The position numbers and the translations under genes were made by a program. Shown here one piece after another: positions 1-64,000 of a stretch of 64,000 bases of DNA. Within the stretch, counting starts at the first letter, position 1; the number at the start of each line of letters is the position of its first letter. The notes under the pieces were generated by a model. It made no database searches. It was not told the DNA's origin and saw nothing but the letters and a program-made list of their open reading frames with translations. The stretch is from Alphaproteobacteria bacterium (GTDB lineage Bacteria; Pseudomonadota; Alphaproteobacteria; Bin95), in assembly GCA_965205265.1 (NCBI GenBank), contig CBDBGH010000003.1, positions 3,872,001 to 3,936,000 on the forward strand. The letters run 5' to 3'.

Positions 1-2
1 CC

Positions 3-791
3 TCGCCCTCGGCCCGCATGGCGGACGACGTCACCGCCCGGGTGTACGAGCCCGCCGGGGCCGCCGACCCGCCGACCCTGATTTTCGGCCACGGCATCGG
101 CGTCGAGTTCGACCATTGGCGGGGCGTGGCGGACGAGGTCGAGGCCCTGGTCGCGATGGGCGTGAGGGTGGTGCGCCCGGAAGCGCCCTGGCACGGCCGC
201 CGCGCGCCGCCCGGCCGCTATGGCGGCGAGCAGTTCGTCGCGACGGCGCCCTGCGGGGCGTTCGACCATTTCACCGCCGCCGCGCGGGAATGGGCGGTGC
301 TGATCGACTGGTGCCGGCAGGCGGGCCGGGGACCGGTCGCCATCGGCGGCAGCAGCCTGGGCGCGATGACGGCGCAGATCGTCTCCGACCGCGCGCGCCT
401 CTGGCCGGAGCGGCTGCGGCCCGACGCGATGTTCCTGGTGACCCATTGCGGGCGCATCGAGGAGGCCATGCAGGGCAGGCTCGCGCGCGCCTGGGGCATC
501 GCGGAGGCCACGATGGCCGGGGGATGGACGCCGGAGAGGGCGCGCCGCTTCACGCCGCTGCTCGACCCGGTGGACGGGACGGCGGTCGCGCCGGAGAACA
601 TCGTGACCGTGCTCGGCGCCTATGACAGTGTCACGCCCTATGCCGGCGCGCGGGCGCTGATCGACCGCTGGGGCGTGCCGGCGCAGAACCGTTTCATCTG
701 GCGCCGGGGGCATTTCAGCGTGCCGCTCACCATGCTGCGCAACCCCGCCCCGCTCGCCCGCTTCCGTGAGGTCATGGCCCGCCTCGCCTGA
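3..791 (+). CDS. Alpha/beta hydrolase family protein (probably 5'-truncated by the window edge)
   Basis: GSSLG nucleophile elbow, HG oxyanion motif, C-terminal D...GH; frame is open to the window start. Confidence 0.7.
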   Translation, partial: SPSARMADDVTARVYEPAGAADPPTLIFGHGIGVEFDHWRGVADEVEALVAMGVRVVRPEAPWHGRRAPPGRYGGEQFVATAPCGAFDHFTAAAREWAVLIDWCRQAGRGPVAIGGSSLGAMTAQIVSDRARLWPERLRPDAMFLVTHCGRIEEAMQGRLARAWGIAEATMAGGWTPERARRFTPLLDPVDGTAVAPENIVTVLGAYDSVTPYAGARALIDRWGVPAQNRFIWRRGHFSVPLTMLRNPAPLARFREVMARLA

Positions 792-873
792 GCGGCGCCC
801 CTGCATTGCGGGCCGGCGGGGGAGGCGCTAAACAACCGGCGGAACGAACGCCTTTGGCAGGAGAGGGAAGACG

Positions 874-1545
874 ATGGGCGAGTGGATCGAGATTGCGGCG
901 GGCGGCGGCTTCAAGATGGACTGCTACACGGCCGCGCCGGCAGGCGCGCCGAAGGGCGGCATGCTGGTCATCCAGGAGATTTTCGGCGTCAACCAGCATA
1001 TCCGCGAGGTGGCGGACGGCTATGCGGCCGACGGCTATCTCGCCTGGGCGCCCTCGCTCTACGACCGGGCCGAGCGGCGCTTCGAATGCGGCTACACGCC
1101 GGAGGACATCGCGAAGGCGCGCGACATCATGGTCGCCTCGCCCTTCGACACGGCGGTCGGGGACATGGCTGCGGCGGTCGAGGGGCTCCGGGCCACGGGC
1201 GCGGGAAAGATCGGCTCGGTCGGCTATTGCTGGGGCGGGTCCTCCTCCTTCCTGGTCGCGACCCGCATCGGGGTGGATGCCAGCGTCTGCTACTATGGCG
1301 GGCAGATCGTCCGCTTCAAGGACGAGGCAGCGAAGAACCCCGTGCTGATGCATTTCGGCGAGCAGGACCACGGCATCCCGATGGACGATGTGGAGGCGAT
1401 CCGCGCCGCCCAGCCCGGGGCGGAGGTGCATATCTACCCCGCCGGCCACGGCTTCAATTGCGACCACCGCGCCGACTTCCACAACGAGTCGGCGACGCTC
1501 GCCCGCACCCGCAGCCTCGCCTTCTTCGCGCAGCATATGGGCTGA
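874..1545 (+). CDS. Dienelactone hydrolase family protein
   Basis: VIQEIFGVN, GYCWGG, AGHGFNCD motifs; GGAGAGGG RBS. Confidence 0.93.
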   Translation: MGEWIEIAAGGGFKMDCYTAAPAGAPKGGMLVIQEIFGVNQHIREVADGYAADGYLAWAPSLYDRAERRFECGYTPEDIAKARDIMVASPFDTAVGDMAAAVEGLRATGAGKIGSVGYCWGGSSSFLVATRIGVDASVCYYGGQIVRFKDEAAKNPVLMHFGEQDHGIPMDDVEAIRAAQPGAEVHIYPAGHGFNCDHRADFHNESATLARTRSLAFFAQHMG

Positions 1546-1624
1546 GCGCGCACGGCGGCCGGCCGTGACAGGGGTGCTGCGCGGGGATAGCATGCGCCCC
1601 GCGCAACCGAACGGAGCGGACGGG

Positions 1625-2203
1625 ATGAGCGCGGGCGCGGCCTTGCGCCGGAAGCGGCCGGCAAAGCGGGCGACCTACCGGGACGTACTCGACGCGCCGG
1701 CGCATATGGTGGCGGAGGTGGTCGAAGGCGCGCTGCATCTGCAACCGCGGCCGGCAGGGCGTCATACGCTGGCGGGGTCCTCCCTCGGCGTGGAAATCGG
1801 CGGCCCCTTCCAGAGGGGCCGGGGCGGGCCGGGCGGCTGGTGGATCCTCGACGAGCCGGAGCTTCATTTCGGCGAGGACATCCTGGTGCCGGACCTTGCC
1901 GGCTGGCGCCGCGAGCGGATGGCCGCGGTTCCCGACGACGCCTATTTCACCCTCGCGCCGGACTGGGTTTGCGAAATCCTGTCGCCCTCGACGCGGAAGC
2001 TGGACCTCGAAGGCAAGCGCCCGATCTACGCGCGGGAGGGGATCGCCCATCTCTGGCTCGTCGATCCGTCCGCCCGCACGCTGGAGGCGTTTTCGCTCGC
2101 AGACGGAGACCGGTCGCCGGCGGGTTCGGCCAGCGGGGCGGAGCCGGTGTCGCTGCCGCCCTTCGAGGCCGTTTCCTTCCCCCTCGACGCCCTCTGGCCC
2201 TGA
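1625..2203 (+). CDS. Uma2 family (DUF820) PD-(D/E)XK endonuclease
   Basis: ATYRDVLDAPAHMVAEVVEG, VPDLAGW, PDWVCEILSPST, LWLVDP; alternative start at 1592. Confidence 0.9.
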   Translation: MSAGAALRRKRPAKRATYRDVLDAPAHMVAEVVEGALHLQPRPAGRHTLAGSSLGVEIGGPFQRGRGGPGGWWILDEPELHFGEDILVPDLAGWRRERMAAVPDDAYFTLAPDWVCEILSPSTRKLDLEGKRPIYAREGIAHLWLVDPSARTLEAFSLADGDRSPAGSASGAEPVSLPPFEAVSFPLDALWP

Positions 2204-2229
2204 ACCGGGCGCCGCCGCCCGCAGCGCCG

Positions 2230-3456
2230 ATGCCGCATGTCGCCATGGTCATTCCCTCGTTGGCGGGCGGCGGGGCGGAGCGCACGGCGCTCAGGCTTGC
2301 GGGCGGGCTGGCGGCCAGGGGCCACGAGGTCGATATCGTGCTTTTCCAGCCGCATACCGCCTATCCCGGCGAGGTGCCGGAGGCGGCGCGGCTCCTCGTC
2401 CTGTGCGACCGGCGGACATGGGACCGGCGCAACCCGCAGGAGATGCCGGCGGGCGCGGCGTGGCGGGCGGAGCGGGCGCCGCTCCGGCAGGGTGCGCGGC
2501 TGGCGGCGGGCCTCGTCCGCGACTTCCCCGCCGCCGCGCCGTTGCTGCTCCGCCGCGCCGCGCTCGGCCGTGCGCTTCGCCTCGCCCGCTATGCGGCGCG
2601 CGAGCGGCCCGACATCCTGTTCGCCAACCTGCCCCAGGCGGAGCATGCCGCCTTCTACGCCGCCCGCCTCGCCGGCCCGGCCTTTCCTCCTGTCGTGCCG
2701 GTCGTGCGCAATATCGAGCCGCCCGGCAGCCGGCACACAAGGCGCCGCCGGCTGCTGTTCCCGGCGGCCGCCCATGTCGCGGCGGTCTCGGAGGGCGTGG
2801 CGGCGCATGTCGCGGCGGATGCCGGCGTGGAGGCAGCGCGGCTCTCGGTCATCTACAACCCGGCCGTGACGCCGGGCGCGCTCCGCCGCGCGGCGGAGCC
2901 GCCGGCCCATCCCTGGTTCGGCGACGGCGGCCCGCCCGTGCTGCTGGGCGTCGGCCGGCTCGCGCCGCAGAAGGATTTCCCGACCCTGATCGAGGCCTTC
3001 CGGCGCGTGGCGGCGGCGCGCCCCTGCCGGCTGCTCATCCTGGGCGAAGGCCCGATGCGCCCCGCGCTCGAAGGCCGGCTGCGGGCGCTCGGCCTGGAGG
3101 GGCGGGCGGCCCTGCCCGGCTGGGTGGAGAATCCTTACGCCTGCATGGCCCGCGCGGCGCTGTTCGTGCTTTCCTCGCGCCATGAGGGCTTTCCGGGCGC
3201 GCTGGTGGAGGCGCTGGCCTCGGGCTGTCCGGCGGTCTCGACCGACTGCCCGGCCGGCCCGGCGGAAATCCTGGAGGACCCGGCCCTGCTCGCCCCCGTC
3301 GGCGACGGGCAAGCGCTGGCCCGCGTCATGCTGCGCGCGCTCGCGGCGCCCGTCGACAGGCCGGCGCTGCGCGCGAAGGCGGCGCGCTTCTCGCTGGCGC
3401 GCGCCGTAGAGGGCTATGAGGCGGTCGTGGAGCGGGTGTTGCGGGCGCGGGGATGA
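2230..3456 (+). CDS. Glycosyltransferase family 4 (GT-B)
   Basis: SLAGGGAER, VGRLAPQKDF, SSRHEGFPGALVEALASG motifs; start set at MPHVAMVIPS. Confidence 0.92.
   Translation: MPHVAMVIPSLAGGGAERTALRLAGGLAARGHEVDIVLFQPHTAYPGEVPEAARLLVLCDRRTWDRRNPQEMPAGAAWRAERAPLRQGARLAAGLVRDFPAAAPLLLRRAALGRALRLARYAARERPDILFANLPQAEHAAFYAARLAGPAFPPVVPVVRNIEPPGSRHTRRRRLLFPAAAHVAAVSEGVAAHVAADAGVEAARLSVIYNPAVTPGALRRAAEPPAHPWFGDGGPPVLLGVGRLAPQKDFPTLIEAFRRVAAARPCRLLILGEGPMRPALEGRLRALGLEGRAALPGWVENPYACMARAALFVLSSRHEGFPGALVEALASGCPAVSTDCPAGPAEILEDPALLAPVGDGQALARVMLRALAAPVDRPALRAKAARFSLARAVEGYEAVVERVLRARG
3398..3451 (+). repeat. Direct repeat copy 1 (3' end of GT4 gene)
   Basis: 50/54 nt identical to 3915-3968. Confidence 0.9.
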
Positions 3457-3466
3457 GCCGGTCCGG

Positions 3467-3838
3467 TCACTCCGCCGGCTCTGCGGCCGGGTCGTTGCGG
3501 CGCATGATGTAGCGCTCCAGCAGATCGAGCTTGCCCCTGATGAAGCCGACCTCGACCCTGAGGGCAACGACCTCCTCCCGCACGGACGCAATCTCGCTTC
3601 CGAGGGAGTCGCGCACGGACGCAATCTCGCTTCCGAGGGAGTCGCGCACGGACGCGATCTCGCCGCGCACGGATGCGATTTCGCCCCTCAGCGTGTCCCG
3701 GACCTCCGCGACCTCGCCGCGCACGGACGCGATATCGGCGCGCAGCAAGCGGAACAGCGCCAGCGTCAGGCCGGCCATCGCCGCAAAGAAGGCGATGAAG
3801 CCGGCGAGAACGGGCCAGACCTGGAGAACGGCTTCCAT
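3467..3838 (-). CDS. Small membrane-anchored coiled-coil protein with 11-residue repeats (DUF1640/CCDC90-like architecture)
   Basis: N-terminal hydrophobic helix, then EIASVRDSLGS repeats (33-nt tandem units); GGGAG RBS. Confidence 0.75.
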   Translation of the reverse strand: MEAVLQVWPVLAGFIAFFAAMAGLTLALFRLLRADIASVRGEVAEVRDTLRGEIASVRGEIASVRDSLGSEIASVRDSLGSEIASVREEVVALRVEVGFIRGKLDLLERYIMRRNDPAAEPAE

Positions 3839-3914
3839 GACACTCCCGGAGAGAGGACAAGCGACTATCTCCGGCGGACTATACGCCTTCCTTCCGGCTC
3901 CGCAACGGCCGCGC

Positions 3915-3968
3915 CGCGCGCGGTGGCGGGCTATGAGCCGGTCGTGGAGCGGGTGTTGCGGGCGCGGG
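3915..3968 (+). repeat. Direct repeat copy 2 (orphan duplicate of GT4 3' end)
   Basis: Translates as RAVAGYEPVVERVLRAR versus RAVEGYEAVVERVLRAR in the gene. Confidence 0.9.
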
Positions 3969-4000
3969 CGGCGTGAGGCCGGCGGCGGCCTGCCATCGGA

Positions 4001-4681
4001 TCACTGCCAGTCGAGATCGACCCGCGGCCGCTCGATCCGCCTTGCCCGTTCCCGGAGAGCTTCGACGCGAGGCTTGTGACCGGGAATCCTTTTTTCGTGC
4101 GTCTCCGCGAAGATGTGGCCGATGCGGTTCAGGATGCCCGCATTGTCGAACAGCGCTTCGAGCAGATCGACCTCGGCGCCTTCGATATCGATCTTGAGTA
4201 TCCCGATATCCTCATCGAGATCATGCAGATAGCGAATGAAATCGATCTGCCGGACCATCAGGCTCTCCCGTTCGGCGACATTGTTCTTGTCGGCCACGAT
4301 GGAACTCGATTGCGAGTAACGATTGGGGTCCTTGTCGAAACGGGCGTGGCGATAGAGAAGAATTTTGTCATCGCTCGCGCCCGCCGCCGCGTTCTCGATC
4401 CTGACATTGTCGAGATCGGCAACATTGACCCGCAGCGCGGCGCAGGCCCACGGATCGGGTTCGAAGGCGATGATCTTCCCTGCCGCCGCCGCCATCTTTC
4501 TCGTATAGGCACCGACATTGGCGCCCAGGTCTATGCAGGTCATGCCCCTGGACAAGGCAAGCGCATCGGCGAGCCCGCTCGTCCGGCTCTTCAATATATG
4601 ATGCTTGCGCCCATAGTGCCGCCCGAGCACGCCCGGAAACCGGCGCAATACGCCGTATTTCAACCGCTTTCTTTCGTTCAC
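4001..4681 (-). CDS. FkbM family methyltransferase
   Basis: IDLGANVG, AFEPDP, ILKIDIEGAE motifs; GTG start uncertain. Confidence 0.9.
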   Translation of the reverse strand: MNERKRLKYGVLRRFPGVLGRHYGRKHHILKSRTSGLADALALSRGMTCIDLGANVGAYTRKMAAAAGKIIAFEPDPWACAALRVNVADLDNVRIENAAAGASDDKILLYRHARFDKDPNRYSQSSSIVADKNNVAERESLMVRQIDFIRYLHDLDEDIGILKIDIEGAEVDLLEALFDNAGILNRIGHIFAETHEKRIPGHKPRVEALRERARRIERPRVDLDWQ

Positions 4682-4830
4682 CCCCGATGCCCCCCTCGCC
4701 GGACATGCAATATTTCCGTCGTTGCGGAATCGACAGTCGGCCAAGGAACCTAAACGCATTCTGCGGGCCGGGGAAAGTACCGGACAACAGCGTTTCGCAC
4801 CGCCGTTCGAAACAGGGGAAGCTCCTGCCT

Positions 4831-5697
4831 TCAGCGGGGCAGGTTTCCGGAGCCGCGCGAGCCATAGGTTAAAATTCGGCCGCGCTCGCGCGTATGAACG
4901 ACAAAGCCGGCATCGCGCAGAAGTGTTTCACAGGCATCGCTCGTCCGGTTGCCTTGCCGTTCTGGACCGGTGTCGATGGCGATGCGCGCCGTCCGTCGGA
5001 GCAATTCCCGCCCGCCTTCGAGCACTTCCGGCTCCGCGCCTTCGGCATCGCATTTGAGGAAAGCCAGCCCGTCGATCCCGTACTCCTCGGCGATCCGGTC
5101 CAGCGTGGTAGCCTGGCGGCGTATCGCGCCTGTCGTGTTTTCGGGCCTGTCTGCACCGAAAATCGAACTGTCCGCCTGCGAGGCGGCGAGGCTGAAGGTC
5201 AGCTCTTCCTCCGCGCTCCAGACCAGCGCGTCGATCACAAACAAGGATTCCCGGCCTTCCAGGTTTCGCTTGAGACAGGCTAGGGCATCCGGGTCGGGCT
5301 CCACCGCATAAACGGTCCGCCCCTCGTTCAATGCCAACAGGGAGAACTCCCCGGTATGCGCACCGACATCGAGAACCGAACCCGTCGGCGGCTTGAGAGC
5401 GCTGAACAGATATTGCTCGTCGAGGCCCCGCAGCCGGCTTGCCAAGCCTCGCTTGTAGCGCCGCCAGCTTGCCGGCGAAACGCGCAGCACCGAACCGTCC
5501 GGGGCTGCAATCCGGCAGTAACCGTCCACTTCCAGCAGTTGCAACGGAACGCGCCGCTGATAGCCCACAGCTGCATAGAACCGGTGCCGCATGAATTTGA
5601 ACCGCTCGGCCGGCGGCAGCCCTCTGGTGTCCTTGCGGCCGGTCATGTATTCCCGCTCACCTTGCGTTCGCCCGACTGGAGAATTGCCTTGGCTCAT
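4831..5697 (-). CDS. FkbM family methyltransferase
   Basis: LDVGAHTG, AVEPDP, FLKCDAEGAEPEVLEG; start uncertain (5697 or 5646). Confidence 0.88.
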   Translation of the reverse strand: MSQGNSPVGRTQGEREYMTGRKDTRGLPPAERFKFMRHRFYAAVGYQRRVPLQLLEVDGYCRIAAPDGSVLRVSPASWRRYKRGLASRLRGLDEQYLFSALKPPTGSVLDVGAHTGEFSLLALNEGRTVYAVEPDPDALACLKRNLEGRESLFVIDALVWSAEEELTFSLAASQADSSIFGADRPENTTGAIRRQATTLDRIAEEYGIDGLAFLKCDAEGAEPEVLEGGRELLRRTARIAIDTGPERQGNRTSDACETLLRDAGFVVHTRERGRILTYGSRGSGNLPR

Positions 5698-5753
5698 ATC
5701 ACGACGCTTGTCCGGTGTCTTTGTCGTCGGCGCGTGAGTAAGCGATTCGCACA

Positions 5754-6656
5754 ATGAACCCCGTCCGGCTGGTCCCGAGGCGGTTGCTGCCGCGTAATGC
5801 GTGGGGCGACAGGGAATTTTGCCGGCGGCGTTTCGTGCGCAAGCAGGGGCGGCAGCCGAACCCGAGCAAGCCGGAGCGTCTGACGGACTATCTGTACAGG
5901 ATCAAGACGGACGGCTCGCTTCTGGACCCGTTCTGCCAGAACGTAACCGATAAGGAGTTCGTGAAGCTATATGTCGAGAGCACGGTCGGTCCCGGCTATG
6001 CACCCAAGGCTTACAAGGTTCTGAGAAGTGCCCACGACATAAGGGAGTTCGTTCCAGACCACATTCCCTGCGTGCTGAAGCCCACCCATCTGAGTGGACC
6101 GGTCCTCTTCCATACCGACCCTGATGAAGCACTGAACCGCAAGTTGCTTGTCGAATGGCTGCACAAGGAGCGGTACAGCAGCACGAGGGAAGGAAATTAC
6201 CGCCACCTAAAACCGAAGATAATTATCGAAGAATTCGTTTCTGACGATGGTGTATCCGTGCCAAAAGACTACAAGTTATTCTGTTTTCATGGTGCCCCGA
6301 AAATGATCCAAGTCGACTCTGATCGGTTTGGAGATCACACGCGGAACTTCTATGACATCGGTTGGAATAGATTGCCTGTAACCTACCGATACCCGGGTGG
6401 ACCTGTAGACGATAAACCTCCACTGTTAGAAGAAATGATGAGAGTCGCCAGGCGATTAGCTTCTCAGTTTTCCTTCGTTCGTGTTGACCTCTACGCGAGC
6501 CAGACTAGGGTTCTCGTAGGAGAATTGACATTCTGCCCAGAAGGCGCAAATGCTCCGGTATTACCGACCGCCGCCGACATCGAATTCGCAAAGCTTTTCG
6601 ACCCGGATTACCGGCTCGATGCGAGGGCCTGCGCGGCGGCGTGGGCGCAGGACTGA
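5754..6656 (+). CDS. TupA-like ATP-grasp amidoligase (surface polysaccharide modification)
   Basis: DKEFVKLYV, VLKPTHLSG, KIIIEEF, DYKLFCFHG, FVRVDLY, GELTFCP. Confidence 0.88.
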   Translation: MNPVRLVPRRLLPRNAWGDREFCRRRFVRKQGRQPNPSKPERLTDYLYRIKTDGSLLDPFCQNVTDKEFVKLYVESTVGPGYAPKAYKVLRSAHDIREFVPDHIPCVLKPTHLSGPVLFHTDPDEALNRKLLVEWLHKERYSSTREGNYRHLKPKIIIEEFVSDDGVSVPKDYKLFCFHGAPKMIQVDSDRFGDHTRNFYDIGWNRLPVTYRYPGGPVDDKPPLLEEMMRVARRLASQFSFVRVDLYASQTRVLVGELTFCPEGANAPVLPTAADIEFAKLFDPDYRLDARACAAAWAQD

Positions 6657-7029
6657 TCTTCCGCGAACGCCAGCCTCGGGCAGCTCTGTTTTGCCCGTCC
6701 GAATCCATGCGCAAAACTTATACGCCCGGCAAGAAAACGGTATTGGACCCAATGCCATGCCTTTGTGACATTGCGCCCGTGCGGTCCTGAACGGGTCCGC
6801 GCCTGGCAGGCGGCAGGGCCGGCGGCGTGGCGGCGGAAACCGGGACGGGGCGCACCGGGGATGCCGAAGCATGGCGGCGGCGCCGCACGGCCCGGACGGT
6901 TTTCGCGCTCGCCGCCGGTCCGGAACCGGCCCGCCGCCCGGCATCCCCCGCCGGTAGCGGTTTCCTCCCCCCGTTGCCCGGCAGCGCAGCCGGCGGGCTC
7001 CCCACCCGCCGGCTGCCTATCTTCGCGCG

Positions 7030-7920
7030 GGGGCGGAAATAAGAACAATAATGATAATTTTCTGTATTCAGACTTGAAATACCAGCAGGCCGTCGCCAGA
7101 TTGGGGCCGGTGGAACGGAGGCGGCAGTCCGGATGCCGCCCCGTTTCGCGCCGGCGCGAAAAGACCCCGACCGGGCGGACAGGAGAGGTGCGCCCGGCGC
7201 CCGGCCTGTCGCCCGCGGGCGCAGGCACGGGCAATCAGGCGCGCAAACCGCGCCGCCGCGAAACGCGCGCCCGCGGGCGCGGGCGCCCGCGCGCGTTACG
7301 CGCGAATCAGGGTCCCGCCGCAGGAGGCAACCTGGCGGCGGGGAGGAGGGAACGGAGTGGAACGAAATGCGATGAAGGAACGATGTGCAGCATTCCTCAT
7401 CCGTCACCCCGGCTCGGAGGCCGGGGTAACCCCCGCTTTCGCGAGGGCCGGCGGGGCGCGGAACGCGGCTTGCCGGCGGGAGGGGAGACAGCGGGGCCTT
7501 CCTCATGCCCGAAAGGGTAGGCGCCTATGCGCCGCCCGCATGGAGATCATGACATCGCATGACAGACCATGACAGTTCACGACGCCCCGATGGGGATGCC
7601 GCCTCCACGCAGGCCCCTCTCCTCCAGGGAGAAGATCGGGTGAGGGCCTGCATGCGCGCCGGCGGAAGCGGCGGCGCCAACGCCGCCATTCGTATCGTTC
7701 GCCGCGTTCGGCGCGGCAGTGGGCGAAGCCCGGGAAACGCCTGTCGCGCGGAGAGGGCCCCCTCCCGGCCTTCCCTGCAAGCGGGAGAGGGGGAGAAAGG
7801 AGCAGGCGAAGGAGGGGGATTCGAGAAAGGACGGGCCCCATGCCCGAATTGGCTACTGCCTATGCGTCGCCCGCATGGAGATCATGACATCGCATGACAG
7901 ACCGTGACATGTCATGACGC
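7030..7920 (+). repeat. Dispersed element copy A: promoter-like segment, conserved leader and two phased CATGACA arrays
   Basis: 7225-7274 is 47/50 identical to 62685-62734; ~80-bp direct repeats at 7504-7585 and 7839-7920; CATGACA-like motifs every 10 bp. Confidence 0.75.
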
Positions 7921-9201
7921 GCCCGGCAGGCCCTCCGGCTTCGGCCCGCCCGTCGCCCAGTCGAGAAGCTGGGCGGTGTGGAGGACGGGGAGGCTCGTCG
8001 CGCCGGCGATCTGGACCATGCAGCCGATATTGCCGGCGGCGACGGCGTCCGGGCGCGTGCTCTCGATATGCGCCGCCTTGCGTGCGCCGAGCCGCCCCGC
8101 CAGCTCCGGCTGCAGCAGGTTGTAGGTGCCGGCGGACCCGCAGCAGATATGGCCCTCCGGCACGGCAAGCGGCGCGAAGCCCGCCGCCTCCAGCAGGCGC
8201 ACCGGCAGGTCCGCGATCTTCTGCCCGTGCTGCATCGAGCAGGCCGAGTGGTAGGCGATGCGCAGCTTCGGGGCCGTTCCCCGGGCGCGCGCCGCGAAGC
8301 CGAGCTCGTCCAGCACTTCGGTGAGGTCGCGCGTGCGCGCGGAGACCCGGGCGGCGTTCTCCGCCAGCGCCGGGTCGCCCCGCAGCATGTAGCCGTAGTC
8401 CTTGACCTGCGTGCCGCAGCCGGAGGCATTGACGACGATGCGGTCCGGCCGGGCGCTGAGCCAGGCGCGGACATTGGCCGCCGCCGCGCGCCTGCCGTCT
8501 TCGGCCCGCCCCATATGGTGGACCAGCGCCCCGCAGCAGCCCACCCCCTCCGCCACCACCACCTCCGCGCCGAAGCGCGTCAGCAGGCGCACCGTCGCCT
8601 CGTTGATGGCGGGGTCGAGCACCGTCTGCGCGCAGCCCGTCAGCAGCGCCACGCGCAGTCGCCTCTCCCCCTCGGCCGGGAAGGTCTGCGGGCGGTCCGC
8701 GGGCGAGGGCGTCGGCAGGCGGCGGGGCGCCATGCCCGCCATCGCGCCGAGCCGGCCCGGCAGCAAGCGGGCGAAGGGCTTCGCCGCCATCGCGCCGAGC
8801 AGGGCCCAGCGGAAGAGCGCCGGGCGCGGCAGCACGAAGGCGAGCCACCGGCGCAGCCAGCGCTCCGGCAGCGGGCGGGCGAAGGTCCGCTCGATATGGG
8901 CGCGCGCATGGTCCACCAGATGCATGTAGTTCACGCCCGAGGGGCAGGTGGTCATGCAGGAGAGGCAGGACAGGCAGCGGTCGATATGGCGCACCGTCAG
9001 CGCGTCGGCCGCCCGGTCGTTCTCCAGCATGTCCTTGATGAGGTAAATGCGCCCGCGCGGACTGTCGAGCTCGTCGCCGAGCAGCTTGAAGGTCGGGCAG
9101 GTGGCGGTGCAGAAGCCGCAATGCACGCAGCGCCGGAGGATCTGCTCGGAGGCCGCGACATCGGGATCGGCAAGCTGCGCCAGGCTGAAATTCGTCTGCA
9201 T
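7912..9201 (-). CDS. glcF: Glycolate oxidase iron-sulfur subunit
   Basis: MQTNFSLAQLADP start, CVHCGFCTATCP, CLSCLSCMTTCP, CCG domains. Confidence 0.95.
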   Translation of the reverse strand: MQTNFSLAQLADPDVAASEQILRRCVHCGFCTATCPTFKLLGDELDSPRGRIYLIKDMLENDRAADALTVRHIDRCLSCLSCMTTCPSGVNYMHLVDHARAHIERTFARPLPERWLRRWLAFVLPRPALFRWALLGAMAAKPFARLLPGRLGAMAGMAPRRLPTPSPADRPQTFPAEGERRLRVALLTGCAQTVLDPAINEATVRLLTRFGAEVVVAEGVGCCGALVHHMGRAEDGRRAAAANVRAWLSARPDRIVVNASGCGTQVKDYGYMLRGDPALAENAARVSARTRDLTEVLDELGFAARARGTAPKLRIAYHSACSMQHGQKIADLPVRLLEAAGFAPLAVPEGHICCGSAGTYNLLQPELAGRLGARKAAHIESTRPDAVAAGNIGCMVQIAGATSLPVLHTAQLLDWATGGPKPEGLPGAS

Positions 9202-10361
9202 CAGAGGCCCTCGCCCATGCGGCCCGGATTGAGGATGCGCTTCGGGTCGAAGCTCTCCTTCACCCGCCGCGAGAGCGCCGCCAGCGCCGGCGGCTGCGGG
9301 TGGAAGACGGGCTCGCTTGCGCGGACTGCATCGGGCGCGCGAATGCAGGTCGCATGGCCGGCGAGGCCCTCGCGGATCGCCGCCCCGTGCCGCCCCGCCT
9401 CCAGCGCCAGCCAGAGGAGCCCGCCCGCCCAGTCTAACAGCCGGCCCGCGATCGGCAGGCCCCGTTCGGCGAGCCTGACGGCCACCGCCGCCCCGTCGGC
9501 CGGCGCCACGGAGAGCCGCCAGAGCTGCTCGCCCCGCCCCGTGAGCCCGCGCAGGTCGCGGACATCCTCCCAGAAGGCGCGCGAGGCGGCGTCGGCCAGC
9601 ACCTCCGCCTCGCCGCCGAAATGCGCCAGCAGCGCCTCGCGCCGGCTCGCCACGGACACCGCCGGGCCTTCGAGCCGGAGCCCCGTGCGGCCGCCCCCGT
9701 CCGGCGCGTGGGCGAAGCCGGAGACCTCCGCCGGCAGGCCAGAGGCCGCGGTCATCAGCGCCACGGCCGCCGCATCGTCCAGGCCCCGGAACACAACCGT
9801 CTCCTCGGTTTCCGGCTTCGGCAGCACCTTGACGGTGATCTCGCTCATCACGCCGAGCGTGCCGTGCGAGCCCGCCATCAGCTTGGAGAGGTCGTAGCCG
9901 GTCACGTTCTTCATCACCCGCCCGCCGGACTTGAAAGGTTCGCCCCGCCCGCTGACGGCGCGGAAGCCCAGCACATGGTCGCGCGCCGCCCCCGCCCGGA
10001 TGCGGCGCGGGCCGGAGGCGTTGACCGCGACCGCACCGCCGAGCGTGCCCCGGCCGGCCGGGCCGCCCAGAATGGCGCCGTAATCCGCGGGCTCGAAGGC
10101 GAGCTGCTGGCCCTGCTGGTCGAGCAGGCCCTGGATTTCGCGAAGCGGCGTGCCGGCGCCCGCGGTCAGCACGAGCTCCGCCGGCTCGTAGAGCGAGACG
10201 CCGCGCATGGCGGCCGCGGTGAGCCGGCGCCCGGCCTCTACGGTATGGCCGAAGCCGCGCTTGCTGCCCTCGCCCTCGACCGCGAGCGGGGCATCCTGCG
10301 CGACCGCCCAGGCTATCGCCTCCTCCAGCTCGGCCTCGTCGCGGGGCGCCAGCTCCTCCAT
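9201..10361 (-). CDS. glcE: Glycolate oxidase FAD-binding subunit
   Basis: YEPAELVL, GGRVMKNVTGYDLSKL, FDPKRILNPGRM; lies between glcD and glcF. Confidence 0.93.
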   Translation of the reverse strand: MEELAPRDEAELEEAIAWAVAQDAPLAVEGEGSKRGFGHTVEAGRRLTAAAMRGVSLYEPAELVLTAGAGTPLREIQGLLDQQGQQLAFEPADYGAILGGPAGRGTLGGAVAVNASGPRRIRAGAARDHVLGFRAVSGRGEPFKSGGRVMKNVTGYDLSKLMAGSHGTLGVMSEITVKVLPKPETEETVVFRGLDDAAAVALMTAASGLPAEVSGFAHAPDGGGRTGLRLEGPAVSVASRREALLAHFGGEAEVLADAASRAFWEDVRDLRGLTGRGEQLWRLSVAPADGAAVAVRLAERGLPIAGRLLDWAGGLLWLALEAGRHGAAIREGLAGHATCIRAPDAVRASEPVFHPQPPALAALSRRVKESFDPKRILNPGRMGEGL

Positions 10362-10384
10362 GCCGCCGGGTCCAGCAGGCCGGC

Positions 10385-11878
10385 TCAGAAGCGCGGCAGG
10401 TCCGGGAAGGGCAGCGCGCCGCCCCGGACATGCATCCGCCCGAGCTCGGCGCAGCGCCGCAGGGTCGGGAAGACCTTGCCGGGATTGAGCCGGTGTTCGG
10501 GGTCGAAGGCGCATTTGACCCGCTGCTGCTGGTCGAGGTCGGCCTCTGTGAACATCGCGCCCATCAGGTCGCGCTTCTCGACGCCGACGCCGTGCTCGCC
10601 GGTCAGCACGCCGCCGACCGCGACGCAGAGCTTCAATATGTCCGCGCCGAAGGCCTCCGCCTTCTCGATATCGCCCGGCCGGTTGGCGTCGTAGAGGATC
10701 AGCGGGTGCAGGTTTCCGTCGCCGGCATGGAACACGTTCGCGACGCGCAGCCCGTGCCTGCCGGCGAGTTCCGTTATGCCGGCCAGCACTTCGGCGAGCC
10801 GGCCGCGCGGAATGGTGCCGTCCATGCACAGATAGTCCGGCCCGATGGCGCCGACGGCCGGGAAGGCGTTCTTGCGCCCGGCCCAGAAGCCGAGCCGCTC
10901 CTCCTCGCTCTCGGAAGCGCGGACGGTCGTCGCGCCGGCGTCCCGCGCCATGGCCGAGACCCGTTCGACGAGATGGTCCACCTCGGAGGCCTCGCCGTCG
11001 AGTTCGCAGATCAGCAGCGAGGCGGCGTCCGTCGGGTAGCCGCAGGGCTGGAAGTCCTCCGCTGCGCGGATCGCCGGCCCGTCCATCATCTCGAGCCCGC
11101 CGGGGACAATGCCGGCCGCGATGATGTCCGCCACGCAGCCTGCGCCCGCCTCCACCGTCGGGAAGGCGAGCAGCAGGCCGCGCGCCGTCTCCGGCTTCGC
11201 CAGCAGGCGCACCGTCACCTCCGTAATGACGCCCAGCAGGCCCTCCGAGCCGGTCATCAGCCCCATCAGGTCGTAGCCCTCGGAGTCCAGGTGCTTGCCG
11301 CCGAGACGCACGATCTCGCCGCCCATGAGCACGATTTCGAGGCCGAGGATGTTGTTGGTCGTCAGGCCGTATTTCAGGCAGTGCACGCCGCCCGAATTCT
11401 CGCCGACATTGCCGCCGATGGAACACGCGATCTGCGAGGAGGGGTCGGGCGCGTAGTAGAAGCCGCGCGCCGCGACCGCATCGCTGATCGCGAGATTGGC
11501 CACGCCCGGCTGCACGCGCGCGCACCGGTTCCCGTAGTCGATCTCCAGGATGCGGTTGAACTTGCCCATGGCGAGCAGGATGCCGTCGCCGAGCGGCATG
11601 GCGCCGCCGGACAGCGAGGTGCCGGCCCCGCGCGGCACGACCTTGACGTTCATCCCGGCGGCGAGCGCCATGACCGCCTGCACCTGGCTCACCGTCTCCG
11701 GCAGGGCGACGACGAGCGGCAGCTGGCGGTACATGGTGAGCGCGTCGCACTCATAGGCGCGCATCCCCGCCTCTTCGGCGATCACGCTCTCGTCGGGCAG
11801 GATCGCGCGCAGCCGGCGGATCAGCCGGTCGCGGTTCTCCAGGATCGCCGCCTCGGGCGCCGGCATGGTGAGCGACAT
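10385..11878 (-). CDS. glcD: Glycolate oxidase subunit (FAD-linked oxidase)
   Basis: PRGAGTSLSGGA, YAPDPSSQIACSIGGN, HAGDGNLHP, GEHGVGVEK. Confidence 0.95.
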   Translation of the reverse strand: MSLTMPAPEAAILENRDRLIRRLRAILPDESVIAEEAGMRAYECDALTMYRQLPLVVALPETVSQVQAVMALAAGMNVKVVPRGAGTSLSGGAMPLGDGILLAMGKFNRILEIDYGNRCARVQPGVANLAISDAVAARGFYYAPDPSSQIACSIGGNVGENSGGVHCLKYGLTTNNILGLEIVLMGGEIVRLGGKHLDSEGYDLMGLMTGSEGLLGVITEVTVRLLAKPETARGLLLAFPTVEAGAGCVADIIAAGIVPGGLEMMDGPAIRAAEDFQPCGYPTDAASLLICELDGEASEVDHLVERVSAMARDAGATTVRASESEEERLGFWAGRKNAFPAVGAIGPDYLCMDGTIPRGRLAEVLAGITELAGRHGLRVANVFHAGDGNLHPLILYDANRPGDIEKAEAFGADILKLCVAVGGVLTGEHGVGVEKRDLMGAMFTEADLDQQQRVKCAFDPEHRLNPGKVFPTLRRCAELGRMHVRGGALPFPDLPRF

Positions 11879-12040
11879 GAACAGAAGCCTCCCCGACCGC
11901 CCGCCAGTCTAGGAGGTTTCCCGCGCGAACGGAAACGCCCGCGGGCCTCTTCTGTCATTGCATGCGCCACATACGGTTGATAACTGATATCAGGTCGATT
12001 ATAAAACGACCGCAAGTCGATTGCGAATGGGTTTTGGCGC

Positions 12041-13216
12041 ATGTTGTTCGCATATCGCGCTCTGGACAACGCGGAACGGCGGGTCGAGGCTGCAACGGCC
12101 CGGATACGCGCCGAGCTGCGCCAGTATGTGGTCACGGAACCGCGCCGCTGGACGGGCCTTCTGGCCCGCATGACCCGCGCCCGCGCCCTCGCCGCGTCCA
12201 ACAGCATCGAAGGCATCCATGTGTCGGACGAGGACGCCATCGCCGCCATCGACCGCGAAGACCCGGCCGACACGGACCGCGACACCTGGCGGGCCGTTAC
12301 CGGCTATCGCGAAGCGATGGACTACATCCTGCAGCGGCGGCAGAGCCCCTCGTTCAGGATCACCGAGGACGTTCTGCTGGCCGTCCACTTCATGATTTGC
12401 CAGTCGGACTTCGGCGCGCGTCCCGGCCAGTACCGGCCGGGCTGGGTGGGCGTCAGGAACGCGAGGACCGGCGATCTGGTCCATGAGGGCGTGGACCGCG
12501 ACCGGCTGGAGCCCCTGATCCACGAACTCCTGGACTATGTGAATGACGGGGAGGTTGAGTCGGTTTTCCTGCGCGCCGCCATGACGCATCTCAATCTGGC
12601 GATGCTGCATCCGTTCTCGGACGGCAACGGCAGGACCGCCAGGTGTCTTCAAACGGCGGTGCTTGCGAGCGACGGGATCGTCGCTCCCGCGTTTTCCTCC
12701 ATCGAGGAATATACCGGGCGCAACCAGCAGCAATATTACGACGTGCTGGCGGAGGTCGGCGGCGGCGGATGGAACCCGGAGCGCAGCGCCAAACCCTGGG
12801 TCCGGTTTTGCCTGACCGGCCATTACCGGCAGGCGCAAACGCTTCTTCGCCGGACAAGGGAGCTGGAGCGGGTCTATGCGGAACTCGAGGATCTGGTTGC
12901 GGCGAACAGGCTTCCCGAACGCATGTCCATGGCGCTGCTGCAGGCCGCCTTCGGCGGCAGGGTGAGGAACTCGTCCTATCGGGTCAGCGCCGACATATCC
13001 AAGAATCTCGCCACCCGGGACCTGAAGGCGCTTGTCGATGCCGGCCTCCTTGTCCCCGAAGGTGAAAAACGCGGCCGGTTCTACGTTCCGTCCACCGCCG
13101 TGGCCGAGCTTCGCCGGAAGGCGCGCCTCGACAGGATCATCGACGATCCGTTTGCTGAGGATGGACCGGTGCAAATGGCCGCCCGCCAATCGAGTCTGTT
13201 CGCCGCCAACATATGA
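12041..13216 (+). CDS. Fic family protein with C-terminal HTH
   Basis: HPFSDGNGRTAR Fic motif; SNSIEG N-terminal inhibitory-type motif; ATRDLKALVDAGLL wHTH-like end. Confidence 0.92.
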   Translation: MLFAYRALDNAERRVEAATARIRAELRQYVVTEPRRWTGLLARMTRARALAASNSIEGIHVSDEDAIAAIDREDPADTDRDTWRAVTGYREAMDYILQRRQSPSFRITEDVLLAVHFMICQSDFGARPGQYRPGWVGVRNARTGDLVHEGVDRDRLEPLIHELLDYVNDGEVESVFLRAAMTHLNLAMLHPFSDGNGRTARCLQTAVLASDGIVAPAFSSIEEYTGRNQQQYYDVLAEVGGGGWNPERSAKPWVRFCLTGHYRQAQTLLRRTRELERVYAELEDLVAANRLPERMSMALLQAAFGGRVRNSSYRVSADISKNLATRDLKALVDAGLLVPEGEKRGRFYVPSTAVAELRRKARLDRIIDDPFAEDGPVQMAARQSSLFAANI

Positions 13217-13276
13217 CCCGGCCCGCGCCGCGCGCTATGCTGGCGGCCGGTAAGGACAGCGGCGGAGGGCCGGGCT

Positions 13277-14449
13277 ATGGCGGGCGGCACGTGGATTTCC
13301 TTTCCCCACAGCGAGGGCGAGACCAACCGGCGGGCGCATGTCCGGCTGCCCGAAGGCCGTTTCGAGCGCGAGCTCGGCCGCGAGGGCTTCTTCGGGCCGG
13401 CGGCGCACATGTACCACCGCAACCCGCCGACCGCCTGGACCGGCTGGGAAGGCCCGCTCCGCCCCCGCGCCTTCGACCTGAACAAACTGCCCGCCGCCGC
13501 CTCGCCCTGGGAGGCCCGGCGGGTGCTGCACAACGCCCATGTCGATTACCGCTTCTGGCGCGCGGACGGGCGCATGGATCATCTCGTCCGCAACGGCGAC
13601 GGCGACGACCTGCTCTTCCTGCATCGCGGCCAAGGCGACTTCTTCTGCGATTACGGCCGGCTCCCCGTCGAGCAGGGGGATTATGTCGTCATCCCGCGCG
13701 GCACCATGTGGCGGCTGGATGCCGAGGGGCCGGCGGAAGCGCTGCTGATCGAGGCGACGGGCGGTTTCTACCGGCTGCCGGAGAAGGGCATGGTGGGCCG
13801 CCATGCGGTGTTCGACCCGGCCGCGCTGGCGCTGCCACGCATCGACGAGGCCTTCCGCGCCCAGCAGGGGCCGGGCGCGTGGCAGGTGCGGATCAAGCGG
13901 CGGGGCGCGATCAGCTGCGCGACCTTCCCCTTCAACCCGCTGGATGCCGTCGGCTGGCACGGGGATCTCTCCGTCGCCAAGCTCAATGTGCGCGAGATCA
14001 GGCCGCTGATGAGCCACCGCTACCACCTGCCGCCTTCCGCGCACACCACTTTCGTCGCCGACCGCTTCGTCGTCTGCACCTTCGCGCCGCGCCCGGCGGA
14101 GTCCGACCCCGAGGCGCTCAAGGTGCCGTTCTTCCACAACAATGACGATTACGACGAGGTGATCTTCTACCACTCCGGCGATTTCTTCAGCCGCGACGGC
14201 ATCGACGCCGGCATGGTGACATTGCACCCCTGCGGCTTCGCCCACGGCCCCCACCCCAAGGCGCTGTCGCGCATGCTCAGCGGCGGCAAGGCGTTCCTCG
14301 ACGAATATGCCGTGATGCTGGATACGCGCGACGCTCTCGACGTGGGGGACCTGCCGGAAGACATCGAATGGGCCGGCTATGTCGACAGCTGGCGGGGCGG
14401 GCTCGCCTTTGCGCCCGACGCGCCGGAAAACGGCGGCGGCGGGACGTAG
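13277..14449 (+). CDS. hmgA: Homogentisate 1,2-dioxygenase
   Basis: RNGDGDDLLF, NPLDAVGWHG, HLPPSAH, PFFHNNDDYDEVIFYH, HPCGFAHGPHP. Confidence 0.92.
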   Translation: MAGGTWISFPHSEGETNRRAHVRLPEGRFERELGREGFFGPAAHMYHRNPPTAWTGWEGPLRPRAFDLNKLPAAASPWEARRVLHNAHVDYRFWRADGRMDHLVRNGDGDDLLFLHRGQGDFFCDYGRLPVEQGDYVVIPRGTMWRLDAEGPAEALLIEATGGFYRLPEKGMVGRHAVFDPAALALPRIDEAFRAQQGPGAWQVRIKRRGAISCATFPFNPLDAVGWHGDLSVAKLNVREIRPLMSHRYHLPPSAHTTFVADRFVVCTFAPRPAESDPEALKVPFFHNNDDYDEVIFYHSGDFFSRDGIDAGMVTLHPCGFAHGPHPKALSRMLSGGKAFLDEYAVMLDTRDALDVGDLPEDIEWAGYVDSWRGGLAFAPDAPENGGGGT

Positions 14450-14467
14450 CGCCTCCGGAAACCCGCC

Positions 14468-16351
14468 ATGCGCCCCGCCTCTCTCCTGAAGTGGGCCGGG
14501 CTGGCGCTGGTCATCCTTGTCGCGGCCGCGGCCGCGCTTCTCCTCTCGCTCGATGTCGGCAGCTACCGCGGCCAGATCGAAGCGGAATTCCGCAAGGCGA
14601 CCGGCCGCGATCTTGCCATTGGCGGCGATATCGGCCTCTCGATCTCGCTCAGTCCCGCCGTGGTCGTGGAGCGGGTCTCCATCGCCAATGCCGGCTGGGG
14701 CTCGCGCCCGGCGATGGTCGCGCTCGAACGCGCCGAGGCCGAAGTCGAGCTGCTGCCGCTGCTCGCCGGCGATATCCGCGTGACCCGGCTCGTCCTGATC
14801 GAGCCCGACATCCTGCTCGAGACGAATGCGGACGGCCTCTCCAACTGGCGGACAGGACCGTCTTCGGGCGACCGGTCCGGCGTACCTGCCGGCTCCGCGA
14901 AGAAAGCCGGTCGGGAGAGCGGGGCAAGCGCCCGGCCGCCCGTTCCGGTCTTCAACCATGTGGAAGTCCGCCGTGGACGCCTGACCTACAGGGACGCGCG
15001 GACCGGAAGCGAGATGCGCTTCGACCTGGAACGGGCATCGGCAAGGGCGGCCCCCCTGGGCGCACTACTAGAGATCGGGGCTGAGGGCGCCTGGAACGGA
15101 GTGCCGTTTTCGCTCTCGGGCACGGTTGAATCCCTGGCCGGCGTCGCCGCGGGGGAGCCGGCGGTGGTCGACTTCGAGTCCGCGCTCGGCGCCAGCGACC
15201 TCGCCGGGCGGATCGAGCTTGCGCTGGCGGGGCCGCGCCCGCGCCTTGCCGGGAGGCTCAGGGCCGGCGTAATCGACCTCGTCGGGCTGCGGGCGAAACC
15301 CGACGGCAGCGGGCGTCCTGTCGGTTCGCCCGGCGGCGCGAAGCCTGAGAAGATGGGCCCGGGCCGGGTGTTCTCCGACGACCCGTTTTCCCTGGACGGG
15401 CTCGGGGCCGTCGATCTGGACCTGGCCCTGAGCATCGGGAAGCTCTCCGGCTATGCCGTTCCGGTCGGTGCGCTGGATACCCGCGTGAGCCTCGACGACG
15501 GCAGGCTCGCGGCAAAGCCGTTCCGGGCGACCGTCGCCGGGAGCCGGGTGGAGGGCGAACTGCACATCGATGCGCGAGGCGCGCCGCCGGGCCTTCGCCT
15601 CGCCGCAAGGGCCGCGGAACTGGATGTCGGCCGGCTGCTGGACGAGTCCGGCATTACCGATCTCTTCGAGGGCAAGGCAAAGGCGAGCGTCGATCTTTCG
15701 GGTTCCGGCGGGTCGATTGCCGCACTGATGGCCGGCCTCGACGGCGATATCCGGATTGTCGGCGGCAACGGCCGCCTGAAGACGGAGGCCATCGACGCGG
15801 CGGTCGGCGGCGCAAATGCCCTGCTCGGCACGCTGTTCGAAGGCCGCGAGCAATGGACGGTCGTCAATTGCGCGGTTGCGTCCGTCGGCATCGTGAAGGG
15901 GCGCGCGACGAGCCGGGCAACCCTGATCGACACCGAATATTCGACCGTCGCCGCAAAGGGCACGGCGGACCTGGCCTCGGAAACGCTCGACCTCGTCGTC
16001 GAGCCGCAGGCGAAATCGGCAACCCTCAATGTCGCCGTGCCGGTCCATGTCCGGGGCAGCTTCGCCGAGCCGAAAATCCGGCCCGACACCGGCGCGGCGC
16101 TGAAGAAACTCGGCGGGCTCGCCGCCCTCGCGCTGTTCCCGCCCGCCGCCATCGTCGGCCTCGGCGAACTCGGCGGCGGCGACAATGAATGCCTGAAGAC
16201 CGCCGCAGCCGGTCCGAAAACAGGCGCGGCGGCCGGGCCGGAATCCCCGCCGCCGGAAAAGGCGGTCCGGGATCTCAGGGACAATCTCAAGGGCGCGGTG
16301 AAGGATATCGGCCGCGGCCTGAAGGGCCTGTTCCGGGGCGGGAAGGACTGA
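14468..16351 (+). CDS. AsmA family protein
   Basis: N-terminal TM helix, ATGRDLAIGGDI, beta-rich body, C-terminal VPVHVRGSFAEP. Confidence 0.87.
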   Translation: MRPASLLKWAGLALVILVAAAAALLLSLDVGSYRGQIEAEFRKATGRDLAIGGDIGLSISLSPAVVVERVSIANAGWGSRPAMVALERAEAEVELLPLLAGDIRVTRLVLIEPDILLETNADGLSNWRTGPSSGDRSGVPAGSAKKAGRESGASARPPVPVFNHVEVRRGRLTYRDARTGSEMRFDLERASARAAPLGALLEIGAEGAWNGVPFSLSGTVESLAGVAAGEPAVVDFESALGASDLAGRIELALAGPRPRLAGRLRAGVIDLVGLRAKPDGSGRPVGSPGGAKPEKMGPGRVFSDDPFSLDGLGAVDLDLALSIGKLSGYAVPVGALDTRVSLDDGRLAAKPFRATVAGSRVEGELHIDARGAPPGLRLAARAAELDVGRLLDESGITDLFEGKAKASVDLSGSGGSIAALMAGLDGDIRIVGGNGRLKTEAIDAAVGGANALLGTLFEGREQWTVVNCAVASVGIVKGRATSRATLIDTEYSTVAAKGTADLASETLDLVVEPQAKSATLNVAVPVHVRGSFAEPKIRPDTGAALKKLGGLAALALFPPAAIVGLGELGGGDNECLKTAAAGPKTGAAAGPESPPPEKAVRDLRDNLKGAVKDIGRGLKGLFRGGKD

Positions 16352-16586
16352 TACCGGCGGCACCGGGTTGCCACTCATGGAGAATGCGCCCCGCCGCCTG
16401 CCCTCGCGAAAGCGGGGGCGTCCCGGTTCCCCTTCAGCGTCACCCCGGCCGGAACGGAGCGAAGCGGAGTGAAGAGCCGGGGTCTCCCTGCGGGGTGCCC
16501 CTGCCGCGGGAGGTCCCGGATCGGCGCTGACGCGCCGTCCGGGACGACGGCAAAGGCTCATTGGTTCGTGCTTGCAGCCGCCGGTA
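16352..16586. mobile_element. MITE-like element with TACCGGCGGC terminal inverted repeats and internal REP-type palindromes
   Basis: TGATACCGGCGGC at 16349-16361 and GCCGCCGGTATCA at 16577-16589; internal hairpins such as GTCCCGGATCGGCG...CGCCGTCCGGGAC. Confidence 0.65.
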
Positions 16587-16817
16587 TCACTCGGCGGCGG
16601 AAGACATCGACCTCCGCTCCCGGTCGGCGGCGAATGCGAGGCAGGCGCGGATATCCTCTTCGACGAGATACGGGAAGTCTTCGAGGATTTCCGGGACGGT
16701 CATGCCGGAGGCGAGATAGTCGAGGACATCGTAAACGGCGATCCGCATGCCCCGGATGCAGGGCCGGCCGCCGCGCTTGCCGGGCTCGATGGTAATGCGG
16801 CCGTCATAGTCCGCCAC
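16587..16817 (-). CDS. DUF433 domain protein (putative antitoxin)
   Basis: RITIEPGKRGGRPCIRGMRIAVYDVLDYLASGMT...EDIRACLAFAA; GGGAGG RBS before GTG. Confidence 0.92.
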   Translation of the reverse strand: MADYDGRITIEPGKRGGRPCIRGMRIAVYDVLDYLASGMTVPEILEDFPYLVEEDIRACLAFAADRERRSMSSAAE

Positions 16818-16950
16818 TGCCGGTACCTCCCGCCGCTCGTTCCGTCGGGACACAGGGTGTGCTTCCCGACTCCAGCAAACCGGCCCGGCATCCGCGAGAC
16901 CGCGCAGCCGACCTCGACAGGGACAGTTCGGCGCGCCATGCTCGCATCCC

Positions 16951-17502
16951 ATGACCGGCGCGTCCTTCATCCGCACCGTGCCCGAAGGCGACGACCGGGA
17001 GCGGCTGGTCTGCGCCGATTGCGGGCATATCGCCTATGAGAACCCGAAGGTCGTGGTGGGCTCGGTCGCGGCATTCGGCGACCGGCTGCTGCTCTGCCGG
17101 CGCGCCATCGAGCCGCGCAAGGGCTTCTGGACCCTGCCCGCGGGCTATCTGGAACTGCACGAGACGCCCGAGGACGGAGCGAGGCGCGAGGCGGTCGAGG
17201 AGGCCTGCGCGGCCATCGAGATCGACCGGCTGCTCGCCGTCTTCTCCATCCCGCGCCTCTCGCAGGTGCAGCTCATCTTCCGCGCGCGCCTCGCCTCACC
17301 CAAGATCGCGCCGGGCCCCGAGAGCGCCGATGCGCGCCTGATGCGCTGGGAGGAGATTCCCTGGGACGAGATCGCCTTTCCGTCCGTCCGCTGGTCGCTC
17401 GACGCCTGGCGGCGGACGCTGGGCCAGGCGGATTTCGCGCCCCTCGGCAACCCGCCCGGAGAAACCGGCGACATGCGCGCCGGCAGGCCGGATCACACGT
17501 AG
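16951..17502 (+). CDS. NUDIX hydrolase with N-terminal zinc ribbon
   Basis: CADCGHIAYENPK; Nudix box GYLELHETPEDGARREAVEE. Confidence 0.92.
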   Translation: MTGASFIRTVPEGDDRERLVCADCGHIAYENPKVVVGSVAAFGDRLLLCRRAIEPRKGFWTLPAGYLELHETPEDGARREAVEEACAAIEIDRLLAVFSIPRLSQVQLIFRARLASPKIAPGPESADARLMRWEEIPWDEIAFPSVRWSLDAWRRTLGQADFAPLGNPPGETGDMRAGRPDHT

Positions 17503-18578
17503 GGGATCACCTTCTCCATCGTGATCCTCATCGACGCCTCGACATGCTCGATGGGAAGGCCGCCGAGCGTGCTCCAGAGCGCGAACTCGGTGATGCCGAG
17601 GCGGTCGCGCAGCTCGCGCAGGCGCGCGATGCACTCCTCCGGGTCGCCGGCGATGCAGGCGCCGAACTCGTGCAGCTTCTCGAAATTGAGATAACCCATC
17701 TCGCGGGTCTTCAGCCCCTCGGTCATGGTGAGCTCATAGCCCTTGACCGGCTGGAACGTCCCCGTCTGCGAAAGCTGGTTGCTCGCCACCTTGTTGTAGA
17801 ACCACTGCACCCGCTCGCCGAAGATCTCGCGCGCCTTGGCCCCGTCCTCGTGACAGAAATAGGGCATCAGCATCATGCGCTCGGCGGCCTTGGGGTCGCG
17901 CCCGTTCGCCTCGCAGGCCGCCTCGTAGCCGGCAAGGTTCTCCGCCAGCTTCTCCACCCAGACCTCCCGGTAGGTGCGGTAGGTGAAGGGCGAGGCGAGC
18001 TGCAGGTGGAAGCCCTTCTCCGCCGCCTGGGTGAAGCTTTCCGGCGAGATCGACGCCTGATAGACCGGCGGATGCGGCTGCTGGACCGGCTTCGGCAGGC
18101 ATTCCACCGGGTCGGGAATGGGCCAGTGGCGGCCGGCGGGCCGGCTGACCGTCTCGTTCGTCCAGGCGTCGAGCACGATATCGACGCCTTCGTTCATCAT
18201 CTCGCGCGCTTCCGCCATCGGCACGCCGAGCCCGACGAATTCGTGCGGCTGGTAGGCCCGCCCGACGCCGAACAGCAACCGCCCGTGGCTCAATATGTCG
18301 ATCAGCGCGAAATCCGAAGCCGTCCGGAGCGGATGGTTAAAGGGAATCGCCACGACGGCCGTGCCGATTTTGATCCGTTTCGTGCGCTGGGCGACGGCGG
18401 CGGCATAGACCTGGGTCGAGGTCACGACGCCATAGGTCGAGAACAGGTGCTCCGCCAGCCAGACCGTGTCGTAGCCGAGTTCCTCCGCCTTCACGAAATA
18501 GTCGAGGTCCTCGTCGAACGCCTCCACCCGGCGAGACTGGTCCGGCATCTGGCTCAGGCTGAAGACGGCCCATTTCAT
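17493..18578 (-). CDS. Luciferase-like (LLM) flavin-dependent monooxygenase
   Basis: AEELGYDTVWLAEH, LSHGRLLFGVGRAY, PKPVQQPHPP. Confidence 0.9.
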   Translation of the reverse strand: MKWAVFSLSQMPDQSRRVEAFDEDLDYFVKAEELGYDTVWLAEHLFSTYGVVTSTQVYAAAVAQRTKRIKIGTAVVAIPFNHPLRTASDFALIDILSHGRLLFGVGRAYQPHEFVGLGVPMAEAREMMNEGVDIVLDAWTNETVSRPAGRHWPIPDPVECLPKPVQQPHPPVYQASISPESFTQAAEKGFHLQLASPFTYRTYREVWVEKLAENLAGYEAACEANGRDPKAAERMMLMPYFCHEDGAKAREIFGERVQWFYNKVASNQLSQTGTFQPVKGYELTMTEGLKTREMGYLNFEKLHEFGACIAGDPEECIARLRELRDRLGITEFALWSTLGGLPIEHVEASMRITMEKVIPYV

Positions 18579-19936
18579 TGCGCATGGCCTCCGGGCTGCG
18601 TGAGGGCCGCAAGCTGGCTCACATCCGCGACCGACTCAAGCCGGTCCACAAGTTCGATCAGCCGTTCGCCCGCCTGCGGGTCGAGCCCGGCCCAGGCCCA
18701 GTTGCCCCGGAACTTGGCGAGATGCTGGGCGCGGGTGAGCGGCCGGGCGGGGCCGCCGGGCACCTCCTCGACGCGGCACGCGAGACGCCGCCCGTCCCGG
18801 AGCGCGATCTCGACCGCGACCGGGGCAAGCGCATTCGGGTCGGGATTGCCGTCCGTCTCCACCCGCACGCGCCCGGCGAGTTCCTGGCTTTCCCTGTCCG
18901 CGAGCGCGTCCGGCGTGAAGTCCTCATGGTCGAGATCGCTGCCGAGCAGGATGCGCGCCGTCGTCCAGCGGACCGAAAGCCGCGCCTGGTTGACGGCCAG
19001 TTCGCCCTGGACCTCGCGGCCCACAAGCTGCTCCACCAGCGGCGTCACGATCAACCGGACATCGGCCACATCGCTCGCGGCAATGCCGTGCTCCGCCCGG
19101 AGCGCAAGCAGCGCTTCGACGACGCCGTGGGTCGCGCGGCCGCTGGGCCAGGGCTTGTGGGCCGTCTCGGCAATGCGCCAGACCCGGCCCAGCTTCGCCA
19201 GGACCGGCCGGATGTCGTGTTCGCCCTCGATGAGTTCCAGATAGCCGTGCTCGCCCTCGATGCTGCCTTGCGGCCCCGGCAGGCCTGCGCGCGCCATATC
19301 GACCGCCGCGATGGCGTTGCGGGCGCCGAAGCCCACCTGCATGCCGAGCAGGGGCGAGCCCTCGCCATGCGCCTGCATCGTGCCGGAGACCTGCCCGAGC
19401 GCGATGCCGAAGGCATGCGCCGCCGTCTCCTCGTCAAGGCCGGCGAGCTTCGCGCAGGCCGCCGTCCCGCCGAAGGTGCCGGCCGTCGCCGGGCGGAAGA
19501 AGCGCAGCCCGGCTTTCGACGCCAGGCCGAGCCCGGCCGCAATGTCCGCGCCGACAGCCACCGCCTCGACCAGCCGGCGGCCGGAGACGCCGCCCTCGCG
19601 CTCGGCGAACGCCATGGCGGCCGGGAACAGCACCGCCATGGTATGCACCACCGCGCCCTCGTGGACGCAATCGTATTCCGAGTTGTGGAGCTGATAGGCG
19701 TTGAGCGCGGCCGCGGCCGGGGCCGGCAGCATCTCGGTCGTCGCCCAGACCCGCGCCTCGGCCGGCGGGCCGGTCAGCACGCGGCGCCACGCGGCGGTAA
19801 ACGGGCCGCGCGAGCCCGCCGCCGCCACGCCGAAGGAGTCCAGCGCGAAGGTCTTGACGGCCTCGACCGCCGCCGCCGGCAGGTCGTCGAAGCCCGTGCC
19901 CGCGACATGGCGGGCGAAGATGCGCGCTGCGTCCAT
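18575..19936 (-). CDS. MmgE/PrpD family protein
   Basis: FDDLPAAAVEAVK..ALDSFG, EYDCVH....H, KPWPSGRATH. Confidence 0.88.
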   Translation of the reverse strand: MDAARIFARHVAGTGFDDLPAAAVEAVKTFALDSFGVAAAGSRGPFTAAWRRVLTGPPAEARVWATTEMLPAPAAAALNAYQLHNSEYDCVHEGAVVHTMAVLFPAAMAFAEREGGVSGRRLVEAVAVGADIAAGLGLASKAGLRFFRPATAGTFGGTAACAKLAGLDEETAAHAFGIALGQVSGTMQAHGEGSPLLGMQVGFGARNAIAAVDMARAGLPGPQGSIEGEHGYLELIEGEHDIRPVLAKLGRVWRIAETAHKPWPSGRATHGVVEALLALRAEHGIAASDVADVRLIVTPLVEQLVGREVQGELAVNQARLSVRWTTARILLGSDLDHEDFTPDALADRESQELAGRVRVETDGNPDPNALAPVAVEIALRDGRRLACRVEEVPGGPARPLTRAQHLAKFRGNWAWAGLDPQAGERLIELVDRLESVADVSQLAALTQPGGHAQ

Positions 19937-19975
19937 GCCCCTGCCGGCGCCTCCCGCGCTTCTACGCCCTGACGG

Positions 19976-21157
<1,182 letters not shown>

Positions 21158-21306
21158 GGCGAGGTTCTCCCTGAACTGCAATTCGGGCCGGAGTATTGCC
21201 CGTCCGCGCCCGCGGTTTCAATGCCCCGCGCCGGGCCGCCGCCTTCCCCCTGCCGGAGAACCGTTCTAAAACACTGCCATCCGCGCCCGCTCGGAGAACT
21301 GACCCG

Positions 21307-22056
21307 ATGGCGTCCGAGACCGGCAAGACGCCCCGGACCGTAGCCCTGTTCGCGACCTGCCTGGCCGATCTCGTGCGGCCCTCGGTCGCGTTCGCTGCCG
21401 CGCGGCTGCTGGAGGCGGCGGGATGCCGGGTGGAGGCGCCGGCGGCGCAGACCTGCTGCGGCCAGCCCGCCTGGAACAGCGGCGACCGCAAGCATGCCGC
21501 CCGCATTGCGCGGAAGACGGTGCGCGCCTTCCGCCGCTATGAGTGGATCGTCGTCCCCTCCGGCTCCTGCGCCGGCATGCTGCGCTGCCACTATGCCGAC
21601 CTGCTGGGGGGAGACGATGAGGGCTTCGGCGCGCGGGTCTGGGAGCTGACCTCCTTCCTCGTCGATGTCTGCGGCTTCGAAGATGTGCAGGCCCGCTGGC
21701 CGATGACGGCCGTCTATCACGACAGCTGTGCGGGGCTGCGCGAGCTCGGCGTGAAGGACCAGCCGCGCGCGCTGCTCGCGAAGGTGGAGGGCCTCGCGCT
21801 CTCCGAACTGCCGGATGCCGAGGTGTGCTGCGGCTTCGGCGGCACCTTCTGCGTCAAGTATCCGGATATCTCGACCGCCATGGTCCGGGACAAGACCGCC
21901 GCGGTGAAGAACAGCGGGGCCGGCGCGCTGCTGGCCGGCGACCTCGGCTGCCTGATGAACATGGCCGGGCGCCTCTCCCGCGAGGGCAGCGAGATCGAGG
22001 TGCGCCATGTCGCGGAGGTTCTGGCCGGCATGACGGACGAGGTCCCGCCGCTGTGA
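21307..22056 (+). CDS. lutA: Lactate utilization protein A (LutA/LldE, CCG Fe-S protein)
   Basis: FATCLAD, QTCCGQP, YHDSC, CCGFGGTFCVK, DLGCLMN. Confidence 0.88.
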   Translation: MASETGKTPRTVALFATCLADLVRPSVAFAAARLLEAAGCRVEAPAAQTCCGQPAWNSGDRKHAARIARKTVRAFRRYEWIVVPSGSCAGMLRCHYADLLGGDDEGFGARVWELTSFLVDVCGFEDVQARWPMTAVYHDSCAGLRELGVKDQPRALLAKVEGLALSELPDAEVCCGFGGTFCVKYPDISTAMVRDKTAAVKNSGAGALLAGDLGCLMNMAGRLSREGSEIEVRHVAEVLAGMTDEVPPL

Positions 22057-23462
22057 GCTTCGCCGGGCCCGCCAATTTCCGCGCGAGCGCCGCCCGCGCG
22101 CTCGCCGACGAGCCGCTGCAGCGCGAGCTCGCCAGATTCAGCCGCGGCTTCCAGGTCCGGCGCGTCGAGGCGGCGTCGAGGCTGCCGGAATTCGAGGCGC
22201 TCAGGGACCGGGCGCGCGACATCAAGAACCACTGCCTCGCCCATCTCGACTTCTATCTGGAGCGTTTCGAGGGGAATTGCGTTGCGGCGGGCGGCGAGGT
22301 CCACTGGTGCGCCACCGCCGAGGACGCCCGCCAGGCGATCCTCGCCATCTGCCGCCGCCTCGGCGCGAAGACTATGGCGAAGGGCAAGTCCATGGTCTCG
22401 GAAGAGATCGGCCTGAACGAGTTCCTTGCTGAAAACGGAGTGCGCGCGGTCGAGACGGACCTCGGCGAATACATCCTCCAGCTTCGCGGCGAATCGCCGA
22501 GCCATATCGTGGCGCCGGCAATCCATGTCGCGACCGAGCAGTGGACCGAGGCCTTCCGCAACGCCCACACCGACCGACCGGCGGACCGCCCGCTCTCGGA
22601 CGGCAGCGAGATCATGGCGGAGGCCCGCGCCGTGCTGCGCGAGCAGTTCCTCGGCGCCGATGTCGGCCTGACAGGCGCCAATTTCCTGATCGCCGAGACC
22701 GGCTCTTCGGTGATCTTCACCAATGAGGGCAATGGCGACCTCTCGCAGACCCTGCCCCGCGCCCATATCGTCATCGCCGGCATCGAGAAGGTGATCCCCA
22801 CCCTGGAGGACCTCTCGGTGTTCATGCGCGTGCTGCCGCGCTCGGCCACGGGGCAGGAGCTTACCGTCTATACGACGCTCTCCACCGGCCCCCGCCGGCC
22901 GGGGGACCTGGACGGGCCGGAGGAATACCATGTCGTGCTGCTCGACAACGGCCGCGCGGACATGCTGGGCGGCGCGTTCCAGGACATGCTGCGCTGCATA
23001 CGCTGCGCGGCCTGCATGAACGCCTGCCCGGTCTACAAGCAGATCGGCGGCCATGCCTATGGCTGGGTCTATCCGGGGCCGATGGGGGCCGTGCTGACGC
23101 CCGGCCTGCGCGGCGTCGAGGAGGCCGGGCACCTGCCCAACGCCTCGACCTTCTGCGGCAAGTGCGAGGAGGTGTGTCCGGTCCGCATTCCCCTGCCGCG
23201 CATGATGCGCCACTGGCGCGAACGGGAATTCGCGCGCCGCCTCTCGCCGGCCAAATTCCGCTACGGGCTCGACCTCTGGGCCTTCTTCGCCACCCGCCCG
23301 GCGCTCTACCGCCCCTTTGCGGCCATTGCCGCCCGGGTGCTGGGCAGAGGGCGCCCCTGGAAGCGGCTGCCCTTCGCCGGCGGCTGGACCGGTACGCGGG
23401 ACTTCCCGGCGTCGGAGGGCCGGAGCTTCATGAGCCTCTGGCAGGCGGGGCGGAGGCGCTGA
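22053..23462 (+). CDS. lutB: Lactate utilization protein B (LutB/LldF)
   Basis: KGKSMVSEEI, ETDLGEYI, TNEGNG, CIRCAACMNACP, FCGKCEEVCP. Confidence 0.93.
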   Translation: MSFAGPANFRASAARALADEPLQRELARFSRGFQVRRVEAASRLPEFEALRDRARDIKNHCLAHLDFYLERFEGNCVAAGGEVHWCATAEDARQAILAICRRLGAKTMAKGKSMVSEEIGLNEFLAENGVRAVETDLGEYILQLRGESPSHIVAPAIHVATEQWTEAFRNAHTDRPADRPLSDGSEIMAEARAVLREQFLGADVGLTGANFLIAETGSSVIFTNEGNGDLSQTLPRAHIVIAGIEKVIPTLEDLSVFMRVLPRSATGQELTVYTTLSTGPRRPGDLDGPEEYHVVLLDNGRADMLGGAFQDMLRCIRCAACMNACPVYKQIGGHAYGWVYPGPMGAVLTPGLRGVEEAGHLPNASTFCGKCEEVCPVRIPLPRMMRHWREREFARRLSPAKFRYGLDLWAFFATRPALYRPFAAIAARVLGRGRPWKRLPFAGGWTGTRDFPASEGRSFMSLWQAGRRR

Positions 23463-23466
23463 GGCC

Positions 23467-23895
23467 ATGGCGTCGCGGGCGGCCCTGCATGAGCGCATCG
23501 TGGCGGCGGAGGGCGCGCGCGCCGTCGAGGTCGGCCTCGACCTGCGCCGGCTGAACGAGCCGGATTCCCCTGTCTTCAACCGGGGCGAGAATGCGGCCCC
23601 GTTCTTCGTGGCAATGGGCGCGGTGTTCGCCGCGCTCTATTTCGGCGGCTGGGTCTGGGCGCTGGCGGTGGCGGGGACCGCGCTCATCCTGATGGCGACC
23701 GGCCTCCAGTATCTGCTCATGCTGAGGCTGCGCCGGCGCGCGCTCGCCTATGCGCTCTCCGATCCCGAGGGCTGGCAACGGCTCTGGGACCTGGGCGGGC
23801 TGACGCTGCGTCTGCCGAGCCGGGACGACACGCTGATCGACTCCCCGGACGGCGACTGGACGGGCTTCGCCGCCCGGCATCTGGGGCGGCCATGA
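23467..23895 (+). CDS. Hypothetical two-TM membrane protein
   Basis: Hydrophobic hairpin; 4 nt after the lutB stop and ATGA overlap with lutC. Confidence 0.7.
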   Translation: MASRAALHERIVAAEGARAVEVGLDLRRLNEPDSPVFNRGENAAPFFVAMGAVFAALYFGGWVWALAVAGTALILMATGLQYLLMLRLRRRALAYALSDPEGWQRLWDLGGLTLRLPSRDDTLIDSPDGDWTGFAARHLGRP

Positions 23896-24611
23896 GCGGC
23901 CGCGATGCCATCCTGGCCCGGATCAGGGCCGCCACCGGCGGCGCGAAGGGCGAAGCGGCGGAATGGCTTGCCGCCCGGCCGAGAGGCCCCAGGCCGGCCC
24001 GTGCGGCCGACGACCCGCTCGAACGCTTCGCCGCCGAGGCGCGCGCGGCCGGCAGCACGGTCGCCGGTCCGGTGCCTCCTGAGGACGTGCCGACCGAGAT
24101 CGCCGAGTGGCTTGTCGGCGAGAACCTGCCGGCCCGCCTCGCCGCCTCGCCGGATCCGGCGCTCGACCGCTATCCCTGGAGCAGCCGCCCGCTGCTGACC
24201 CTGGAGCGCCGGCGGGCGGAGCCGGAGGACCGCGCGGCGCTGACGCCCTGTTTCGCGGGCATTGCCGAGACCGGCACGCTCGCCATGCTCTCCGGGCCGG
24301 AACGGCCGGTCACGCTCAACTTCCTGCCGGAGGCGCATATTGCGCTCGTCCGCACGCGCGACCTTGTGGGCGCCTATGAGGACCTCTGGGAACGGGTGCG
24401 CGAGGCGGGCGACGCGCCCCGCACGGTCAACCTGATTACCGGGCCGTCGCGCAGCGCCGATATCGGCCAGGAGCTGCGCATGGGCGCGCACGGGCCGCGC
24501 CGGCTGCATATCGTGCTGGTCGACGACGAGCAGGCGGCAAACATCGTCGATGACGAGCGGGCGGAAAACGTCGATGACGACGAGCAGGCGGCAGGCTCCG
24601 ATGACGGCTAG
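23892..24611 (+). CDS. lutC: Lactate utilization protein C (LutC/LldG, LUD domain)
   Basis: GRDAILARIR, GIAETGTL, ITGPSRSADI....MGAHGPRRL. Confidence 0.9.
   Translation: MSGRDAILARIRAATGGAKGEAAEWLAARPRGPRPARAADDPLERFAAEARAAGSTVAGPVPPEDVPTEIAEWLVGENLPARLAASPDPALDRYPWSSRPLLTLERRRAEPEDRAALTPCFAGIAETGTLAMLSGPERPVTLNFLPEAHIALVRTRDLVGAYEDLWERVREAGDAPRTVNLITGPSRSADIGQELRMGAHGPRRLHIVLVDDEQAANIVDDERAENVDDDEQAAGSDDG
24522..24593 (+). repeat. 27-nt imperfect tandem repeat x3 at lutC 3' end
   Basis: DDEQAANIV / DDERAENVD / DDEQAA. Confidence 0.75.
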
Positions 24612-25116
24612 CGCCGAAGATTTCGATGTCTGGCGCCGGATGACGCGAAATGTCCGGCCGCTGCCGGGCCGCCCCGTCCCGCCCGCATCGCGCCGGCCGG
24701 AACCGGCGGCGAAACGGGAGCCGGAGGAGCCGCCGACCCCCGCGCCGGACGAAGCCGCGCCCCGCTCCGCGCCTGCAGGCGGCGGCATCGACAAGCGCAC
24801 CGCAAGACGCATCCGGCGCGGCGCCCTGCCGATCGACGCCCGGATCGACCTGCACGGCATGACGCGCGAGGAAGCCTTTCGACGCCTCACCCGCTTCATC
24901 GCCGAGAGCCAGGCAGCCGGGCGCCGGCTGGTACTGGTCGTCACCGGCAAGGGGCGCGGGGCGGACGGCATCTCCTCGGGCGTCATCCGGCGGGAGACGC
25001 CGCACTGGCTTGCGCGCCCGCCCAACGCCGCGCGCGTGCTCGACACGGCCCCGGCGCAGCCCCGCCACGGCGGCGAGGGCGCGCTCTATGTCTATCTCAG
25101 GAAACGGCGGCCGTGA
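24601..25116 (+). CDS. Smr/MutS2 domain protein
   Basis: IDARIDLHGMT, VLVVTGKG, HGGEGALYVYL. Confidence 0.92.
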   Translation: MTASAEDFDVWRRMTRNVRPLPGRPVPPASRRPEPAAKREPEEPPTPAPDEAAPRSAPAGGGIDKRTARRIRRGALPIDARIDLHGMTREEAFRRLTRFIAESQAAGRRLVLVVTGKGRGADGISSGVIRRETPHWLARPPNAARVLDTAPAQPRHGGEGALYVYLRKRRP

Positions 25117-26387
25117 CGCCCGCGGCGCGCGTCGGCGCGGCCATCGAGGCGCTGGAGGAGATCGAGGAGACCGGCCGCCCGGCGGACGCGGTGCTGGGCG
25201 GCTTCTTCCGCGCCCGCCGGCATATCGGCGCGAGCGACCGCAAGGCGGTGGCCGAGCGGGTGTTCGGCGTACTGCGCCGGCGCGCGCGGCTCGACTGGCA
25301 TCTGGCCCGCCGGGGCGCGGAGCCGACGGCGCGCGCGCGCATGCTGGCCCGCCTGCTGCTGGTGGACCGCCTGCAGGAGCCGGGCGCCGTGTTCGGACGC
25401 GGCAAATATGCGCCCGCACCGCTCGACAGCGCGGAGCTCGACCTGTTCATGGCGCTGGCCGGCGAGCCGCTGGAGCCGCCGGAAATGCCTGCCTCGGTGC
25501 GCGCCGAATGCCCGGCCTGGGCGGAACGCGGGCTCAGGGAGAGCCTGGGCCGGGCCTTCGCCGAGGAGCTGCGCGCGCTGGCCGAGCCCGCCCCGGTGGA
25601 CCTGCGCGTCAATGCGCTCAAGACGACGCGCCGCGAGGCCCGGCGCACGCTGTTTCGCGAGGGCGTCCGCACCGAGCCGCTGGAGGACGCGCCCTGGGCG
25701 CTGCGCTGCGAGGGCCGCCCGGCGCTCGGGCGCACGCGCGCCTTCCGCGAGGGGCTGGTGGAGGTGCAGGACGCGGGCTCGCAGCGCATCGCGCATGCCG
25801 TCGCGGCCGGGCCGGGCATGCAGGTGGTCGATTTCTGCGCCGGCGCCGGCGGCAAGGCGCTGGCGCTCGCCGCCGACATGGAGGGCAAGGGCCGCGTCGT
25901 CGCCGCCGATGTGCATGACAAGCGCCTGGCGCGTCTCGGCGAGCGCATGCGCCGGGCGGGCGCGCACAATATCGAGCGCCGCCTGCTGGAGAGCGAGCGC
26001 GACCGCTGGGTCCGCCGCCAGCGCGGCAAGTTCGACCGCGTGCTGGTCGATGCGCCCTGCACCGGCACCGGGGCCTGGCGGCGCAACCCGGACGCCCGCT
26101 GGACGCGCGAGGGGCCCCGCCTCGCGGAGCTGACCGGCCTCCAGGGCCGCATCCTCGAAAGCGCCGCGCGGCTGGTGAAGCCCGGCGGCCGGCTGGTCTA
26201 TGCCACCTGCTCGCTGCTCCGCGAGGAGAACGAGGCGCAGGTGGAGCGCTTTCTGGAGGCCGCGCCGGACTTCGCGCGCGCCAGAGACGACCTCCGCATT
26301 TCGCCCGCCCGGGACGGCTCGGACGGGTTCTACGCCGCCATTCTGGAACGGGGGGAGGCCCCATGCGCGAACGACTCCGCACCCTGA
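25113..26387 (+). CDS. RsmB/NOP family RNA m5C methyltransferase
   Basis: EVQDAGSQ, DFCAGAGGK, VLVDAPCTGTG, YATCSL..EENE. Confidence 0.93.
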   Translation: MTPAARVGAAIEALEEIEETGRPADAVLGGFFRARRHIGASDRKAVAERVFGVLRRRARLDWHLARRGAEPTARARMLARLLLVDRLQEPGAVFGRGKYAPAPLDSAELDLFMALAGEPLEPPEMPASVRAECPAWAERGLRESLGRAFAEELRALAEPAPVDLRVNALKTTRREARRTLFREGVRTEPLEDAPWALRCEGRPALGRTRAFREGLVEVQDAGSQRIAHAVAAGPGMQVVDFCAGAGGKALALAADMEGKGRVVAADVHDKRLARLGERMRRAGAHNIERRLLESERDRWVRRQRGKFDRVLVDAPCTGTGAWRRNPDARWTREGPRLAELTGLQGRILESAARLVKPGGRLVYATCSLLREENEAQVERFLEAAPDFARARDDLRISPARDGSDGFYAAILERGEAPCANDSAP

Positions 26388-26896
26388 TCGCCGAACGGGC
26401 GCTCTCCACCGGAACCTTCACCCTCGCCTCCGGGGCGGGCACCCAATATTTCTTCGACATGAAGCAGGTGATGCTGGACCCGGAGGGGCTGACCCTGATC
26501 GCCGAGGCGTTCCTGGAGCGGATAAGCGGGGAGCCGGTGGACCATATCGGCGGCATCGCCATGGGCGCGGTGCCCATCGTGGCGGCGGTCTGCGCGCTCA
26601 GCCGCGCCACCCCGCGCCCGCGCCGCGCCTTCTTCGTGCGCAAGGAGACCAAGGACCACGGCACCGAGCGGCGCGTCGAGGGCTACCTGCCGGACGGCGG
26701 CGAGGTGCTGCTGTTCGAGGATGTGACCACCACCGGCGGCTCGGCGATGATCGCCGTCGAGGCCGCCCGCGCCGCCGGCTGCCGGGTGGAGACGCTCTAC
26801 ACCGTGGTGGACCGGCTCGAAGGCGCGGAAGCCAATCTGGCCCGCGAAGGCATCCGCCTCGCCCCGCTCTTCACCCGCGACGACTTCACGCTGTAG
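26363..26896 (+). CDS. pyrE: Orotate phosphoribosyltransferase
   Basis: FTLASG....YFFD, VRKETKDHG, EDVTTTGGS PRPP loop. Confidence 0.93.
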   Translation: MRERLRTLIAERALSTGTFTLASGAGTQYFFDMKQVMLDPEGLTLIAEAFLERISGEPVDHIGGIAMGAVPIVAAVCALSRATPRPRRAFFVRKETKDHGTERRVEGYLPDGGEVLLFEDVTTTGGSAMIAVEAARAAGCRVETLYTVVDRLEGAEANLAREGIRLAPLFTRDDFTL

Positions 26897-26909
26897 CGGC
26901 CCGGCGGCC

Positions 26910-27344
26910 ATGTCCCGAACGGCGAATATCGACACGAGCGGCCTCCGGCGGTGCATCGGCACGCTTGAGGCGGCGTTCGTGCATCTGCGGCAGGAAAGTC
27001 GGGACGGGCCGATGCGCGACATTTTCCGCGCCGCCTGCGTCAAGGAATTCGAACTTGTGCTCGAAGTCGGCGCCGCCCTGTTGCGAAGGCGCTTCAAAGA
27101 CTTCTTTGCGAGCGGCCGCGAGGTCGACCGGCTCATCTTCCGGGATTCCTTCCGCCACGCCGCAAAACATGCGCTCGTAACCGCCGACGCCTGCGAACGG
27201 TGGCTGCAATACCGCGATGTCCGCAATGCCCCCGCGCGAGATTATGGCGAGCGTTTCGCCGAGACGGCGCTGGAGCTCATACCGGCATTCGTGGCTGACG
27301 CGCAGGCGCTGGCCGACGCCATCGAGGGCGAAGACGGAGGTTGA
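26910..27344 (+). CDS. HEPN nucleotidyltransferase substrate-binding protein (HI0074-like); RxxxxH motif degenerate
   Basis: RAACVKEFELVLE, WLQYRDVRNAPARDYGE. Confidence 0.82.
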   Translation: MSRTANIDTSGLRRCIGTLEAAFVHLRQESRDGPMRDIFRAACVKEFELVLEVGAALLRRRFKDFFASGREVDRLIFRDSFRHAAKHALVTADACERWLQYRDVRNAPARDYGERFAETALELIPAFVADAQALADAIEGEDGG

Positions 27345-27402
27345 GGCGAAGACGAATTCCGGGAATCCCCGGCTCCCGTATATGGGTCCTGTCCTTGCCG
27401 GA

Positions 27403-27445
27403 TGATGAGAATGGCCCCAAATTCTCATCAAATAGTGCGGAGAAT
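27403..27445. promoter_or_regulatory. Inverted-repeat operator upstream of the Fic gene
   Basis: TGATGAGAAT-N8-ATTCTCATCA perfect IR plus a third half-site TGCGGAGAAT. Confidence 0.6.
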
Positions 27446-27449
27446 CGAT

Positions 27450-28607
27450 GTGTACATTTGGGAGCAACCGTCTTGGCCGGACCTGACCTGGGACAATGGG
27501 AGGCTCCTTGAGCCGCTTGGGGCCGCGCGCCTCAAACAGGGCCATCTCCTCGGAGGAATGGCCGCCCTTGGATTCGATCTGAAACTCGAGGCGCAGCTCG
27601 AGGCGCTCACGGAAGAGGCTGTCAAGACTTCGGAGATCGAAGGCGAACGTCTCGACCGCGACAGCGTGCGGTCTTCGATCACGCGCCGCCTGGGTTTGAC
27701 GCAAGCCGCCCTGGCGCCGACCGACCGGCGGGCCGAAGGTGTCGTCGAAATGATGCTGGACGCCACGGCGAACCACGAAACCGGCCTGACGGCCGAACGC
27801 CTGTTCGGCTGGCAGGCGGCGCTTTTCCCCACGGGTTACTCGGGCATACGCCGCATCCGCACCGGCGCATGGCGCGACGATGCGATGGGACCGATGCAGG
27901 TCGTTTCGGGTCCGGTCGGTCGCGAGCGGGTTCACTATGAAGCCCCTCCCGCGAAGCGGCTTGAGGCCGAGGTCCAGGCGTTCCTGGACTGGTTCAACGG
28001 CCGGGCCGGGCCGGAAGGGGTGCTGCGCGCCGGCATCGCCCATCTGTGGTTTGTCACCATCCATCCGTTTGAGGACGGCAACGGACGCATCGCGCGGGCG
28101 ATTACGGACCTGGCGCTGGCGCAGTCGGAGAACTCGGGACAGCGCTTCTACAGCATGTCGAGCCAGATCCGGGAGGAGAGGTCCGACTATTACGACATGC
28201 TCGAACGCACCCAGAAAGGCGGTCTCGACATCACCGACTGGCTGGTCTGGTTCGTCGGATGCTTCGCGCGGGCGCTCGACGGCGCCGAGCAAACCTGTGC
28301 GCTCGTCCTGCGCAAGGCCGCGTTCTGGCAGCGCCACGCCCGCGAACCGTTCACCGGGCGTCAGAAAGCGGTGCTGAACAGGTTTCTCGACGGCTTCGAG
28401 GGCAAGCTGACGGCCAGGAAATGGGCCGCCATCGGCAAGTGCTCCGTCGCCACGGCCCAGCGTGACATCAACAAACTGGTCGCTGGCGGCATCCTTCGCC
28501 GCAATCCGGGCGGAAGCAAGAGGACGAGCTACGACCTGGGAGAGAAGTCCGGGACCGCCAGCCCAGGCCCGGCGCCGGGCGAAGCGCCGGCAGTGGACGA
28601 TGCCTGA
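27450..28607 (+). CDS. Fic family protein with DUF4172 N-terminus and C-terminal HTH
   Basis: YIWEQPSWPDLTWD start, TSEIEGE, HPFEDGNGRIAR, TAQRDINKLV. Confidence 0.93.
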   Translation: MYIWEQPSWPDLTWDNGRLLEPLGAARLKQGHLLGGMAALGFDLKLEAQLEALTEEAVKTSEIEGERLDRDSVRSSITRRLGLTQAALAPTDRRAEGVVEMMLDATANHETGLTAERLFGWQAALFPTGYSGIRRIRTGAWRDDAMGPMQVVSGPVGRERVHYEAPPAKRLEAEVQAFLDWFNGRAGPEGVLRAGIAHLWFVTIHPFEDGNGRIARAITDLALAQSENSGQRFYSMSSQIREERSDYYDMLERTQKGGLDITDWLVWFVGCFARALDGAEQTCALVLRKAAFWQRHAREPFTGRQKAVLNRFLDGFEGKLTARKWAAIGKCSVATAQRDINKLVAGGILRRNPGGSKRTSYDLGEKSGTASPGPAPGEAPAVDDA

Positions 28608-28800
28608 CGGGCTTCTGCTGGAGGAGCGCCACCGCGCCGCGCTCGACCGGCTCTTCGCCGAGCATCTGCCGGAGGTCGAGGTCCGGGCCTATGGCAGCCG
28701 CGTCACCGGCCGGGCGCATGAGGGCAGCGACCTCGACCTGGCGCTGCGCGCGCCCGGCGGGGCCGAAATCGAATCCGTCCGGCTGGGTGCGTTCTGCCGC
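28600..28800 (+). pseudogene. Minimal nucleotidyltransferase (MNT) antitoxin, C-terminally truncated, in frame with downstream ADH
   Basis: AYGSRVTGRAHEGSDLDLAL (GSx10DxD); similarity ends after ~65 aa and the third Asp segment is missing. Confidence 0.75.
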
Positions 28801-28914
28801 GCGCGGGCCCCGGATGGCGGTTTTCCTTATCGTCGGCGCCTCAATCTGCTGCTATGGCTAGAAGATGACCGAGCGAGGCCCGGCCGGGCCGGCCGGGGAC
28901 AGGAGGAAAGCGGG

Positions 28915-30012
28915 ATGAAGATCAAGGCTGCGGTTCTCTACGAACCGAACGAACCGATGGTCGTGCAGACCGTCGATCTGGACGATCCGAGCGACGGGGA
29001 GGTGCTGGTGCGCATCGGCGCGGCCGGCGTGTGCCACTCCGACCTGCATCTCATCAAGGGCGAGTGGAAGACGCCGCTGCCCGCGGTGCTCGGCCATGAA
29101 GGCGCGGGAATCGTCGAGAAGGTCGGCGCCGGGGTGACCCGCGTGAAGCCGGGCGACCATGTGATCCTGAACTTCCGCGCCAATTGCGGCCATTGCCACT
29201 ATTGCGTGGTCGGGCGCCCCGTGCTCTGCGACGGCATCGACACGCCGCGAACGACCATGTTCGACGGCACCGTGCGCCTGCACCGCAACGGGGAGGACAT
29301 CCACCATATGGCGCGGGTGTCCTGCTTTGCCGAATACGCCGTCGTGCCCGAGTCGGGCGCCGTGCCGGTGCGCAAGGACATTCCGCTGGACCGGGCCTGC
29401 CTCATCGGCTGCGCGGTCATGACCGGCGTCGGAGCGGTCGCCAATACGGCCAATGTCAGGCCCGGCGACACGGTCGCCGTCATCGGCTGCGGCGGCGTCG
29501 GCCTGAACGCGGTGCAGGGCGCGGCGCTGGCCGGGGCGGAGCGCATCGTCGCCGTCGATCTGCTGGACAACAAGCTGGAATACGCCCGCCTGTTCGGCGC
29601 GACGGACACGGTCAATGCCGGCAATGGCGACGCCGCGGCCCGCGTGCTGGAGATGACCGGCGGCGGCGTGGACTTCGCCTTCGAGGCGATCGGCAACCCG
29701 GCGGCGATCCAGCAGGCCTACGAGATGTGCCGCATGGGCGGCACTACCGTGATCGTGGGCATGGCGCCGGAAGAAGACGTGCTGGAATTCAATGCCCTGT
29801 CGATACCGCGCACCGAGCGCGCCATTGTCGGTTCGTGGTACGGGTCGGCGCGCCCCTGGGTCGATCTGCCCAGGCTTGCGGACATGTATATGCGCGGCCG
29901 GTTGAAGATCGACGAGCTCATCAGCCGCTCCTACCCGCTGGAGCAGATCAACGAGGCCTATGACGCGCTGCAGGCGGGCGAAGTGGCCCGGAGCGTCCTC
30001 ACCTTCGAGTGA
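28915..30012 (+). CDS. Zn-dependent alcohol dehydrogenase
   Basis: [22 protein letters not shown]...C, GCGGVG; AGGAGG RBS. Confidence 0.94.
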
Positions 30013-30039
30013 GCATGCGGCTGCTTTCGACGGGCGCGG

Positions 30040-32034
30040 CTAACCCCGCGCCGCCCTGAGCTGCGGGAACTCGGCCCGGAGCGCATCGAAGGCCGCGCGG
30101 ACCTCCGAGCCGTCGCCGCGCCGCGTCGCCGGGTCGAGCATATCGACGGCGTCGAAGACCCGGTGCTTGGCGTAGAAGCGCCAGTGGACGGGCAGCGCCG
30201 CCAGGCATTCGGTGAGCGCATCGTAATTGGCGTCCGTCCAGACGGATTCGAAGGCCGCCCGCTCGGGGCCGACATCGTAGAAGCCGTCCGCCTCCCCGCC
30301 GGCGCGGGCCGCGCGCCGCGCCTCCGTGGCGGGCCCGTCCACCGCGCCGTCGGCGATGACCACGCCATAGGCCTCGCGCGCCTGCCCGGTCGAGACCCAG
30401 CCGCGCCGCCAGTCCAGCAGCACCGCTTCCGGATCGCGCCGGAACGGGTCGCCCCAGCCGCCCGCGCCGCCGCAGGTGACATGGATGACATCGCCGGGGC
30501 CGATGGTGAGGATGTCGGTGTTCTTCAGGTCCACCTCGCGGTCGGTCCCCGGATTCAGGATGAATTTCGACGCGCCGCCCGGGCGGCCACCGGCGATTCC
30601 CCAGCCCGTGAAGATCGTCCGGTCCCGGTTGCGCGCCGTGACGCGGGTGTTCGGCGAGAACGCCTGGAACACAAGCTCCGTGCCGAGCCCGCCGCGATGC
30701 AGGCCGGGCCCGGCCGAGTCGCGCGCAAGGCCGAAGCGCAGCACCTTGATGCCGGCTTCGACCTCGTTCACCTCGGTCGGCGTGTTCTTCATGAAGCCCT
30801 GATTGGCGCCCGAGCCGTCCTGGCCGTCCTCCATCGCGCGCCCGCCGCCGCCGCCGCTCATCGGGCTGATCGCCGCCATGATCCGCCGGCCGGTGCGGTT
30901 TTCGATGGTATTGACGTTCATGATCGGCCCGCCGGAGGCCGGCGCGCCGGCCATGCGGTCCGGGGCCGCCTGGGCGAAGGCGCCGAAGGTGAGCCCGTGC
31001 AGGCGGTAGCAGCTGAGCGTGCGCATGCCGACGGCCGCCGGAAACTCCGGATTGACCATGGTGCCCGACGGCAGGATGCAGCGGCAGACGCGCGCAATGC
31101 CGGAGTTCAGGTAAAGCGACGGGTCCAGCGAATAGAGCACATAGGTCATGCCGACCAGCAGCAGCACATGGCGCTCGTCGCCGCCGGTCGGCATGTTGAG
31201 CGAGGATTCGAGCTGCGGGTCGGACCCGGTGAAGTCGAAGACCAGCTCCTCGTCGCGGACGATCACCGTCAGCTTCATGCGGCAGGGCCGCCCGTCCACC
31301 GAGTCCTCGTCCATATAATCGGCGAAGGGGTAGCTGCCGTTCGGCAGGGTGCGGACGATGGCCCGGGCCTGGGCCTCGGCGTAGTCGAGCAGATCCGCCA
31401 CGCCCTCGCGGAAGGTGTCCGCGCCGAAGCGGGCGATCATCTCGCGGACCTTGCGCTCGCCGGTGTTGCAGGCGGCGATCTGGGCCTTCAGGTCACCCCA
31501 GTTCTGGTCGGGCGCGCGGACATTGGCGAGGAAGATGTCGAGCACCTGCCGGTTGAGCTTTCCCTCCTCCAGGATCTTGACGGGCGGGATGCGCACGCCT
31601 TCCTGGTGGATTTCCGAAAGCGTGCGGGAGAGCGAGGCCGGCACCGCGCCGCCGACATCGGTGTTGTGGATATGGCCGACGGAGAAGGCCACGATCTCGC
31701 CCTCGTGGAAGACCGGCTTCCAGATATGCATGTCCGGCGAGTGGGTGGAAACGAAGCCCGAATAGGGGTCGTTGGTCATCGCGATGTCGCCCGGACGGTA
31801 GTCGTCGATCATGGCGATGGCGCGGCCGTAATTCAGGCCGACGAACCAGGTGGCGCCGAGCTCGGTGGGCGTGGCGAAGGTCTCCCCGTCCGGCGTGGTG
31901 AGGCCGGTGGTGAAGTCCTCGGTCTCCTTGACGAAGGTCGAATGCGCGGTGCGGTAGAGCGTGTAGGCCATGCTCTCCGCCGCCGCGCGGGTGTGGTTCT
32001 TCAGGATTTCCAGCGTGACCTTGTCGATGGGCAT
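30040..32034 (-). CDS. Hydantoinase B/oxoprolinase family protein
   Basis: LYRTAHSTFVKE, NDPYSG...HSPD, HNTDVGG, EIHQEG, GGAGGWGDP. Confidence 0.93.
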   Translation of the reverse strand: MPIDKVTLEILKNHTRAAAESMAYTLYRTAHSTFVKETEDFTTGLTTPDGETFATPTELGATWFVGLNYGRAIAMIDDYRPGDIAMTNDPYSGFVSTHSPDMHIWKPVFHEGEIVAFSVGHIHNTDVGGAVPASLSRTLSEIHQEGVRIPPVKILEEGKLNRQVLDIFLANVRAPDQNWGDLKAQIAACNTGERKVREMIARFGADTFREGVADLLDYAEAQARAIVRTLPNGSYPFADYMDEDSVDGRPCRMKLTVIVRDEELVFDFTGSDPQLESSLNMPTGGDERHVLLLVGMTYVLYSLDPSLYLNSGIARVCRCILPSGTMVNPEFPAAVGMRTLSCYRLHGLTFGAFAQAAPDRMAGAPASGGPIMNVNTIENRTGRRIMAAISPMSGGGGGRAMEDGQDGSGANQGFMKNTPTEVNEVEAGIKVLRFGLARDSAGPGLHRGGLGTELVFQAFSPNTRVTARNRDRTIFTGWGIAGGRPGGASKFILNPGTDREVDLKNTDILTIGPGDVIHVTCGGAGGWGDPFRRDPEAVLLDWRRGWVSTGQAREAYGVVIADGAVDGPATEARRAARAGGEADGFYDVGPERAAFESVWTDANYDALTECLAALPVHWRFYAKHRVFDAVDMLDPATRRGDGSEVRAAFDALRAEFPQLRAARG

Positions 32035-32035
32035 G

Positions 32036-34105
32036 TCAGCCCTCCCTCGTCAGGATCAGGTTGCCGCGGACATCGACCTCGGCCGCAAAGCCCGGAGGGA
32101 CCACGGTGGTGCAGTCGTCCTGCGAGACGACCGCGGGACCGGCGAAATTCCGGCCGGGAGCCAGGGCCGCCCGGTCGTAGAGCGCCGCCATGCGTTCGGC
32201 GCCGTCGAGGAAGACCTTTGCCTGGCCCTTCGGCGCGGCCGGCCCCGGCGCGGCCGCGGCTTCCGCCAGGGCCGGCTTCGGCACGGACCCGCTCACCGTC
32301 AGCCTGAGATTGACCGCCTGCACCGGCGCCTGCCTGTCGGCATGGTCGTAAACGCGGGCATGTTCGCCGTGGAAGGCATCCGCCAGCGCCGCGACCCGGC
32401 CGGCGGCGATATCGGCGCGGCCCACCGGGGTTTCGATCTCGTAGGACTGGCCGAGATAGCGCATGTCAGCGGACCAGATGAGCCGCGCCTCGCCCCGGAA
32501 GCCTTGCTCCTCGCGCAGCCAGGCGAGCGCTTCCGCCTCCAGTTCGCCCGCAAGCCCCTCCAGCACCGCCAGGCCGCCCGTGTCCAGATCGACGAAGGCG
32601 GTACGAATGAAATCGTTGCGAATGTCGGCGATCAGGCCGCCATAGGCAGACAGCACGCCGGGCGCGGGCGGCACGATCACCCGCGCCATGCCGAGCTCGC
32701 GCGCGAAGAGCGCGCCCAGCATCGGCCCGGCGCCGCCGAAGGCCAGCAGCGAGAATCCGCGCGGGTCCGCGCCCCGGCGCGACAGGAGCTTCGAGACCTC
32801 CAGATACATGCCGGAGACCGCGACGCTCACAATGCTCTCGGCCGCCTCGGAGAGCCCGAGCGACAGGCGCTCCGCGACGCCGCCGACCGCGCGCCCGGCG
32901 GCCGCCCGGTCCAGCCGGACGGCGCCGTAGCCGAGTTCGCCCGCGCCGAGCAGGCCCATCGCAACGAAGGCGTCGGTGACCGTCGGGCGTTCGCCGCCCT
33001 GGCCGTAGCAGGCGGGGCCCGGCCGGGAGCCCGCGCTTTCCGGGCCGACCTTCAGCACGCCGAAATCGTCCACCCGGGCGAGGGAGCCGCCGCCCGCGCC
33101 GATGGAAGTGACGGAGACCGTCGGCACATAGATCGGGAACTCGCCTACAAGCTCGCCCGTGCCGAAGGCCGGCGCGCCGCCCTGCACGACCGCCACATCC
33201 GCCGAGGTGCCGCCGACATCGAAGCTCAGCACGTCCCGGGCCCCGATGCGCGCCGCCGCGTCGGCCGCGCCTATGGCCCCGGACGCCGTGCCCGAGAGCA
33301 GCATGGCGATGGGGCGGGTCTTGCCGAGCTCCGCCGCCATGATGCCGCCGTTCGACTTGGTGATCATCGGCTCGGCCGGCACGCCGGCATCGCGGAGCGC
33401 CGCCTGCAGCGAGCCGATATAGGCGGCCACCCGGCGCTGCACATAGCCGGCGACGGTGGCCGTCACCGTGCGCTCATATTCCCGGATGACCGGCCAGACC
33501 TCCGAGGAGAGCGTCACCGCCATGCCGGGCTCCGCCGCCAGGATTGCGTCCCGCACCGCGCGTTCGTTCGCCGGGTTGGCGTAGGCGTGCAGCAGGGCGA
33601 CGACGATCGTGTCCGCGCCCGCCGCCTTCGCCTTCGCCGCCGCGTCCCGGACATCGGCGGGATCGACCGGCGTTTCGACCGAACCGTCCTTCAGCATCCG
33701 CTCGGCGATGCCGTAAACCCGCTCGCGCGGGACCAGCGGCGGCGGGCGGCGCGAGAAGATGTCGTAGGGGTCGGGCGTCTTCAGCCGCGCGACCTCCAGC
33801 ACGTCCTCGAACTCCCGCGTCGTGAACAGCGCCAGCGCCGCGCCCCGGCGCTGGATCACTGTGTTGACGCCCACCGTGGTGCCGTGGGTGAAGAACCTTA
33901 TGCCGGAGGCCGGCTGTCCGTGGCGCCGGTCCAGTTCGGCGATGCCCTGCATGACCTCCGCGCCCGGCGTCTCGGGCGTCGAGAGGATCTTCAGGGTCCT
34001 GAGCGCGCCGGTCGCCTCGTCGAAGGCGCAGAAATCGGTGAATGTGCCGCCGATATCGACGGCGACCCGGCATGCGTTTGCTGGTTCCGGCACGGGGCGC
34101 CCCAA
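32036..34105 (-). CDS. Hydantoinase A/oxoprolinase family protein
   Basis: DIGGTFTD, HGTTVGVN, DVGGTSAD, GAGGGS, PGPACYG; alternative GTG start at 34093. Confidence 0.93.
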   Translation of the reverse strand: MGRPVPEPANACRVAVDIGGTFTDFCAFDEATGALRTLKILSTPETPGAEVMQGIAELDRRHGQPASGIRFFTHGTTVGVNTVIQRRGAALALFTTREFEDVLEVARLKTPDPYDIFSRRPPPLVPRERVYGIAERMLKDGSVETPVDPADVRDAAAKAKAAGADTIVVALLHAYANPANERAVRDAILAAEPGMAVTLSSEVWPVIREYERTVTATVAGYVQRRVAAYIGSLQAALRDAGVPAEPMITKSNGGIMAAELGKTRPIAMLLSGTASGAIGAADAAARIGARDVLSFDVGGTSADVAVVQGGAPAFGTGELVGEFPIYVPTVSVTSIGAGGGSLARVDDFGVLKVGPESAGSRPGPACYGQGGERPTVTDAFVAMGLLGAGELGYGAVRLDRAAAGRAVGGVAERLSLGLSEAAESIVSVAVSGMYLEVSKLLSRRGADPRGFSLLAFGGAGPMLGALFARELGMARVIVPPAPGVLSAYGGLIADIRNDFIRTAFVDLDTGGLAVLEGLAGELEAEALAWLREEQGFRGEARLIWSADMRYLGQSYEIETPVGRADIAAGRVAALADAFHGEHARVYDHADRQAPVQAVNLRLTVSGSVPKPALAEAAAAPGPAAPKGQAKVFLDGAERMAALYDRAALAPGRNFAGPAVVSQDDCTTVVPPGFAAEVDVRGNLILTREG

Positions 34106-34276
34106 TTCAATTCAGGATCGCGGCCGTCCAACGGGACGGCCGCATTGCCGCCCAGCATTTCCCGCGCCGGGCGCCAAGTCCAGCCTCGTCATCGCGCGGC
34201 CCCGAATGCCTGCGGGCGCCGCCCGGATATGCGATACAGGCGCAGAAGCCGGGACGGGCGGAAAGGGGCCGCTGCC

Positions 34277-35164
34277 ATGCTCGCAGGACTCAACACGGCG
34301 CTGGTGACGCCGTTCGATGCGGATTTCGCGTTCGACGAGGCCGCCATGCGCAGAAGTGTCCGCCGCCAGATCGAGGCCGGCGCGGCCGGGCTTTGCGCGC
34401 TCGGCGGCACGGGCGAGCCGCTGTCGCTCGCGCTTGCCGAGCATTTCAGGGTCGTCGATACGGTCGTCGGGGAGGCGGCGGGCCGCGTGCCCGTCACGGT
34501 CGGCTGCCTGCTCGGCGGGCAGGCCGACATCCTGGCGGTCGCGCGCCATGCGGAGCGCGCCGGCGCGGACTTCGTCATGCTCGCCCCGCCCTTTTTCTTC
34601 TCCGCCCGGCCCTTCGACATCGAGCGCCATTTCGCCGCCGTCGCGGAGGCCTGCGGGCTGCCGATCGTGCTCTTCCACACGCCCGGGCGGAGCGGCGTGC
34701 GCCTGAATGCCGACGAACTGCTCGCCCTCATCCATGCGGTTCCGGCCATCAGGGGCATCAAGGAGGCGTCGGGCGACATGGCGCTCGCCGGCGAGGTGAT
34801 GAACGGCGCGCCGGAGGGGTTCGCGTTCATGCAGGGCCTGGACGAGCTGCTGCTGCCGTCGCTGGCGATGGGTGCTGCGGGCGGCATCGTCTCGCTCGGC
34901 GAGCTGCTGCCCCGGAGCCTGTGCGCGCTCATCGAACATGCCGGGGCGGGCGAACTCGAGCCGGCGCGGCGGATACAACTCGGCCTCCTGCCGCTCTGCC
35001 GCTGGATCTACTCCGAGCCCAATCCCGGCCCGCTCAAATACGCACTCAAGCTAGCCGGCCGCCCGGCAGGCCCCTGCCGCCCACCCATCTACGGCCCCCG
35101 CGACGCCACGGCGCAGGCGCTAAAAGACCTGCTGCCGCCCCTGCTCCGCGCGGAGGCGGGCTGA
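34277..35164 (+). CDS. DapA/NAL family class I aldolase (non-canonical active site)
   Basis: TALVTPF, GGTGE, GIKEASGD Schiff-base Lys, EPNPGPLKYAL. Confidence 0.88.
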   Translation: MLAGLNTALVTPFDADFAFDEAAMRRSVRRQIEAGAAGLCALGGTGEPLSLALAEHFRVVDTVVGEAAGRVPVTVGCLLGGQADILAVARHAERAGADFVMLAPPFFFSARPFDIERHFAAVAEACGLPIVLFHTPGRSGVRLNADELLALIHAVPAIRGIKEASGDMALAGEVMNGAPEGFAFMQGLDELLLPSLAMGAAGGIVSLGELLPRSLCALIEHAGAGELEPARRIQLGLLPLCRWIYSEPNPGPLKYALKLAGRPAGPCRPPIYGPRDATAQALKDLLPPLLRAEAG

Positions 35165-35175
35165 CGCGGTCGGGC

Positions 35176-36225
35176 CTAGCGGTATTTCGCTTCCTGGTCG
35201 CTTTCCTCGGCCGGGCGGGCCATGGCGTCGATGATCTGCTTCAGGCTTATGGCGCCGATCGCCTTTCCCTCGCCGTCCACGACCTTGGCCCGGTCGGCCC
35301 CTGCGGCGCTCACCGCCTGCAGCGCCTCGTCCAGGACGAGGTTGTGCGCCACGCTCGGGCCGTCGATGCCCGGGCCCGGCGTCATCACCGACCGCGCTTC
35401 GATGACCCGGCCCCGGTTGATGTCCTTGACGAAGTCGAAAATGTAGTCGTCGGCCGGGTGCAGGATGATGTCCTGAGGATTGCCCTGCTGGATCAGCGCA
35501 CCGTCGCGCAGGATGGCGATGCTGTCGCCGAGGCGAAGCGCCTCGTCGAGATCGTGGGTGATGAACACGATGGTCTTGTGCAGCTCCTCCTGCAGTCCGA
35601 GCAGGACCTGCTGCATGTCGTTGCGGATCAGCGGGTCGAGCGCGGAGAACGGTTCGTCCATCAGCAGGATTTCCGCGTCCGTGGCCAGCGCGCGCGCCAG
35701 CCCGACCCTCTGCTGCATGCCTCCCGACAGCTGCGAGGGGTAGTGGTTCTCGAATCCCGACAGCCCGACGCGGTCCAGCCATTTCCGGCTTTGCTCCTTG
35801 GCCTGCCCGATGGGCATGCCCTGGATCGCAAGGCCGTAGGCGGCGTTCTCGGCAACCGTTTTGTGGACATGGAGCCCGAACCTCTGGAACACCATCGAGA
35901 TGCTGTGCCGCCGGACCTCGATCAGCTCCTCCCTGGTCATGGCGAGCACGTCCCGCCCATTGACCACGATCCGGCCCGAAGTCGGCTCGATCAGCCGGTT
36001 GATATGCCGGATCAGGGTGGACTTGCCGGAGCCCGACAACCCCATGATGACGGAGATTTCCCGGGCGGAGACCTCGATGTTGATGTCCTTCAGGCCCAGC
36101 ACATGGTCGTGCTTTTCGAGCAGCTCCTGCTTGGACATGCCCTGCTGCACGGCGGCGAGCACGGATTGCGGCCGGGGACCGAAGATCTTGTACAGCTTCT
36201 CGATGCTGATCTTGGTCTCAGCCAT
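35176..36225 (-). CDS. proV: Quaternary amine (glycine betaine/TMAO) ABC transporter ATP-binding protein
   Basis: GLSGSGKS, LSGGMQQRVGLARAL, MDEPFSALDPLIR. Confidence 0.92.
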   Translation of the reverse strand: MAETKISIEKLYKIFGPRPQSVLAAVQQGMSKQELLEKHDHVLGLKDINIEVSAREISVIMGLSGSGKSTLIRHINRLIEPTSGRIVVNGRDVLAMTREELIEVRRHSISMVFQRFGLHVHKTVAENAAYGLAIQGMPIGQAKEQSRKWLDRVGLSGFENHYPSQLSGGMQQRVGLARALATDAEILLMDEPFSALDPLIRNDMQQVLLGLQEELHKTIVFITHDLDEALRLGDSIAILRDGALIQQGNPQDIILHPADDYIFDFVKDINRGRVIEARSVMTPGPGIDGPSVAHNLVLDEALQAVSAAGADRAKVVDGEGKAIGAISLKQIIDAMARPAEESDQEAKYR

Positions 36226-37108
36226 GATCGACGCCCTCGCGATGCCGTTGCAGGCGCTGGCCGAATCTCTGCGACACGCGGTCGAAGATGATCGCCAGCG
36301 CCACGATGGCCAGGCCGTTCATCAGGCCAAGCGCCAGATACTGGTTCGAAATCGACCGCAATACCGGCACGCCGAGACCGGCCACGCCGATCATCGAGGC
36401 GATCACCACCATGGAGAGCGCCATCATGATGGTCTGGTTCACGCCGGCGAAGATGTTGGGCAGCGCCAGCGGAATCTGCACGCCGAACAGCTTCTGCCGG
36501 TAGTCGGCCCCGAAGGCGTCGGCGGCCTCCAGCGCCTCCTTCTCGACGAGCCTTATGCCGAGATTGGTCAACCGCACGATCGGCGGGATTGCGTAGATGC
36601 ACACCGCGATCAGGCCCGGCACCTTGCCGATGCCGAGCAGCATGACGACCGGTATGAGATAAACGAAGGCCGGAATCGTCTGCATGATGTCCAGCACCGG
36701 CGTAATCGCCGTCTGCATCCGGTCCGAGCGCGCCATCAGGATGCCGAGCGGGATGCCGATCGCGATGCAGAGCAGGGTCGCGACCGAGATGATGGCCAGG
36801 GTGGACATGGTGTCCTGCCACATGCCGAAATAACCGATCGCGAGGAACGACAGCACGGAACCGATAACGACCGTCCTGCTGCGCGAGCCGAGCCAGGCCA
36901 GCCCCGCGATCGCCAGAATGATGACCGGCCACGGCGCGGCGATCAGCAGTTTCTCGAACAGGACGAGGAACCTGAGCAGGGGCTCGAAGAAGTTCTCCAG
37001 CATCTCGCCGAATTCGCGCGAAAAGTCGCGGAACCCTCCGTCGATCGCCTTCTTCAGGTCGCGAAGGGCCTGGCGGTCCATCGAGGGAAATTCCAACAAG
37101 GATTCCAT
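36218..37108 (-). CDS. proW: Quaternary amine ABC transporter permease
   Basis: PVLDIMQTIPAFVYLIP, EAADAFGA, GVNQTIMMALSMVVIASMIG. Confidence 0.92.
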   Translation of the reverse strand: MESLLEFPSMDRQALRDLKKAIDGGFRDFSREFGEMLENFFEPLLRFLVLFEKLLIAAPWPVIILAIAGLAWLGSRSRTVVIGSVLSFLAIGYFGMWQDTMSTLAIISVATLLCIAIGIPLGILMARSDRMQTAITPVLDIMQTIPAFVYLIPVVMLLGIGKVPGLIAVCIYAIPPIVRLTNLGIRLVEKEALEAADAFGADYRQKLFGVQIPLALPNIFAGVNQTIMMALSMVVIASMIGVAGLGVPVLRSISNQYLALGLMNGLAIVALAIIFDRVSQRFGQRLQRHREGVDHG

Positions 37109-37181
37109 GCGGGCCTCCCATCGGGCTCGAGGAACGATTATTCCTTGCAAATGCCCTTCCGACCCGGCGCCGGAGGGTGAC

Positions 37182-37216
37182 AAAAAGCCCGCCGGGACGG
37201 GTCCGGGCGGGCTTTT
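37182..37216 (-). terminator. Intrinsic terminator/stabilising hairpin after the binding-protein gene
   Basis: AAAAAGCCCGCC...GGCGGGCTTTT hairpin with T/A tracts on both sides. Confidence 0.8.
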
Positions 37217-37256
37217 CTCTTCGAGTCAGGCAGTCGGACCGACCGCAAGACCCGCG

Positions 37257-38261
37257 TTACATTCCCTTCACTTTCGCCGCGACCTCGGCAGGCACCCAGG
37301 GCTTCCACACATCGGCATGCGCGCGCAGGAACTCCGCCGCGGCATCCGCCCCGTCAGCCTGGTTCTCGTCCATATAGACCAGCATGCCGTTCATCACGTC
37401 GCCGGGGAACACGCGGTTCTTGAAATACGCCATGACCGCATCGCCCGCGTTCGCCGCGAAGTCCGCCGTGACCACGGTATGCACCTCCGACTCCGTCCAG
37501 GACGACGGCTGCGGGTCTGCGCATTCCTGCTCCGGCTTGACGATGCAGCCGTCCCAGTGCTCGCTGCCGACGAACGGCACGCCGAAGTCGAGCTTGACCA
37601 TCTTGTGCCGGCCGATGAGCGCGGTGGGCGACCAGTAGTAGCCGAACCAGTTCTCGCCGCGGTTGACCGCCTTGGACATGGAGCCGTCCAGCCCGGCCGC
37701 CGAGCCCGGGTCCACCAGCTTCCAGCCCTTTTCCGCCATCTTGAACGCACGGAACAGGTTCGCGTTGGTCAGCTGGCAGCCCCAGCCCGCAGGGCATCCC
37801 ACGAATGCGCCCTTCGAGGGGTCCTCGGCATCCGGGAAGAGGTCGGGACGCTTCAGCACGTCCAGCACGGTCTTGAGCTCGGGGTGCTTTTCCTGCACGT
37901 AGGGCGGGACCCACCAGCCCTCGCCCAGGCCGCTGATCGGACCGCCATTGGCGGATTTCAGCCTGCCTTCGTCCATGGCGGCCTTCAGGGGGTCGCGCAC
38001 GGCGTTGATCCACAGCTCCGGTGCCACGTCCGGCTCGCCCTTCTCGTTGAGGGAGGTGAAGGTCGGCATGGTGTCGCCGGGGACCAGCTCGACATCGCAT
38101 CCATATCCTTCGGCGAGGATGATCTTGTCGACTTCGGCCATCAACTGGGCGGAGGCCCAGTTCATATTCGCAATCTGGACCTTGCCGCAGTCCGCCATGG
38201 CCGCATTCGCGCCGAACGCCAGCGCCAGGCCCAGCAAAGCCGTCTTCAGCAAGTGTTTCAT
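37257..38261 (-). CDS. proX: Quaternary amine ABC substrate-binding protein (ProX family, TmoX-like)
   Basis: Signal peptide; MNWASA, GCPAGWGC, DPGSAAGLDGS, GYYWSPT, WDGCIVKPEQEC; GGAGG RBS. Confidence 0.88.
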   Translation of the reverse strand: MKHLLKTALLGLALAFGANAAMADCGKVQIANMNWASAQLMAEVDKIILAEGYGCDVELVPGDTMPTFTSLNEKGEPDVAPELWINAVRDPLKAAMDEGRLKSANGGPISGLGEGWWVPPYVQEKHPELKTVLDVLKRPDLFPDAEDPSKGAFVGCPAGWGCQLTNANLFRAFKMAEKGWKLVDPGSAAGLDGSMSKAVNRGENWFGYYWSPTALIGRHKMVKLDFGVPFVGSEHWDGCIVKPEQECADPQPSSWTESEVHTVVTADFAANAGDAVMAYFKNRVFPGDVMNGMLVYMDENQADGADAAAEFLRAHADVWKPWVPAEVAAKVKGM

Positions 38262-38530
38262 GTCTGTTACCTCCTCCGGTTCATGTGTGGCGATCGGGAC
38301 GGTGCGCGACGCGCGATATGGCCCCCTGACATCCGGCAGCCCTGCGGAGACGGCCGGCGGGCCGCCTCCCTCCGCCACCGGCAAAGGAAAAGGCTAGCAT
38401 GGGGCCACAACGCGGACAAGGAGCCGCCCCGGTGGCGGCCCGACACCCGCCCGCGTTTCCGGCGAAAGGCAAAGTCCTGTAACCTCGCCCGTCGCGGCCG
38501 AAATGCGCTGCTGGCGGCGGGAGCGGGACA

Positions 38531-39583
38531 GTGACGGATCTTCCGGGGTTTCTGAAGCGCATTCCGAAGGTGGAGCTGCACTGCCACCTGCTCGGCACCG
38601 TGCGCAAAGCAACGATGAAGGCGATGGCGGCCCGCAACGGCGCGCGCACGACCGAAGAGCAGATCGAGGGGTTCTACATCCGCGGCGAGAAGCCGGTCGG
38701 CGTGCTCGCGATCTTCCGCGAGATGGAGGCCCATATCCTGATGACGCCGGCGGACTTCCGGCAGATTGCCCGCGAATATCTGGAGGACGCCGCCGCCCAC
38801 ACGGTCCGCTATGCCGAGATCTACTGGAACCCGACCGGCAATCTCCGCCACACGGGCTTCTCCTACGGCGAGCTGCAGGCCGCCGTCCTCGCCGGCATGG
38901 CGGATGCGGAGCGGGACTTCGGCATCGCCAGCAACCTCATCCCGAGCATCGACCGGGAGGCGCCGCCGGAGGACGCGGTCGAGATGGTGCGGCAGATGAT
39001 CGCCAACCGGGACCCGCGCGTGCCTGGCATCGGCATCGACTATCGCGAGGTGGACAATCCGCCGGAGAAGTTCGCCGAAGCCTATGCGCTGGCGCGCGAC
39101 GCCGGCTTCCGGCTGACGGCGCATGCGGGCGAGTTCGGCGAGCCCTGGACCAATGTCGCCGCAGCCCTCGACCTGCTCGGGGTGGAGCGGCTCGACCACG
39201 CCTACACCGTCCTCGACAATCCGGAGCTCACGGCCCGCTGCGCGGCCGAAGGCATCGTCATCACCGTCGTGCCGTCCAACAGCTACTATCTGCGCGAGCT
39301 GGACAAGTCCGAATGGGCGGAAAAACACCCCATCCGGCGCATGGGGCGTGCGGGGCTCCGCATCCACCCGAACACCGACGACCCCGCCTTCCACCTGACG
39401 GACCCGACCCGCTGCTGGCAGAGCATGGTCGTCGATTTCGGCTATTCGCTGGCCGATCTCCGGGGCTTCATGCTGAACGGCCTCGACGGCGCCTGGATCG
39501 ATGACGGGCTGCGCCGGCGCTGGAAGCGGGAATGGAGCGCCGAGTTCGACCGCCTCGCGGAAGAGCACGGCATCGCCGGCTGA
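38531..39583 (+). CDS. add: Adenosine/adenine deaminase family amidohydrolase
   Basis: PKVELHCHL, HAGE, RLDHA, NTDDP. Confidence 0.87.
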   Translation: MTDLPGFLKRIPKVELHCHLLGTVRKATMKAMAARNGARTTEEQIEGFYIRGEKPVGVLAIFREMEAHILMTPADFRQIAREYLEDAAAHTVRYAEIYWNPTGNLRHTGFSYGELQAAVLAGMADAERDFGIASNLIPSIDREAPPEDAVEMVRQMIANRDPRVPGIGIDYREVDNPPEKFAEAYALARDAGFRLTAHAGEFGEPWTNVAAALDLLGVERLDHAYTVLDNPELTARCAAEGIVITVVPSNSYYLRELDKSEWAEKHPIRRMGRAGLRIHPNTDDPAFHLTDPTRCWQSMVVDFGYSLADLRGFMLNGLDGAWIDDGLRRRWKREWSAEFDRLAEEHGIAG

Positions 39584-39584
39584 C

Positions 39585-41000
39585 ATGGACGGCGCCGGCA
39601 TCGCGCAGACGGCGGCGACGCTCACAGGGGCGCTCGCCCGCTTCGGCGCCGCCTTCTCGCTCGGCGACGTGCCGGAGGATGACCGGCATTATGCGAAGCT
39701 GCTGGCGCTCGACCTGTTCGGCTGCGCGCTTGCCGGGCTCGACACGGAAGAGGCCCGATTGGCGCGCCGGGCCGCTCACTCCCTCTCCCCTGGCGGCGGC
39801 GGCAGTGCCTCGATATGGGGCGCGGGCGAGGCGGCAGCGCCCGGCGTGGCGGCGATGGTCAACGGCACGGCCGCCCATGCGCTGGAGCTCGACGATTTCC
39901 ACGGGGTGGACCATTCGGGCGCGGTGACGCTGCCTGCGCTGATGGCGGCGGCGGATACGGGCGGCGAGGCGGACGGCCGGCGCGTCCTCGAAGGCATGAT
40001 ATTCGGCTACGAGGTCGGCCGCCGGCTTCTCGACGGCGCGGGCGGATACCGCCGCCACAACGCCGCCGGCTGGCACACGACCGGCACGCTCGGCAGCTAT
40101 GCCGCCGCGGCCGCGGTCGCGAAACTCCTCGGCCTCGACGGGCAGCGCACGGCCTGGGCGCTCGGCATCGCCGGCAGCTTCACCGGCGGCACATGGGCGT
40201 TCAGCGGGGACGGCGCGATGAGCAAGCGCTACCACGCGGGCGCCGCCGCCCAGACCGGCCTGCAGGCGGCCTTCCTTGCGCGCGAGGGCTTCACCGGGCC
40301 GGCGGCGGTGCTGGAGGCGGAGCGCGGCGGCTATTTCCCGCTCTACGGCGAGGGCATGACGCCGGCGGCTCGCGCCGCGGCCGACGGCCTCGGCCGGGAT
40401 TTCCGCATCGGCTGGGCCGGGGTCAAGGTCTATGCCTGCTGCCGGGGCATCCACAGCGCGCTCGACGTGGCGCTGGCGTTCCGGCGGGAACACGGCTTGC
40501 GCGCGGAGGAGATCGAAAGCGTGCATGTGCTCTGCACGCCGGTGCAGAAGGGCCAACTCGGGCTCACCCTGCCGAAGACGCGCATCGAGGCCCAGTTCAG
40601 CCTGCCCTACAGCACGGCCGTCGCCTTCCTGCACGGCGAGGCGGGCTACGAGTTCTTCACCGAAAAATGGATCGGCGACCCGGAGATCGAGGCGCTGGCC
40701 GCCAGGGTGGCGCTGGAGGCGGACGAAAGCCGGTCGCTGGAGGAAGAACCCGTGATAACGGTAAGAACGCGCGACGGCCGGGTCTTCACCGGCCAGCAGC
40801 CCGTCCCCGTCGGCGATCCCGCCAACCCCGTGCCGGAGGCCGATATCCGCGCCAAATACCGCGCGCTCGCCGGCCGCCACCTCGCGCCGGAGACCGTCCG
40901 CCGCCTGGAGGAAGCCGTGCTGGCCCTCGACCGCCCCGGCCGCCTCGTCGAGGTCCGGACGATCCTGGCCGCGCGGGCGGAGCGTTCCGGCAGAGAATAG
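39585..41000 (+). CDS. MmgE/PrpD family protein
   Basis: NGTAAHALELDDFH, GWHTTG, KVYACCRGIH, AQFSLPY. Confidence 0.92.
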   Translation: MDGAGIAQTAATLTGALARFGAAFSLGDVPEDDRHYAKLLALDLFGCALAGLDTEEARLARRAAHSLSPGGGGSASIWGAGEAAAPGVAAMVNGTAAHALELDDFHGVDHSGAVTLPALMAAADTGGEADGRRVLEGMIFGYEVGRRLLDGAGGYRRHNAAGWHTTGTLGSYAAAAAVAKLLGLDGQRTAWALGIAGSFTGGTWAFSGDGAMSKRYHAGAAAQTGLQAAFLAREGFTGPAAVLEAERGGYFPLYGEGMTPAARAAADGLGRDFRIGWAGVKVYACCRGIHSALDVALAFRREHGLRAEEIESVHVLCTPVQKGQLGLTLPKTRIEAQFSLPYSTAVAFLHGEAGYEFFTEKWIGDPEIEALAARVALEADESRSLEEEPVITVRTRDGRVFTGQQPVPVGDPANPVPEADIRAKYRALAGRHLAPETVRRLEEAVLALDRPGRLVEVRTILAARAERSGRE

Positions 41001-41066
41001 GGCGCGGTTCCGCCGGGAGAGAATCGACCGATCGCGTCCCGGCCAACGGCTTCGACTGGAGCGCGC

Positions 41067-41315
41067 CTAGTTCCGCCGCGCCTGGACGAGGACGCCGACG
41101 ATGGTTTCCTCGCCCAGGGACCGGCACGCCTCCAGACGCTGAAGGCCTTCGACCAGCACCAGGCGCTTGCCGTCCTGGCGCACCAGGATCGGCGTGCGCT
41201 GACCCTCTTCCAGTATGCTCTCGGCGATTGCCTGGACGGCTGCAGGATCGACGGTGCGGCGCCGCTTCATCGGAATGTAGATGTCGGCGATCCTGAAGAC
41301 CTGGTCTCTCAACAT
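41067..41315 (-). CDS. Stand-alone ParB/Srx N-terminal domain protein
   Basis: VQAIAESILEEGQRTPILVR...LVEGLQRLEACRSLG. Confidence 0.83.
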   Translation of the reverse strand: MLRDQVFRIADIYIPMKRRRTVDPAAVQAIAESILEEGQRTPILVRQDGKRLVLVEGLQRLEACRSLGEETIVGVLVQARRN

Positions 41316-41525
41316 GCCTCAGCTTCTCACGCGCGGACGGCCCGTGAAAGGATTCCCTTCCCCGGCACGCCACCACCGCTTTGCCGAAGGCCCCGGAGGG
41401 CTTTACCGGCCCTGCCTTTTCCGAAGGGTCGGAGCCCTGCCGGGAGCAATATCTGCCTCCCGCGCAAGCCTATAAGCGGCCATCGGCGCGGAGGCGGGCT
41501 TCGACCTCTTCCATGTGCGCAGCCG

Positions 41526-42251
41526 CTACACCGCCCGCCCGAGCTGCTCCCTCAGCGCCTTGCGCTTCACCTCGGCGACCGCGCCGCGCGGCAGGTGGCC
41601 GAGCTGGAAGGGGCCGTAGGCGATGCGGATGAGCCGGTTGACCGGGTGGCCGAGATGTTCCAGCACCCGGCGGACCTCGCGGTTGCGGCCCTCGGCGAGC
41701 GCGACGGTGAGCCAGGCATTGCCGCCGCGCTGCTCGTCGAGGCTCGCCGCGACCGGCCCGTAGCGCCAGCCGTCGATCTCGACGCCGCCGGCGAGCCGCG
41801 CCAGGCGCCCCTCATCGACCCGGCCCCGCACCCGCGCCCGGTAGCGCCTGACCCAGCCGCGCGACGGCAGTTCGAGCTCGCGGGCGAGCCCGCCGTCGTT
41901 CGTCAGCAGCAGCAGGCCCTCCGAGGCAAGGTCGAGCCGGCCGACGCTCACCACGCGCGGCAGGTGGGCCGGCAGGCTTTCGAACACGGTCGGCCGGCCT
42001 TCCGGGTCGCGGTCGGTCGTCACCAGCCCGGCCGGCTTGTGGTAGCGCCAGAGGCGGGCCGGCTCCGGGGCGGCAAGGGGGGCGCCATCCACCTCCACGA
42101 GGTCCTGCGGCCCGACATTCACCGCCGGGTCCCGGAGCGCCTTACCGTTCAGGCTCACGCGCCCGGCGAGGATGCGCCGCTCGGCCTCGCGCCGAGAGCA
42201 GACGCCGGCCCGCGCGATGCGTTTCGCGATGCGCTCGCCGTCCCCGTTCAC
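41526..42251 (-). CDS. rluB: RsuA/RluB family pseudouridine synthase
   Basis: S4 domain ERIAKRIARAGVCSRREAE; VGRLDLASEGLLLLTNDG; EGRNREVRR. Confidence 0.88.
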   Translation of the reverse strand: MNGDGERIAKRIARAGVCSRREAERRILAGRVSLNGKALRDPAVNVGPQDLVEVDGAPLAAPEPARLWRYHKPAGLVTTDRDPEGRPTVFESLPAHLPRVVSVGRLDLASEGLLLLTNDGGLARELELPSRGWVRRYRARVRGRVDEGRLARLAGGVEIDGWRYGPVAASLDEQRGGNAWLTVALAEGRNREVRRVLEHLGHPVNRLIRIAYGPFQLGHLPRGAVAEVKRKALREQLGRAV

Positions 42252-42973
42252 GGCATGGCGTCGCGCGCTGCTTCCACGAAGGCCTCGACGATGCGCGCGT
42301 CGCCGGGGTCGATATGGAACTCCGGGTGCCACTGCACGCCGAGGCAGAAGCGGTAGCCCGGCGCCTCGATGCCCTCGATCACGCCGTCCGGCGCGCGCGC
42401 ATTGACGATGACGCCCGGCGGCTCGTCGGCGGCGGCCTGGTGGTGGGCGCTGTTGACGCTGAGCGGCCCCGCCCCGACGATCTCCGCCAGCCGCGTGCCG
42501 GGCCGGACGGCGACCTCGTGGCCGGGCTCGGTGCGCGGGTTCGCCTGCTCATGGGCGAGCGCGCCCGGCACCTCGTCCGGGATATGCTGGATCAGCCGCC
42601 CGCCCAGCGCCACATGCAGCAATTGCTGGCCGCCGCAAATCCCGAGCAACGGCATGTCGCGGGCGAGCGCGCCCTCCACCATGGCGAGCTCGAAATCGGT
42701 GCGCCCGGGCTTGAGCGAGACGGTCTCGTGCCGTTCCGCCGCGCCGAACAGCGCCGGATCGACGTCGAAGGCCCCGCCCGTGACCATGAGCCCGTCTATG
42801 CGGTCGAGATAGGCCCCGGCATGGGTCCTTTCATGCGGCAGCAGCAGGGGGATGGCGCCGGCCGCGCTCACCGCGCCCGCATAGTTGCAGCGCAGCGCAT
42901 ACCACGGCAGGCTGGAATAGCCGCCGGCGGGTTCCCGATCGACGGTAAGGCCGATGACTGGAAGGCGCGCCAT
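42248..42973 (-). CDS. Gamma-glutamyl-gamma-aminobutyrate hydrolase family (peptidase C26)
   Basis: LLGICGGQQ, VNSAHHQ, GVQWHPE. Confidence 0.92.
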   Translation of the reverse strand: MARLPVIGLTVDREPAGGYSSLPWYALRCNYAGAVSAAGAIPLLLPHERTHAGAYLDRIDGLMVTGGAFDVDPALFGAAERHETVSLKPGRTDFELAMVEGALARDMPLLGICGGQQLLHVALGGRLIQHIPDEVPGALAHEQANPRTEPGHEVAVRPGTRLAEIVGAGPLSVNSAHHQAAADEPPGVIVNARAPDGVIEGIEAPGYRFCLGVQWHPEFHIDPGDARIVEAFVEAARDAMP

Positions 42974-43001
42974 GGCGCCCATCTACACGCTTCGCCGGGC
43001 A

Positions 43002-43439
43002 ATGCAACGGGCGCTTCGGCTGGCGGAGGCGGCCGCGGCCCGCACGCCCGCCGATGCGCCGGTGGGCGCGGTGCTGCTGAGCGCGGACGGAACGGCGCTG
43101 GCGGAGGCGCATAACGAGGTCGAGGCGGCAGCCGACCCGACGGCCCATGCGGAGATGCTGGCGCTCCGCCGGGGTGCCGCCAGGCTCGGCCGGCCGCGCC
43201 TCGACGGCTGCACCCTAGTCGTCACGCTCGAGCCCTGCGCAATGTGCGCGCAGGCGGCAGCGCACGCCCGGATCGCGCGGCTCGTCTTCGGCGCCTGGGA
43301 CCCGAAGGGCGGCGGCGTGGACCACGGCGCGCGCGTCTTCGACCGCGAAACCTGCACCCACCGCCCGGAAGTCTTGGGCGGCCTGATGGAAGCCGAAGCC
43401 GCCGCCCTGCTGACGGCGTTTTTTCGTGCGCGGCGGTAG
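43002..43439 (+). CDS. tadA: tRNA adenosine deaminase
   Basis: PVGAVL, DPTAHAEMLALR, TLEPCAMC, GAWDPKGG; start uncertain (42972 or 43002). Confidence 0.87.
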   Translation: MQRALRLAEAAAARTPADAPVGAVLLSADGTALAEAHNEVEAAADPTAHAEMLALRRGAARLGRPRLDGCTLVVTLEPCAMCAQAAAHARIARLVFGAWDPKGGGVDHGARVFDRETCTHRPEVLGGLMEAEAAALLTAFFRARR

Positions 43440-43477
43440 TGCGCGGCTCGACCCGCGAAAGTCTCCCGGCCCCCAAA

Positions 43478-43572
43478 CGTCGCCCCGGACCCCGATCCGG
43501 GGCCTCGTGCAACAAGGGCAATGCTGGACGGAGACCCCGGCTCGACGCTGGTGCGCCGTCCGGGGTGACGCA
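43478..43572. repeat. REP-like palindrome pair
   Basis: CCCCGGACCCCGATCCGGGG (also at ~62989) and ACCCCGGCTCGACGC...GCCGTCCGGGGTGACG. Confidence 0.6.
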
Positions 43573-43652
43573 AGAAGCGTGAGGACCGCCAGCCGCTTGA
43601 CGGCGCCGGGCGGGCGTTCCATAAGGACGGCGATGCCGGCTTTGCGCCGGCT

Positions 43653-43702
43653 CCGCGGGATTTGATCGGGCAGCTTGCAGCCGCGTCACCAAGTGCTAAA
43701 GC
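43653..43702 (+). ncRNA. SAM-II (SAM-alpha) riboswitch
   Basis: CGCGG-GATTTG...GCTTGCAG-CCGCG...CAAGTGCTAAAG matches the alphaproteobacterial SAM-II pattern; directly upstream of metZ. Confidence 0.82.
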
Positions 43703-43755
43703 GCCACGGAAAGCGTTTCCGTGGGCCCGCCAACCGGCAACCCAGGGAGACGCTC

Positions 43756-44976
43756 ATGCCCCGATTGCCCGACCCGCTCCATGCGGACACGACCGCCGTT
43801 CACGGCGGCATCCAGCGCAGCCAGTTCGACGAGACCGCCGAGGCCCTCTACCTCACCTCCGGCTATGTCTACGGCACGGCCGAGGAGGCCGCCGAGGCCT
43901 TCGACGGCGAGCGCGACCGCTACATCTACAGCCGCTACGGCAACCCGACGGTGCAGATGTTCATCGACCGGCTGTGCGCCATCGAGGGCGCGGAGGCGGG
44001 CGCGGCGATGGCGAGCGGCATGTCGGCCGTGTTCACCGCGCTCATCGCGCTCTTGCGCAGCGGCGACCGGCTGGTCGGCTCGCGGGCGCTGTTCGGCTCC
44101 TGCGCCCATATCTGCACCCATATCCTGCCGCGCTACGGCATCGAGACGGAGCTTATCGACGGCAATGACCGGGCGGCCTGGGAGCGGGCGCTCTCGCAGC
44201 CGGCGAAGGCGGTGTTCCTGGAGACGCCCACCAACCCGCAGCTCGACATCATCGACTTGAAGGCGGTCTCGGAGCTGGCGCATGCCGCGGGCGCGCAGGT
44301 GGTCATCGACAATGTGTTCGCGACGCCGCTGCTGCAGAAGCCGCTGGAGCTCGGCGCCGACGTGGTCGTCTATTCCGCCACCAAGCATATCGACGGGCAG
44401 GGCCGCTGCCTCGGCGGGGCGATCCTCGGCACGCGGAAATTCTGCAACGAGGACCTCCAGCCCTTCATCCGCCATACCGGCCCCAGCATGAGCCCCTTCA
44501 ACGCCTGGGTGCTGCTCAAGGGCCTGGAGACGCTGGCGGTCCGGGTCGAGCGCCAGTGCCGCACGGCGATGGAGGTCGCGCGCTGGCTGGAGGGCCGCGC
44601 CGGCGTGAAGCGGGTCATCTACCCCTTCCTCGATTCCCACCCGCAGGCGGCGCTCGCGCGCCGGCAGATGAAGGACGGCGGCACCGTCGTCACCTTCGAG
44701 ATCGAGGGCGGGCGGGGGCAGGCGTTCGCCCTCCTGAACGCGCTCCGCCTCATCCCGATCTCCAACAATCTGGGCGACGCCAAGAGCATCGTCACGCACC
44801 CGGCCTCGACGACCCACCACCGGATCGGGGCGGAAGGCCGCGCCGCCGTCGGCATCGGCGAGGACATGATCCGCCTCTCCCTCGGCCTCGAACACGGGCC
44901 GGACCTCATCCGCGACCTCGATCGCGCCATCGCCGCCGCCGGCCTCGGGACGGGCTGCCGGGGGCGGGAGATGTAG
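43756..44976 (+). CDS. metZ: O-succinylhomoserine sulfhydrylase
   Basis: ETAEALYLTSGY, YSRYGNPTV, YSATKHIDGQGR, ISNNLGDAKS. Confidence 0.94.
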   Translation: MPRLPDPLHADTTAVHGGIQRSQFDETAEALYLTSGYVYGTAEEAAEAFDGERDRYIYSRYGNPTVQMFIDRLCAIEGAEAGAAMASGMSAVFTALIALLRSGDRLVGSRALFGSCAHICTHILPRYGIETELIDGNDRAAWERALSQPAKAVFLETPTNPQLDIIDLKAVSELAHAAGAQVVIDNVFATPLLQKPLELGADVVVYSATKHIDGQGRCLGGAILGTRKFCNEDLQPFIRHTGPSMSPFNAWVLLKGLETLAVRVERQCRTAMEVARWLEGRAGVKRVIYPFLDSHPQAALARRQMKDGGTVVTFEIEGGRGQAFALLNALRLIPISNNLGDAKSIVTHPASTTHHRIGAEGRAAVGIGEDMIRLSLGLEHGPDLIRDLDRAIAAAGLGTGCRGREM

Positions 44977-45023
44977 CGGCAGGCGTCCTTCCGCAGACCT
45001 TCGCGGGTCCGGTACATGGGCTG

Positions 45024-45380
45024 CTACGCCGCCATCACCCGCTGGAGCGAATGGCGCCGGTTGCGGGTGTGCGGGCGCACCTCGCCGGGCCAGCGCCCGC
45101 GCTCGACCGCCTCCGCCCACGCCGCGCTCTTCATGACGTCGGGGCTTTCGATCTCGTAGATGGCGTGCCATGTCGGGGTCTCGCCGCGTGCCACGGACCT
45201 GAGCTCGCCGCCCATCGACACCTCGAAGTCCAGCGCCTTCAGGCGCGTGACCGCTATCACGCCCGGCACCTCCAGCAGGTAGGGCACGTGCTCGGTGTCG
45301 TAGACTTCGTTGAACAGATCCTCCTTCTCCGGGTCCACATCCATGCTTGCGATGAAGACGTAGCGGGTGCCGATGGGCAT
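45024..45380 (-). CDS. EthD/DUF4286-like dimeric alpha+beta barrel protein
   Basis: EDLFNEVYDTEHVPYLLEVPGV, AIYEIES. Confidence 0.72.
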   Translation of the reverse strand: MPIGTRYVFIASMDVDPEKEDLFNEVYDTEHVPYLLEVPGVIAVTRLKALDFEVSMGGELRSVARGETPTWHAIYEIESPDVMKSAAWAEAVERGRWPGEVRPHTRNRRHSLQRVMAA

Positions 45381-45552
45381 GTCGGTGCTCCTCGTTTGCG
45401 GACGGCCAAGCGTACCCGATCGGCGTCCAATCTGCGCGCCGGACAAGAGCCTCGTCGAATTGGCCAACGAACAATGGCTCCGGCGCCCGCAATTCGCCCG
45501 AAGCCGGCCGCAGGGTTGCCGGCCTCGGGCCGGGAACGGCGGCGCGGGCGCC

Positions 45553-46575
45553 TTACTGCCGCGCCTTCACGGCCTCGCCCGCATCCCAGGCATCGACATG
45601 GCTGAGCAGGAGCGGGGAGAACGCGAAGGAAATCCGGCCGGGCGCGGGGATATGCGCATGGAGACCGTCTGCCGCGAGCGCTGCGGCCAGTTCCCCGGCA
45701 TGCGCGCGCGCCAGCACGACATGCGCGCTGCGGGAGGCGGGCGCGAGCGGGTCCGGTTCGCCGAGTGCGCCCAGAAATACCGCCGCGAGCGTGCGGGCCT
45801 TCCAGCCGAGCGCCTCGATATCGGCGCCGGCGAGCCTGTCGAGCGCGCCGTCGAGCGCCGCGAGCGCCAGCGCGGACGGCGCGGGCAGCGCTTCCAGCGC
45901 GCCGGCGAACGCGCCCGCGGCATGGACCCAGGCCGGCGCGCCGGGTCCGCCGCAGAGGAAGCCGCAGCCCCGCCCGACCGCCGCCTCCACGCCCGAGCGC
46001 TCCAGCGCGGCCGGCAGCACGCCCGCCGTCTCCGAGAGGTCGAAGGCGGCGAGCGCGCCGGCCTCGCGGGCCTGCCGGGCAAGCGCGGCGATGTCGCGAA
46101 GCGCGCCCGTCGCCGGGTCGAGGCGGCGGGCCAGCAGCAGCGTGTCGCCGTCGAGCCCGGCCTCGGGCGTCTCGGCTTCCGCGACGGCGCGGCCCTGCGC
46201 GGCGAGCCGGGCCAGCAGGGCGGGAAATTCGCCCGGCGCGGCGAGAACGCGCTGGCGGCCGGCAGCGAAGGCGGCGTCGGCGAGCACTTCCAGCGCATCG
46301 TTTGCCGTGGCGGCGAAGCCGAGCCGCTCCGGCGGCGCGCCCAGAAGCGGCGCCAGCTTCTCCGCCGCCGCCCCGGCAAGCCCGCCGCCGTCGGAGAAGC
46401 CCGCGCCCCACTCGACATGCATGAAGCTTGCGAGCCGCGCCCTCGCCTCGCGGGTCAGCGGCCCCAGCCGGTCGCTGTCGAGGCGCAGCGTCCCGGCCGG
46501 CACGAGGAAGCCGTCGCGCAGATAGGCGAGCGGGTCGCCGGCATCCAGCGCCATGCAGTCCGCCCGCGCCGTCAT
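45553..46575 (-). CDS. Kynureninase-like fold-type-I protein lacking the PLP lysine
   Basis: LDAGDPLAYLRDGF, DSDRLGP, FDLSETAG, GRGCGFLCGGPGAP, FSPL; degenerate relative to KynU. Confidence 0.7.
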   Translation of the reverse strand: MTARADCMALDAGDPLAYLRDGFLVPAGTLRLDSDRLGPLTREARARLASFMHVEWGAGFSDGGGLAGAAAEKLAPLLGAPPERLGFAATANDALEVLADAAFAAGRQRVLAAPGEFPALLARLAAQGRAVAEAETPEAGLDGDTLLLARRLDPATGALRDIAALARQAREAGALAAFDLSETAGVLPAALERSGVEAAVGRGCGFLCGGPGAPAWVHAAGAFAGALEALPAPSALALAALDGALDRLAGADIEALGWKARTLAAVFLGALGEPDPLAPASRSAHVVLARAHAGELAAALAADGLHAHIPAPGRISFAFSPLLLSHVDAWDAGEAVKARQ

Positions 46576-47381
46576 CGGTCCGCGAACAGCAGTTCGGCCG
46601 CGCGCCGGGCCATGCCCGCATTGTCGTGGCCGACGCCGGGGGCGGTGTGCAGCTCCCAGGCGAAGGGCGCGGGCAGGAGGCGCGCCATGTCCTCGCCCGC
46701 GGCGTAGAAATACCGGCCGCGGGCCAGGCGGTGCGGCCCCTGCGCCATCGCTTCCGGCGATTTCAGCAGCATGGGCGCGTCGGTGACGGTGTCTTCCTCG
46801 CCGAGCAGCACCATGAGCCGCACGGAGAGGGCGGCGGCGAGCGCCTCGTCGTCCATGGCGAGTCCCGTGAGGCCGTAGGGATAGCGCTCCTCCTCGCGCG
46901 GCACGGTGTAGGCGCCGGCATTGGCGGCCACGGCCGCCTCGATGCGCGCGCGCCGCGCGAACAGCGCCATGCGGTGGACGAACTGCCCGCCGGCGGAATG
47001 GCCGTAGAGAAAATAGCGCCGGGCTTCCGCGCCGCTCCAGGCGCAGGCGGCGTCGAAGGCGCTCTCGACCACGCCGAAGCTCCAGTCTTCCTCCGGCAGG
47101 AAGGCGCGCCGGTCCGGCGTGCGCATATTGCCGACCTCGTATTCGCGCGGGCCCGGAAACTGCTCGCGGTCGAATTCGGGCGCCGCGACCAGCACACGAT
47201 GGCGCTCGGCATGCTCGGCCCAGACATCGCGGTAGTCGGCGGCATTGCGCCGGTAGCCGTGCAGCACGACCAGCACCGGATCGGCCGGCCGCCAGGCCGC
47301 CGGCCGCCAGAGATGGGTGCGGACGGCGACATCTCCCTCGGTCGGACGGCGGTGCGGAACGGTGATCTCCGCCGCGCTCAC
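46572..47381 (-). CDS. Alpha/beta hydrolase
   Basis: VLHGYRRNA, YGHSAGGQFVHR, ANAGAY, PGVGHD. Confidence 0.87.
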   Translation of the reverse strand: MSAAEITVPHRRPTEGDVAVRTHLWRPAAWRPADPVLVVLHGYRRNAADYRDVWAEHAERHRVLVAAPEFDREQFPGPREYEVGNMRTPDRRAFLPEEDWSFGVVESAFDAACAWSGAEARRYFLYGHSAGGQFVHRMALFARRARIEAAVAANAGAYTVPREEERYPYGLTGLAMDDEALAAALSVRLMVLLGEEDTVTDAPMLLKSPEAMAQGPHRLARGRYFYAAGEDMARLLPAPFAWELHTAPGVGHDNAGMARRAAELLFADR

Positions 47382-48211
47382 CGCCTCGCCTCGGTCACGT
47401 CCGTGCCGGAATACACGGCGCCCAGCATACGCTGCATCGCCGCCGTGTGGGCCGCGCAGGCCGCCGCGTCGAGGTCGGCCGCCGGCCGGGGCTCGAGCTC
47501 GAAATGCCCGTAGCGGTCCTCGCCGCGCACCAGGGTCGCGGAATCGTCGAGTTTCACCTGGCGCACATAGGTCGGGATGTAGCGGACCGCGAGGCCGATC
47601 CGCCGGTCCGCCACGCGGTTCGGCTTCGAGCCGTGCACGAGGCGGATATGGTGGAGCGAGAACTCGCCGGCCCGGAGCGGCGCATCCACGGCCAGCGCCT
47701 CGTCCACCTCCATCTCGATTTCCTGCCCGCGCGTCAGCAGGTTGTCCTCGGCGAAGCTGTCGGTGTGCGCCATCTGGTCGAGCTTGTGCGAGCCCGGCAG
47801 GAAGCGCATCGGGCCGCTCTCGAGCGGCGCGTCGGAGAGCGCCACCCAGGCGGTGACGACATCGTGGGGGTCGAGCCCCCAATAGGTCGAATCCTGGTGC
47901 CAGGAGACGAAGGCCGGGTCGTTCGCCTCCTTGATGAAGAAATTGGTCGTCCAGCAAAGCAGGTCCGGCCCCAGCAGGTCCTCCACCGCGTCGAGGATGC
48001 GCGGATGGTGGACGATCTCGTCCGCCCAGCGGAACAGCAGGTGGACCTTGTGGCGCATATTGGAATGGATCGCGTCGCCGGTCCCGGCCTCATAGGCCTC
48101 CAGCCCGTCGCGGTAGCGCCGCGCCTCAGCCGCGGAAAAGGCGCTGAGCGGAAACACGTAGCCGTCGCGGGCATAGGCCTCGATCTGGGCCTCGGTCAGC
48201 AATTTGCCCAT
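47378..48211 (-). CDS. Phytanoyl-CoA dioxygenase (PhyH) family Fe(II)/2OG enzyme
   Basis: WHQDSTYW, TAWVAL, PGSH, LVHGSKPN...RR. Confidence 0.92.
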   Translation of the reverse strand: MGKLLTEAQIEAYARDGYVFPLSAFSAAEARRYRDGLEAYEAGTGDAIHSNMRHKVHLLFRWADEIVHHPRILDAVEDLLGPDLLCWTTNFFIKEANDPAFVSWHQDSTYWGLDPHDVVTAWVALSDAPLESGPMRFLPGSHKLDQMAHTDSFAEDNLLTRGQEIEMEVDEALAVDAPLRAGEFSLHHIRLVHGSKPNRVADRRIGLAVRYIPTYVRQVKLDDSATLVRGEDRYGHFELEPRPAADLDAAACAAHTAAMQRMLGAVYSGTDVTEARR

Positions 48212-48235
48212 GGGTCTTTCCTTGCTGCTGGCGGT

Positions 48236-48736
48236 TCAGTTGCCGGTGAGGCGCGGCGTGACGGGGCGCCAGAGGCGCCCGCCGGGCGGCGCGTCGGGCT
48301 TGCCGGCGATGGCCCAGCCGCGCCAGGCGACGGTCCGGTCGAGGCCGGCGCAGCGGAGCCAGTCGAGATCGAATCCCGGGCAGTCCGCCGGCCCGTCGGC
48401 GGAGTCGACGACCGCCAGAAAGGCGTCCTCCGGCACTTCCGGCAGTGTGTGAAGGCCGTCGAACAGGTTGCGCGACCAGTCGATGATGTCCGCCTGCCAT
48501 TCCCCGAAACCGCCGCCGCCCGCGCCGCGGTAAGTCGCCCGGTCGAAGAATTCCGTCCCCGGCACGGTATGCACCGCAAGCCAGGGCGCCGGCCCGTCGT
48601 CCACCGCGCGGAAACGCTGCGAGGCCTCGAAACCGGGAAGGGCCAGCAGCGAAGCCAGTTTCGGTCCGCTGTACCATTCGGACCAGGCCGCCTCGCGCGA
48701 CCGGTCCCTGAAGCCGCACTCCACCATGTAAAGCAT
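48236..48736 (-). CDS. Hypothetical protein (EthD-like N-terminus)
   Basis: MLYMVEC...EAAWSEWY...LLALPGFEASQRF; co-oriented with PhyH. Confidence 0.65.
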   Translation of the reverse strand: MLYMVECGFRDRSREAAWSEWYSGPKLASLLALPGFEASQRFRAVDDGPAPWLAVHTVPGTEFFDRATYRGAGGGGFGEWQADIIDWSRNLFDGLHTLPEVPEDAFLAVVDSADGPADCPGFDLDWLRCAGLDRTVAWRGWAIAGKPDAPPGGRLWRPVTPRLTGN

Positions 48737-48779
48737 GAATGCGAGTATAGAAGCGCGCTGCGGGAGGCGAAAGCAGGGC

Positions 48780-49352
48780 ATGGCCGAAGGCGGGATGAAC
48801 TGGAGCGGCTATTATGCGAAGACACGGGGCCGGCCGCCGCGCCCGACGCTCCTGGAGGCGCTGGCGCGCTTCGGCGGGCGCGCCGGCCTTGCCGTCGATC
48901 TCGGCATAGGCGGCGGACGCGACGCGGCGGAGATGCTGGCGCGGGGCTGGCATGTGGTTGGCATCGACAGCGAGCCCGCCGTGCTGGCGCTGCCGCGCCA
49001 TCCCCGGCTGACGGTCAGGCGGGAGGCGTTCGAGACCGCGATGCTGCCGCGGGCGGACCTCGTGAATGCGAGCTTCAGCCTGCCCTTCTGCCCCCCGGAC
49101 GCCTTCCCGGCGTTCTGGCAGCGCATCGCGGCGGCGCTCACTCCCGGCGGACGCTTCGCCGGCCAGTTCTTCGGCCCCCGCGACGGCTGGTTCGGAGACC
49201 CCGGCATTACCTTCCTTGCCGAATCCGAGGTCCGGGCCCTGCTCGCCCCCTTCGCCATCGAACGTTTCGACGAGGAGGAAGACGACGCCGAAACCCCGCG
49301 CGGCGCCATGAAGCACTGGCACATCTTCCACGTCGTGGCGCGGAAGCTGTGA
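48780..49352 (+). CDS. Class I SAM-dependent methyltransferase (TehB-like)
   Basis: AVDLGIGGGRD, DLVNASFSLPFC, PGGRFAGQFFG, KHWHIFHVVARK. Confidence 0.88.
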   Translation: MAEGGMNWSGYYAKTRGRPPRPTLLEALARFGGRAGLAVDLGIGGGRDAAEMLARGWHVVGIDSEPAVLALPRHPRLTVRREAFETAMLPRADLVNASFSLPFCPPDAFPAFWQRIAAALTPGGRFAGQFFGPRDGWFGDPGITFLAESEVRALLAPFAIERFDEEEDDAETPRGAMKHWHIFHVVARKL

Positions 49353-49359
49353 GAGCCCG

Positions 49360-50094
49360 CTACACCGCCTCCACAATCAAAACGAGGCCGGAGAGGCAGA
49401 GGAGGCCGGTTACGATGCGGTGGAAGAGCGCGGCGTCGATGCGGCGATAGAGGCGGGCGCCCGTCCAGGCGGCGGCGAGTGCCACCGGCAGGCAGATCGC
49501 GGCGGCCGTCAGCGCGGCGAGGTCCATGGCGCCCGAGACGGCCATCGCCGCGGCCGCCAGCGCCAGCACGACGAGGTTGAAGGGCTGGTAAACGGCGCGC
49601 TGGGCGTCGGCGCTGCCGCCCCGGAGCCTCAGCCAGATCACCGGCAGCGGGCCCGAGAGCCCGGCGAAGCCGCCGAGCGCGCCGCCGCCGAGCCCGATTG
49701 CGGCGTCGGCCGCGCGCGAGGGCGGCGGCGAGGGCAGCCGCCCCGCCAGTGTAATCGCGGTATAGCCGACCAGCAGCAGCCCGACGGCAAGCCGCAGCAG
49801 GTCGGGCGAGGCGACCGCAAGCGCCGCCACGCCGAGCGGCACCCCGGCGATGCCGCCCAGAAGGTAGGGTCCGGCGCGGCGCCGGTCGAAGGCATGGCGC
49901 ACGAAGAGCGACGCCACCGCCTGCCCGCCGACGGAGACGAGCGCGACCAGCGGCGGCACCGTCCCCGGCTCCAGCGCGTGGAACCACACGCCTGCGGCCG
50001 CCAGCCCCGTGCCGAAGCCGGCGAGGCCCGTCACGAAGCCGCCGGCGAGCGCCCCCAGCAGCAGGAAGGGAAGCGCAGCGACATCAAGCTCCAT
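49360..50094 (-). CDS. TauE/SafE family sulfite exporter
   Basis: GFVTGLAGFG, GGFAGLSGP, multiple TM helices. Confidence 0.88.
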   Translation of the reverse strand: MELDVAALPFLLLGALAGGFVTGLAGFGTGLAAAGVWFHALEPGTVPPLVALVSVGGQAVASLFVRHAFDRRRAGPYLLGGIAGVPLGVAALAVASPDLLRLAVGLLLVGYTAITLAGRLPSPPPSRAADAAIGLGGGALGGFAGLSGPLPVIWLRLRGGSADAQRAVYQPFNLVVLALAAAAMAVSGAMDLAALTAAAICLPVALAAAWTGARLYRRIDAALFHRIVTGLLCLSGLVLIVEAV

Positions 50095-50136
50095 GGCAGA
50101 CTGCCGGCGCGAGCGCGGACAAAGGAGGGGCCGGCG

Positions 50137-51336
50137 TCAGGCGAGTCGGGCCATCGCGCGGGCGATGCGCCGGCCGGCCTCCTCCAGCCGGTCGAGCGGG
50201 GCCGCATAGCTCACCCGGACATGCGGCGAGAGGCCGTAGGAGGCGCCCTGCACCACGGCCACATGCGCCTCTTCCACCAGATAGTCCGTCACCGCCGTGT
50301 CGTCCTCGAGCCGCTTGCCGGCAGGCGTGCGGGCGCCGATGGCCGAGGCGACGGAGGGATAGACATACATCGCCCCTTCCGGCGCATGGCAGGGCAGGCC
50401 CGCTTCGTTGAGCGCGGCGACCATCAGGTCGCGGCGCTCGCGCATGACCTGCCGGCGCTCCTCGACGATGTCCTTCGGCCCGTCGAGCGCCGCCAGCGCC
50501 GCACTTTGCCCCACGGCATTCGGACAGGAGACGAGCTGGCCCTGGAGCTTGCCCATTTCCCGGACGATGTCGCGCGGGCCGCCGGCGAAGCCGACCCGGA
50601 AGCCGGTCATCGAATAGGCCTTGGAGACGCCGTTGATGGTGAGCGTGCGCGGGAAGAGTTCCGGGACCGCATTGGCCATCGTGGCGAGCGGCGCGTCCGT
50701 GTAGAGCAGGTGCTCGTAGATGTCGTCCGCCATCACATGCACATGGGGGTGCCGCGCCAGCACGGCGGCGAGCGCCTTCAGGTCCTCCGCGGAATAGGCC
50801 GCGCCCGAGGGATTGGAGGGCGAGTTGAGCGAGAGCCACTTGGTCTTCGGGCCGATCGTGGCCTCCAGGTCCTCCGGGAGCAGCCGGAAGCCGTTCTGCT
50901 GCGGGCAGGAGACCGGCACCGGCACACCGCCGGCGAGCCGCACAAGGTCCTCATAGGCGCCCCAGAAGGGCGCCGGCAGGATCACCTCGTCGCCCGGCGC
51001 CAGCGTGGCGAGGAAGGCGCAGGAGATCGCCGCCTTGGCGCCCGTGGTCGCCAGCACCTCGTCGGCGGCGTAGTCGAGGCCGTTCTCGCGGCTGAACTTG
51101 CGCCGGATCGCCTCCTTGAACTCGGGCGTGCCGTCGCGGTTGGTATAGCCGACGACGCCGTTCGCCATCGCCTTCTCCGCCGCTTTGCGCACATGGTCCG
51201 GCGGCGGGAAGTCGGGCTGCCCGATGGTGAGGTTGATGACATCGATGCCGTCGACCGCCATGGCGCGGGCGCGCATCGCGGCGTTCTGGCTGGCGGAGGC
51301 CTTGAAGCGGCGCATCCTGGGCGCAATGATCGACAT
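50137..51336 (-). CDS. Class I/II PLP aminotransferase (aspartate aminotransferase-like)
   Basis: LNSPSNPSG, DDIYEHL, GVSKAYSMTGFRVG. Confidence 0.93.
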   Translation of the reverse strand: MSIIAPRMRRFKASASQNAAMRARAMAVDGIDVINLTIGQPDFPPPDHVRKAAEKAMANGVVGYTNRDGTPEFKEAIRRKFSRENGLDYAADEVLATTGAKAAISCAFLATLAPGDEVILPAPFWGAYEDLVRLAGGVPVPVSCPQQNGFRLLPEDLEATIGPKTKWLSLNSPSNPSGAAYSAEDLKALAAVLARHPHVHVMADDIYEHLLYTDAPLATMANAVPELFPRTLTINGVSKAYSMTGFRVGFAGGPRDIVREMGKLQGQLVSCPNAVGQSAALAALDGPKDIVEERRQVMRERRDLMVAALNEAGLPCHAPEGAMYVYPSVASAIGARTPAGKRLEDDTAVTDYLVEEAHVAVVQGASYGLSPHVRVSYAAPLDRLEEAGRRIARAMARLA

Positions 51337-51402
51337 GGGAAACCCGCCCCTCCCGAGGCCTCGCAACGGCGCGGGTTATAGCACCGAAAGGAGAACCGCC
51401 CC

Positions 51403-52371
51403 ATGCCGGACAAGTCATCGCGCTGCATCACCGTGGCCGCCGCCCAGATGGGGCCCATCGCCCGCGCCGAGCCGCGCGCGCAGGTCGTCCGGCGCCTCGT
51501 TGCGATGATGCGCGAGGCGCATGGACGCGGCGCCGGGCTGGTGGTCTTCCCGGAGCTTGCGCTCACCACCTTCTTCCCGCGCTGGTTCATGGAAGACGAA
51601 GCGGAACTGGCCGCCTTCTACGAGGCGGAGATGCCGGGGCCGGAGACGCAGCCGCTCTTCGACACGGCCGCCGAACTGGGCGTCGGCTTCTATCTCGGCT
51701 ATGCGGAACTGGCGCAGGAAGGCGGGCGCGAGCGGCGCTACAACACGTCGATCCTCGTGGACCGGCAGGCGCGCATCGTCGGCAAATACCGCAAGGTGCA
51801 CCTGCCGGGCCACAGCGAATACGACCCGGCGCGGCCCTGGCAGCATCTGGAGAAGCGCTATTTCGAGGTGGGCGACCTCGGCTTCCCGGTCTGGCGGACG
51901 ATGGGCGGCGTGATGGGCATGGCGCTCTGCAACGACCGGCGCTGGCCGGAGACCTTCCGCGTGATGGGCATGAAGGGCGTGGAGCTGGTGATGCTCGGCT
52001 ACAACACGCCCGCCGCCAACTCGCTCGGGCCGGAGCCGCATCATGTGCGCATGCTGCACAACCATCTCTCCATGCAGGCCGGCGCCTACCAGAACGGCTG
52101 CTGGGTCGTGGGCGTTGCCAAGGCCGGCCATGAGGAAGGCTGCGACCTGATGGGCGGAAGCTGCATCGTCGCGCCGTCAGGCGAGATCGTGGCCCAGGCG
52201 CACACGCTGGAGGACGAGGTGGTCGCCTATAAATGCGACCTTGAGGAAGGCCGCTTCAACAAGCGGACGATCTTCAACTTCGCCGCCCACCGCCGCCCGG
52301 AGCATTACGGCATCATCACCGCGCAGACCGGCGCGACCGAACCCGCCGCGGAAGAAGGCGCTTCGCTGTAG
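51403..52371 (+). CDS. N-carbamoyl-D-amino acid hydrolase (nitrilase superfamily)
   Basis: FPELALTTFFPRW, YRKVHLPGH, HLEKRYF, LCNDRRWPE. Confidence 0.9.
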   Translation: MPDKSSRCITVAAAQMGPIARAEPRAQVVRRLVAMMREAHGRGAGLVVFPELALTTFFPRWFMEDEAELAAFYEAEMPGPETQPLFDTAAELGVGFYLGYAELAQEGGRERRYNTSILVDRQARIVGKYRKVHLPGHSEYDPARPWQHLEKRYFEVGDLGFPVWRTMGGVMGMALCNDRRWPETFRVMGMKGVELVMLGYNTPAANSLGPEPHHVRMLHNHLSMQAGAYQNGCWVVGVAKAGHEEGCDLMGGSCIVAPSGEIVAQAHTLEDEVVAYKCDLEEGRFNKRTIFNFAAHRRPEHYGIITAQTGATEPAAEEGASL

Positions 52372-52528
52372 TCGGGACTTCTCGCCAGGCGCGCGCGCCG
52401 GCAGACGGCGGCGCCGGGCCGGTACGGCATGTCGGTTCGCCTGTCCGCTATCCACCGGCCGCCGGCCGGGCTGTCGGCGCGCCGTGCGCCTCCTGTTATG
52501 TTCGGCGCATCGCGAGAGAGGCCGGGGC

Positions 52529-52843
52529 ATGAGCGCGGAGATGATTGCGATCCTGGCCGTCGGCGTGGCGCTGGCGGGCCTTGTGCTGCGGGGCCAGCAC
52601 GGCCTCGGCAGGCGCGTGGACGAACTCCGCGAAGACTTGGGCGCGCTCCGCGCAGACCTGGACCGGCGGGTGGGCGAACTCCGCGAAGACTTGGGCACGC
52701 TCCGCGGGGACATTGCCGGGCTCGATGCGCGGCTGCGGGGCGTGGAGACCGGCCTTGCCGAGGTGAGGGGCCAGTTGACGATGGTGCGGGACTACATCAC
52801 GGGCCGCAACCTGCGCGAGGCGGAGCCGGGCGCGGAGGAGTGA
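52529..52843 (+). CDS. Small membrane-anchored coiled-coil protein
   Basis: MSAEMIAILAVGVALAGL TM helix, then RRVxELREDLGxLR repeated (54-nt unit); GAGAGG RBS. Confidence 0.75.
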   Translation: MSAEMIAILAVGVALAGLVLRGQHGLGRRVDELREDLGALRADLDRRVGELREDLGTLRGDIAGLDARLRGVETGLAEVRGQLTMVRDYITGRNLREAEPGAEE

Positions 52844-52907
52844 CCGCCGGCGGCGGGCCTGCCGGATTCGTGCGTCGCCCCGGCCCCCCGGCGCAATCGC
52901 TTTTGAA

Positions 52908-53194
52908 GATTTGCGAGCAGGGCGCATAACCGGCATTCAACCGGGTTTCGAGGGGTCCGGCGGGATCGGGACCCGGATCGACGCCCGGCGGCCCGGCCCT
53001 CTGGCCCCTCATCCTGAGTAGCGACCGCACCAGCGGGCGCGTAGTCCTGAGCCTGCCGAAGGGATGCCCCCCGCGCCGTCCCTCGATACGCGGCTGGCGC
53101 CGCTACTTGGGATGAGGGAATGGAGGACCGCAGACGTCGCGCGCTCCCGAAACCCCGCTCGGCTCCCCCCAATGTCTAAACCGGACAGCAGTGG
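52908..53194. mobile_element. MITE copy 2 (left TIR missing), same family as 61014-61376
   Basis: 52908-53001 matches the reverse complement of 61264-61356; right end CTAAACCGGACAGCAGTGG is followed by AACAAGT. Confidence 0.75.
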
Positions 53195-53320
53195 AACAAG
53201 TCTGGGCATGACGGACGGGGGCGATCGGGGCGGCGGGCGTCGAAGCCGGAATGGGTTCCGATCAACGACCGTTGGTATCATCCATGCGCCGCACTTCCGG
53301 AAGACGGCAGCCGCCAGCCC

Positions 53321-54367
53321 CTATCCGAGAGCGGGCATGACCTCTTCGGCGATGCGGCGCACGCTTGCGGCGGCCTGTTCCTCGGTGAGGCCGTTGCCGG
53401 CATTGGTCTCGACCATGATGCCGTCGATGTCGAGCGTCTCGCGCCAGCGCCCCAGCGTCTCGACGAGCTGGGCGGAGGAGCCGACGGCGACATAATGGGC
53501 CCGGATGTCCTCCCAGGTGAGCGCTGAGAGCCGGGCCGCGGTCGCCGACGCGCCGCCCCTGCCGGTGCCCTTCTTCGCGCCCTGGCTCGCCACCAGCCGC
53601 GCCTGGCGCTCGAAATAGTGGACGAGCGTCGGGCGCGCCTCGGCGATGGCGGCCTCCGGCGTCGCGCCCGCATAGACCGGCACGCGCAGATGCACGGTCG
53701 GCCGGCCCGGATGGCCCGCCTCGGCCCAGGTTTCCCGATAGACGCGGATATTGGCGGCGAGCGGCTCCAGCCCGTCGCCGCGCAACCCGACGAAGAGCGG
53801 CAGGCCGAGCGCGCCGACCTTGGCGAAGGTGGCCGGCGACGTCGCCGCCATATACATGGGCGGGTGGGGCTTCTGGTGGACGGGTGGCATCAGCTGGGAA
53901 TCGCGCACGCGGTAGTAGCGGCCCTCATAGGAGAACCGCCCGCCCGCGAAGACGCCGCGCAGCACCTCCAGCGCCTCGTCGAAGCGCGCCTCGCTCTCTC
54001 CGTAGTCGATGTCGTAGCCGCGATATTGCGCGACGAAGCCGCTGCGTCCGATGCCGAAATCGAAGCGCCCGCCGCTGATCTGGTCCACCGTTGCCACCTC
54101 TTCCGCGATGCGCAGCGGGTGGGCGAGCGGCAGCACATAGACCGCCATGCCGATCCGGACGCGCCTGGTGCGCGCGGCGAGCGCGGCCGCCACCGCGATC
54201 GGCGAGGAGAGCACCGAGCGGTCCGGCATGAAATGGAACTCCGCCAGCCAGACCGAGTGCATGCCGAGGCGCTCGGCGAAGTCCGCCAGTTCGAAGCCCT
54301 CGCGGAAGATGTCGTCCGGCGCCCGCCCGTTGCGGACCCCGAATTCGAGGAACAGCCCGAATTCCAC
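53321..54367 (-). CDS. Luciferase-like (LLM) flavin-dependent monooxygenase
   Basis: AERLGMHSVWLAEFHF, HPLRIAEEVATVDQISGGRFDFGIGRSG. Confidence 0.92.
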   Translation of the reverse strand: MEFGLFLEFGVRNGRAPDDIFREGFELADFAERLGMHSVWLAEFHFMPDRSVLSSPIAVAAALAARTRRVRIGMAVYVLPLAHPLRIAEEVATVDQISGGRFDFGIGRSGFVAQYRGYDIDYGESEARFDEALEVLRGVFAGGRFSYEGRYYRVRDSQLMPPVHQKPHPPMYMAATSPATFAKVGALGLPLFVGLRGDGLEPLAANIRVYRETWAEAGHPGRPTVHLRVPVYAGATPEAAIAEARPTLVHYFERQARLVASQGAKKGTGRGGASATAARLSALTWEDIRAHYVAVGSSAQLVETLGRWRETLDIDGIMVETNAGNGLTEEQAAASVRRIAEEVMPALG

Positions 54368-54373
54368 GGCCCC

Positions 54374-55504
54374 TCAGCCCCCGAGGAACGCGGCGCTGCG
54401 GACGCGCAGCACGGCCTCGGCGTCCGTGACCAGCTCCGCCATGATGTCCGCGGCCGGGCGCACGGCGCGGACCATGCCGATGCCCTGGCCAGCGAAGCCG
54501 GGGTTGACATCGGCGCGGCCGGCGAGATTGGCCGCGACCATGACCGGGCGCGAGATATAGCCCTGATACGGCATGGGCAGCGGCTCGCGCTCCGGGTCGT
54601 TCGCCCAGAGCTCGGTCCATTTGGAGCGGATGATGCGCGCGGGCTTGCCGGTGACGGAGCGGGAGACCGTGGTGCCCTCGTCGGTCGCATCGACGATCGC
54701 CTGCTTCTGGCCGGGCTCGATGCCGGATTCGGCGGAAGCGAGGAAGGCCGAGCCCACCCAGGCGCCATCGGCGCCCAGCATCATCGCCGCCGCCACGCCG
54801 CGCCCGTCCGTGATGCCGCCCGCGCCCAGCACCGGCACCTTGCCCTCCACCGCGTCCACCACCTGCGGGATCAGCGCCATCGTGCCGATGGGTGAGTTGT
54901 GCCCGCCGCCGTCATGGCCCTGGGCCACCAGCGCGTCGAGACCGACGGGAAGAAGCTGCTTCGCATGGCGCACCGTGCCGATCACGGCCAGCACCTTCGT
55001 GCCCTTCTCGCGCAGCCGGTCGAGCCAGGCGGCCGGGCTGCCGAGCCCGGAGGCATAGACCGGCACGGCCTCCTCGATCACCACCTCCATCTGCGCCTCG
55101 AAAAATTCCTTCGAGAAGAGCGCCGGCCCGTCCTGCTGCGGCCAGACGGCCTCCTCGGGCGCTTCGGGAATGCCCTCTTGCGTGAGGAAGGCCTGCGCGC
55201 GTTCGCGGTATTCCGGCACGAGGTCGCGCGGCTGCGGGCCGTTGGCGGGCCAGCCTTTGTTCGCGCCCCGGCGCACCGAGGCCGGCAGCAGCGTATCGAC
55301 GCCGAAGGGCTTGTCGGTCAGCTCCCGGCAGCGGGCGATCCATTCCCGCAACTGGCGGGGCCCGAGCCCGGCCGCGCCCATAATGCCGAGCCCGCCTGCA
55401 TTGGAGACGGCGGCGGCAAGCTCCGGCGTGCTCGCCCCGCCCATGCCCGCCAGCAGGATCGGGTGTTCGATGCCGAACAGTTCGCAGATCGGCGATTTCA
55501 GCAT
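54374..55504 (-). CDS. Nitronate monooxygenase/FabK-like flavoprotein
   Basis: PILLAGMGG, AVSNAGGLG, QGHDGGGH, GAGGITDGRG. Confidence 0.9.
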   Translation of the reverse strand: MLKSPICELFGIEHPILLAGMGGASTPELAAAVSNAGGLGIMGAAGLGPRQLREWIARCRELTDKPFGVDTLLPASVRRGANKGWPANGPQPRDLVPEYRERAQAFLTQEGIPEAPEEAVWPQQDGPALFSKEFFEAQMEVVIEEAVPVYASGLGSPAAWLDRLREKGTKVLAVIGTVRHAKQLLPVGLDALVAQGHDGGGHNSPIGTMALIPQVVDAVEGKVPVLGAGGITDGRGVAAAMMLGADGAWVGSAFLASAESGIEPGQKQAIVDATDEGTTVSRSVTGKPARIIRSKWTELWANDPEREPLPMPYQGYISRPVMVAANLAGRADVNPGFAGQGIGMVRAVRPAADIMAELVTDAEAVLRVRSAAFLGG

Positions 55505-57180
55505 GCGGCCATGCCCCCCCGGGGTTGGATACGTTCCTGCGCGTCGGCGCGCCGCTCGATACGTTCCTGCGCGTCGGCGCGCCGCTCGATACGTTCCTGC
55601 GCGTCGGCGCGCAGTTCGACCTTTCGGATCTTGCCCGATGCGGTCATCGGGAATTCGTCGATGAAGAAGACATGCGCCGGAATCTTGAAGCTCGCAACCT
55701 TGCCCCGGCACCAGGCGGTCACGGCCCCGGCGTCGAGGAGGCTCCCCGGCTCCCGCTCCACATAGGCGGCGGCGACTTCCGCCAGCCGTTCGTCCGGCGC
55801 GCCGACCACGGCGGCCTGGCGGATTTCCGGATGGTCGAGCAGCAGGCCTTCGACCTCCATCGGATCGACATTCTCGCCGCCCACCTTGAGCATGTCCTTG
55901 TAGCGCCCGAGGAAGCGCATATAGCCGTCCTCGCGCCACACGGCCATGTCGCCGGTGCGGAACCAGCCGTCCTCCGCGTAGCTCTCGGCGGTCTCCGCGG
56001 GCTTCTTGTAGTAGCCGAGCATCAGGCTGAAGCCGCGCACCTGCAGCTCGCCCTCGACACCGGGCGGGCAGGGGGCGCCGGTTTCGGGATCGACGATGCG
56101 CGACTCGTAGCCGGGCGCGGGATAGCCGGAGGTCTCGGTGCGGTGCTCCAGACCGTCATCGACGGAGCCGACCGTGACGCCGAGCCAGACCTCCGTCATG
56201 CCGAAGCCGGAGACCGCGCGGAACGGCTTCAAGGTCTCGGCCCCGCGCCGGCAGACGGGCGTCGCGCTCTTCATGCCGGCGGCGAAGAGCCCGGTGCGCA
56301 AGCTGGAGAGGTCGCGCGGGCGGGCCTCCTGGGCCTCGCAGAGCCCCTTCATATGCGCCTCGAAGCCGTGCATCACGCTCACGCCCTCGGCCTCGACCAG
56401 GTCCAGGCATTCGTCGGGGTCGAAGGCCGCGGTCAGGATCTGGCGCGCGCCGAAGAGCGGCGACATCAGCGCGCCCTCGGAATAGCCGAAGGCGTGGAAC
56501 AGCGGCAGGTAGTTCAGGATGGTGTCGCGGACGGTCAGGCCCAGCTTGAAGCCGCGCTCCTCATTGTTGCGCACGAGCTTGTGGCTGTGCATCGCGCCCT
56601 TGGGGAAGCCGGTCGTGCCGGAGGTGTACATGATGAAGGCCACGTCATCGGGCGCGACCGCGGCCGCGCGGGCGCCGAGCTCCGCCTCCGGCACGGCGCG
56701 GCCTGCCTCCAGCGCCGCCCGCCAGCCGGCGAAGCCTTCCGGCGCCTCGTCCTCCGAGACCAGCACGATCCCGCGCAGTTCGGGGAAGTCCGCCCGGTCG
56801 AGTTCGCGGAGCATGGCGAGGTAGTCCACCGGCCCCGACACGTCGTGCGCGACCAGCATCGCGCTGTCGGACTGCTTCAGCACATAGGCCAGGTCGCGGG
56901 TGCGGAAGCGGGTGTTCACCGGCACGGTGACCGCGCCGATCTTGGCCAGCGCGAAATGGACGAAAACCCATTCGTCGCAATTGGTGAGCCAGAGCGCGAC
57001 ATGCTCGCCGGGGCCGACGCCGAGGCCGATCAGCGCGCGCGCCGCTTCGTCCACCTTCGCCGCGGCTTGCGCGAAGGTGTAGCGCCGGTCCCGATAGACC
57101 AGCGCCTCGCGGTCCGGCCAGCGCGCCGCCGCCTCGTCATAGAGGTCGCCGAAGCGGCGTTTCGGATACCAGTGCTCCAT
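55498..57180 (-). CDS. Acyl-CoA synthetase (AMP-forming)
   Basis: [38 protein letters not shown]. Confidence 0.93.
55528..55612. repeat. Perfect 30-nt tandem repeat (2.8 copies) at the acyl-CoA synthetase 3' end
   Basis: GATACGTTCCTGCGCGTCGGCGCGCCGCTC units; protein [10 protein letters not shown] x3. Confidence 0.92.
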
Positions 57181-57194
57181 GCCCCGCTCCTTCC

Positions 57195-59150
57195 TTACGC
57201 CTGCAGCTCCGGCAGGCCCCGGAAATGCTCCAGCGCGTCGGGGTTCTCCAGCGCCTCGACATTGGCGACCGGGCGCCCGTGGACCACGTCGCGCACCGCA
57301 AGCTCGACGATCTTGCCCGACCGCGTGCGCGGAATGTCGGCCACCTGCGCAATGACGGCCGGGGCATGGCGCGGCGAGGCATGCTCGCGGATGCGCCGGC
57401 GGATGCGGTCCCGGAGCGCGTCGTCGAGCATGGCGCCGCCGGCGAGGCGCACGAACAGCACGATGCGCGTGTCGCCGTCCCATTCCTGGCCGATCGCCAG
57501 CGCCTCCTCCACTTCGTCCATCGACTCGGCCTCGCGGTAGATCTCCGCCGTGCCGATGCGCACGCCGCCCGGATTGAGCGTCGCGTCCGAGCGCCCGTAG
57601 ATCGTCATGCCGCCCGTCTTCGACGAGATGGAGGCGAAGTCGCCCTGGCGCCAGACATTGTCCCAGCGGGCGAAATAGGCCTCGCGGTAGCGCGCGCCGT
57701 CCGGGTCGTTCCAGAACCCGACCGGCATGGAGGGGAAGGGCCGCGCGCAGACCAGCTCGCCCTTCTCGTCCAGCACGTCCCGGCCCCCGCCGTCGAACAC
57801 GCGCACGTCCATGCCGAGCTGCGGGGCCTGGATTTCGCCGCGATGGACCGCGCCCAGCGGGTTGGCGCCGACGAAGCAGCCGAGCAGGTCCGTCCCGCCC
57901 GACATGGAGCCGACGGCCATGTCCGCCTTCGCCCTGCCGTAGAGCCAGTCGAAGCTCTCCGGCGCGAGCGGCGAGCCCGTGGTGAGCACGCTGCGCAGCG
58001 CATCCAGCCGCCGCCCGGCCGCCGGCTCCACGCCCGCCTTGCGGACCGCGTCCACATATTTGGCCGAAAGGCCGAGATGGGTGATGCCCTCCGCCTCGGC
58101 GAAGTCCCAGAGCGCCTCCGGGCCGGGGTGGAAAGGCGATCCGTCATAAAGCATCAGCGCCGCCCCGAAGGCGAGGCCGCCGAGCAGCCAGTTCCACATC
58201 ATCCAGCCGAGCGTGGTGAAGTAGAACACCCGGTCGCCCTCGCGGACATCCGCGTGCAGGCGGTGCTCCTTCAGGTTCATCAGCAGCGCGCCGCCCGTGC
58301 CGTGGACGATGCATTTCGGTTTCCCCGTCGTGCCCGACGAGTAGAGGATGAAGAGCGGGCGGTCGAAGGGCCCGCGGTTCCAGGCGATCGGGCCGGGCGC
58401 GAAACCGCCCGCGAAATCCTCCAGCGACACCGCCTTCGGCACGGCGGCGAGGTCCGGCTCGTCCGCCAGGTAGGGGATGACCGCGACGGTCTCGACCGTG
58501 GGCAGGCCGGATGCCACCTCGGCGAGCTTCGCGCGGATGTCGTGGTCGCGGCCCGCATATTTGTAGCCGTCCACGGCGAACAGGATGCGCGGCTCGATCT
58601 GGCCGAAGCGGTCGAGCACGCCGGCCGCGCCGAAATCCGGCGAGCAGGAGGAGAACACCGCGCCGAGCGCCGCCGTCGCCGCCATGACGGCCACCGATTC
58701 CGGCATGTTCGGCAGCAAGGCCGCCACCCGGTCGCCCTCCCGCACGCCCGCCGCCGCCAGCGCCTGCAAGATGCGGGAGGCCTCCTCGTGCAGCCAGTCG
58801 CGCGACCGGACGCGCCGGAGCCCGTCCTCGCGCCGGAAGACGATTGCCGGCGCCTCGCCCCGGAGCCGCAGCAGGTTTTCCGCATAGTTGAGCCGGGCGC
58901 GCGGGAAGAAGCGCGCGCCCGGCATGAGATGCCCGTCCTCCAGATAGGGCGCCGCGCCCTTCCCGCCGACAATGCCGGCGTCGTCCCAGACGAGGTTCCA
59001 GAAGGCTTCCGGCTCTTCGACCGACCAGCGGTGCAGGGCGGCGTAGCCGTTTGCGCCTGCGCCCTTTTCCGCATTGGCGCGCGCCATGAAGGCCGCAAGG
59101 TTGCTCGCTGCCTTGCGCGCGGCGGAAGGTTCCCAGAGGAGTTCGGACAT
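57195..59150 (-). CDS. Acetoacetate--CoA ligase
   Basis: [58 protein letters not shown]. Confidence 0.94.
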
Positions 59151-59289
59151 GCCTCTCGACCCGGTGACGGGACGGGGACCGGTGCGAACGATAGCCGCTT
59201 GCCCGCGCCCGCGAAACCTCGGCCGTGCGGCTTCTGGCGGCAGTCGGCGCGGCTTGACCCTGCCTCGCGGCGGCGGCACTTTGCCGGGC

Positions 59290-59682
59290 ATGGCGCGCGC
59301 GCTCGGACCCGCCCTCCGCAACGGCCTTCGCCGCCGCTGCCCGGCCTGCGGCCGGGGGCCGCTGTTCGCGGGCTATCTGCGCCCCGTCCGGTCCTGCGGC
59401 GGCTGCGGCGAGGCGCTCGGCCATATCCGCGCCGACGACTTCCCGCCCTATATCGCCATTCTGGCGGTGGGCCATATCGTCGTGCCGCTCCTGCTGTTCG
59501 CCGAGCAGAGCTGGGCGCCGCCGCTCTGGCTGCAGGCGCTGGTCTGGCCCGCTCTGGCGCTGGCGCTCGTCGCGGTGCTGCTGCCGGTGGCGAAGGGCGG
59601 CGTGCTCGCGGCGATGTGGGCGCTCGGCCTCACCGGCGGGGAACGGCAGGAAGAGCCGGGCGCCGGGGGGCGGGGCCCGTGA
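59290..59682 (+). CDS. DUF983 family membrane protein
   Basis: [13 protein letters not shown]....C..CG, ADDFPPY. Confidence 0.9.
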
Positions 59683-60119
59683 CCTTCTGGCGCGAGAAGC
59701 GGCTGGAAGAGATGACGCCGGAGGAGTGGGAGTCGCTCTGCGACGGCTGCGGCAAATGCTGCCTGATCAAGATCGAATGGGCGGACACCGGGGAAATCGA
59801 GCCGACCTGCGTCGCCTGCCGGCTGCTGGATTCCGAAAGCTGCCGCTGCACGGACTACGCCAACCGCAAGGCCCGCGTGCCGGACTGCATCCAGCTCTCC
59901 CCGGGCAATATCGCCGAAATCCCCTGGATGCCGTCGAGCTGCGCCTACCGCCTGCTGCATGAGGGCAAGGACCTCTACTGGTGGCATCCGCTGGTCTCGG
60001 GCGACCCGGAAACGGTGCATCTCGCCCAGATGTCGGTGCGCGGCAAGGTAGTATCCGAGGACGAGGCCGGGACCGGGCAGGAAGACCTGGAGCGCCACAT
60101 TGTCGACTGGGCGCTATAG
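59679..60119 (+). CDS. YcgN family cysteine cluster protein (UPF0260)
   Basis: [34 protein letters not shown]. Confidence 0.92.
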
Positions 60120-60849
60120 GGAGGTCCGGCTCGGCGGGCGCGACCTGCGTGTCGCCATCCGGCGCAACCGGCGCGCGCGGCATATCTCGCTCCGGGTCCA
60201 GGGCGGCGAGGTGCGGCTGACGCTGCCGCCCGGCGCGAGCGAGGCGGCGGGCCTCGCATTCCTGAAGAGCCGCGGCGAGTGGGTCGAGGACCGGCTGCGG
60301 GACGCGCCGGCCCCGGTGCCGTTCCGGCCCGGCGCGGCCGTCCCGTTCCGCGGCCGGCCGCGCCCGATCTGCGTCGTTCCGGGCCTCCGCGACCCGTTGC
60401 GCCTCGAAGAGGACCGCATCCTGCTCGCAACCGCCGCCGGCTGCGAACGGCTGGTGGAGGGCTGGCTCCGGCGCGAGGCGCGGCGGGCCTTCGAGGAGGC
60501 CGCGGCCCGCCATGCCGCCGCGCTCGGCGTCGAACCCCGCGGCATCTCGATACGGGACCAGAAGACCCGCTGGGGCAGCGCCAGCGCCGCCGGGCGGCTG
60601 AATTTCAACTGGCGCGCGGTCATGGCCCCGCCCTTCGTGCTCGACTATCTGGCCGCGCATGAGGTGGCGCATCTTCGCGAAATGAACCACGGGCCCCGCT
60701 TCTGGAGCCTCTGCCGCCGCCTCTGCCCGGAAACAGACGCTGCCGAACGCTGGCTGAAGACCGAAGGCCCGGGGCTGCACCGCTACGGACGGGAACAGGG
60801 GCGCGCCGCCCAGCCGGGCCAGCCTTCCGGCTATTCTGGAAGCACGTAA
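60100..60849 (+). CDS. YgjP/DUF45 (M48-like) metal-dependent hydrolase
   Basis: [31 protein letters not shown]. Confidence 0.9.
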
Positions 60850-60930
60850 TTTTGGGGCTTATATGGACAGGTTGACAACAGGTTTGCGAGGCTTCGCGCC
60901 TTCTCTCCAACGTCATACCCGCCTTCATAT

Positions 60931-61013
60931 CGTCATGGCCGGACTTGTTCCGGCCATCCACGCGGTCTCCCGGCGACCGGCGCGTCTTGCCGATAGAGAT
61001 GCCCGGAACAAGT
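60931..61013. repeat. REP doublet whose second unit is interrupted by the MITE
   Basis: CGTCATGGCCGGACTTGTTCCGGCCATCC ... GATGCCCGGAACAAGT; related doublets at 61154-61240 and 63448-63525. Confidence 0.8.
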
Positions 61014-61376
61014 CCATTGCTGTCCGGTTCAGCCATTGGGTGAGGCTGAACAGGAGTCCGCCGGGGGTTTCGGGGGCGCGCGGCGTCTGCGATCCGCCCC
61101 TTGCCCGTGAGGCTCGAACGCCCCCCTTCGGCAGGCTCAGGGCAGGCTCTTTCGTCATGCCCGGACTTGTTCCGGGTATCCATACGGCCGCCCGGCTGAG
61201 CCGCTTGAGAGAGATACCCGGAACAAGTCCGGGTATGACGATATGGGGCGCGTATGACGATGTGAGGGCCGGGCCGCCGGGCGTCGATCCGGGTCCCGAT
61301 CCCGCCGAACCCCTCGAAACCCGGTTGAATCCAAGCCATGCGCCCTGCCCGCAAATCCTGAACCGGACAGCAATGG
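61014..61376. mobile_element. 363-bp MITE with perfect 19-bp TIRs and 7-bp target duplication
   Basis: CCATTGCTGTCCGGTTCAG at 61014-61032 and its reverse complement at 61358-61376; AACAAGT at 61007-61013 and 61377-61383. Confidence 0.88.
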
Positions 61377-61476
61377 AACAAGTCCGGGCATGACGAGAAG
61401 AAGACATAAGTCCGAAGTCGAGGCTGTTGGCATGAGAACTCGTCTCGTTCTCAATTCCGGTTACGTGCGAAAGATA

Positions 61477-61493
61477 ATGCGAAACATTCGCAT
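61477..61493. promoter_or_regulatory. Fur/iron-box-like palindrome upstream of bfr
   Basis: ATGCGAA-ACA-TTCGCAT in an AT-rich region. Confidence 0.6.
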
Positions 61494-61558
61494 ATATTCT
61501 GCGAATGAAATTGAAAACACCTCGCAAATAATGTTTGTAACTTGTTAAGTTACAGGTC

Positions 61559-61588
61559 TTGACGTTGCGATGTTCCAGCCTATATAAT
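61559..61588 (+). promoter_or_regulatory. Sigma70-type promoter of bfr
   Basis: TTGACG-N18-TATAAT about 50 nt before the ATG. Confidence 0.65.
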
Positions 61589-61637
61589 CTTTCAGCATTC
61601 CCATGCTAGGAAATCATTTCAGCGGCAGGAGAGAGGC

Positions 61638-62120
61638 ATGAAGGGCGACAAGAAGGTCATCGCAATACTCAACGATGTGCTAAAGAACGAGCTGACGGCG
61701 ATCAACCAGTATTTCCTGCATTCCCGCATGCTGAAGAACTGGGGAATCTCGAGGCTTGCAAAACACGAATACGAGGAATCGGTCGATGAGATGCGCCACG
61801 CCGACGAGCTCGTCGAACGCATCCTGTTCCTCGAGGGCCTGCCCAACCTCCAGGACATCGGCAGGCTGCGCATCGGCGAGACGGTGCAGGAAATCCTCGA
61901 CGCCGACCTCGCGCTGGAGCATGAGGCGATTCCCGCGCTGCGCGAAGGCATCGCCCATTGCGAAGCGGTCTCCGACTATGTGACCCGTCACCTGCTGCGC
62001 GAAATCCTCGAAAGCGAGGAGGAGCATGTGGACTGGCTGGAGACCCAGGGGGAACTCATCTCCCGCATGGGCATGCAGAACTACATCCAGCTTCAGAGCA
62101 AACCGGCCGACGACGACTGA
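61638..62120 (+). CDS. bfr: Bacterioferritin
   Basis: [45 protein letters not shown]. Confidence 0.97.
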
Positions 62121-62144
62121 GGGAGGGCTCCGGCGGCCGGCGCC

Positions 62145-62363
62145 TCAACCGGCGCGCACGCCGGACGGCTCCACGGCGGAAACCGCATGGGCGGCGGGCG
62201 CGCCGTGCTCCCGGTCGATCAGGTCCTGGGCAACCGGCAGGCAGCGGCCGCATCGGGGGCCGCTGCCAAGCGCGGCATAGGCCTTGTGCACGCAACGCAG
62301 GCCCGATCGCGCCGCCTCGCGGATCTCGGCATCGCGATAGGCGTTGCAGACGCAGACATACAT
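62145..62363 (-). CDS. bfd: Bacterioferritin-associated ferredoxin
   Basis: MYVCVCNAY...CGRC; GGAGG RBS; adjacent to bfr. Confidence 0.9.
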   Translation of the reverse strand: MYVCVCNAYRDAEIREAARSGLRCVHKAYAALGSGPRCGRCLPVAQDLIDREHGAPAAHAVSAVEPSGVRAG

Positions 62364-62406
62364 GCCGCCGCCTCCGGATGAACCCATGGACTCTGGCCAG
62401 TCTGCA

Positions 62407-62425
62407 AATGCAAGTCAATCGCAAA
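62407..62425. promoter_or_regulatory. Fur/iron-box-like site upstream of bfd
   Basis: AATGCAAGTCAATCGCAAA resembles the box at 61477. Confidence 0.5.
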
Positions 62426-62499
62426 TTTGACAGGCGCCGCTTGCGGGACCATCGCATTCGTGCATGAGGCGCAATCCGGCATGAATCCGGCGGCCGGTC

Positions 62500-63409
62500 G
62501 ATGCGAACATTTATTGTTCCAAATAATCGAGTAATATTTCTCTATAAGACTTGCGTTTTCAGAAAGTGTGCTATTATGGGTTCGAGGGAAGCGGCATCCA
62601 TGGACCGCGTCCCGCCCGCGCCGGCCCGGTGCGGACCGACCCCGATTCAGCCGACAGGCGAAGTGCGCCCTGTGCCCGCCTCGCGCACGCGCAATCAGGC
62701 GCGCGAACCGCGCCGCCGCGAAACGCCCGCCCGCCCGCGCACAGGCGCCCGCGCAGGATGACGCGCGAATAAGGGTCGCTCCCCGCCGGGCCGGTGTGCC
62801 GGATGAACGCGAACCGGAACGAAGGAGCCGCACCCATGCCCGTGCTCGACCCGACCCTCTCCCTCTCCTCCCGCCAGGAAGCCTTCTGCAATCACTACCA
62901 TGACAAAACACGAGTTAACATGACATTCCGTGACACGCCGCAACAGCCTGTCCAACCGGCGTCGTCCCGGACGGCGCGAAGCAGCCTGCCCCGGACCCCG
63001 ATCCGGGGTCGATCCGGGACCTCAGGCGGCCCGGCGTCATTCCGGCTGGAGCGCAGCGGACGGGACCGCACCGGCAGGCGACCTGCCCCGGCCGAGGACA
63101 CTTACGACTCGGAGCAGTTCCCCGGCGAGTGGGCCGACGGAGACCGCCCGAGCGAGGAGGAGCGGGCCGGGGGCGTGGAAACCGACTGGCTCTACCAGCG
63201 CCGCAACGACTATGCCGAACTCCACGACCCCTGGCCGCCGGAGAACATCGAACGCCGCCAGGCGGACAGCCTCAACCGGCTCGAAAGGGCCGGCCCCTTC
63301 AACCTGCCCGCCCCCGACCATGACATTTCATGACATCCCATGACGTGGCGCGGGGGACCGCTGCAATTCCCCTCCTCCCCTGCCTGCGAGAAAGATCAGG
63401 AGGGGGTAG
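62500..63409 (+). repeat. Dispersed element copy B: promoter-like segment, conserved leader, ORF and two phased CATGACA arrays
   Basis: Collinear similarity to 7070-7315; arrays at 62899-62935 and 63319-63345. Confidence 0.75.
62836..63333 (+). pseudogene. ORF starting like a phage terminase small subunit (LSSRQEAFCNHY), apparently internally deleted
   Basis: GAAGGAG RBS; similarity to the TerS L-[ST]-x-[KR]-Q-x-x-F-C-x-x-Y start stops at the first CATGACA array. Confidence 0.45.
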
Positions 63410-63525
63410 TACCAGTGGCCTCGACTTCGAACTCATGTCTTCTTCTCGTCATGCCCGGACTTGTTCCGGGCATCCAAGCGGCCGCTCGGTGAAGGTGGTT
63501 GAGAGAGATGCCCGGAACAAGTCCG

Positions 63526-64000
63526 CCTGACTTCGACGGTTGATTCGCATAAGTAGTTGATATTGCCTGGTTCTCATTTCGGCTAGGCACTACATCCGGC
63601 ATTTCTTCGAGCCGTGCTTCGTCGACGGTCAGGCGAGTTGATACGGGGTGATCGTCAGGGGCAGCCCCATGGTTGCGTAAATCTGCTCCGCCGCCGGTGT
63701 CGGCTTCGAGGGGATGACGTAGCGGTTGCCCGATTGCCGACAGCGCAGCAGGGAGCACTGGCGGTGGACGAGGGCGGAGCGGATGACCTCCGGGGACATC
63801 CGCCGCTTCTGGATGGCGACGCGGTACGCAAGGTGTCGAACGCAGGCGAAGGCCAGGAAGGCGATGGCGATGTGAGCGCGGATCCGGTCCGGGTTCCAGT
63901 GCCAGATGGGACGTATCTTCAGGTCGTGTTTGGTGATCCGGAAGCTCTCCTCGACCTGCCAGAGCCCCTGGTAGTGAGCCATCACTTCGGTGACGCGCGC
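63526..64000 (-). mobile_element. IS1634 family insertion sequence (3' end)
   Basis: Transposase C-terminus plus terminal ...GTCGAAGTCAGG abutting a cut REP unit. Confidence 0.8.
63629..64000 (-). CDS. IS1634 family DDE transposase (5'-truncated by the window edge)
   Basis: YQGLWQVEESFRITKHDLKIRPIWHW..DRIRAHIAIAFLA. Confidence 0.9.
   Translation of the reverse strand, partial: ARVTEVMAHYQGLWQVEESFRITKHDLKIRPIWHWNPDRIRAHIAIAFLAFACVRHLAYRVAIQKRRMSPEVIRSALVHRQCSLLRCRQSGNRYVIPSKPTPAAEQIYATMGLPLTITPYQLA

What the first reader, a model, noticed from the sequence alone, without database searches (positions are those of the whole stretch)
62500..63409. Orphan terminase-small-subunit-like cassette with phased CATGACA arrays (copy B): candidate undescribed element
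Seen: an AT-rich promoter-like segment (GAAC-N7-GTTC at 62505; TTGCGT...TGCTATTAT), the same leader as copy A and a strong RBS. The ORF MPVLDPTLSLSSRQEAFCNHY runs straight into an array (62899/909/919/929), passes REP fragments and stops inside a second array (63319/29/39), followed by a REP-like hairpin as in copy A. No other phage gene is in the window. Known: TerS proteins begin L-[ST]-x-[KR]-Q-x-x-F-x-x-x-Y, and pac sites often lie in or near terS. Inference: deleted derivatives of a dispersed cassette whose TerS-like HTH protein binds 10-bp-phased repeats, possibly marking chromosomal DNA for packaging (transduction/GTA-like) or for the cassette's own spread. The TerS call rests on only ~12 residues.
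Basis: partly seen in the sequence, partly recalled or inferred. Interest (0 to 1): 0.8.

Follow-up and report, generated by a model that had tools for sequence, protein, structure and literature searches.

The report
Dispersed terminase-like cassettes ending in CATGACA arrays
This locus is a broken copy of a previously undescribed, many-copy genetic cassette whose intact members carry a phage-packaging-type DNA-binding protein and always end in a short phased DNA repeat, and which looks like a new kind of selfish or mobile element rather than a prophage remnant.

Summary
At 62484-63345 there is an AT-rich promoter-like end, a ~250-nt conserved leader, an RBS, a 165-aa ORF, and two arrays of CATGACA units at exact 10-bp phase.

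Copy B is an internally deleted member of a genome-wide family. The genome has 74 leader loci and 106 arrays. 64 of the 74 leaders have a same-strand array downstream.

Seven full-length ~1.25-kb copies are 92-99% identical to one another. Each encodes a 308-aa protein whose first ~85 residues are a Terminase_2 (SF6/SPP1 small-terminase) DNA-binding domain. The rest of the protein is conserved but matches no family. Copy B has lost this domain.

The protein, the leader and the arrays co-occur. All three are present in 13 of the 17 genus genomes searched (G000 included) and in none of 24 genomes outside the genus. In relatives, 22 of 24 loci examined end the gene in the same kind of array.

The genome has no large terminase or HK97 capsid gene. 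The protein was not found in 50,697 phage records, 72,556 plasmid records or viral contigs.

My best reading is a new autonomous/non-autonomous cassette family whose TerS-derived protein binds the phased arrays. Binding and the way the cassettes spread are inferred, not shown. I found no target-site duplications, no terminal inverted repeats and no known transposase.

The parts
62484..62582 (+). Left end of the cassette. It is an AT-rich promoter-like segment holding the GAAC-N7-GTTC palindrome (62505-62519), the -35-like TTGCGT (62551-56) and the extended -10 TGC-TATTAT (62569-77).
   Evidence: Homology to the full-length copies begins at 62483, and at 62468 for one copy. The segment is conserved across 11 copies and in relatives. 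The tool's consensus scan found no 16-18-nt-spaced promoter here.
62583..62835 (+). Conserved GC-rich leader (5' untranslated region), ending in the RBS AAGGAG at 62822-27.
   Evidence: There are 74 leader loci in the genome. The leader is 74-88% identical upstream of the TerS-like genes in 44 loci of other genomes. It has no Rfam match. No compensatory base-pair changes were seen.
62836..63333 (+). ORF of 165 aa. It is the remnant of the TerS-like gene: the first 21 codons, an internal array and filler, then the last ~80 codons in frame.
   Evidence: The ORF has no Pfam family. Residues 218-304 of the full-length protein match 63085-63348 at 72% identity.
62899..62935 (+). Internal array at the deletion junction. 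Its units are CATGACA, a degenerate unit, CATGACA and CGTGACA, spaced 10 bp apart.
   Evidence: The same junction is shared by 3 other copies in the genome, at C3:1122020, C3:2173049 and C3:2603xxx.
62989..63019 (+). REP-like palindrome inserted in the filler segment. It is absent from the sister deleted copy L008.
63087..63318 (+). Segment homologous to the 3' third of the full-length gene. It encodes the conserved C-terminal motif ...TDWLYQRRNDYAE.HDPW.PEN....
   Evidence: It is 81-91% identical to 9 other copies. The motif is invariant or nearly invariant in 31 homologues.
63319..63345 (+). Terminal array: CATGACA, CATGACA and CATGACG at 10-bp phase. It is the right end of the cassette and holds the ORF's stop codon.
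   Evidence: Flanks diverge immediately after the array in 9 aligned copies.
7040..7925 (+). Copy A, a short ORF-less member. It consists of a promoter-like AT-rich end, the leader (about 7081-7394), and two 'module A + array' units at 7501-7588 and 7836-7923.
   Evidence: (family D5). The last array unit forms a palindrome that supplies the stop codon of the convergent glcF-like gene.

Best explanation
Copy B is a degenerate, non-autonomous member of an undescribed family of dispersed cassettes.

A cassette runs in one fixed order: an AT-rich end with its own promoter, a ~250-nt conserved leader, an RBS and start codon, a variable ORF, and a 3' terminal array of 2-4 CATGACA units at exact 10-bp phase in which the ORF stops.

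The 'autonomous' members are about 1.25 kb; this genome has 7, and related genomes gave 7-18 matches each. They encode a 308-aa protein with three parts:
- an SF6/SPP1-type small-terminase helix-turn-helix domain;
- a long helix after it;
- a conserved C-terminal two-thirds of unknown fold.

Most members are short derivatives that keep the promoter, leader and array but carry other ORFs or only remnants. Copy B belongs to a four-copy subtype in which the HTH-coding part was replaced by an array.

Proposed mechanism (inferred). The TerS-derived protein oligomerises and its HTH domains bind successive units of the array on one face of the DNA helix, as small terminases bind pac repeats. This nucleoprotein complex marks the cassette's 3' end. 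It either recruits a nuclease or recombinase, or acts through the conserved C-terminal region itself, to copy or move cassettes. This would explain why arrays and leaders exist only in genomes that have the protein.

Shown: the anatomy, the homology, the copy numbers, and the co-occurrence within and between genomes.
Inferred: DNA binding, oligomerisation, and mobility and its chemistry.
For: Anatomy and linkage within this genome:
- 74 leader loci and 106 arrays. 64 of 74 leaders have a same-strand array within 2.5 kb downstream. Only 16 of 106 arrays lack an upstream leader.

Full-length copies:
- Seven copies are 92.3-98.9% identical over 1187-1304 nt, with unrelated flanks and sharp ends.

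The protein:
- Pfam Terminase_2, E 4.1e-13, residues 11-85.
- PHROG small-terminase families.
- PDB sequence matches to SF6 G1P: 4zc3 and 2cmp at E about 1.6e-4.
- The best fold matches are small terminases: 40% identity and rmsd 0.8 A over 50 residues.
- The whole length is conserved in 31 homologues, with 71% mean column identity.

Gene-array link across evolution:
- In 22 of 24 relatives' loci examined, the ORF ends in or just before a 10-bp-phased array. This includes relatives at about 55% identity, where units read CCTGACA as well as CATGACA.

Co-occurrence across genomes:
- The 13 genus genomes with the protein (G000 included) have 103-319 array dimers each. The 4 genomes without it have 0, 0, 1 and 23.
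- The 24 genomes outside the genus have 0-1 dimers. The reversed-pattern control gives 0 everywhere.
- The leader is found in 14 of 41 genomes, all in the same genus.

Not a prophage:
- No match to Terminase_6N, TerL_ATPase, Terminase_6C, TerL_nuclease, Terminase_3 or HK97 capsid in this 99%-complete genome. There is only one sub-threshold portal fragment, on another contig.
- No tblastn match in phage or plasmid records, and none in viral contigs.
Against: - No mechanism of movement is visible. There are no terminal inverted repeats. There is no target-site duplication signal: longest shared flank word 4.0 against 4.25 +/- 0.13 in shuffled pairs. There is no strand bias: 35 of 74.
- No known transposase or recombinase domain is present in the protein. 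The C-terminal two-thirds is modelled with low confidence.
- No empty site was recovered, because synteny around copy A is not conserved in relatives. Insertion as an event is therefore inferred only from copy number and patchy distribution.
- Short derivatives keep the promoter, leader, RBS and ATG. A purely DNA-level mobile element would not be expected to need these, so this hints at a function of the transcript or its products.
- The profile match covers only the HTH half of Terminase_2 (positions 2-73 of 141).
- One genome (G008) has leader-like matches and 23 array dimers without the protein.
Confidence: 0.6

Rival explanations
1. Dispersed packaging sites. The TerS-like protein plus arrays would be chromosomal pac-like modules. 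They would capture the large terminase of an infecting phage or a GTA, so that host DNA, and the cassettes with it, is packaged from about 100 start points. This would serve transduction, or act as a decoy that interferes with phage packaging.
For: - The DNA-binding domain is homologous to SF6/SPP1 small terminase.
- The phased repeats lie at the 3' end of the terS-like gene. Pac sites of pac-type phages also lie in or beside terS (established knowledge, recalled).
- The C-terminal region is conserved but has no known family, so it could be a terminase-docking part.
Against: - The genome has no large terminase of five Pfam families and no HK97 capsid. It has only a sub-threshold portal fragment.
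- The protein has no tblastn match in 50,697 phage records or in viral contigs, so no cognate phage is known.
- This reading does not explain the multiplication of cassettes inside a genome.
- It does not explain why short derivatives keep the promoter, leader and start codon.
Confidence: 0.15
2. A domesticated regulon rather than a mobile element. The cassettes would be a paralogous family of small-protein or RNA genes under one promoter and leader. The TerS-like protein would be their DNA-binding regulator or a roadblock terminator at the arrays. The arrays also put TGA and ATG in all three reading frames, because 10 mod 3 = 1.
For: - The promoter-like end, leader, RBS and ATG are retained in nearly all members. 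Each ORF ends in the array.
- A second conserved cargo protein of about 200 aa exists in at least 7 copies.
- A subset of short members encodes a conserved ~31-aa peptide in frame.
- The leader is as conserved as the coding sequence across species.
Against: - The distribution is all-or-none and many-copy among species of one genus, with decayed remnants in one genome. That is the signature of a selfish element.
- Reading frames of the short ORFs are not kept across members.
- Codon-position entropy in the conserved module is flat: 0.88 / 0.96 / 1.01.
- There is no covariation for an RNA structure.
- No intrinsic terminators were found.
Confidence: 0.15
3. Ordinary remnant: a decayed prophage terS gene plus unrelated REP-type repeats that lie nearby by chance.
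For: - REP-type hairpins and IS copies are abundant around the locus.
- Public annotation names one homologue 'terminase small subunit'.
Against: - Leader, ORF and array are linked in fixed order at dozens of loci and in other genomes.
- There are seven near-identical full copies.
- There are no other phage packaging genes in the genome.
Confidence: 0.03

Closest known systems
Phage small terminase of the SPP1/SF6 type (Pfam Terminase_2) with its pac site
   Same: - The N-terminal helix-turn-helix domain is homologous, followed by a long helix.
- Repeated short motifs lie next to, or inside, the gene's own 3' end.
- Helical-turn phasing of the repeats fits DNA wrapped on an oligomer. That model is established knowledge, recalled, not tested here.
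   Different: - No large terminase, portal or capsid partner is present.
- The gene is present in 7-18 copies or matches per genome, not one.
- Only profile positions 2-73 of 141 match.
- The protein is twice the usual size, with a conserved extra region of unknown fold.
- Each copy has its own promoter and a long leader.
- It is not found in phage collections.
Insertion sequences with their non-autonomous derivatives (IS/MITE; REPIN-RAYT systems)
   Same: - Many dispersed copies with sharp ends and unrelated flanks.
- A few protein-coding copies and many short derivatives share the ends.
- The distribution among species of one genus is patchy.
- Copies break short-read assemblies: many loci sit at contig ends.
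   Different: - No DDE, HUH, serine or tyrosine recombinase domain is present.
- There are no inverted terminal repeats and no target duplications.
- The two ends are unlike each other.
- Derivatives keep a promoter, leader and start codon.
Phage satellites that carry their own small terminase (SaPI/PICI type)
   Same: A chromosomal element that encodes a TerS homologue without a large terminase (recalled knowledge of these satellites).
   Different: - Satellites are single-copy islands of several kb with an integrase, replication genes and regulators.
- These cassettes are 0.45-1.3 kb, carry one ORF, and occur in dozens to hundreds of copies.
Two-component eukaryotic transposons whose accessory DNA-binding protein binds subterminal repeats (PIF/Harbinger Myb-like ORF1; En/Spm TNPA)
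   Same: A non-catalytic sequence-specific DNA-binding protein encoded by the element, and arrays of short subterminal repeats as its sites. This is an analogy recalled from the literature. The title and abstract start of PMC2836001 were seen in the listing.
   Different: - Those elements also encode a DDE transposase and have inverted ends.
- No catalytic partner was found here.
Integron gene cassettes
   Same: Compact units of one ORF plus one recombination-type site at the 3' end, with variable cargo.
   Different: - Integron cassettes are promoterless and sit in one array beside an integrase gene.
- These cassettes are dispersed, each with its own promoter and leader.
- The 3' site here is a direct-repeat array, not an imperfect palindrome.

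Membership tests
Terminase small subunit (Pfam PF03592 Terminase_2) | N-terminal HTH DNA-binding domain that matches the family profile above its curated cut-off | tested here: met
   Full-length copies score 50.6 bits against a cut-off of 26.1, E 4.1e-13. Seven of 7 genomic hits are cassette copies. Copy B's own ORF matches 0 families.
Terminase small subunit (Pfam PF03592 Terminase_2) | Oligomerisation core, the second half of the profile | tested here: inconclusive
   Only profile positions 2-73 of 141 align. The model shows a long helix at 52-106. Full-length SF6 small terminase 3zqq aligns over 128 columns at rmsd 8.5 A, E 0.05.
Terminase small subunit (Pfam PF03592 Terminase_2) | Works with a large terminase encoded beside it or elsewhere in the genome | tested here: not met
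   Five large-terminase Pfam families and the HK97 capsid family give no match in the 98.98%-complete genome.
Terminase small subunit (Pfam PF03592 Terminase_2) | Binds repeated motifs of a pac or cos site | not testable with these tools
   The arrays are there, and they are linked to the gene in 22 of 24 relatives' loci. Binding needs EMSA or ChIP.
Insertion sequence / MITE | Multiple near-identical copies with defined ends in unrelated contexts | tested here: met
Insertion sequence / MITE | Element-encoded transposase of a known catalytic class | tested here: not met
   Pfam finds only Terminase_2. NCBIfam and PADLOC find nothing. No longer fused forms were found.
Insertion sequence / MITE | Terminal inverted repeats | tested here: not met
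   No inverted pair joins the two ends, either in a full copy or in copy B.
Insertion sequence / MITE | Target-site duplication | tested here: not met
   In 46 elements, the flank word shared between left and right is no longer than in shuffled pairs. The left boundary is fuzzy by about 50 nt, so a short duplication could have been missed.
Insertion sequence / MITE | Insertion / empty-site polymorphism | tested here: inconclusive
   The family is present or not found among species of one genus. No orthologous empty site could be recovered.
Structured regulatory RNA (leader) | Base pairs supported by compensatory changes, or a match to a described RNA family | tested here: not met
   0 Rfam matches at gathering score, and only chance-level matches at E up to 10. 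0 of 26 predicted pairs have a compensatory change. A candidate 10-bp long-range helix is 87.8% paired but does not vary.
Alphaproteobacterial LexA (SOS) box | Direct repeat GAAC-N7-GAAC in the promoter (motif recalled, not from a call) | tested here: not met
   The site at 62505-62519 is an inverted GAAC-N7-GTTC. Other copies have GAAACA-N4-5-TTGTTC-like variants. It lies about 30-45 nt upstream of the -35-like hexamer.

The most novel reading that the evidence does not exclude
These cassettes would be a new class of prokaryotic mobile element. Its only element-encoded protein is a small-terminase-derived DNA-binding oligomer that recognises helically phased CATGACA arrays at the element's end. 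Either its conserved, fold-unknown C-terminal region is a new catalytic or recruiting module, or transcription from the element's own promoter through the leader is part of the copying mechanism. On this reading, a phage packaging-recognition module has been turned into the recognition module of a transposable element. That element has colonised a genus of uncultured Alphaproteobacteria with 100-300 arrays per genome.
Probability: 0.35. Interest if true: 0.9.

Novelty: categorically new. Interest (0 to 1): 0.75.

Why it matters
If the reading holds, sequence-specific DNA recognition by a small terminase has been reused outside virus packaging. It would drive, or at least mark, a family of chromosomal cassettes that makes up hundreds of sites per genome.

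That would add a new protein class to the short list of machineries that multiply DNA inside bacterial genomes. It would also supply a natural pair of a compact DNA-binding domain and a simple 10-bp-phased site.

There is a practical consequence as well. Public annotation calls these genes 'terminase small subunit', which would wrongly flag prophages in these genomes.

Even the more modest readings would be new biology for a terminase fold. Those readings are a dispersed pac-like decoy, or a regulon with a TerS-derived regulator.

Tried and rejected
RNA family and structure. Rfam gave nothing at gathering score and only chance-level matches at E up to 10. RNAalifold on 47 leaders gave 26 pairs, none with a compensatory change. 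My own 10-bp helix is conserved but invariant. An RNA structure is neither shown nor excluded.

Micro-ORF in 'module A'. I tested the 15-codon frame MPE...AY.P..C(K/R)(T/S)* that ends at the first array unit. 60 copies were aligned. Codon-position entropy was 0.88 / 0.96 / 1.01. Longer small ORFs are in frame in some members and out of frame in others. I do not claim a peptide.

Left-end array. CATGA is enriched left of the cassettes: 26 observed against 7.1 expected in 53 elements. However, the hits are scattered and partly come from REP units and from the element's own TTGTTCATGAA motif. I reject this as evidence of a second array.

Empty sites. The genes flanking copy A are not neighbours in 5 relatives. 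The regions downstream of glcF are unrelated.

Replication-strand bias. None was found (35 of 74), and the GC-skew curve of the contig is irregular.

Homo-oligomer fold. Residues 1-130 in four copies gave no verdict. I do not use this either way.

Sequencing runs. Only contigs were available. Depth over the leader mirrors copy number in both DNA and RNA-labelled runs, so I make no claim about expression or habitat. The small-share runs were not interpreted. One contig of run X5 joins 63003 to 62322, and one contig of X20 joins 62732 to 63319; both remain unexplained. 62100-62468 is unique in this genome.

C-terminal region and second cargo protein. No Pfam, NCBIfam or PADLOC family was found, and there was no Atlas lead at 0.9 or above. 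The two proteins show no similarity to each other. No longer fused forms were found (the tool calls this weak evidence).

Literature. Three full-text searches were seen as listings with abstract starts only. None listed a paper on multi-copy small-terminase genes, CATGACA arrays or such cassettes. I read no paper in full, and supplements were closed. 'Undescribed' rests on these three searches, on the absence of any family name, and, where only one of the 120 homologues listed carries a name.

Full report
WHAT IS AT THE LOCUS

A bacterioferritin-like gene lies at 61638-62120 on the + strand. A small divergent ferredoxin-like ORF lies at 62145-62387 on the - strand. After them the sequence turns AT-rich at about 62484. 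The features that follow are:
- a GAAC-N7-GTTC palindrome at 62505-62519;
- TTGCGT at 62551-56, then 15 nt, then TGC-TATTAT at 62569-77;
- a GC-rich stretch of about 250 nt;
- AAGGAG at 62822-27;
- an ATG at 62836 that opens a 165-aa frame.

The frame runs through a first array. That array has CATGACA at 62899 and 62919, CGTGACA at 62929, and a degenerate unit at 62909. The frame then passes a REP-like palindrome at 62989-63019. It stops at the TGA of the second unit of a second array, which has units at 63319, 63329 and 63339.

The motif count is far above chance: 12 in the window against 3.34 +/- 1.75 expected, and 0 of 100 shuffles reached 12.

The tool's own promoter/terminator scan found nothing in 62400-63500. 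The -35-like and -10 hexamers are only 15 nt apart. The promoter call therefore rests on an extended -10 (TGn + hexamer) that is conserved across copies and species.

THE LOCUS BELONGS TO A GENOME-WIDE FAMILY

The window lies in a 5.46-Mb contig of a 5.70-Mb, 68% G+C genome.
- The exact dimer CATGACA-N3-CATGACA occurs 103 times on that contig and never on the two small contigs.
- With units allowed to read C[AG]TGAC[AG] and spacing of 9-11 nt, there are 106 arrays.
- BLAST with the two leaders finds 74 leader loci.
- 64 of the 74 leader loci have at least one array on the same strand within 2.5 kb downstream. Most are 70-500 nt away, with a second class at about 900 nt.
- Only 16 of 106 arrays have no leader upstream. 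Several of these are visibly cut off by IS insertions.

Leader and array are thus two ends of one oriented unit.

FULL-LENGTH MEMBERS

Seven units are about 1.25 kb long.
- They are 92.3-98.9% identical to each other over 1187-1304 nt.
- The homology starts 303-352 nt before the ATG and ends about 925 nt after it, immediately after the array.
- The flanks are unrelated.

Each encodes a 308-aa protein.
- Residues 11-85 match Pfam Terminase_2 (E 4.1e-13, 50.6 bits against a cut-off of 26.1), covering profile positions 2-73 of 141.
- PHROG small-terminase families match the same part.
- A profile of 31 homologues finds the SF6 G1P small-terminase DNA-binding domain among solved structures: 4zc3 and 2cmp at E about 1.6e-4, and 3zqp.
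- An AlphaFold model built on that alignment is confident only for residues about 10-110. This part is three short helices and a long helix. Mean pLDDT is 63.9.
- The model's best Foldseek matches are small terminases: 3zqq, then 4zc3 at 40% identity and rmsd 0.8 A over 50 residues, then 2cmp, PaP3 and NV1. All have weak E-values of 0.05 or worse, because the domain is short.
- The remaining two-thirds has no family in Pfam, NCBIfam or PADLOC, and no Atlas lead.
- That remainder is nevertheless strongly conserved. The 31 homologues share 71% mean column identity over the whole length, with many invariant acidic, aromatic and arginine positions.

It is correct for the family.

WHAT COPY B IS

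Compared with a full copy, 62899-63086 (188 nt) replaces 590 nt that encode residues 22 to about 215. The replacement begins exactly with an array.

Three other loci share the same junction: C3:1122020, C3:2173049 and L008. In copy B and in L008 the frame continues into the conserved C-terminal part. In the other two it does not.

Copy B's ORF has no Pfam match. It is therefore an HTH-less derivative and cannot itself bind DNA through a terminase domain.

Copy A (about 7040-7925) is a short member without a long ORF. It has a promoter-like end, the leader, and then two copies of a conserved ~50-nt 'module A' followed by an array (family D5).

About 10 further members carry a different cargo, a conserved ~200-aa protein of no known family.

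THE FAMILY IN OTHER GENOMES

The protein has at least 346 database relatives at E <= 1e-3 among the 8000 candidates scored. The best 120 are 63-97% identical over 86-100% of the query. 119 of those 120 carry PF03592. Several come from the same contig. Only one has a name, 'terminase small subunit'.

In species-representative genomes, 82 stretches encode relatives. All are in uncultured Alphaproteobacteria / 'Rhodospirillaceae' assemblies by record title. Many are at contig ends, and there are up to a dozen per contig.

In 22 of 24 loci I examined, the ORF ends in, or a few bases before, a 10-bp-phased array. This includes relatives at about 55% identity, whose units read CCTGACA as well as CATGACA. 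The two loci without an array are the most distant, about 50% identical over 115 residues.

The leader is 74-88% identical upstream of the gene in 44 of these loci. It aligns with long invariant blocks.

CO-OCCURRENCE ACROSS 41 GENOMES

- The protein is found in G000 and in 12 of 16 other genomes of its genus, with 7-18 matches each.
- It is not found in four complete genomes of the genus (G001, G003, G008, G013; 3.4-3.9 Mb).
- Outside the genus there are only single weak matches in G021, G023 and G025, plus nine ~34%-identical matches in G033.
- Array dimers number 103-319 in each of the 13 genomes with the protein. They number 1, 0, 23 and 0 in the four without it, and 0-1 in the 24 genomes outside the genus. 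The reversed control pattern gives 0 everywhere.
- The leader is found in 14 of 41 genomes. These are the same 13 plus G008, where the matches are weak (best E 5.8e-12). It is found nowhere outside the genus (at most 19 candidates were scored per genome).

Kin are not independent, so I give no statistic. The pattern is the one expected of an element family with coding and non-coding members. G008 looks like a genome holding only decaying remnants.

NOT A PROPHAGE

In the 98.98%-complete genome, Terminase_6N, TerL_ATPase, Terminase_6C, TerL_nuclease, Terminase_3 and HK97-type capsid give no match. Every control search did find these families in known genomes. The portal family gives one sub-threshold 99-aa fragment on the 43-kb contig. 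All 7 Terminase_2 matches are the cassette copies.

tblastn of the protein finds nothing in 72,556 plasmid records or 50,697 phage records at E <= 1e-3. A pattern scan of viral contigs confirmed no relative.

HOW IT MAY WORK

Shown:
- the fixed order of parts;
- the homology of the N-terminal domain to a DNA-binding domain that, in phages, recognises repeated motifs near its own gene;
- the exact helical-turn phasing of the units;
- the evolutionary and genomic coupling of protein, leader and arrays.

Inferred:
- that the protein binds the arrays as an oligomer;
- that this complex is what lets cassettes be copied or moved.

I could find no chemistry for movement.
- No inverted ends were found.
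- No target duplication was found: 4.0 against 4.25 +/- 0.13. The left boundary is uncertain by about 50 nt.
- No strand bias was found.
- No recognisable catalytic domain and no fused longer forms were found.
- No empty site could be recovered.

Two observations caution against a simple DNA-transposon picture.
- Short derivatives keep the promoter-like end, leader, RBS and start codon.
- Every ORF ends in the array. Because 10 = 3 x 3 + 1, three units place a TGA and an ATG in all three frames. This follows directly from the sequence.

In copy A, the last unit forms a palindrome with a reverse unit. This palindrome supplies the stop codon of the convergent glcF-like gene, which ends differently in four relatives.

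For these reasons I keep two rivals alive. One is a packaging or decoy role with a terminase from an infecting phage. The other is a regulon whose regulator is the TerS-like protein. A chance or prophage-remnant reading is excluded by the linkage data.

COMPARISON WITH KNOWN SYSTEMS AND NOVELTY

The domain is a member of Terminase_2. The system is not a terminase system: the partner is missing, the gene is in many copies, and the architecture is different.

It behaves like an IS/MITE family, but it fails three of the defining features I could test: a known transposase, inverted ends and target duplication.

It also differs from the other systems I considered.
- Terminase-bearing satellites are single-copy islands of several kb.
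- Integron cassettes are promoterless and clustered in one array.
- REPIN-RAYT systems depend on an HUH protein.

Three literature searches, seen as listings only, turned up no description. I therefore rate it as lying outside the known kinds. The caveat is that its mode of spread is unproven.

LIMITS

- All expression and mobility statements are inferences.
- Sequencing runs gave contigs only and support no claim.
- The homo-oligomer prediction gave no verdict.
- Supplements of papers were closed, and I read no paper beyond the search listings.

Noticed in passing
G033 loci L088-L093 (for example L088:1484-2333): A genome of another family holds at least 9 copies of a ~283-aa protein whose N-terminal domain is about 34% identical to the TerS-like domain. 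Each copy sits directly behind its own conserved promoter-like sequence. There is no long leader and no CATGACA array after the stop codon. Multi-copy terminase-like genes may therefore be a wider phenomenon with different end structures.
   Followed up: partly
G000:C3:646100-647750 (L098) and about 9 similar loci: A second cargo type uses the same leader and array. It is a conserved ~200-aa protein that starts MTATDPRP..., carries two YDGSED...W..QERR repeats, and has no Pfam, NCBIfam or PADLOC family.
   Followed up: partly
window 7904-7916: The stop codon of the convergent glcF-like gene (7912-...) lies inside the palindrome formed by the last array units of copy A. Four relatives end the gene with different last residues and different stop codons.
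   Followed up: yes
window 63439-63525, 60923-60976 and 61145-61231: There is an abundant REP-type hairpin family, with a core that reads ...CATGCCCGGACTTGTTCCGGGCATC.... It has well over 100 matches in the genome. Some of its units contain CATGACGA repeats at 20-28-nt spacing, which should not be confused with the 10-bp arrays.
   Followed up: partly
window 63525-64000: This is the end of an insertion sequence, with a transposase-like ORF on the - strand (63629 onward). Its terminal ~95 nt occur at 100% identity at more than 50 places in the genome. The same IS end abuts CATGACA arrays directly at C3:2837636 and C3:3856207, and abuts a cassette promoter at C3:689931.
   Followed up: no
G000:C3:42299, 840590, 980499, 1588531, 2146006 and 5413291: Another repeated element end (…CCTATCCATATAAGCCCCAAA) abuts the first CATGACA unit at six loci, in the place of 'module A'. 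Either other elements insert preferentially at the arrays, or further cassette types share the array end.
   Followed up: no
window 62322-63003, seen in run X5: One 341-nt contig of a DNA run joins 63003 directly to 62322 with no mismatches. Its depth is about three times that of the neighbouring single-copy gene. The same run does not cover 62144-62279. This could be a rearranged or tandem arrangement in a related strain. It remains unexplained.
   Followed up: partly
window 61638-62387: A bacterioferritin-like gene and a divergent small ferredoxin-like ORF lie immediately left of copy B. The cassette's AT-rich end sits in what would be their shared regulatory region.
   Followed up: no
window 3577-3717 and 52603-52710: There are tandem 33/54-nt and 54-nt direct repeats, probably coding repeats. 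They are unrelated to the cassettes.
   Followed up: no
G000 contig C3, whole: Cumulative GC skew has its minimum at 4.34 Mb and its maximum at 5.45 Mb, so the two arms are very unequal. Large segments near 0-43 kb recur at 4.63 Mb and 5.41 Mb. Contamination is estimated at 7.3%. The assembly may contain duplications or rearrangements.
   Followed up: no
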